Assembly: GCA_946408175.1 (NCBI GenBank)
Contig: CAMJRB010000001.1
Coordinates: forward strand, 4,867 to 36,866
Length of the DNA: 32,000 nt
Direction of reading: 5' to 3'
From: an uncultured Holosporaceae bacterium
GTDB taxonomy: Bacteria > Pseudomonadota > Alphaproteobacteria > RUG11792
Positions 1-32,000 of this stretch are shown here, piece after piece. Both the position numbers and the translations under genes were made by a program. Each line of letters begins with the position of its first letter. Positions within the stretch are counted from its first letter, which is position 1. A model generated the notes under the pieces. That model worked only from the letters and a program-made list of their open reading frames with translations, ran no database searches and was not told the DNA's origin.

Positions 1-916
1 TTCCACAAGAATTACATACAAATTGCTTTTTATTACTCATAATAAAACTCACCATTGTATTCTATCAGTTTTTGATATTACTATCTTGAATTATTACTAC
101 ACTAATTTACTATCCATATATTTGCTTATATTATACTACATTATACACATAGTATACTATATAATATTTATTACTGCATTATTACTTAATGATATATTGC
201 CTACCAAGATATTCTTGTGAAACATAATGTTTTTTATTTCCTATTGCACTATTCATTAGTATAATAACATTTAAGTAATTATTCAATATAATATTATGGT
301 TCATATTTCTAATCATTGATATATTCTTCCTTATATATTTATTGTATCTCACTGTCTCTAGAAAATAGTAAAATTAAATAAGCCCATAACTATGCCTTCT
401 AAATCATATTAGTAAATGAATTAACACAACACACATATTAAGTATTTATTAAGAATATAAAAAATTCAATTTATTCTCAGTTCTTAAATAGTTTTTACTT
501 GTACTGGCATAATAATCAATTTATCATATCTTAACAGTTTATAAACTGACACTAATCAAATTAAATATATTTACAGATTGCCATATTCTTAACAATAAGA
601 TAATAGTATTTATATTGTTGTAATATATAATCATTATTTATATTAACACTTAGTAATAGAACACTTATTTTATACTCATAATAAATAAAAGTATTTGATA
701 TATTCAATTTTAACCAAGATGCTAAATACTGTACTACTTATATATAATACAAATTCTTAACAATTCATAATAATACTTGTTCATAATATACTAACAATAT
801 AATTCATTGATACTACAGTAACCGCAATACTTGTTTGTATTATTTAATACTTTGTGTTATATATCATCTATACTATACTTTTGCATTACTTCTGTGATAC
901 ACTATATATCCTATTT

Positions 917-1420
917 TTAATTATTAATATTAGTAAAACTCTTCAGCATGTCAATTGATTTCTGTAAATTTATTATTTGAAAACTTTTAGCATCTTCAAC
1001 TGTATTTATTTTATCTATTACTTTCTGAACTATTAAGTTTGTCAATCTCTGTCTTATTCTAGAGTTTATATCATCTTCTAATTTTTTATAATTATAAGTA
1101 TTTATTTCTCTCTTTTCTTTTATAATATTTTGAATTTCTTCATTTCTTCTATTAATTATTTGTTCAGCAGTATTTTGAGCTTCAGCAACTGCCTTTTCCA
1201 TATCTTTATCTTCATTTTTTATTTCCATATTAAGTTCTTCAATTTGTTGGAAAAGAGATTGTTTTTTAGTATGTAATTGATTTATTTCCGCTTTTATTTT
1301 ATTAACTCCACTTGATATAGCATTATCAATAGTCCTATAAGCCATTTTATATAATAAATAAACCATTATCAAAAAACTAATAATTAAATAAGTATGTACA
1401 TCTTGGAATATATTAATCAT
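917..1420 (-). CDS. atpF: F0F1 ATP synthase subunit b (second of two b-type subunits)
   Basis: 167 aa with one N-terminal TM helix (YLIISFLIMVYLLY) followed by a long charged coiled-coil. It is the last gene of the a-c-b'-b order typical of alphaproteobacteria and overlaps the upstream b' gene by 4 nt (1417-1420). Confidence 0.8.
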   Translation of the reverse strand: MINIFQDVHTYLIISFLIMVYLLYKMAYRTIDNAISSGVNKIKAEINQLHTKKQSLFQQIEELNMEIKNEDKDMEKAVAEAQNTAEQIINRRNEEIQNIIKEKREINTYNYKKLEDDINSRIRQRLTNLIVQKVIDKINTVEDAKSFQIINLQKSIDMLKSFTNINN

Positions 1421-1875
1421 TTGTCAATCTCATCTTTCTTCTGATGAAACATTTTAGTAAATAACTCCTGAGCAACATTTTCTATTTGTTCATTTAATGT
1501 TTTATCTAGATTTTTTATTACAGTATCGGCTTCCTTTCTTGATTGTTTAATAGCTATTTCATTCTCGGTTTGCAATTCTCTATTTGTTTGATCTAATAAT
1601 ACATCACACTGTTTTTGAGCTTTTTCTATTATTTTATTTGTTTCTATTATCTTTTTCTTTTGTAATTCATCCAATTTACTTGAAAGTTCATCTACTTGTT
1701 TTTCTAAATCCTTTATATTTTTTTCTAAAGAGTTTATATAAACTTCTCTATTTTTTAATAATTTATTCATTCTAGGAATAAATATTTTTTTAAAAGCAAT
1801 TACTAAAACCAACAAACAAACTACAAGCCAAAAAACTTGTGATATATAAAACCTAATATCAAGTTGCGGAACCAT
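1417..1875 (-). CDS. atpF2: F0F1 ATP synthase subunit b'
   Basis: 152 aa with an N-terminal TM helix (VFWLVVCLLVLVIAF) and a K/E-rich helical stalk. It lies directly downstream of the c subunit gene. Confidence 0.8.
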   Translation of the reverse strand: MVPQLDIRFYISQVFWLVVCLLVLVIAFKKIFIPRMNKLLKNREVYINSLEKNIKDLEKQVDELSSKLDELQKKKIIETNKIIEKAQKQCDVLLDQTNRELQTENEIAIKQSRKEADTVIKNLDKTLNEQIENVAQELFTKMFHQKKDEIDK

Positions 1876-1903
1876 ATTAATTATTCCTAAATATTAAAAT
1901 ATA

Positions 1904-2131
1904 TTATACTGCAAATAATATAATCATAGCTACAACGAAAGCCAACAGTGCTATAGATTCTAATAGAGCAAAAGACAATATACTATTAGATTTTAATTCA
2001 CTAGCAGCTGATGGATTTCTAGCTATTGATTCTGTTAAAGTAGCAAATAATTTACCCAGTCCCAAACCTACTCCGAACAACGGTAATACAGCTATTCCAG
2101 CTCCTATTAATTTTGCTGCTTCTACATCCAT
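1904..2131 (-). CDS. atpE: F0F1 ATP synthase subunit c
   Basis: 75 aa forming a two-helix hairpin. It has the glycine-rich helix 1 (GAGIAVLPLFGVGLGLG), the polar loop ARNP, and the conserved carboxylate in helix 2 (ALLESIALL). Confidence 0.95.
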   Translation of the reverse strand: MDVEAAKLIGAGIAVLPLFGVGLGLGKLFATLTESIARNPSAASELKSNSILSFALLESIALLAFVVAMIILFAV

Positions 2132-2134
2132 GAT

Positions 2135-2896
2135 TTAATTTCTCCTTTCTTTCTTTTCAATAGTTAATGATTCTGATAAATATATACATGATAGTACTGA
2201 AAATACATATGCTTGTAATACACACACTACTAATTTGAAAACATTCAATAATACATTGACTGCTACTGGAATAATGGCTAATCCTCCTTTAAGAAAGGAT
2301 AACCCAGCAAGTGACACTGCAAAGCTTGCAATAATTTTAATCATTATGTGACCTGATACCATATTAGCGAACAATCTTATACCCAGACTAATCGGTCTAA
2401 AAGCAAAAGACATCAGTTCTATTATTACAAAGAATGGAGCTATATAAACTGGTATTCCATCAGGACAAAAATGTTTTAAATAGTGCAATCCTTGATTATA
2501 AAAACCAACTATTATTGACGCTACAAATACTAAACAAGCCATGCATAACGTAACAATCAGCTGACTTGTAAATGAAAAAGCATAGGGGAACAATCCCACC
2601 ATGTTACCTATCGTTATAAATAAGAATAACGAAAGTATATATGGAAATAACTGTGATCCTTTTTCACTTACATTACTATCAATAATTCCATTTATAAAAT
2701 TAAACAATGCTTCCAAGCAATACCTAAATTTATTTGGTATTATTCCCTTATCTGATGTGCCTACAAAGAATAAAGCACATATTACTAATACTACTACTAT
2801 CATATATAAAGATGAATTAGTAATAGATATATCTATACCAAATAATTCTAAAGGTATTAGCGTCTTTACTTCAAACGACGCCATTGGATCAATCAT
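2135..2896 (-). CDS. atpB: F0F1 ATP synthase subunit a
   Basis: 253 aa polytopic membrane protein with the conserved subunit-a region FRPISLGIRLFANMVSGH, which includes the essential Arg. It sits 3 nt upstream of atpE. The true start could be the internal Met at 2884. Confidence 0.93.
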   Translation of the reverse strand: MIDPMASFEVKTLIPLELFGIDISITNSSLYMIVVVLVICALFFVGTSDKGIIPNKFRYCLEALFNFINGIIDSNVSEKGSQLFPYILSLFLFITIGNMVGLFPYAFSFTSQLIVTLCMACLVFVASIIVGFYNQGLHYLKHFCPDGIPVYIAPFFVIIELMSFAFRPISLGIRLFANMVSGHIMIKIIASFAVSLAGLSFLKGGLAIIPVAVNVLLNVFKLVVCVLQAYVFSVLSCIYLSESLTIEKKERRN

Positions 2897-3179
2897 TGTT
2901 CAATCCATATATTATTATAACTAATATACTTAATTACAGTATATCATAAAATTAAGACACATGCAGTAATCTTATTATCAATAATATAAAATATAATATA
3001 TAAGTGTTGTATACATTCAAATATGAACACAATATAAATATATATTGTATAATATTTTAAATGTACATTTATTTGATATTTTTCACAGTAAGCTAAAACA
3101 CTAATTAAATATTATTTATTATTACTAATATAAATTATTGTTATAGTCTTTATTATAAATTTAATATTGTACTAATATC

Positions 3180-4688
3180 TTATACATCTTTATTTAAATA
3201 TTTTATTACTACTTCATTATCACTAAAATATCTTGTTTTATTATTATATACTTGTTCTGTCTCATGACCTTTCCCTATTATAGCTACTATATCTTCTGTG
3301 TTCATTAAAGAAATAGCTGTATTTATTGCTTCATCTCTATCAGGTATTTCAATAGCATTTGGACAAGTACTTTTTATTTCTTGCCTAATTAGTGCTGGAT
3401 CTTCATTTCTAGGATTATCATCAGTTATTATTGAAATATCAACTAGTTCATTTGCTATACTACCAAATTCTTTTCGTTTAGTGGCATCTCTATTTCCACC
3501 ACATCCGAACACACATATTAACTTTCCTTTACAATATTTTTTCAAAGTAAGTAAAGCTGTTCTGAACCCTTCTGAAGTATGAGCATAATCAATAAATATA
3601 TTAGGATGTAATATTGTTTTATTTATAATATTATTATGTATTATTTCATCATTGTTCGTTGTTTTCGATTCTATAATATTGTGTGTAATATATTTATTAT
3701 TTATTGGATTATTTTCTAATGTATTATTGTGTATCCTTTCCATACGTCCTTGTAATGCAGTTAATTTATCTAAAACTTTTACTATTTTTTCTATGTCAAT
3801 ACCAATAACATACAATAAAGATATAGCACATAAAACATTTAATAATTGAAATTCTCCAGTTAAATGTAACTCTAAATTTCTAAATATTTTATTATCAATA
3901 AATAAATCAAATTTAATTGCATCTATATTAGAATTTATATTACTAGCATATATATTATTGTTCTTATTAAATCCATAAGTAATTATGTTACTATGTATAT
4001 TTTTTACTTTATTGTATAAATATTCATCATCTCCAAATACAACTGCAGTTTTATCTTGTTTTAATATATCGCTAAATAAAAGTAATTTAGAATTTAAATA
4101 ATCTTCATAAGATTTATGGTAATCCAGATGGTCTGACGCTAAATTAGTAAATGCTGCTGTGGTTAAATTGACAGAATGTAATCTTTTTTGGTCCAAAGCA
4201 GCACTTGAAGCTTCAAACACTAGATTATTAATATTATTTTCAGACAAATAATTTAATATTTTATGTAAATTACTAGGATCTGGAGTAGTTAAATTAGGAA
4301 TAGTAATATTTTCTGGAGTAGTTTTTATTCCATTTATAAATAGCCCTAAAGTACCTAAATTAGCTGATTTTATATTACACAATAATAGCATTTGACTTAA
4401 AAAATGAGCCACTGAACTTTTACCATTAGTGCCGGTAATGGCTATATTTATTTTAGGTTGCTTAGGATAATAAAAACTAGCCAGTTTAGAAGCTAATAAT
4501 CTAGTATCATTTACTAATACAATTTTATTATTATTTATCCAACTATAATATTCCTGAGTAAAAATTAGTTTAGCCCCTTTTATAAGAGCTTCTGATATAT
4601 GTTGAATAATATCATTGCATGGTATAGCAACAAATATGTCGCCTTGTTTAACAATCCTAGAATCGGTACAGAATGCGCTTAATTTCAC
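3180..4688 (-). CDS. murE: UDP-N-acetylmuramoyl-L-alanyl-D-glutamate--2,6-diaminopimelate ligase
   Basis: 502 aa with Mur ligase motifs: P-loop ITGTNGKSS, TNLxxDHLDYH, GRMERI, DYAHT, and the DNPR motif (TDDNPRNEDP) typical of mDAP-adding MurE enzymes. It carries an N/I-rich insertion, described in the findings. Confidence 0.9.
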   Translation of the reverse strand: MKLSAFCTDSRIVKQGDIFVAIPCNDIIQHISEALIKGAKLIFTQEYYSWINNNKIVLVNDTRLLASKLASFYYPKQPKINIAITGTNGKSSVAHFLSQMLLLCNIKSANLGTLGLFINGIKTTPENITIPNLTTPDPSNLHKILNYLSENNINNLVFEASSAALDQKRLHSVNLTTAAFTNLASDHLDYHKSYEDYLNSKLLLFSDILKQDKTAVVFGDDEYLYNKVKNIHSNIITYGFNKNNNIYASNINSNIDAIKFDLFIDNKIFRNLELHLTGEFQLLNVLCAISLLYVIGIDIEKIVKVLDKLTALQGRMERIHNNTLENNPINNKYITHNIIESKTTNNDEIIHNNIINKTILHPNIFIDYAHTSEGFRTALLTLKKYCKGKLICVFGCGGNRDATKRKEFGSIANELVDISIITDDNPRNEDPALIRQEIKSTCPNAIEIPDRDEAINTAISLMNTEDIVAIIGKGHETEQVYNNKTRYFSDNEVVIKYLNKDV

Positions 4689-5046
4689 TTTAATAATATA
4701 TTAATTATTTAAATATAATTCATATTATATACCAAAATAGCTATATAGTCACCTAGCATGGAATTAAACAAGTTGCTAAACAATAATCATACTATTTATA
4801 AATATAGCGTCTATCAAGAACAAGTAAAGAATATATAATTGTATTTCATACATAATATCAAAACAAGTAAATCATTAATTCGTTATATGCCAAACTGAGA
4901 TAATTAAAATTATACCAACCTATTATAATAATTATTTCAATAGTCAGTAAAATTGCAATTTACATTGTTTTTTTTATTATGATTAATGATTTTTTAATAT
5001 AATAGATATATTATCATATATGGATAATATATAGTTGAGGCTTCAT

Positions 5047-6297
5047 ATGGTAAAAAATTCCATAAAGTTTATTACTCCTTTCTTATTACTATGTAACTTT
5101 AGTATAGGATATAGTTCTGATTTAAAATTCGATAAGATTCTTTCAGATCGTGAGATTCATGATAACAATCCAGTCGAACTAATTAATGCTTTATTACCAC
5201 AATTAAAAACTGCAGAATACACAATGCAAAATATCATAAATACTATATTTAATGTTCAGAGTATGTATCAGATAATAAACAGTGATAATATTAATTTCTT
5301 ACGTAACATTAATACAACTTTAGATAATGATTGTCTAAAGGAATATTTTATTTCTCATGGAGGTTTAAACTCTACAACATTTAATAATATTATGAATAAT
5401 GCGAGAAATTTTCAATATAACAAATTGAAAAATCCATCATTGAATGAGCAAAAGTTTTATTTATCATATAAACCAATGCTTAATGTATTATGTAATAAGA
5501 CGATAAATGATATTATATATACATTGAAATTACATTATGCCTTTTTTTTAGAAGCTTACACAGGAGATAATATTAGTCAATTAAAATTAGAAATTTTGAA
5601 AAAAATAAATAATTATCTAAATTCTTACTACAAGCCAGATTGTGCATTTTCCAACGGAATTCCAGATAAATATGCTATCAAAGAAGAAATATTAGACAAA
5701 TACAAGGCTGATTTACTTAAAATATTCTTTAATATTGCAAAAAAAATACCTTTACATGAAATGTTGAATGTAGAGGAAAATTTCTTTGATAATTGTTATA
5801 CAAAAATAACCAAAACACAAGGTGACGAACAACTAGAAAACATATATCAGTTTTGTGAAATGATTATTTCATCGCAACATCAAATATTCCATTACTGTAA
5901 TGATAATAAGATATTGCAAAAGATAATTAACATTTTGAATTTATCTGTTGTACAAAAATATTTTTCTAACAATTATTTTTTCTTTGCACAAAATAAAAAA
6001 TTTATAGAAAAAATCCACAGAGAACGCAATGAATCAGTTAATAAGAATGATTTTAAGACATATCAAGTATTCATTAGTACGAAAGCAAAACAGTGGGTGG
6101 ATACATGCTATAAATATCTGGAAGATTTGAAAAAATTACATAATAGCCCACGTTTTATAAAGGCCCCTAGTACAATGCTTAAATATCAAATAATAGAAAA
6201 GACACTGAGCAAATATTTGTCTATGTTACAAAAAAACTGCGCTGATGTTGATTCTACTGCATTACAAGTACAGTTTAACAAAATTTGTGAGGAGTAA
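5047..6297 (+). CDS. Hypothetical secreted protein, orphan and Cys-containing
   Basis: The long ORF begins at TTG 5035, but ATG 5047 is preceded by GAGG six nt upstream. The N-terminus MVKNSIKFITPFLLLCNFSIGYS looks like a Sec signal peptide. I recognise no family motif. The protein is N/K/I-rich and predicted to be mostly helical. Confidence 0.6.
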   Translation: MVKNSIKFITPFLLLCNFSIGYSSDLKFDKILSDREIHDNNPVELINALLPQLKTAEYTMQNIINTIFNVQSMYQIINSDNINFLRNINTTLDNDCLKEYFISHGGLNSTTFNNIMNNARNFQYNKLKNPSLNEQKFYLSYKPMLNVLCNKTINDIIYTLKLHYAFFLEAYTGDNISQLKLEILKKINNYLNSYYKPDCAFSNGIPDKYAIKEEILDKYKADLLKIFFNIAKKIPLHEMLNVEENFFDNCYTKITKTQGDEQLENIYQFCEMIISSQHQIFHYCNDNKILQKIINILNLSVVQKYFSNNYFFFAQNKKFIEKIHRERNESVNKNDFKTYQVFISTKAKQWVDTCYKYLEDLKKLHNSPRFIKAPSTMLKYQIIEKTLSKYLSMLQKNCADVDSTALQVQFNKICEE

Positions 6298-6353
6298 AAA
6301 CAATAATAATTCTTTATATATAATATTCGAGTAATCAAGCAAGTACTTCTTAA

Positions 6354-6400
6354 TTACAATTGGCATATGACTATTCTATGCCAATGCTTTTCAATTGTAA
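6354..6400 (+). terminator. Candidate hairpin terminator in a convergent intergenic region
   Basis: Nested inverted repeats: TTGGCATA (6360-6367) pairs with TATGCCAA (6377-6384), and an outer TTACAA (6354-6359) pairs with TTGTAA (6395-6400). AT-rich sequence containing TTTTT follows. The site is ~60 nt downstream of the 5047-6297 stop codon. Confidence 0.3.
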
Positions 6401-6647
6401 ATAAATATTTAAATTTTTATATAATAAATAGAAATATATTGTCAATATTTCTCAAATTGTTCAATTAAATTGTATTATATCATTCATAATAAAAAAAATA
6501 TAAAGTTAGATGTATATAAAACTAAAAAAGTTATAAATAGAAAATAAACAATATATACAGAAAAAATACTTTAGTAACATAAATTATATTAGAATAGATA
6601 ATATCTAAGATATTAGGTATCTTATTATGTAATAATTCTATTTATAT

Positions 6648-7316
6648 TTACGATTTATCAAATTTCTGTAGATTCTTTCCTATACCACCGAATGTTTCTT
6701 TAATAACACCTTTGGTTTTTCCTCCTGATTTAGAAGTTTCATGGATCATATGCACTGGATTTTCACTATTACTTAATTTTACTGACTTTACTATATGGTT
6801 TTTATCAAACGTAACTATCCATAGTTGTCTATCATGTATTGTTGGTTTAAAAAATCCTAATTTAGTCATATTCTTTGATGAATAGTACCAACAGTAGTCA
6901 CCATTTTGATGAATTACTGATGACCTTACTGTGGGAGAACCGAATGTATTAAAAACATCTTCTATTGTATCTTTACCTGGCTTTATTTGATTAAAATCAA
7001 CAGTAGATACATCGTATCCCCTATTTATTACACTTTCATTACAACCTGATAAACAACATGTAATAATAAGCAATACGATGTAACTATACTTCCTGTGTAA
7101 TAATCCCCTTTCGTAATCTATTCTTACCAATGAATTAGTACTACTTAGTCTTGTTTTTACATTCTGTTGATTCTTGTCCGTACAATTAACACTCTGAGTA
7201 TTTAATATTATATGTGTTCTTATTGTTTTTGCTCTGTATATTCTACTCAATATTTCTTTTGATTTGTTCATAAAATTAATTATATTCAATGTTAATATAT
7301 TTAATTGCTTACTCAT
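6648..7316 (-). CDS. bamE: Outer membrane protein assembly factor BamE (SmpA/OmlA-family lipoprotein)
   Basis: Lipobox LSGC follows a hydrophobic stretch (YIVLLIITCCLSGC). Next comes the BamE-like core RGY...IKPGKDTIEDVFNTFGSPT...WYY...VTFDKNHIVKSV. The ORF as drawn has a ~62-aa N-terminal extension. An in-frame TTG at 7130 would give a normal-length signal peptide. Confidence 0.75.
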   Translation of the reverse strand: MSKQLNILTLNIINFMNKSKEILSRIYRAKTIRTHIILNTQSVNCTDKNQQNVKTRLSSTNSLVRIDYERGLLHRKYSYIVLLIITCCLSGCNESVINRGYDVSTVDFNQIKPGKDTIEDVFNTFGSPTVRSSVIHQNGDYCWYYSSKNMTKLGFFKPTIHDRQLWIVTFDKNHIVKSVKLSNSENPVHMIHETSKSGGKTKGVIKETFGGIGKNLQKFDKS

Positions 7317-7323
7317 ATCTATG

Positions 7324-7722
7324 CTATTTTTCTACTGTAGTACTAATATCATTATTAAAATTACTACGATCAACAAATTCTATAATAGCCATAGGAGCAG
7401 CATCTCCATATCTAAAGCCAGCTTTTAATATACGTGTATAACCACCATTTCTATTAATAAATCTAGGCGCTATTTCTTTGCACAACTTTTTAGATATTGC
7501 TTTATTATTATGCAATCTGGATAATAATAATCTCCTAGCATGCAAAGTATCAGCTCTAGCTAAAGTTATTAACTTCTCAATTATTGGCCTTAGTTCTTTG
7601 GCTTTAGGTAAAGTTGTTTTAATTCTTTCATGTTCAACAAGTGAACAAGCCATTGATCTGAACATAGATTTCCTATGTTCAACAGTTCTATTTAATCTTC
7701 TCTTAGAAAAACCGTGTCTCAT
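7324..7722 (-). CDS. rplQ: 50S ribosomal protein L17
   Basis: 132 aa. [24 protein letters not shown] is a canonical L17 N-terminus, and the gene lies downstream of rpoA. Confidence 0.97.
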
Positions 7723-7728
7723 AATTTT

Positions 7729-8739
7729 TTAAGCTCCTTTTCTTGATGATAATTCTTCTACTGATTCTATACTCCAATCATTAACATCCATTCCAAATGA
7801 CAATCCCATTGTATTCAATACAGTTCTGATTTCATCTAAAGACTTTTTACCGAAATTAGGTGTTTTCAGCATATCAGATTCTGTCTTTTGTACTAACTCT
7901 CCAATATATCTTAATCCTTCACTTTTTAGACAGTTAGCAGATCTCACTGATAATTCTAAATCATCTATTTTCATGTTAAGGTATTTATTGATAATTGAAA
8001 CTGGATCGGAATTATCGTAACCAAAAGCAGAATTACTACTTTTACTATCTTGCCTTATAAATAAACTTGCATGTTCTCTTAATATTAATGCAGCTTGTGA
8101 TAATGCCTCTTCAGGTAAAAGAGATCCATCAGTTCTTATAGTTAATAACAACTTATCGTAATCTGTTTTTTGTCCAACACGTGTTGGTTCTACCCTAAAA
8201 TTAACTAATGGTATTGGACTATATAAAGCATCAATTGATATTACTCCAATCGGTCTATTACTTTCCAATTGAGTAAGAGCTTGTACATATCCCTTTCCTT
8301 GTTCTATTGTTAACTCAGCATTTAATGAATTTCCAGCATCAACTGTACATATTGTATGCTCAGGATCTAATATCTCAACGTCAGATGACGCTTCAATGTT
8401 TCTAGCTTGCACAACAGCAGGACCCTTTACAACAATTCGAGCTTTCCTTGGCTGTTCAGAATTTAATTTTACTCTACAAGCTTTCAGATTTAATATTATC
8501 TCTGAAACATCTTCTTTAATTCCCGAAATAGTTGTAAACTCATGCATTACTTCATTAATTTTTATTGAAGTTATAGCACTACCTTGAATTGACGATAATA
8601 ATATTCTACGTAATGCATTCCCTAAAGTAGTTCCAAACCCTCTCTCAAGAGGAGCAATTGAAAAAGTTGCCTCTCTCAATTTAGTATCAGAATACTGAGT
8701 ATCTATTACTTCAGGCATTATAAAATTCTTCCAAGTCAC
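7729..8739 (-). CDS. rpoA: DNA-directed RNA polymerase subunit alpha
   Basis: 336 aa. The N-terminal domain has [17 protein letters not shown] and the C-terminal domain has [12 protein letters not shown]...IGELV. Confidence 0.97.
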
Positions 8740-8754
8740 GTGATATTTTCCTCA

Positions 8755-9147
8755 TTAATTACGACGAGCTTTAGGTGGTCTACAACCATTATGTGGTAAT
8801 GGAGTCTCATCACTAATGGAGGTAACTACTAAGTCAAGTTTTTGTAGGGCTCTTATTGCTGTTTCTCGTCCTGCTCCTGGCCCTTTTACTATTACTTTTA
8901 CTTTTTTCACTCCATGCTCAACAGCTTTGGCAGCTGCATTCTCAGCGGCCAACTGCGCTGCATATGGCGTAGATTTTCTAGATCCTTTACACCCTACAAC
9001 TCCACCTGATCCAAAAGCTACAGTATTACCAGCTTCATCCGTAATTGTAACTATTGTATTATTAAATGTAGCATTGATATGCACAACAGCATTCACTACA
9101 TTCTTCTTATCTTTCTTTTTTACCTTTCCTGTAGATGTTTGTACCAT
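8755..9147 (-). CDS. rpsK: 30S ribosomal protein S11
   Basis: 130 aa with S11 signatures: [26 protein letters not shown], and [12 protein letters not shown] near the C-terminus. Confidence 0.97.
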
Positions 9148-9161
9148 ATAATCTTTTCTCC

Positions 9162-9545
9162 TTACTTCTTAGCTGTAGCTATTTTTTTACCAGCAATAGG
9201 AATAGCCTTACCTTTTCTGGTTCTAGCATTAGTATGAGTTCTCTGACCTCTCACAGGTAATTTCTTACGGTGTCTTAAGCCTCTATAACATCCTAAATCA
9301 GTAACCCTTTTTATATTCATAGCTACTTCTCTTCTTAAATTACCTTCTACTACATACTTATTATCTATAACTTCTCTTATTGCTGTAATTTCTTCAGTTG
9401 TTAATTCAAATATTCTTTTATTCTCTGGTATTTTAGCTTCCTCGACAATACACTTTGCCAAGTAGCGTCCTATACCATAAATATAAGTTAACCCTATCTC
9501 TACCTTCTTATTAGAAGGAAGATCTATACCAGCTATACGTGCCAC
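9162..9545 (-). CDS. rpsM: 30S ribosomal protein S13
   Basis: 127 aa, [10 protein letters not shown]...[26 protein letters not shown]. It uses a GTG start that overlaps the adk stop codon by 1 nt. Confidence 0.97.
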
Positions 9546-10285
9546 TATTTATACTCCTTATTTAAAATTTGCAAAACACAATATTTAACTTGTTCGAAAT
9601 CCTTTTCAGCATCTATATTATATAGTGTACCCATTTCCTTGTAGAAATTAATAAGTGGATATGTATTTTTATAATATTCTACTATACGAACTCGCAATGC
9701 TGCCTCATTATCATCCCCTCTTTTATTAAATCCATTATTACCACACTGATCACAAATACCTGAAACTTTAGGCTGCAAAAAATAATCATTGTATATTTTA
9801 CCACAATTTGAACACTTATATCTACCCAGTATTCTTTTAAATAAAATATCTTCTGCTATTTCAAAATTAATAACATAATCTATTGAGTTCTTAAACTCTA
9901 TTGCTAATTCATTTAGTGCTTTCGCCTGACCAATGGTTCTAGGAAATCCATCGAAAATTATATTTTTATCTGCTAAATTTCCCATTAGAGATTGCATTTT
10001 CTGTAATTCAAGTTTAACAACTCCAGTTACTACTTCATCTGGCAACAATAAACCCGCCCCTATTATTTCACCAATAGTTTTTACTTGACCTGGAACAATA
10101 GTTGATTTATTATGTCTTAATATTTCTCCAACTGAAACTACTTTAAAATTAAAATCAGAAGCTATTAAATATTCAGACTGAGTACCTTTCCCACAACCTG
10201 GAGCTCCAAGTAATACAACCCATTTTCCTTTAATTTTAACTTTCTCAGGAGATTTTTCTTTTGTTTTAGTTTTTGTTACTTCCAT
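9545..10285 (-). CDS. adk: Adenylate kinase, long form with a Zn-binding lid
   Basis: 246 aa with P-loop [10 protein letters not shown], the FDGFPRT motif, and lid cysteines CSNCG...CDQCG. It has a ~21-aa Lys-rich N-terminal extension. Confidence 0.93.
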
Positions 10286-10286
10286 T

Positions 10287-11630
10287 TTACATTAATCCTT
10301 TCATACGATTCTTTTTAAATAATTTATCATATTCCTGAGCCATCATGTGAGATTGGAATTGACTCATAGTATCAATTGAAACATTCACAACGATTAATAA
10401 ACTCGTACCACCGAAGTAAAATGGTAATGATACTTGAGATAATAATATTTCAGGAATTAAACAAATACAACATAAGTATACAGCACCCACTAATGTTAAT
10501 CTTTCAAGAATAGTTTCTATATAATCAGCAGTTGCTACTCCTGGTCTTATTCCAGGTATATAACTACCACCCTTTTTAAGATTGTCAGCAGTTTCTTTTG
10601 GATTAAACATTAAAGCTGTATAAAAGAATGCAAAAAATATTATAGCTGCTGAAAACAATACCATATACAATGGCTGACCATGACTAATAACTCTAGAAAT
10701 CTTGCCAAATATTGAATTAGGATCAACATTACCAAATCCAGCTATTGTCATAGGTAGTAGTAATACAGATGAAGCAAATATAGGTGGAATAACACCAGCA
10801 CTGTTTATTTTCAATGGAAGATAAGAACTTTGTCCTTGCGCAGGCATATTTACTGCCATTTGTCTTTTAGGATACTGTATTGGTATTCTTCTATTAGCTT
10901 TTTCCATAAATACTATAAATAGTATTATAGACACTACCATTATTAATAGGAAAAGCATTGCCATAACTGATAATGCACCTTGTTTTCCCATAGCGAAAGT
11001 ATTAAATAAAGCAGCTGGCAAATTAGCAATAATACCTGCATAAATTATTATTGAAGATCCATTACCTAAGCCTCTAGATGATATCTGCTCTCCTAGCCAC
11101 ATTATAAATAAAGTACCACCAGTGAGAGATGTCATAGTAGTAAATCTAAATAATAATCCAGGATCTAATACAGCACTTCCAGATTGTCCCACCATACGCT
11201 CCAATCCTATAGCTATACCATATCCCTGAGCCATAGCTAAACCAACAGCTCCATATCTAGTATATTGATTTATTTTTCTTTTACCTGGTTCTCCTTCTTT
11301 TTTAAGAGCTTCCAATTGTGGTGACATTGTTGTTAACAATTGAACTATAATGCTAGATGAAATGTAAGGCATAATGTTTAGTGAAAACACAGTCATACGT
11401 CCCATAGCACCACCAGAAAACATATCTAATATTCCAAATAATCCACTTGCATGATTTCTAGTAAATTCAGCAACTACTGCAGGATTAATATTAGGCAAAG
11501 GAATAAAAGTACCTAACCTATAAACTACAAGAACACCAAGAGTAAACCAAATACGTTTCTTTAAGTCCTTAGATTTCTTGAATGATGAAAAACTAAAATT
11601 CTTTGCTAAATATTCTACCGCAGAAGCCAT
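10287..11630 (-). CDS. secY: Preprotein translocase subunit SecY
   Basis: 447 aa polytopic membrane protein with SecY motifs: LGIMPYISSSI-like (SLNIMPYISSSIIVQLL), GEQISSRGLGNGSSIII and YIPGIRPG. Confidence 0.97.
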   Translation of the reverse strand: MASAVEYLAKNFSFSSFKKSKDLKKRIWFTLGVLVVYRLGTFIPLPNINPAVVAEFTRNHASGLFGILDMFSGGAMGRMTVFSLNIMPYISSSIIVQLLTTMSPQLEALKKEGEPGKRKINQYTRYGAVGLAMAQGYGIAIGLERMVGQSGSAVLDPGLLFRFTTMTSLTGGTLFIMWLGEQISSRGLGNGSSIIIYAGIIANLPAALFNTFAMGKQGALSVMAMLFLLIMVVSIILFIVFMEKANRRIPIQYPKRQMAVNMPAQGQSSYLPLKINSAGVIPPIFASSVLLLPMTIAGFGNVDPNSIFGKISRVISHGQPLYMVLFSAAIIFFAFFYTALMFNPKETADNLKKGGSYIPGIRPGVATADYIETILERLTLVGAVYLCCICLIPEILLSQVSLPFYFGGTSLLIVVNVSIDTMSQFQSHMMAQEYDKLFKKNRMKGLM

Positions 11631-11641
11631 TGTTTACTCCT

Positions 11642-12154
11642 TCATTTACTATCTACCGATGAAACTTCACACTCAGTAGCTCTACATTCTTTTAATGTAC
11701 TACCTGAAGTTTTAATTATCTCTTTAGCTTTACTTGTAGCCTTGCAAACACAAACATTAATAGATTGCTCTAAATTACCATTAGCTATTAGTTTTATACG
11801 CTTTATATACTTAGGCATATAACCAATTTTTACTAATAATTCTTTATTTATAGTTTTATCTTCTGGCAATAAACCATTTTTAATTATTCTATTAATTTTA
11901 TTAAAGTCCAATTCATATGTCCTATTGAGATGAGCATGATTAAAACCACGCTTAGGCATTCTTCTATAAATTGGAGTCTGACCTCCTTCAAAGCCACCTA
12001 TACTAACACCAGAACGAGCAGTTTGGCCTTTACCTCCTCTACCAGAAGTTTTACCTTTCCCTGAACCAATACCACGCCCTAAAGTTTTACTGCAGTGTCT
12101 TGCACCTTTTCTGTCTCTTATATTATTTAACTTCAATAATGATATACTCTTCAT
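11642..12154 (-). CDS. rplO: 50S ribosomal protein L15
   Basis: 170 aa with the Gly-rich N-terminal region GRGIGSGKGKTSGRGGKGQTARSG and FEGGQTPIYRRMPKRGF. Confidence 0.95.
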   Translation of the reverse strand: MKSISLLKLNNIRDRKGARHCSKTLGRGIGSGKGKTSGRGGKGQTARSGVSIGGFEGGQTPIYRRMPKRGFNHAHLNRTYELDFNKINRIIKNGLLPEDKTINKELLVKIGYMPKYIKRIKLIANGNLEQSINVCVCKATSKAKEIIKTSGSTLKECRATECEVSSVDSK

Positions 12155-12157
12155 ACA

Positions 12158-12349
12158 CTACTCACTTACAACTTTTACCATATGCTGAACTTTTTTTATT
12201 AATTCAAGGACTGTATTATTCGCCACTAATACGCTTTCTGAACCTATTTTCCGAAGACCTAATGACCTTAAATACAGTGCTTGTTTCTTATTACGTCTTA
12301 TTGGACTACCAATCTGACGTACTTTTATCTTTTTATTAATTTCTGTCAT
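12158..12349 (-). CDS. rpmD: 50S ribosomal protein L30
   Basis: 63 aa, KIKVRQIGSPIRRNKKQALYLRSLGLRKIG. It occupies the conserved position between rpsE and rplO. Confidence 0.93.
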   Translation of the reverse strand: MTEINKKIKVRQIGSPIRRNKKQALYLRSLGLRKIGSESVLVANNTVLELIKKVQHMVKVVSE

Positions 12350-12992
12350 TATCTGGCTCTCCTACTGTTTGCATTGGTTCCGGTGCTTTTTTCTTAGATA
12401 TATCATTGTTGCTTCCATTAAATACTGTACTGTCCTTTCTATTATTACTTTTTCCAGCATATTTTCTTGCAATTATATCAGGGAATCTTTTCCCTAATTT
12501 GGAAGCTATGTATTTTGGAGATACAGTCCTTTTTAAAGCTGCAAAAGTAGCTCTAACGACATTATGATATGTTCTAGAACCAACTGATTTACTTACTATA
12601 TCTTTAACTCCCAAAGCATCGAAAATGGCTCTCATAGGACCACCTGCAATAACTCCAGTACCAGCTCCAGCTGTTCTCAAAAATACATGACCTGCACATT
12701 TTTTGGCATTAACGTCACACCTAATTGTTCTACCATCCATAAGAGAAACTTTCATCATAGATTTTTTTGCTTTCTCGATAGCTTTTTTCATAGCATCTGG
12801 AACTTCCCTAGCCTTTGCTGATGCATAACCCACACGACCTTTACCATCTCCTACGACAACCAAAGCTGAAAAATGCATATTTTTACCACCTTTTACAACC
12901 TTAGTTACTCTTCTAACACTAATTAATTTTTCAATTAATTGTTCCGGTACTTCCTTTTTATTTACAAACTCTTTCGTCATTTCAATACCCAT
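12336..12992 (-). CDS. rpsE: 30S ribosomal protein S5
   Basis: 218 aa with VRRVTKVVKGGKNMHFSALVVVGDGKGRVGYASAKAREVPDA and GTGVIAGGPMRAIFDALG. A ~40-aa low-complexity C-terminal tail overlaps the rpmD start. Confidence 0.96.
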   Translation of the reverse strand: MGIEMTKEFVNKKEVPEQLIEKLISVRRVTKVVKGGKNMHFSALVVVGDGKGRVGYASAKAREVPDAMKKAIEKAKKSMMKVSLMDGRTIRCDVNAKKCAGHVFLRTAGAGTGVIAGGPMRAIFDALGVKDIVSKSVGSRTYHNVVRATFAALKRTVSPKYIASKLGKRFPDIIARKYAGKSNNRKDSTVFNGSNNDISKKKAPEPMQTVGEPDNDRN

Positions 12993-13354
12993 TAAAATTT
13001 AAGACCATTTTCACGTGCACTATCAGCTAATGCTTTAACTCTTCCGTGATATAAAAATCCAGACCTATCGAAAACAACTTCTTCAATATTCTTTTCTTTA
13101 GCTTTAGTAGCAACTAGTTCCCCTACTAAACTAGCAGCTTCCTTATTGCCACCATTCTTTATTGTTCCCTTAATATCCTTAGATAAAGTTGAAGCAGCTA
13201 CTATTGTATGAAGAGTATTCTTATCAAGTATTTGAGCATACATGTGATTATTAGTCCTATGTACAACTAATCGGTATTTACCTTTAGATACTTGGGAAAT
13301 TTTAAAACGCTGTCTTAACTTACGTTTTTCTCTAGCATTACTATATTTCTTCAT
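12992..13354 (-). CDS. rplR: 50S ribosomal protein L18
   Basis: Shows RLVVHRTNNHMYAQILD...FDRSGFLYHGRVKALADSARENGLKF. I place the start at Met 13354 (MKKYSNAREKRK), which abuts the rplF stop. The longer ORF reaching 13393 would overlap rplF. Confidence 0.93.
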   Translation of the reverse strand: MKKYSNAREKRKLRQRFKISQVSKGKYRLVVHRTNNHMYAQILDKNTLHTIVAASTLSKDIKGTIKNGGNKEAASLVGELVATKAKEKNIEEVVFDRSGFLYHGRVKALADSARENGLKF

Positions 13355-13355
13355 A

Positions 13356-13889
13356 TTATTTCTTTTTCCCTTCTTTTCTATATATAAATTCACCCACTCT
13401 ACTAATTCCTTTTCCTTTATAAGGTTCAGGCTTCCTATAATTTCTCAGGAATGCAGCAACATCTCCTATCTGCTTCTTATCTGCGCCACTTATAACAATA
13501 GTTGTAGGATCAGTACAAGTTATAGATACTTTTTCAGGAATATCATAATCAACATCATGACTAAATCCCAACTGCAAATTTAGTTTCTTTCCTTTCACAG
13601 CAGCCTTATAACCTACTCCTGTTAACTTTAAAGTAATCTTAAAATCTTCTACTGCCCCTTTTATAATGTTACTAACATTCCTTTGAGTAGTACCCCAAAG
13701 AGCTCTCGTTTCACGTTCTTTATTAATAGGATTAAATAATATACCATCTGAGGATATTTTAACATCCAAACAACTTGGAACTGTATATTTCGTTTCTTGC
13801 TTTCCTTTTACAATGCTTATAGTATTGTTAACTAATGTAACATTTACTCCATTAGGAACATTTACTATATGTTTACCAACTCTAGACAT
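13356..13889 (-). CDS. rplF: 50S ribosomal protein L6
   Basis: 177 aa, MSRVGKHIVNVPNGVNV...GVGYKA...EPYKGKGI. Confidence 0.96.
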   Translation of the reverse strand: MSRVGKHIVNVPNGVNVTLVNNTISIVKGKQETKYTVPSCLDVKISSDGILFNPINKERETRALWGTTQRNVSNIIKGAVEDFKITLKLTGVGYKAAVKGKKLNLQLGFSHDVDYDIPEKVSITCTDPTTIVISGADKKQIGDVAAFLRNYRKPEPYKGKGISRVGEFIYRKEGKKK

Positions 13890-13901
13890 AATAAACCTCT
13901 C

Positions 13902-14297
13902 TTAGAATACAGAAAACAAAACTTCACCACCTAATGATTGTTTTCTTGCCTCAGTATCCGACATTACTCCTTTATTTGTAGATAGTACGTAGATACCTAA
14001 TCCATTTCTCATTAATGGTAGTTTTTTTATAGAAGAATAAACCCTTCTACCTGGCTTTGAAATTCTTTTTATTTCACAAATAACAGGTTTATTTTCATAA
14101 TACTTCAATTCTATAGTTATGTAAGGATGTTTTAATTCTTCATTTTCTACTATAGAATATCCATCGATATACCCTTCACTCTGCAAAACTTTTAATATTC
14201 TTTCACTCATATTAGAACGAGGAGCCTGCACAGTGTTATGCTTTACCATTTGTGCATTCCTTATTCTCGTTATTAAATCACTAATTATATCACTCAT
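13902..14297 (-). CDS. rpsH: 30S ribosomal protein S8
   Basis: 131 aa, [18 protein letters not shown]...ISKPGRRVY...[27 protein letters not shown]. Confidence 0.97.
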
Positions 14298-14309
14298 AAT
14301 CTCACCTTC

Positions 14310-14615
14310 TTACCAACTGGCTTTAGTCACTCCAGGCAACATACCTTTAGAAGCTAAGTCCCTTAGAGTTATTCTTGACAAACCAAATTTTCTATAATAT
14401 CCTCGAGATCTTCCAGTTAATGCACATCTGTTTCTTATTCTTACACTAGATGAATTCCTAGGCATTTCAGCAAGTTTAAACATAGCTTGTCTCCGTTCAT
14501 CTTCTGGTAATGATTTGTTCATAAAAATAGATTTCAATCTATCTCTAGTAGCCTTTCTCCTTTGTACTAGACGACGTCTCTTTTTATCATTTTCAATAGA
14601 GCTTTTTTTTGCCAT
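14310..14615 (-). CDS. rpsN: 30S ribosomal protein S14 (long form)
   Basis: 101 aa. The C-terminus is [41 protein letters not shown]. Confidence 0.97.
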
Positions 14616-14630
14616 ATCTCCTCTTTATAA

Positions 14631-15170
14631 TTAACTCTTAAATGGGAAGCCTAATGCTTTCAATAAAGCTAATGCTGACTTATTATCATTAGCTGTAGTA
14701 CAAACATTAATATCGAAACCTCTAATTCTATCTATTTTATCGTAATTTATTTCAAAGAATACTATTTGTTCCTTTATACCCATTGAAAAATTACCTCTAC
14801 CATCGAATCCTTTAGACGATAGTCCACCGAAATCTCTTACTCTTGGTAATGCCATGTATATTAGTCTATCTACAAATTCATACATTCTATCACCACGGAG
14901 AGTAACTTTTACACCTATGTCTGCACCTTCTCTAAGTTTAAATCCAGCTATTGATTTCTTAGATTTAGTTATAACTGGTTTTTGTCCTGCTATTGCCATA
15001 ATGTCATCGAACATACATTGCAATACTTTTTTATCATGAGAAGCCTCAGATGAAGTACAATTCAAAACTATCTTAGTTAATCCAGGAATCATAAAATCAT
15101 TATGCATTCCTAATTCTTGCTTTAAAGAAGATCTTATTTCAGAAAAATATTTATCTTTTGTATAACTCAT
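14631..15170 (-). CDS. rplE: 50S ribosomal protein L5
   Basis: 179 aa with [32 protein letters not shown], and [21 protein letters not shown]. Confidence 0.97.
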
Positions 15171-15172
15171 AA

Positions 15173-15514
15173 CTAATCCTTACTTACCTGTGGAACACTT
15201 AAACCAGTCTTTTTAAAGAATCTAATTTTATTTCCATTCTCATCCTTCTTAAAACCTACTTTAGCAGGCTTGTTAATTTCGGGATCGACTAATGAAACAT
15301 TAGATATATGTATAGGCATCTCTTTAGTCACACTACCTTGAGGATATCTATAATCCGGTCTGATATGTCTTGTAACAACATTAACACCTTCAACTATTAC
15401 TTTAGATTCTTTAATTAACACTTTTTTTACTAGTCCACGTTGACCTTTAGAGCTACCAGTAATTACTTGTACTGTATCTCCTCTTCTTATTTTAAATCTT
15501 GGATTTTTCATCAT
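15173..15514 (-). CDS. rplX: 50S ribosomal protein L24
   Basis: 113 aa with the KOW motif [21 protein letters not shown]. It overlaps the rplN stop codon by 4 nt. Confidence 0.95.
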
Positions 15515-15879
15515 AGTACCTCCGGCGCTAGTGAAGTAATCTTAGTATATCCCTTGGCCTTAAGCTCCCTAGTTACAGGACCGAATATACGTGTTCCCAA
15601 AGGTACACCTTGCTTATCAATTAAGACAACAGCATTACTATCAAATGCTATTTGCATTCCATCTGAACGTCTTAAAGGAGCCTTAGTTCTAACTACTACT
15701 GCTTTTTGAACTTCTCCTTTTTTAACTTTTCCATTAGGAATAGCATCTTTTACAGTAACTACAACAACATCTCCAATTCTTGCATATCTTCTTTTAGAAC
15801 CACCCAAAACTTTTATGCAAAGAACTTCTTTGGCACCTGAGTTGTCAGCTACATTCATGCGAGATTCAGACTGTATCAT
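15511..15879 (-). CDS. rplN: 50S ribosomal protein L14
   Basis: 122 aa, [33 protein letters not shown]...[13 protein letters not shown]. Confidence 0.98.
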
Positions 15880-16127
15880 ATAGCTTTCTCCCCATTAGAT
15901 TTAGGTTCAACAACCCACTTTTTTGTTTTAGAAATAGGTCTATTTTCAATAATACGAACTGAATCACCTTCTTTATATGCATTAGTTTCATCGTGAGCAG
16001 CGTATTTTTTACGTACCTTTATATACTTTTTATATAAAGGATGCATAACACGCTTCTCTACTCTAACAATAACAGTCTTATTACATTTATCACTAACAAC
16101 TATACCCTGCAATACTCTACGAGGCAT
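15876..16127 (-). CDS. rpsQ: 30S ribosomal protein S17
   Basis: 83 aa, [45 protein letters not shown]. Confidence 0.96.
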
Positions 16128-16140
16128 ATTTTATATCCTC

Positions 16141-16350
16141 CTATTTACAATCTTTTAATTGACGTAAACGAGTTTTTACTCTCGCTACGTTCTTTTTACA
16201 TTTTTTTATAGATGAAGGATTAAAACCCTCACCCGGAGAACTTATTGCAATTCTTAAGTTCATGCATTCTCTTTTTAAATCAGTATAAAGCTTAAGGAGA
16301 TCTTCCTTACTTTTATCTTTTACTAATTCATTAAATTTTCTACTACTCAT
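16141..16350 (-). CDS. rpmC: 50S ribosomal protein L29
   Basis: 69 aa helical protein (LKDKSKEDLLKLYTDLKRECMNLR) in the conserved position between rplP and rpsQ. Confidence 0.9.
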   Translation of the reverse strand: MSSRKFNELVKDKSKEDLLKLYTDLKRECMNLRIAISSPGEGFNPSSIKKCKKNVARVKTRLRQLKDCK

Positions 16351-16360
16351 TACATTATCC

Positions 16361-16777
16361 TTATACTATACGTTTTACAAATTTTGTCTTAATAGGTAAT
16401 TTAGCAGCTGCATTTTCAAAAGCTGTCATAGCTAAATTCTCTGAAACTCCATCTATTTCAAATAAAACCCTACCTGGATTTACTCTACAAACCCAATACT
16501 CAGGAGATCCTTTTCCACTTCCCATACGTACTTCAGCTGGTTTTTTAGATACAGGAACATCAGGAAATATCCTAATCCATATACGGCCAGCCCTTTTCAT
16601 ACACCTAGAAATTGTTTTTCTAGCAGCTTCAATTTGTCTGTCAGTAATTCTTGCTGGTTCTAAAGCTTTTAAACCATAACTACCAAAACTAATACTAGCT
16701 CCAGTAGTTGTTATTCCTTTTATTCTTCCTTTAAAAGCCTTCCTAAATTTCGTTTTACTTGGATATAACATTTCCAA
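16361..16777 (-). CDS. rplP: 50S ribosomal protein L16
   Basis: 138 aa, [18 protein letters not shown]...[16 protein letters not shown]...[13 protein letters not shown]. Confidence 0.97.
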
Positions 16778-16783
16778 TACCTC

Positions 16784-17443
16784 TTATACTTTCCTGTCTT
16801 TGGATGGTGTTTCTTCGATATTGTTACCTCTGTATATCCATACTTTAATTCCACAAACACCATAAGTAGTTTTTGCTTTCCCTAATGCATAATCAACATC
16901 ATGTCTTAAAGTATGCAAAGGCACTCTACCTTCTCTATACCATTCCATTCTAGCTATTTCAGCTCCACCTATTCTTCCAGATATATTAATACGAATCCCT
17001 AAAGCTCCGAACTTCAAAGCAGCCTGCATTGCTTGCTTCATAACTCTTTTATATGAAACACGTTTTTCAATACTTCTAGCAATATTATTAGCAACTACCG
17101 TAGCATCTATTTCTGGCTTCTTTACGTGAAGTATATTAATACTTAACTCAGCTGACTTACCAAGTATTTTAGTCAATTTTTCTTTAAGAATATTTAATTC
17201 TGCTCCACCTTTACCAATTAATACTCCTGGTAATGCTGTGTAAATTTCAACGTTAACTTTATTTGCTGATCTTTTAATAACTACATTGGAAATTCCAGCA
17301 GTTGCATATCTATCTTCAATATAATTTCTGACTTTTAAATCAGAATGTAAAAATTCAGAATACTTGCCATTTTCAAACCAAACAGAATTCCAAGTTCTTA
17401 AAATTCCTAATCTTAATCCAATTGGATTTACTTTCTGTCCCAT
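16784..17443 (-). CDS. rpsC: 30S ribosomal protein S3
   Basis: MGQKVNPIGLRLGI...GVLIGKGGAELN (KH domain)...GRIGGAEIARMEWYREGRVPLHTLRHDVDY. The start is set at Met 17443, which abuts the rplV stop. The raw ORF extends to 17464. Confidence 0.95.
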   Translation of the reverse strand: MGQKVNPIGLRLGILRTWNSVWFENGKYSEFLHSDLKVRNYIEDRYATAGISNVVIKRSANKVNVEIYTALPGVLIGKGGAELNILKEKLTKILGKSAELSINILHVKKPEIDATVVANNIARSIEKRVSYKRVMKQAMQAALKFGALGIRINISGRIGGAEIARMEWYREGRVPLHTLRHDVDYALGKAKTTYGVCGIKVWIYRGNNIEETPSKDRKV

Positions 17444-17444
17444 A

Positions 17445-17798
17445 CTACACCTTTCTTTCTTCAACTACAATAGTTAAATGACTAAATGGCTTAACAATGG
17501 AACCACTACGTCCACGTCCTCTAGGACGAAAACGACGCAGCTTTATGCTACTTCCAACGAATGATTCTTTAACATAAAGACTATCAGGATCTAATCCCTT
17601 ATTATTCTGAGCATTAGCAATAGCTGACTGCAATGTTTTTCTAACATCTATGGCTATTCTTTTTTTAGAGAATAATAATACATCCATTGCACGTTTAGCA
17701 TGCAATCCTCGAATCATAGCTGCCACTAGATTCAATTTCTGAGGACTAACACGCATACGTCTTAATACTGCTCTAGTTTCATTATCTTGTAACATCAT
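17445..17798 (-). CDS. rplV: 50S ribosomal protein L22
   Basis: 117 aa, [19 protein letters not shown]...[24 protein letters not shown]. Confidence 0.96.
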
Positions 17799-17800
17799 AA

Positions 17801-18079
17801 CTATTTCTTCGCTTTCTTATCTGCACCGTGTCCATAATACGTTCTAGTTGGTGCAAATTCTCCAAACTTATGTCCTACCATATTTTCAGATACCGATACT
17901 GGTATAAATTTTCTTCCATTATGTACTCCGAAAGTCAATCCAACAAACTCAGGGATAATAGTTGATCTCCTAGACCATATCTTAATAATCTCGGATGTCC
18001 TACCAGAAGCTCTGACTTTATCAGCTTTTTTTAATAAGTAACGGTCGAAAAAAGGTCCTTTCCATACAGATCTTGGCAT
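17801..18079 (-). CDS. rpsS: 30S ribosomal protein S19
   Basis: 92 aa, [12 protein letters not shown]...[30 protein letters not shown]...[15 protein letters not shown]. Confidence 0.98.
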
Positions 18080-18089
18080 TTATCTACCT

Positions 18090-18911
18090 CTACTTTCTTC
18101 TTGAAATAATATATTTATCAGTACGCTTATTCCTACGGGTCTTTTTTCCTTTTGTAGATAATCCCCAAGGCGTAACTGGATGTCTACCTCCAGAAGTTTT
18201 ACCTTCTCCACCTCCATGTGGGTGGTCAATTGGGTTCATAGCAACACCACGAACACATGGTCTTTTACCCAACCAACGACTTCTACCAGCTTTACCGTAC
18301 TTTCTTTTTTGATGTTCTGCATTAGAAACAACACCTATAGTTGCCATACATAATCCATTTACTAATCGTTGTTCACCAGATGGTAATCTTAGAATAATAT
18401 TCTCTCCATCCCTACCAACCAATTGAACTGAAGCACCAGCAGAACGAGCCATCTGAGCACCTCTACCTTTAGCTAATTCAATATTATGTATAAAAGAACC
18501 AACCGGTATATTTCTCAATTGCATGGCATTACCAACTTTAGCCTCTGTCTTATCAGAAGATATTATTTTATCTCCTACTTTAAGACCATCAGGAGCTATT
18601 ATATATTTATATTCATCATCTGCATATTTCACTAAAGCTATAAAAGCACTTCTATTTGGATCGTATTCAAGTCTTTCAACAGTAGCTTCTATATCCTTTT
18701 TATCCCTTTTGAAATCTATAAATCTATAACGTTGCTTATGACCTCCACCTCTGTTCCATACAGTTATGTGACCATGAGCATTTCTACCGGCTCTATTTAC
18801 TTTGATTTTAGTTAATTTTCTTAAAGGTTTTCCTTTCCACAAAGATGATCTATCTATATTGACAAGTTGTCTTTGGGATGAGGTAGTTGCCTTGTATCTC
18901 TTTAATGCCAT
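18090..18911 (-). CDS. rplB: 50S ribosomal protein L2
   Basis: 273 aa, [22 protein letters not shown]...[29 protein letters not shown]. Confidence 0.98.
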
Positions 18912-18917
18912 ATACTT

Positions 18918-19223
18918 TTACACTCCCATACCTAAATCTATTTTCGAATCAGGAGCCAATCTAACTATAGCTCTTTTTTCATCTGTTCTTTTACCAATTT
19001 TTCCTCTGAAGGATTTTCTTTTACCTTTACGAATCATTGTATTAACAGACAAAACTTTAACTCCGAAAACTCTTTCAAATGCATTTTTTATTTCAGGTTT
19101 AGATGCTTTTTTACTAACAACGAATGTATATGCATTTTGTTTTTCTAATATTCTATTGGATTCCTCTGTATTTACAGGATATCTAATAATATCAAAATCC
19201 TTACCTTTTACTAAAGTTGTCAT
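18918..19223 (-). CDS. rplW: 50S ribosomal protein L23
   Basis: 101 aa, YTFVVSKKASKPEIKNAFERVFGVKVLSVNT. It overlaps the rplD stop codon by 4 nt. Confidence 0.95.
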   Translation of the reverse strand: MTTLVKGKDFDIIRYPVNTEESNRILEKQNAYTFVVSKKASKPEIKNAFERVFGVKVLSVNTMIRKGKRKSFRGKIGKRTDEKRAIVRLAPDSKIDLGMGV

Positions 19224-19831
19224 GATAACCTACTTTCTAACATTTTTATAGCCCCAGTTGATATTACTAGTTTTTCCTTCCGTACAATATCATAGACATT
19301 AGCACCAATCTGTGGAAGAAAATCACATTTCTCAACGTTAGATAAAGCTCTACAGAAATTTTCATTTTTATCAACATCTATAAATAATGCTGAGTTAAAG
19401 TTCCCAAAACGTTTCAAAAAATCTTTAGTTTTACAACTATCTTGATTTAGTGAATCAACTACTACCAAACTTCCATTTTTAGCTTTATCTGATAAAGCTA
19501 CTTTTAATCCCAACTTACGAATCTTTTTTGGTAGGTCATAACTATGATCTCGTACTACAGGTCCAAAAACTATTCCACCACCTCTAAATTGAGCAGCTTT
19601 TTTAGAACCATGTCTTGCACCACCAGATCCTTTTTGTCTTACAAACTTACGAGTAGTGCCATGTACATCAGATTTTCCTTTAACACTATGGTTTCCACTA
19701 CGTCTTTTTGCAAGTTGCCATAATACAACTCTAGAGACTATATCAGGCCTAATATCGACATTAAAGACTGCATCAGAACATTCAATTTCTCCTGATACAT
19801 TATTTTTACTATCCAATACTTCAAACTTCAT
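19220..19831 (-). CDS. rplD: 50S ribosomal protein L4
   Basis: 203 aa, HGTTRKFVRQKGSGGARHGSKKAAQFRGGGIVFGP. Confidence 0.96.
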   Translation of the reverse strand: MKFEVLDSKNNVSGEIECSDAVFNVDIRPDIVSRVVLWQLAKRRSGNHSVKGKSDVHGTTRKFVRQKGSGGARHGSKKAAQFRGGGIVFGPVVRDHSYDLPKKIRKLGLKVALSDKAKNGSLVVVDSLNQDSCKTKDFLKRFGNFNSALFIDVDKNENFCRALSNVEKCDFLPQIGANVYDIVRKEKLVISTGAIKMLESRLS

Positions 19832-19833
19832 TG

Positions 19834-20487
19834 TTAACCTACTTTTTTATTCTCTTGCCTAATGGCATCTCTAATATAAACAATTCCATTTTTACCACCT
19901 GGAACTGCACCACGTACAAAAATTAGTCCCTTCTCTGGAGAGATCCAATTAACATGTAGATTTAAAACAGTTACTTTAGTGTTCCCCATGTGTCCTGCCA
20001 TTCTTTTACCTTTGAATACACGACCAGGCTCAGTTCTATTACCAGTAGATCCATGAGACCTATGAGATACTGAAACACCGTGAGTGGCTCTTAAACCACC
20101 AAAACCATAACGTTTCATACCACCAGCAAAACCTTTACCTTTAGTTATACCAGTAACATCTATTAAATCACCTGGTTTAAAGTGTTCGACTGTTATAACA
20201 TCTCCAACTTTGTACGCTGAAGAATCATCAACTCTAAAATCTTTTAATATACGGAAACTACTTAAATTATGTTTTTTAAAAAACCCAAGCTGAGCTTTAT
20301 TAATGTGTTTTCCATTTTCTTCAATTCTAGTGCCTAATTGGACGGACTCAACTCCATCATGATTCTTATTTCTAAGAGCAACAACTGTACAAGGCTCAAC
20401 TTTTAAAATAGTAATAGCTTTTAGTACACCATTGTCGTCAAAATACTGAGTCATGCCGACTTTTTCGGCTATTAACCCTACTCTCAT
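19834..20487 (-). CDS. rplC: 50S ribosomal protein L3
   Basis: 217 aa, GLIAEKVGMTQYF...GKGFAGGMKRYGFGGLRATHGVSVSHRSHGSTGNRTEPGRVFKGKRMAGHMG. Confidence 0.97.
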   Translation of the reverse strand: MRVGLIAEKVGMTQYFDDNGVLKAITILKVEPCTVVALRNKNHDGVESVQLGTRIEENGKHINKAQLGFFKKHNLSSFRILKDFRVDDSSAYKVGDVITVEHFKPGDLIDVTGITKGKGFAGGMKRYGFGGLRATHGVSVSHRSHGSTGNRTEPGRVFKGKRMAGHMGNTKVTVLNLHVNWISPEKGLIFVRGAVPGGKNGIVYIRDAIRQENKKVG

Positions 20488-20509
20488 AAATTATTTCCCT
20501 CAATAAATT

Positions 20510-20833
20510 TTAAACTTTTACTTCTACATCCACACCAGCAGCAAGATCAAGTTTCATTAATGCATCTACTGTCTGTGGCAAGCAATCTTTAATATCGATC
20601 AATCTAGCGTGAGTTCTAATTTCAAACTGTTCTCTAGATTTCTTATCCACATGAGGAGAACGATTAACTGTGAATCGTTCAATATGCGTTGGAAGAGGAA
20701 TAGGACCTCTCACTGTAGATCCTGTTCTCTCTGCCGTTTTTACTATTTCTTTCACTGACTGGTCCAACAACTTATGATCATAAGCTCTTAGTCTTATACG
20801 AATATTCGTACCACTATTGATTGTACTACTCAT
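20510..20833 (-). CDS. rpsJ: 30S ribosomal protein S10
   Basis: 107 aa, [16 protein letters not shown]...GPIPLPT...[24 protein letters not shown]. Confidence 0.98.
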
Positions 20834-20859
20834 AAATATAATTCCTCTTCCACAAAAGT

Positions 20860-22065
20860 TTAAGCAACTATTTCAGTAACTACACCAGCTCCGATTGTTC
20901 TACCACCCTCACGAATAGCGAATTTCAATCCTTTTTCCATAGCCACTGGACTAATGAGTTCTATTTCCATACCATCAACGTTATCTCCTGGCATTACCAT
21001 TTCAACTCCTGCTGGTAGTGAAATAGATCCAGTAACATCAGTAGTTCTGAAATAAAATTGAGGTCTGTAATGTTGTCCGAAAGTTGTATGACGTCCACCT
21101 TCTTCTTTTGTTAATACATATACTTGAGCTTTGAATTTAGTATGAGGAGTAACTGTTCCTGGTTTTGCAAGAACTTGTCCTCTTTCAACTTCAGTTCTAT
21201 CAATACCTCTCAACAATACTCCTACGTTATCTCCAGCTTCTCCTTGGTCAAGAAGTTTTCTGAACATTTCAATACCAGTAACTGTTGTCTTCTTAGTTTC
21301 TCTTAATCCAACAATTTCTACTTCATCGTTCAAGTGAACAATACCACGCTCTATACGACCAGTAACAACTGTTCCACGTCCGGTAATTGTAAATACATCT
21401 TCAATAGCCAAAGCAAAAGGCTTATCAGTTTCTCTTACTGGATCTGGAATATAAGTATCTACAGCATCCATTAATTTATCAATGGAAGGAGCTCCTAATT
21501 CATTAGAATTATCTTCAGGATTCTCTAAAGCAACTAATGCTGATCCTCTAATTATTGGAGTATTAGCTCCATCGAAACCATAAGATGATAATAAGTCTCT
21601 TACTTCCTCTTCAACTAAGTCTATCATTTCAGCATCGTCAACTAAATCACACTTATTTAGATAAACAACTATCTTCTGAATACCAACTTGTCTAGCCAAT
21701 AATATGTGCTCTCTAGTTTGAGGCATAGCACCATCAGTAGCAGCAACAACTAATATTGCTCCATCCATTTGAGCTGCACCAGTAATCATATTCTTTACAT
21801 AGTCAGCGTGTCCAGGGCAGTCCACATGAGCATAGTGTCTCTTGTCAGTTTCATATTCAACGTGAGCTGTATTAATAGTTATACCTCTTGCTTTCTCTTC
21901 AGGTGCAGCATCTATTTGGTCATACCCCTTAGCTTGAGCTTTACCTTTTTTAGATAATACTGTAGTTATAGCTGCAGTTAATGTTGTCTTACCGTGGTCA
22001 ACGTGACCAATAGTACCTATATTACAATGTGGTTTATTTCTTATAAACTTCTCTTTCTCTGGCAT
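20860..22065 (-). CDS. tuf: Translation elongation factor Tu
   Basis: 401 aa with GTPase motifs [17 protein letters not shown] and NKCD, plus the EF-Tu domains 2 and 3. Confidence 0.98.
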
Positions 22066-22108
22066 TTTTTACTCCATAAAAAAAATACAATAACAATCAT
22101 ATACCATT

Positions 22109-24190
22109 TTATGATATTTTCTTCTTAATTTCATCTGCAATCTGCTGTGGAACTTGATCATAGTGATCAAACACCATAGTAAATTGAGCCCTACCTTGAC
22201 TCATAGACCTCAAGGAATTAACATATCCAAACATATTAGCTAATGGAACCATAGCAGAAATTTCTTTAGCATTCCCTCTCTGATCCATTCTAGATATCTG
22301 TCCTCTTCTGCTATTTAAATCTCCAATAATATCTCCCATATAATCTTCAGGAGTTACTACATCTACTTTCATAATGGGTTCTAGTAATCTTGGAGAACAT
22401 TTAATTATACCTTCTCTAAAGGCAGCTCTTCCAGCTATTTCGAAAGCTAATACGCTTGAATCTACTGGGTGGAATGCACCATCAATTAAAATAGCTTTAA
22501 AATCTATCATTGGAAAACCAGCTATTACACCATTTTCCTTTGCTGCTTCTAATCCCTTAATTACACCTGGTATATATTCCTTAGGAATTGCTCCTCCAAC
22601 TATTTTATTTTCAAATACAAATCCTTCTCCTGGCTGTAATGGTTCAAAGATAATTTTAACTCTAGCAAATTGTCCAGCACCACCTGTTTGTTTCTTGTGA
22701 GTGTAATCTATTTCATTTTGCTTTGTAATAGTTTCTCTATACGCAACTTGAGGAGCACCCACTTTTGCACCGACTTTATATTCTCTCTTTAATCTATCAA
22801 CCATTATTTCAAGATGGAGTTCTCCCATACCTTTTATAATGGTCTGTCCAGTCTCAACATTAGATGCAACTTTAAATGAAGGATCTTCAGTAGCTAATCT
22901 AGATAAAGCTAATCCCATTTTTTCTTGATCCGCCTTAGTATTAGGTTCTATTGCTATTTCTATAACAGGTTCTGGGAAATCCATCTTTTCAAGTATCACA
23001 GGATTATTAGGATCACAAAGTGTATCACCAGTAGTAGTATTCTTTAATCCTACAATAGCCACTATATCACCAGCGTTGGCTTCCTTTATTTCTTCTCTTT
23101 TATTAGCATGCATTAGCAACATTCTTCCAATACGCTCAGGCTTGTCTTTCACTGAATTCAACACAGTTGATCCAGATTCAAGCTTTCCTGAATATAGTCT
23201 GAAAAATGTTAAGTTACCAACGAATGGATCAGTCATGATTTTAAAAGCTAATCCAGACAAAGGAGCTTCTTTTACTAACTTTCTAGTAGCTTCATCACCA
23301 TTGGGCTTGGAACATTTTACTTCTCCCAAATCAGCAGGAGATGGTAGATAATAAACAACAGCATCTAATAAAGGTTGAATACCTTTGTTTTTAAATGCTG
23401 TTCCACACAGTACTGGTACGAATTTATATCCTATGGTTCCTTTTCTAATACATTTTCTAAGTTCATCGGCTGATGGTTCATTACCTTCCAAATATTTCTC
23501 CATTACTGCATCATCAGCTTCAACAACTATTTCTACTAGTTTCTTATGATATGCTTCAGCTTGAGATTTCATATCCTCAGGAATTTCAACGATATCATAA
23601 TGAGCCCCCATATCTTCAGTGTGCCAAACATAAGCTTTCATTTCTATGAGATCTACCACACCTTTGAAATCGGCTTCAACTCCTATTGGTAATTCAATTG
23701 GTACTGGTGTTGCTCCTAATCTATCCACTATCATATCAACACAACGGAAGAAACTGGCTCCCATCCTATCCATCTTATTTACAAAACAGATTCTGGGAAC
23801 GTTATACTTATCAGCCTGTCTCCAAACAGTTTCAGATTGAGGTTCTACTCCAGCTACTCCATCGAATACTGTAACTGCTCCATCCAATACTCTTAAACAT
23901 CTTTCCACTTCAACAGTGAAATCCACGTGTCCAGGAGTATCAATAATGTTAATTCTATGATCTTTCCAAAAACAAGTAGTGGCTGCTGAAGTTATAGTAA
24001 TACCTCTCTCCTGCTCTTGTTCCATCCAATCCATAGTTGCAGCACCTTCATGGACTTCACCAATCTTATAAGATTTACCAGTATAAAACAATATACGCTC
24101 AGTAGTTGTAGTTTTACCTGCATCTATATGAGCCATTATTCCTATGTTTCTATAATGTTCTACTGGTATTATTCCATTACTATCAGCCAT
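22109..24190 (-). CDS. fusA: Translation elongation factor G
   Basis: 693 aa with [23 protein letters not shown] and NKMD, and domain IV/V signatures ([16 protein letters not shown]). Confidence 0.98.
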
Positions 24191-24201
24191 AAGTCACCCC
24201 A

Positions 24202-24672
24202 TTACCAACTGTAATGAGCAAATGCCTTATTGGCTTCTGCCATCTTATGAGTATCATCACGTTTTTTAACAGCATTACCTTTTCCTGCCACTGCATCAAG
24301 TATTTCAGCTGCTAATTTGTCTTCCATACTTTTTTCTGTTCTTGCACGAGCTGCGTTTATTAGCCATCTTATTGCTAATGCTTGAGATCTATTGGGAGCT
24401 ACCTCAGTAGGTACTTGATAAGTGGCACCACCAACACGTCTTGATCTAACTTCCAATCTTGGTTTTATATTATCTAAAGCTTCGAAAAATAGTTCCAAAC
24501 ACGATCTATCAATTTTGCTTTGAACTTGATCAAAAGCAGAATAGACTATTTTTTCTGCTGTAGTTTTTTTACCATCGTACATTAAACAATTCATGAATTT
24601 GGCTACAATAAGATCTTCATATTTTGGATCTTTTTCTATTTCTCTTGTTTGAGCTGATCTACGCCTTGCCAT
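24202..24672 (-). CDS. rpsG: 30S ribosomal protein S7
   Basis: 156 aa, [20 protein letters not shown]...[11 protein letters not shown]...[10 protein letters not shown]...AFAHYSW. Confidence 0.98.
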
Positions 24673-24721
24673 ATATTATATTTACCTTTCCTAAAAATAC
24701 TAGCACAATATCTAGAATTCT

Positions 24722-25138
24722 CTACTTTTTCTTACTCTTAGCGCTTGGAGTACCTGATTTCTCTTTCACTTGAGGCTTTTTAGCACCATATCTAGAACGA
24801 GCTTGTTTTCTATCTTTAACTCCTTGAGTATCTAATGTACCTCTGATTATATGATAACGGACACCAGGTAAATCTTTAACACGTCCTCCGCGAATAAGCA
24901 CTACTGAGTGCTCTTGCAAGTTGTGTCCAATACCTGGAATGTATCCTGTAACCTCATAACCATTATTTAACCTCACACGAGCTACTTTACGTAAAGCTGA
25001 GTTAGGTTTTTTTGGAGTCGCTGTATAGACACGCGAACATACACCTCTTTTTTGAGGACAATGTTCCATTGCAGGAGTTTTACTTCTGTAAACTACCTTT
25101 TTTCTTGGCTGTCGTGTCAATTGATTGACTGTAGGCAT
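24722..25138 (-). CDS. rpsL: 30S ribosomal protein S12
   Basis: 138 aa, MPTVNQLTR...[59 protein letters not shown]. It has a Lys-rich C-terminal tail, and the SD-like AGGAAAAAGG lies upstream of the ATG. Confidence 0.98.
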
Positions 25139-25175
25139 CCTTTTTCCTAGTTTAAAACACTACCTATTCAGATTA

Positions 25176-25205
25176 ATAATACTACTATACTTAGGATATT
25201 GTCAA
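25176..25205 (-). promoter_or_regulatory. Candidate sigma70-type promoter for the rpsL-led ribosomal cluster
   Basis: On the minus strand there is a perfect TTGACA (25205-25200), an 18-nt spacer, and TATTAT (25181-25176), placed ~40-65 nt upstream of the rpsL ATG. AT-rich -10-like hexamers are common by chance in this sequence, so the call is weak. Confidence 0.3.
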
Positions 25206-25634
25206 ATATGCCCATTGTAATAATAATTATCTATACTGAATCTCTTACTAATAAATTAACACAAAGTGTAACAAATATAATACAAAAATAATGGGACATA
25301 CTGCTATATAGTTTGTTAAATAATTAAAAATCTATTATAAGATGTTTTAATTAAGTATTAAATAGTATACAAATAATTTTTTTGAACAGAAAATTTTGTA
25401 TATATACTCAATAAAATTAATATAGTAAATAACTAATATTATTTATTCACTAGTAATATATTATTTAAAATCAACACACAAAATATACAAAATTTTTATA
25501 TATAATCATTGGTATTGATATATGTAATATATACATGATGTTAAAATAACATAACAAAATAAATATTATGGGGATACAAAAAGGTATTTTTCAAAATATA
25601 TTACTTATTATAATGTTGTATAATTTATGTATAT

Positions 25635-26426
25635 ATGTATAAAATGCTAAGTAATAACAAAATGTCTAAAAAAATTAGGGTTATTGGTTTAATAATAACA
25701 GTTTGCCTAATTTGTTCTTGTACCCGTAAAGTAGCAATAGACGAATCTAGATTAGTAGAAATACAATTGGATAACAACTATAAAATTGTCCCATTTGATA
25801 TTGAAAAATTCAAGACAAAACAGAGACAACAAGAAGAAAATTCAAAAGTTAAAGAAATTGTAACATTTGATATATATGCTAATAGTATTATTAATATATT
25901 TAAGGAATTAAAGAAAAATAATTTTAAATTAAATAATGTTGGATGTTATGCACCAAGAAATATAAGAAATGGTAAGACAAGGTCTTTACATGCCTATGCT
26001 TCAGCTATAGATGTTAATTCCAAACAAAACCCATACATTAATATCTGGACTAAAACAATTATACCTAGTATTGAAGACATGCAAGATGAAATTCATAACA
26101 AAGATTATTACTTAAAAAGGAATATAATAAGACCTGGCATGATAACAGAAAAAGAAGCTCAAATATTCTATAAGAATGGATTTACGCAGTGGGGAGGTAG
26201 TACTATATGGAAAGGGTGCCCTGATTATATGCATTTTCAAGTGTCTTTGGCCATAGCTAAAATAGTAACTCAATTACCTCCAGCACAAGCTAGAATATTT
26301 TGGAATAAATATTTACAAAATCCTCAAAAAATAATATTGGATCCATTTTTCAATCAAGATATTGACGAAAAAGATATAGAGTTTAAATCAATAATGAAAA
26401 GGATAAACAAAATACTACATAAATAA
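25635..26426 (+). CDS. Peptidase M15 family (VanY / D-Ala-D-Ala carboxypeptidase-like) cell-wall hydrolase, probable lipoprotein or signal-anchored
   Basis: 263 aa. The hydrophobic N-terminus VIGLIITVCLICSC suggests export. The Zn-ligand pattern resembles the M15 S-x-H-x-x-G-x-A-x-D motif, here RSLHAYASAIDVN (H119, D126), with a distal His in PDYMHFQV. The start is ambiguous among ATGs at 25635, 25644 and 25662. Confidence 0.7.
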   Translation: MYKMLSNNKMSKKIRVIGLIITVCLICSCTRKVAIDESRLVEIQLDNNYKIVPFDIEKFKTKQRQQEENSKVKEIVTFDIYANSIINIFKELKKNNFKLNNVGCYAPRNIRNGKTRSLHAYASAIDVNSKQNPYINIWTKTIIPSIEDMQDEIHNKDYYLKRNIIRPGMITEKEAQIFYKNGFTQWGGSTIWKGCPDYMHFQVSLAIAKIVTQLPPAQARIFWNKYLQNPQKIILDPFFNQDIDEKDIEFKSIMKRINKILHK

Positions 26427-26517
26427 TATTTAATAAAGTACTATTTTTGTACATTAGTATTGTTTATAGAATTTTATATTGTGGTTGATTGTACATTATG
26501 TTAAAATAAATATGAAT

Positions 26518-26595
26518 CGGGAAGTGGCGCAGTCTGGCTAGCGTATTTGTTTAGGGTACAAAGGGTCGGAGGTTCGAATCCTCTCTTCCCGACCA
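26518..26595 (+). tRNA. tRNA-Pro, apparent anticodon AGG, with encoded CCA end
   Basis: Hand-folded cloverleaf. Acceptor stem CGGGAAG/CTTCCCG with discriminator A and CCA. D arm GCGC-AGTCTGGCTA-GCGT. Anticodon stem TTTGT/ACAAA with loop TTAGGGT. Variable loop GGGTC. T arm GGAGG-TTCGAAT-CCTCT. The overall sequence is close to bacterial tRNA-Pro (C1-G72, A73, G35 G36 G37). Confidence 0.9.
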
Positions 26596-27158
26596 AGAAT
26601 ATTGCTGATAATCTTGATGTGATTGAACTGTTTTTTTATAGTCTAAGTATATATTGTAAATACACATAATATTGTTTAGTGTTTTTTTATATTATTGCTG
26701 ATTATATAAAACAATACTTCCTGAAAGTTTTACACATTGCAAATCAATCTCTTTAAACCGCTGAACTACTAATAAGTATTGCTTCCTGTTACTATATAAA
26801 AATATATTATTACAATTGCAGTCCATCTTCCAAAAAAATCCTAATACACTGTTCACATTTGTTATTGATAGTTAATGACTATTTTTTACTGTACTGTTTG
26901 TGGTAATAATAATATTATCTAAAGCATTGCATGTATTAACCATTTCACTACTGAAGATTATACATACTAGTCCCAATTTTATTTTAATTTTAAATATCAT
27001 TTATAATCTAAACTAAAACAGCGATATATTATGCTTGTACAATCAAAGATCAATAGTGCATTATTTTTTAATAAAATAAAATTAAATATTTAATAGAATC
27101 AAATTCTTAAAAGACACAAATATGTTATATTATATATATAATATGTAATATAAATATT

Positions 27159-27728
27159 TTACTTTTTAAATTTCCTAGGCTGGGTTTTTGCTATTTCTTG
27201 GAAATACAGTTCACTCCAACTTCTACCATGTGGATCTTTTCTTCTTTTACAATGTTTTTTAATATAATTAGACAATTTTAAACTATCTTTAGGTAACGAT
27301 TGTACTCTTACTTTATGGGGTTTTAATTTACTAATACCTAATTTCTTCGCGGCTCCATAGGATAAATCTATAATTCTGCCTTTATATACATAAGGTCCTC
27401 TATCATCTACCACTACTCTTATTGACTTTCCAGTTTTTAAACTAGTTACATTGACAACTGTAGGCAATGGTAAAGTCCTATGAGCTGCTGTCATATCATT
27501 TTTATTAAACACTTCACCAGTAGCTTTTTTATTACCATGGCACTCAGCACCATACCAAGAAGCTAATCCCGTTTCATCATATTCATAATAATTCTGAGGA
27601 TAGTACCATTTCCCTCTACAGTAGTAAGGTTTAGATGATACATTAGTACCACCTGTATGAGTCTTGTGTGAACAACCGCTTAGTAATATTGATATAAATA
27701 ATACTAATGATATATATTTTACTAGCAT
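27159..27728 (-). CDS. rlpA: Septal ring lytic transglycosylase RlpA family lipoprotein (rare lipoprotein A, DPBB domain)
   Basis: 189 aa with lipobox LLSGC and the DPBB core GLASWYGAECHGNKKATGEVFNKNDMTAAHRTLPLPTVVNVTSLKTGKSIRVVVDDRGPY...IDLSYGAAKKLG. Confidence 0.9.
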   Translation of the reverse strand: MLVKYISLVLFISILLSGCSHKTHTGGTNVSSKPYYCRGKWYYPQNYYEYDETGLASWYGAECHGNKKATGEVFNKNDMTAAHRTLPLPTVVNVTSLKTGKSIRVVVDDRGPYVYKGRIIDLSYGAAKKLGISKLKPHKVRVQSLPKDSLKLSNYIKKHCKRRKDPHGRSWSELYFQEIAKTQPRKFKK

Positions 27729-27731
27729 ATA

Positions 27732-28970
27732 CTATATCTCATATAAGTTGTTATTACTTGATTTACCTAGAACTGTTAAAGTATACTTATTATTATTTAA
27801 AATAATATGTGCCGTGTCTTTTATATCACCAATATTCAAACAATTTATATTATTTATAGTTTCATTTATATCAGTTAATTTTCCTTCCAGTAAATATTGT
27901 GAAGCTATTCTTTCCATTCTATTAGAACTATTTTCTAATCCCATTAATATAGATGCTTTTAGTTGCATTTTAGATTTATTTAATTCATCAATACTTAAAT
28001 CATTTTGAATATTTACTATTTCATTTTTTACTATTTTTATAACTTCTTCAGTTTTAGAAGGTTCACAAGCAGCATAAACACTAAAAGTTCCAGTATCTCT
28101 AAATGAAGATGTAGTTGAATAAATAGTATATACTAATCCTCTTTTTTCTCTTACCTCTTGAAATAATCTAGAAGAAGTTCCAGCACCTAATATTACAGAT
28201 AATAGTTTCAATTTATACTTATTAATACTAGTATGTGAATAACCCTCATATCCAACCATTAAATGAGTTTGTTCTAAATCTTTTTCTTTATAAGTATAAC
28301 CACCAGTATAATTTTGTTTTTCTACTGATTTGGTTTGAAATTGTTTTAATTTTACTACAAATTTATTAGCTAATTCTAACAATTCATTATGATTGACATT
28401 ACCACTAGCGACTAATACCATTTTATCTATTGAATAATTAGCATCCATATAATGTCTCATGTCATCAGGAGTATAAGATAATATTCCTTCTTCGAATCCT
28501 AAGATTGGGGACCCTAATTGTTCATTAGTAAAACAAGTAGATTGAAATAAATCTGAAATATAATCATCAGGTGAATCATTAACCATCTTAATTTCTTGAA
28601 TGACAACTTTTCTTTCTCTATCGAACTCTACTGGGTCAAAAGTAGGATTCTGCAACATATCACTAATAATATCAATGGCTAAAGATAAATGTTCTTTTAA
28701 TATTTTCACATGAAATCCAGTCATTTCCTGGCCAGTAAAAGCATTAATAATACCTCCCACTGATTCAATTTCATTAGAAATTTGTAAGGCACTTCTATTA
28801 GTAGTTCCTTTGAACACCATATGTTCTAGAAAATGAGATAATCCCTTTTGGTTATATTCTTCATTTACAGAACCTACATTTACGAATATTCCTAAAGATA
28901 TAGTTTCAACACTATCTATACTGTCAGATATTACAATTAATCCATTATTCAACTTAGTGACTTGTACCAT
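27732..28970 (-). CDS. M16 family zinc metallopeptidase (pitrilysin / mitochondrial-processing-peptidase-like)
   Basis: 412 aa. It has the inverted zinc motif HFLEHMVFKGT (HxxEH) near the N-terminus, followed by EIESVGGIINAFT. The size and two-domain layout are typical of bacterial M16B peptidases. It lies 3 nt upstream of rlpA. Confidence 0.88.
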   Translation of the reverse strand: MVQVTKLNNGLIVISDSIDSVETISLGIFVNVGSVNEEYNQKGLSHFLEHMVFKGTTNRSALQISNEIESVGGIINAFTGQEMTGFHVKILKEHLSLAIDIISDMLQNPTFDPVEFDRERKVVIQEIKMVNDSPDDYISDLFQSTCFTNEQLGSPILGFEEGILSYTPDDMRHYMDANYSIDKMVLVASGNVNHNELLELANKFVVKLKQFQTKSVEKQNYTGGYTYKEKDLEQTHLMVGYEGYSHTSINKYKLKLLSVILGAGTSSRLFQEVREKRGLVYTIYSTTSSFRDTGTFSVYAACEPSKTEEVIKIVKNEIVNIQNDLSIDELNKSKMQLKASILMGLENSSNRMERIASQYLLEGKLTDINETINNINCLNIGDIKDTAHIILNNNKYTLTVLGKSSNNNLYEI

Positions 28971-29298
28971 TTTTTCAATATAGTAAATATTTTATTAATT
29001 TCAGTGTAGCATAGATAATTTTTTATGATGAGAAAAATATAAGCCCATCGTTAGTAAATAACTTTTACTACACCATAATTATATATAGTAAGATAATAAA
29101 TAATTTGAAATGGATAAATTATATATTAATATATAAAATATATATATAATTGTATTCTAAAACAATATATTATAGCATATGGCTTCTACCTGGTTTTAAC
29201 AAAATTATATTGTTCCAATTTAATTTTATCTAGTTTTATAATTATATAGTTAATTTATTTGAGTATACAATATATATTGTGTATATAGTAAATGTTTG

Positions 29299-31620
29299 TT
29301 ATTTTAATAATTCGTATTGAAACATCTTCTCAGTAATATGTTTTTTATAATAATCTTTTAATTTACAACGTAATGTTTGTAATGATCCATTAAGTTCTGG
29401 ATAATTATAACTATACTTGCTATTTTTATTATTTGTTGTCACATCAGTTTGTATATACTTAGTATTGAGCTCTTTAGTAATTTGATATACTCCATAAGTA
29501 CATTTTGGATTGTACTCTTTTGTGTCTTTGGCTTCTTTTAGAATTGTGGTCCAAAGAGCAATTAACTCCTCGTCATCACTGGTCAACTGCATTTGTTTTA
29601 AAGTATTAGAAGCTAATGTATTAGTATCAAAACATAGTTCATTACGATAAAATCTATTATTAGAACCTTCAAAAGACAAACATTTATTTTGATTAGAAAG
29701 ACAAGTATATATAAAACAGCATTTTAAAAAATCACTATCCTTAGTATACGCATTGCCTCCATCTGCAGTGGTAGCATAAACATCCTTTTCATACCAATTG
29801 TCCAATGGTATATATTTAGCAACCCACAATGGTAATTTCTCCAAAAAATTGTCAGAACGTAAAAAAAAGCCATTTCCATCATATTCAGCACATCTTAGTA
29901 AGTGACGAGAGAGTGGAGTACAATTAAAAGAAGATGCTCTTATATATCCTATAATATTTTCATTATATATTTTTTTTACTCTTATACCAGTCGTATCTCG
30001 TCTCTCTTCTCCACTGAAATCACAACAAATACCATCTTCGCTATCTGTGTCAAAACTTCTTTTATCATATAGAGATTGACTAAAAAGCGAATAACATTTT
30101 TTTATTATACAATTTACTTTCAGGTCATCAATTTTATTATCAATAATGTCAAAACAATTCAGTTGTATTTCTGTATAATTATCATCTTCATTTTGCCATA
30201 AAATACAAGATACAGCAGATGGAGTAGCATGAAAATGTTGTCTGTTGCATAAAAATCCATCAATAAATTTTTTATTTGATAGATTACACCATTTAAAATA
30301 TTTTACTGGACTGAATAAAACATAACTATCATATTTTTTTCTTAAATAATATTGCCAACCAGACCATATAAATAAATTAGCTAAATCGTTACCTGCTGTT
30401 CCGTTTATGTTATTTGTTCTATTTTCTGCCTTTTTGAATTCCTGAGCAATATAACAATTTCCTTTTCTTTTAACATTTTTTGAATTATCAACAGTCATAT
30501 CTCGAAAAGGTGGATTTTCAAATAATATTACAGTACAGTTTGGATCATCTATATACTGTTTGATTATCTTATTTTCTAGGAATTCTTTACTTAATGCATC
30601 AGCGTTTAGCACTATGCCATTTCCATACTCAACATGCTGTTCAGTTGGAGGAATAATATCTCTAACTAAATCTCCTATTCTTTCACTTAATACTTTATAC
30701 TCATAATATTCATAAGTTGATACAATACAATGTGATATTAAATCATCACCATTTTTATCCTTTAGCCCTATTAATGCCTCTTCAAGATTTCCAGTTCCTG
30801 CGCATCTGTCAAGAATAATATAATCATTTGGCGTTCCATCATTACCATTTGGAATATTATTAACAGCCCTTAAAACAAGTTCAGCTGCCTTTTTAGCATA
30901 AGGCATGGGAGTATAAAATGCTCCCAAATCTTTTTTAGATAATCTATCATTAAGACAGTCCATAAGATATTTAAATTTCTCATTTGTCTTCTGTGTATAT
31001 GGACGAATATAATTTTTGAAATGTTTGGGTTCTCTAATTTCTCCAGTGATTTGTATTTGTGTTCCATTATTATCTCCTAGAAAATCCCCCTTACTAGCAT
31101 TTGGTTTTTCTGTGTAATACCTTTTTGCCCAACCAATAATACAATTCTCATCAATGTCTATCGGCATATACATCTCTTGTTCAGGTTTTTGTCCTTTGAG
31201 AATTTTCTTTATTGCTGAAGCATGCAAATCTTTTGAATAATTAAATATTGCAGGTTCTTCAGTAATACTACTAGGAATAAAACCCTTATTATTCTTAGAA
31301 GCTGCACCGATGTAAACTTTATGTATATCATTAAAGTAATCTTGAGATTTATACAAATATATTGTTGTATTATTTAGATCGATTAATAAAATATTAGCTG
31401 GAACAGATTCTCCTTTGATTCTCATTTTAGATAAATACTTAATTGCTTGAAATAATACTGCAGATGGATTTGAAATAGTGAGTTTAAATTCGAATAAGTT
31501 TCCATTATATACACCATCAGTATTATCAATAAGTACATTATTATCTTGATAAGGAATACCATAGTTTTCAAAAAATGCTATTTGTCCTTCTCGTTCAGAT
31601 TTATATATTATCTTTTCCAT
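29299..31620 (-). CDS. Putative single-chain Type IIL/IIG (MmeI-like) restriction-modification enzyme: N-terminal PD-ExK-like nuclease motif, gamma-class N6-adenine DNA methyltransferase, and a C-terminal putative target-recognition region
   Basis: 773 aa. Residues 35-46 read D-GVYNGNLF-E-F-K and are followed by FQAIKY. Methyltransferase motif X is LGAFYTP (232-238), motif I is ILDRCAGTGN (269-278), and motif IV is FENPPF (367-372). About 300 aa of C-terminal sequence carry no motif I recognise. Confidence 0.7.
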   Translation of the reverse strand: MEKIIYKSEREGQIAFFENYGIPYQDNNVLIDNTDGVYNGNLFEFKLTISNPSAVLFQAIKYLSKMRIKGESVPANILLIDLNNTTIYLYKSQDYFNDIHKVYIGAASKNNKGFIPSSITEEPAIFNYSKDLHASAIKKILKGQKPEQEMYMPIDIDENCIIGWAKRYYTEKPNASKGDFLGDNNGTQIQITGEIREPKHFKNYIRPYTQKTNEKFKYLMDCLNDRLSKKDLGAFYTPMPYAKKAAELVLRAVNNIPNGNDGTPNDYIILDRCAGTGNLEEALIGLKDKNGDDLISHCIVSTYEYYEYKVLSERIGDLVRDIIPPTEQHVEYGNGIVLNADALSKEFLENKIIKQYIDDPNCTVILFENPPFRDMTVDNSKNVKRKGNCYIAQEFKKAENRTNNINGTAGNDLANLFIWSGWQYYLRKKYDSYVLFSPVKYFKWCNLSNKKFIDGFLCNRQHFHATPSAVSCILWQNEDDNYTEIQLNCFDIIDNKIDDLKVNCIIKKCYSLFSQSLYDKRSFDTDSEDGICCDFSGEERRDTTGIRVKKIYNENIIGYIRASSFNCTPLSRHLLRCAEYDGNGFFLRSDNFLEKLPLWVAKYIPLDNWYEKDVYATTADGGNAYTKDSDFLKCCFIYTCLSNQNKCLSFEGSNNRFYRNELCFDTNTLASNTLKQMQLTSDDEELIALWTTILKEAKDTKEYNPKCTYGVYQITKELNTKYIQTDVTTNNKNSKYSYNYPELNGSLQTLRCKLKDYYKKHITEKMFQYELLK

Positions 31621-31907
31621 TTTACTCTTTCTCCATTACTGTTTAGATATTGTTTTTTACTTAATATAAAACTACTAATATTTGTCAGCCAATACAAATT
31701 ATTATTAAATTGTAAGGTTGCACATAAACATGTAAATAATTTGCTGATACCTTTCATTAAATAAAATAAAAATAATTTTTTAATACAGTAAATTAAAACT
31801 TTACAAAAGAATATACAAATATTATTTGTAATATTAAAAATGTTTATTGATAATAATTGAAGTTTTAGAGTTTTTATATTTAAAATTACTTGAGAATTAT
31901 TTTCGTA

Positions 31908-31914
31908 GGGGGGG
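31908..31914. repeat. G7 homopolymer tract (C7 on the minus strand)
   Basis: GGGGGGG within tttcgtagggggggtaatat. It is the only long G/C homopolymer I saw in this very AT-rich window, and it lies ~290 nt upstream of the 773-aa ORF start. Confidence 0.9.
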
Positions 31915-32000
31915 TAATATACTATTATTTATTTTGTAGTTAAGATTTATTAAATGTAGAATACTTGAATTTACAAAAACCATTTTAAGTAAAATACTAA

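What the first reader, a model, noticed from the sequence alone, without database searches (positions are those of the whole stretch)
29299..31620. Stand-alone nuclease-methyltransferase fusion with MmeI-like Type IIL/IIG architecture in a reduced endosymbiont-type genome
The 773-aa ORF has an unambiguous gamma-class N6-adenine methyltransferase core in the order X-I-IV: LGAFYTP, then ILDRCAGTGN, then ILFENPPF at nt 30505-30516. Its first ~60 residues carry TDGVYNGNLFEFK...LFQAIKY (nt ~31483-31518), a D-x8-E-x-K motif followed by QAxxY. This resembles the catalytic nuclease motif I recall at the N-terminus of MmeI-family enzymes (D-x9-E-x-K followed by QAL-Y). The remaining ~300 C-terminal residues (about 470-773) could serve as the target-recognition and C-terminal helical modules. 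At 773 aa the protein is clearly shorter than MmeI (~919 aa), so it may be a compact, divergent subfamily. It is monocistronic and is bounded by 328 nt and more than 380 nt of ORF-free AT-rich DNA. Its neighbours are housekeeping genes, and no integrase or transposase is visible. Its composition matches the host, which argues for long residence. A self-contained defence or epigenetic module is unexpected in a genome this streamlined.
Basis: partly seen in the sequence, partly recalled or inferred. Interest (0 to 1): 0.7.

Follow-up and report, generated by a model that had tools for sequence, protein, structure and literature searches.

The report
Unannotated single-chain restriction-methylase candidate
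The 773-residue gene is real and most likely encodes a one-protein restriction-modification enzyme (DNA cutter, adenine methylase and DNA reader in one chain); the type is ordinary, but its widespread, mobile family is missed by the standard annotation libraries.

Summary
The ORF at 29299-31620 (-) and every quoted motif and coordinate are confirmed. The protein belongs to a large unnamed family (>3,600 clusters at 90% identity, about 750 at 50%). The family occurs in Clostridia, Bacteroidales, streptococci, lactobacillus plasmids, mycoplasmas, Patescibacteria, a Deianiraeaceae MAG and some phages. Pfam, NCBIfam, PADLOC and PDB sequence searches do not reach it, and deposited records mostly call it "hypothetical protein".

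An AlphaFold model matches BpuSI (Type IIG), MmeI (Type IIL) and DrdV best, ahead of solitary gamma-class adenine methylases. The N-terminal E9...D35-x8-E44-x-K46...Q58-x3-Y62 motif set (RecB/HsdR type) is kept in about 95% of relatives down to 32% identity. It sits on an alpha-beta-beta-alpha-beta-beta predicted topology. Fold searches with that domain alone found no significant match.

Residues 471-600 are hypervariable between otherwise about 70% identical relatives, as expected of a target-recognition domain. No partner gene is conserved.

Best reading: a compact, stand-alone Type IIG/IIL-like enzyme from a mobile family. It is not a sequence-detectable member of the MmeI family. The architecture claim is supported. 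The claims of surprise and long residence are weaker. Activity, recognition site and strand modification are untested.

The parts
29299..31620 (-). Complete 773-aa ORF (stop codon included): candidate single-chain restriction-modification enzyme
31171..31620 (-). Residues 1-150: putative PD-(D/E)xK (RecB/HsdR-type) nuclease domain. Motifs are E9, D35, E44-x-K46 and Q58-x3-Y62. D35-K46 maps to nt 31518-31483.
   Evidence: Motif conservation. Domain model has pLDDT 82.5 and pTM 0.81, with helix 9-20, strands 36-38 and 41-46, helix 52-68, strands 76-81 and 86-91. Weak, non-significant Foldseek hits are enriched for PD-(D/E)xK proteins. QxxxY motif: PMC2475608.
30925..31170 (-). Residues 151-232: conserved connector between nuclease and methyltransferase, partly helical, low model confidence. 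About half the length of MmeI's 145-residue helical spacer.
   Evidence: (84% mean pairwise identity in the close set)
30211..30924 (-). Residues 233-470: gamma-class N6-adenine methyltransferase core. Motif X is FYTP 235-238, motif I is DRCAGTG 271-277, motif IV is NPPF 369-372 (nt 30516-30505). A variable loop spans 375-412.
29821..30210 (-). Residues 471-600: hypervariable beta-rich segment, the putative target-recognition domain
   Evidence: 38% mean pairwise identity here against 68-84% in the flanking domains of the same 38 proteins; beta strands 469-507 and 556-588.
29302..29820 (-). Residues 601-773: conserved, mostly helical C-terminal domain (NQNKCLSF...ELCFD, YGVYQI motifs), function unassigned. 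Larger than MmeI's 94-residue C-terminal bundle.
31621..31740 (-). 5' leader: GGAG Shine-Dalgarno about 9-13 nt before the ATG, and a TTTACA-16-TACAAT promoter-like site at 31736-31709
   Evidence: Promoter-like sites are not more frequent than in shuffled sequence (32 found against 28.3 expected), so this is only compatible with independent expression.

Best explanation
The gene encodes a compact, self-contained Type IIG (single-polypeptide, 'IIC/IIL-like') restriction-modification enzyme. The proposed domain order is: an N-terminal RecB/HsdR-type PD-(D/E)xK nuclease (about 1-150), a short connector (151-232), a gamma-class N6-adenine methyltransferase (233-470), a variable target-recognition domain (about 471-600), and a conserved C-terminal domain (601-773).

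Inferred mechanism: the recognition domain and the methyltransferase clamp a short specific DNA sequence. On host DNA the target adenine is flipped out and methylated with SAM. On unmethylated foreign DNA the tethered nuclease cuts at a fixed short distance to one side of the site, probably after two enzyme molecules pair, because there is only one catalytic site per chain.

The gene belongs to a large mobile family that swaps recognition domains. In this AT-rich reduced genome it is an intact, host-adapted single-gene copy, kept either for defence or through the self-preserving (addictive) behaviour of restriction-modification genes.

Shown here: the ORF, the motifs, family-wide conservation, the mosaic variability, the stand-alone status and the structural resemblance of the model. 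Inferred only: catalytic activities, cleavage geometry, dimerisation and the role in the host.
For: - The full-length AlphaFold model (pLDDT 75.8) matches BpuSI 3s1s (E 1.3e-7), MmeI 5hr4 (2.9e-7) and DrdV 7lo5 (5e-6) best. Solitary gamma-class adenine methylases (M.BseCI, CamA, M.TaqI) and Type I HsdM follow.
- hhalign aligns motifs X, I and IV of the family profile with those of a Pfam-certified HSDR_N_2+N6_Mtase enzyme (E 1.9e-4).
- In 39 representatives at 32-58% identity: D35 37/39, E44 36/39, K46 38/39, Q58 39/39, Y62 37/39, E9 34/39.
- 68 of 71 genomic and viral copies keep D...ExK...QxxxY.
- QxxxY is a functionally tested RecB-family nuclease motif (PMC2475608).
- The predicted topology places D35 at the start of one strand and ExK at the end of the next, followed by a helix. 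This is how the MmeI nuclease is described.
- Residues 471-600 average 38% identity where the flanks average 68-84%.
- No conserved neighbour gene was found across 82 loci.
- In other genomes the gene lies among GmrSD, EcoRI-type methylase, HsdM/HsdS, other Type IIG genes, HTH regulators and transposases.
- The window copy keeps every invariant residue. Its 21 deviations at conserved columns are mostly AT-biased replacements and none is catalytic.
Against: - No sequence library recognises either domain. Pfam, NCBIfam, PADLOC and PDB sequence searches are all empty. N6_Mtase gives only weak hits in 4 of 39 members.
- Profile-profile comparison with a canonical Type IIG family is weak (E 0.027). 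It finds nothing for the N-terminal domains.
- Full-model E-values to Type IIG enzymes are only 10-100 times better than to solitary methylases. TM-scores are low (about 0.2) and pTM is 0.50.
- One phage copy sits where phages usually carry orphan anti-restriction methylases.
- No activity, methylation motif or expression data exist.
Confidence: 0.68

Rival explanations
1. A solitary (orphan) N6-adenine DNA methyltransferase. On this reading the N-terminal domain is not an active nuclease but a DNA-binding or regulatory module. The enzyme would serve epigenetic marking, or anti-restriction protection in phages.
For: - Structural matches to the solitary methylases CamA, M.BseCI and M.TaqI are nearly as good as to Type IIG enzymes.
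- The N-terminal domain has no significant fold or profile match to any nuclease.
- The L087 phage copy lies between a replication initiator and terminase/portal, a classic position for phage orphan methylases.
- UniProt calls the phage homolog simply 'N-6 DNA Methylase'.
Against: - The complete E...D...ExK...QxxxY set is conserved in about 95% of family members, including phage copies, down to 32% identity. That is hard to explain without catalysis.
- The few members that lost the motif (P0145, P0186, P0193) are exceptions.
- Weak fold hits of the domain are dominated by PD-(D/E)xK proteins: DUF820, TT1808, LACV endonuclease, SPARDA, RecU, HincII, Cas4-like.
- The genomic neighbourhoods are restriction/defence islands.
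Confidence: 0.17
2. The window copy is a decaying or functionless remnant of a horizontally acquired mobile gene. It would still be an open frame but no longer contribute to the biology of the reduced genome.
For: - The family is mobile: plasmids, phages, transposase-flanked copies.
- The window copy has the second-highest number of deviations at conserved columns in its alignment (21 of 319).
- It is flanked by long AT-rich non-coding DNA.
- The Deianiraeaceae homolog is not syntenic.
Against: - A 2.3-kb frame at 28% GC with no stop codon, all invariant catalytic and structural residues intact, a good GGAG ribosome-binding site and host-like GC3 argues for continued purifying selection.
- The excess of deviations is expected for the most divergent sequence of an unbalanced alignment, and it follows the host's AT bias.
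Confidence: 0.1
3. The methyltransferase/specificity subunit of a multi-gene defence system (BREX PglX-like, or a YeeA-type MmeI relative that works with a separate helicase and nuclease).
For: MmeI relatives that work with flanking helicase and GIY-YIG genes exist (PMC2731913). Members of this family often lie in defence islands.
Against: - No gene is conserved next to the family across 82 loci from many phyla.
- PADLOC finds nothing.
- In the window the gene has only housekeeping neighbours and empty flanks.
- The YeeA-type relatives lack the nuclease motif, whereas this family keeps it.
Confidence: 0.05

Closest known systems
MmeI family (Type IIL restriction-modification enzymes; MmeI, 919 aa, PDB 5HR4)
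   Same: - Same domain order: N-terminal PD-(D/E)xK nuclease, spacer, gamma-class N6A methyltransferase, recognition domain, C-terminal helical region.
- One catalytic D...ExK site near the N-terminus, with D at the start of a strand and ExK at the end of the next.
- No flanking second methyltransferase or other conserved partner.
- A conserved framework with a swappable recognition domain.
- Second-best structural match, E 2.9e-7.
   Different: - No sequence-detectable homology: none of the five MmeI Pfam models hits any of 39 family members, even at E<=10.
- D-x8-ExK rather than D-x9-ExK.
- 773 against 919 aa.
- Connector about 80 against 145 residues.
- Variable recognition segment about 130 against 205 residues.
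- Conserved C-terminal domain about 170 against 94 residues.
- Single-strand modification and the two-site requirement are unknown.
BpuSI (Type IIG, 878 aa, GGGAC 10/14, PDB 3S1S)
   Same: Best structural match of the full model (E 1.3e-7, 600 aligned columns). A single chain with N-terminal nuclease, helical connector, gamma-class methyltransferase and recognition domain.
   Different: Only 13% identity, and TM-score 0.2 because the domain arrangement differs or is uncertain. No sequence-profile link. Whether cleavage is at about one helical turn, as in BpuSI, is only a guess from the short connector.
Canonical HSDR_N_2 + N6_Mtase (+Eco57I) single-chain enzymes of about 790-820 aa ('N-6 DNA methylase'; e.g. 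L007 10902-13268, family A4)
   Same: - Same size and same order of nuclease, methyltransferase and C-terminal specificity region.
- The nuclease has D...(D/E)xK followed about 12 residues later by QxxxY (DTK...LQAVSYA against EFK...LFQAIKY).
- MTase motifs X, I and IV align.
- One such gene lies next to a member of this family.
   Different: These are recognised by Pfam (PF13588, PF02384, PF07669). The family studied here is not. Profile-profile similarity is marginal for the methyltransferase (E 0.027) and absent for the nuclease domain.
RecB-family nuclease domain of Type I HsdR (EcoR124I)
   Same: Motif set PD...(D/E)xK plus QxxxY in the following helix. Q and Y are needed for efficient cleavage in EcoR124I (PMC2475608).
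   Different: HsdR couples this nuclease to an ATP-dependent translocase and to separate M and S subunits. Here there is no ATPase and all functions are in one chain.

Membership tests
Type IIG / IIC single-polypeptide restriction-modification enzymes (functional class) | Nuclease catalytic motif (PD...(D/E)xK) in the same chain as the methyltransferase, conserved among homologs | tested here: met
   D35-x8-E44-x-K46 is invariant in 38 close relatives. It is kept in 36-38 of 39 representatives at 32-58% identity and in 68 of 71 locus-encoded copies.
Type IIG / IIC single-polypeptide restriction-modification enzymes (functional class) | N-terminal domain adopts the restriction-endonuclease-like (PD-(D/E)xK) fold | tested here: inconclusive
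Type IIG / IIC single-polypeptide restriction-modification enzymes (functional class) | Gamma-class N6-adenine methyltransferase core (motif order X, I, IV, with the recognition domain C-terminal) | tested here: met
   FYTP 235-238, DRCAGTG 271-277 and NPPF 369-372. They align with motifs X, I and IV of a Pfam N6_Mtase protein. Structural matches are to gamma-class enzymes.
Type IIG / IIC single-polypeptide restriction-modification enzymes (functional class) | Target-recognition domain in the same chain, varying between otherwise similar homologs | tested here: met
   Residues 471-600 show 38% mean pairwise identity against 68-84% for the other domains.
Type IIG / IIC single-polypeptide restriction-modification enzymes (functional class) | SAM-dependent or SAM-stimulated cleavage at a fixed distance from a specific site, and methylation of that site | not testable with these tools
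   Needs enzyme assays or methylome data.
MmeI family (Type IIL) | Sequence similarity to MmeI along the whole length (Morgan et al. used E<1e-20; Pfam MmeI_N, MmeI_hel, MmeI_Mtase, MmeI_TRD, MmeI_C) | tested here: not met
   No Pfam hit at E<=1 for the protein. No MmeI_* hit in 39 relatives at E<=10. No PDB sequence hit with single sequence or profile. The criterion is from PMC2731913.
MmeI family (Type IIL) | Five-domain order: nuclease, helical spacer, methyltransferase, TRD, C-terminal helical region | tested here: met
   Shown by the model's secondary structure and the conservation map compared with the MmeI domain limits. The domain lengths differ.
MmeI family (Type IIL) | Modification of only one DNA strand, and no second methyltransferase gene | tested here: inconclusive
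   No second methyltransferase is present in the window or conserved next to homologs. Strand modification itself is not testable here.
Pfam N6_Mtase (PF02384) / Eco57I (PF07669) | Score at or above the curated gathering threshold | tested here: not met
   The window protein has no hit. Of 39 relatives, 4 give sub-threshold N6_Mtase hits (best E 0.0094).
RecB-family / HsdR-type PD-(D/E)xK nucleases | QxxxY motif in the helix after the (D/E)xK strand | tested here: met
   Q58-A-I-K-Y62 lies 12 residues after K46. Q is kept in 39/39 and Y in 37/39. The motif definition is from PMC2475608.
RecB-family / HsdR-type PD-(D/E)xK nucleases | Profile similarity to HSDR_N/HSDR_N_2, Cas4 or related Pfam families | tested here: not met
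   There was only one weak Cas_Cas4 hit in 39 members (E 0.062). hhalign against the HSDR_N_2 domain profile was not significant.
Multi-gene defence systems with a methyltransferase subunit (BREX PglX, YeeA-type) | Conserved partner genes next to the methyltransferase gene | tested here: not met
   No PADLOC hit. No neighbour is conserved outside closely related streptococci.

The most novel reading that the evidence does not exclude
This protein would represent a previously uncharacterised, very widespread lineage of unusually compact single-chain restriction-modification enzymes. The lineage has about 750 clusters at 50% identity, spans many phyla and also occurs on plasmids and phages. It is invisible to Pfam, NCBIfam and PADLOC and so is uncounted in defence-system censuses. 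It has its own nuclease and C-terminal domain types and a naturally shuffled recognition module, so it could supply many new specificities and a small scaffold for engineering.
Probability: 0.4. Interest if true: 0.55.

Novelty: new member of a known kind. Interest (0 to 1): 0.4.

Why it matters
For the genome itself the finding is modest. It is a single-gene restriction-modification module in a reduced AT-rich bacterium. It shows that such genomes still take up and keep mobile defence or selfish genes, as is already known for mycoplasmas and some Rickettsiales.

The family is the more useful result. Thousands of intact, conserved proteins with a nuclease-methylase-reader layout are labelled 'hypothetical' and are missed by the HMM libraries used to count defence systems. 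A family model and one biochemical characterisation would correct annotation in gut, rumen, oral and symbiont genomes. They would also explain orphan 6mA motifs in methylome studies and add a compact (about 760 aa) scaffold with naturally exchangeable recognition domains to the Type IIG/IIL toolbox.

Tried and rejected
Searches that found nothing:
- Pfam, NCBIfam and PADLOC on the protein, and Pfam on ten distant or long relatives.
- PDB sequence search with the single sequence, the family profile and the N-terminal profile.
- Literature searches by accession, by Deianiraea, and by Type IIG with S. mitis or Rickettsiales.
- The supplement of the MmeI paper, sought for an alignment to compare, is not held.

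Searches that could not be run or completed:
- Exact look-ups of the window protein and of the neighbouring peptidase, to identify the source contig, were not on record. The host organism therefore remains unnamed. An affiliation with Rickettsiales or Deianiraeaceae is only suggested by a 48%-identical homolog in such a MAG.

Comparisons that were not significant:
- hhalign of the N-terminal profile against the HSDR_N_2 domain of a canonical Type IIG family, in global and local mode.

Ideas considered and rejected:
- BREX/PglX-like or YeeA-like multi-gene system: no conserved neighbours.
- Remnants of partner genes in the flanks: tblastn of all neighbour ORFs from 82 loci hit nothing there.
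- An obligatory metal-binding cysteine cluster in the C-terminal domain: the cysteines are conserved only in the close clade.
- Amelioration as proof of long residence: the family's genes are AT-rich in general.
Full report
**1. Observation**

The ORF is exactly as described: 29299..31620, minus strand, ATG start, 773 aa. From the coordinates, D35-K46 (TDGVYNGNLFEFK) occupies nt 31518-31483 and NPPF (residues 369-372) occupies nt 30516-30505. LGAFYTP (232-238) and ILDRCAGTGN (269-278) precede NPPF, so the motif order is X-I-IV.

The flanks are 328 nt (17% GC) and 380 nt to the window end (18% GC), with only short ORFs. tblastn with every neighbour ORF from 82 homolog-bearing loci finds no gene remnant in them.

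The neighbours are housekeeping genes: an M16 peptidase, an RlpA-like DPBB protein, an M15 peptidase, S12/S7, EF-G/EF-Tu, the ribosomal-protein operon, L17, BamE, a Mur ligase and ATP synthase a/b. There is no integrase or transposase. The gene's GC3 of 0.161 is inside the host range of 0.11-0.22. A GGAG ribosome-binding site precedes the ATG. Promoter-like hexamers occur upstream but are no more frequent than in shuffled sequence.

**2. What the libraries say**

Nothing in Pfam, NCBIfam or PADLOC matches at E<=1. No PDB chain matches by sequence, with either the protein or a family profile. The methyltransferase is therefore not 'unambiguous' to standard annotation. In four lactobacillus plasmids the homolog is annotated 'hypothetical protein', including by NCBI's pipeline.

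**3. The family**

A word-indexed search found more than 3,663 clusters (90% identity) with E<=1e-3. The best 120 are all 56-65% identical, mostly 740-790 aa (three are longer or shorter), carry no Pfam domain and, apart from one JGI 'hypothetical protein', have no name. An exhaustive profile search of 1.84 billion 50%-identity representatives found 748 proteins at E<=1e-3 and 273 at E<=1e-30. The family is therefore well delimited and does not bleed into the millions of ordinary N6-methylases.

In one-genome-per-species data it occurs in the following groups:
- Clostridia, Lachnospiraceae and Ruminococcaceae
- Prevotella and other Bacteroidales
- the Streptococcus mitis/pneumoniae group
- Limosilactobacillus and Companilactobacillus
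- Mesomycoplasma ovipneumoniae
- Collinsella
- Synergistaceae, Elusimicrobiota and several Patescibacteria
- a Candidatus Deianiraeaceae MAG (L029, 48% identity, 25% GC)

Eight IMG/VR viral contigs carry it. In L087 it lies between a replication initiator and terminase, portal and head genes. BFVD holds a member from 'Siphoviridae sp. ctnpt50', named 'N-6 DNA Methylase'.

Across 39 representatives, Pfam gives only sub-threshold N6_Mtase hits in 4 members (best E 0.0094) and one Cas4 hit (E 0.062). It gives no MmeI model at all.

**4. Anatomy**

Conservation mapping on 38 close relatives gives these mean pairwise identities:

| Residues | Mean pairwise identity |
|---|---|
| 1-150 | 69% |
| 151-232 | 84% |
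| 233-470 | 68% |
| 471-600 | 38% |
| 601-773 | 71% |

This mosaic, a conserved framework with one hypervariable beta-rich block, is what a swappable target-recognition domain looks like. A second variable, indel-rich loop follows NPPY (375-412).

The AlphaFold model has mean pLDDT 75.8 and pTM 0.50, meaning confident domains but uncertain mutual arrangement. It shows an alpha/beta N-terminal domain, a poorly ordered and partly helical connector, a Rossmann-like core, a beta-rich 470-590 region and a helical C-terminus.

**5. Methyltransferase**

Foldseek of the full model against the PDB ranks the hits as follows:
- BpuSI, Type IIG (E 1.3e-7)
- MmeI, Type IIL (2.9e-7)
- DrdV (5e-6)
- then M.BseCI, CamA, PacII, M.TaqI and Type I HsdM

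hhalign of the family profile against a neighbouring, Pfam-certified HSDR_N_2+N6_Mtase protein aligns FYTP with FTP, DRCAGTG with DPAAGSG, and NPPY/F with NPPF (E 1.9e-4). Against that protein family's profile the signal is only E 0.027. I take a gamma-class N6-adenine methyltransferase as established, though a very divergent one. The window's NPPF (others have NPPY) is a normal variant of motif IV; this last point rests on my own knowledge of Type I HsdM enzymes.

**6. Nuclease**

In 39 representatives at 32-58% identity the conservation is D35 37/39, E44 36/39, K46 38/39, Q58 39/39, Y62 37/39, and E9 in the first helix 34/39. Of 71 copies read from genomic, plasmid and viral loci, 68 keep D...ExK...QxxxY. 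Two of the exceptions are truncated and one has Y replaced by N.

QxxxY after the ExK strand is the RecB-family motif shown by mutagenesis to matter for cleavage in EcoR124I (PMC2475608). The same pattern is visible in the canonical neighbour enzyme (DTK...LQAVSYA).

The separately modelled domain (1-160, pLDDT 82.5, pTM 0.81) has helix 9-20, strands 36-38 and 41-46, helix 52-68, and strands 76-81 and 86-91. D35 is at the start of one strand and ExK at the end of the next. That is how Morgan et al. describe the MmeI nuclease (D70, E80, K82).

Three results weaken this:
- Foldseek found no significant PDB match (best E 0.14).
- N-terminal profile searches of PDB sequences found nothing.
- hhalign against the HSDR_N_2 domain was not significant.

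The weak Foldseek list is nonetheless dominated by PD-(D/E)xK proteins. These include DUF820 and TT1808 putative nucleases, a 'restriction endonuclease domain' protein, bunyavirus cap-snatching endonucleases, the SPARDA nuclease, RecU/PrfA and HincII. In BFVD they include Cas4-like, RecB-family and 'PD-(D/E)XK nuclease superfamily' proteins. I rate the nuclease assignment probable, not proven.

**7. Context**

No gene is conserved next to the family across phyla. The only shared neighbours are synteny among closely related streptococci.

The neighbourhoods are typical defence or mobile islands:
- GmrSD-type enzymes (L001, and L029 in the Deianiraeaceae MAG)
- an EcoRI-type methylase
- Type I HsdM/HsdS
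- two other single-chain N6_Mtase enzymes
- IS4, IS1595 and ISL3 transposases
- small HTH proteins that could be controller proteins

Family genes are AT-rich (29-41% GC) even in a 53% GC flank (L062). The window copy's GC3 of 0.16 is nevertheless lower than that of its nearest relatives (0.26-0.43) and equals the host's.

The window copy deviates from the consensus at 21 of 319 conserved columns, mostly to N, K, F, Y or I, and never at a catalytic residue. An intact 2.3-kb frame at 28% GC argues for continuing selection.

**8. Mechanism (inferred)**

The recognition domain and methyltransferase bind a specific site. The methyltransferase flips and methylates the target adenine on host DNA. 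On unmodified DNA the tethered N-terminal nuclease cuts to one side. Because there is one catalytic site per chain, two molecules must cooperate for a double-strand break, as argued for MmeI.

The connector is about 80 residues against MmeI's 145-residue helical spacer. MmeI's spacer sets a 20/18 cut, and BpuSI cuts one helical turn closer at 10/14. I therefore guess at a short reach, but nothing here tests that.

**9. Comparison and membership**

The protein works like a Type IIG/IIL enzyme. It is not a member of the MmeI family by that family's own sequence criterion, nor of Pfam N6_Mtase, Eco57I or HSDR_N_2 at curated thresholds. Whether it is 'Type IIL' (lone-strand modification) cannot be decided without methylome or enzymology data.

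**10. Novelty and score**

The kind (single-chain restriction-modification enzyme) is well known, and such genes occur in other reduced genomes. The gene's presence here is a mild rather than a strong surprise.

What is noteworthy is that a family this large and this well conserved is unannotated and escapes Pfam, NCBIfam and PADLOC. I could not query REBASE, so prior characterisation cannot be excluded. I file it as a new member of a known kind, from an unannotated lineage, with interest 0.4.

Noticed in passing
window 26518-26595 (+): This is the only tRNA in the window. ARAGORN reads it as tRNA-Pro with anticodon AGG, and the loop reads T-T-A-G-G-G-T. An A34 proline tRNA is unusual for bacteria. 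Rfam confirms it is a tRNA (57 bits).
   Followed up: partly
L029 5972-7636 (-), Candidatus Deianiraeaceae MAG: A GmrSD-type (DUF262 + GmrSD_C) Type IV restriction enzyme gene lies about 2.8 kb from the family homolog in this 25% GC symbiont-type contig. Reduced Rickettsiales-like genomes can therefore carry small defence islands. The neighbours are not syntenic with the window.
   Followed up: partly
L008 7486-7845 (-); L012 7411-7851 (-); L091 4844-5179 (-): Small HTH_3/XRE-type regulator genes sit immediately upstream of the family gene and divergent from it in several unrelated genomes. They are possibly controller (C) proteins. None is present in the window.
   Followed up: no
L087 4473-6779 (+), IMG/VR contig: A family member that retains the nuclease motif lies inside a phage genome, between a replication-initiation gene and terminase, portal and head genes. 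L083 has a member flanked by two DNA methyltransferases and two HNH endonucleases.
   Followed up: partly
L062 2987-5261 (Agathobacter rectalis): The family gene is 35% GC while the flanking DNA is 53% GC. This suggests a recent horizontal arrival in that genome.
   Followed up: no
window 29302-29820 (-), residues 635, 640, 647, 663: Four cysteines (C-x4-C-x6-C-x15-C) are invariant or nearly so in the close clade. In the wider family they are kept in 28/39, 24/39, 22/39 and 36/39 members. They are therefore probably structural rather than an obligatory metal site.
   Followed up: partly
P0032 (1075 aa), P0067 (1106 aa), P0143 (1112 aa): These are longer relatives in which only about two thirds of the query is covered or the profile matches in two stretches. 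They could be duplications, fusions or assembly chimeras.
   Followed up: no
window 5035-6297 (+): A 420-aa ORF with a TTG start and a signal-peptide-like N-terminus has no Pfam match. It is the only sizeable gene scanned in the window without an assignment.
   Followed up: no
L007 10902-13268 and 14405-16831 (Limosilactobacillus portuensis): Two further single-chain N6_Mtase enzymes (one HSDR_N_2+N6_Mtase+Eco57I, one N6_Mtase+Methylase_S) lie directly downstream of the family gene. That makes three fused methylase-type genes in a row.
   Followed up: partly
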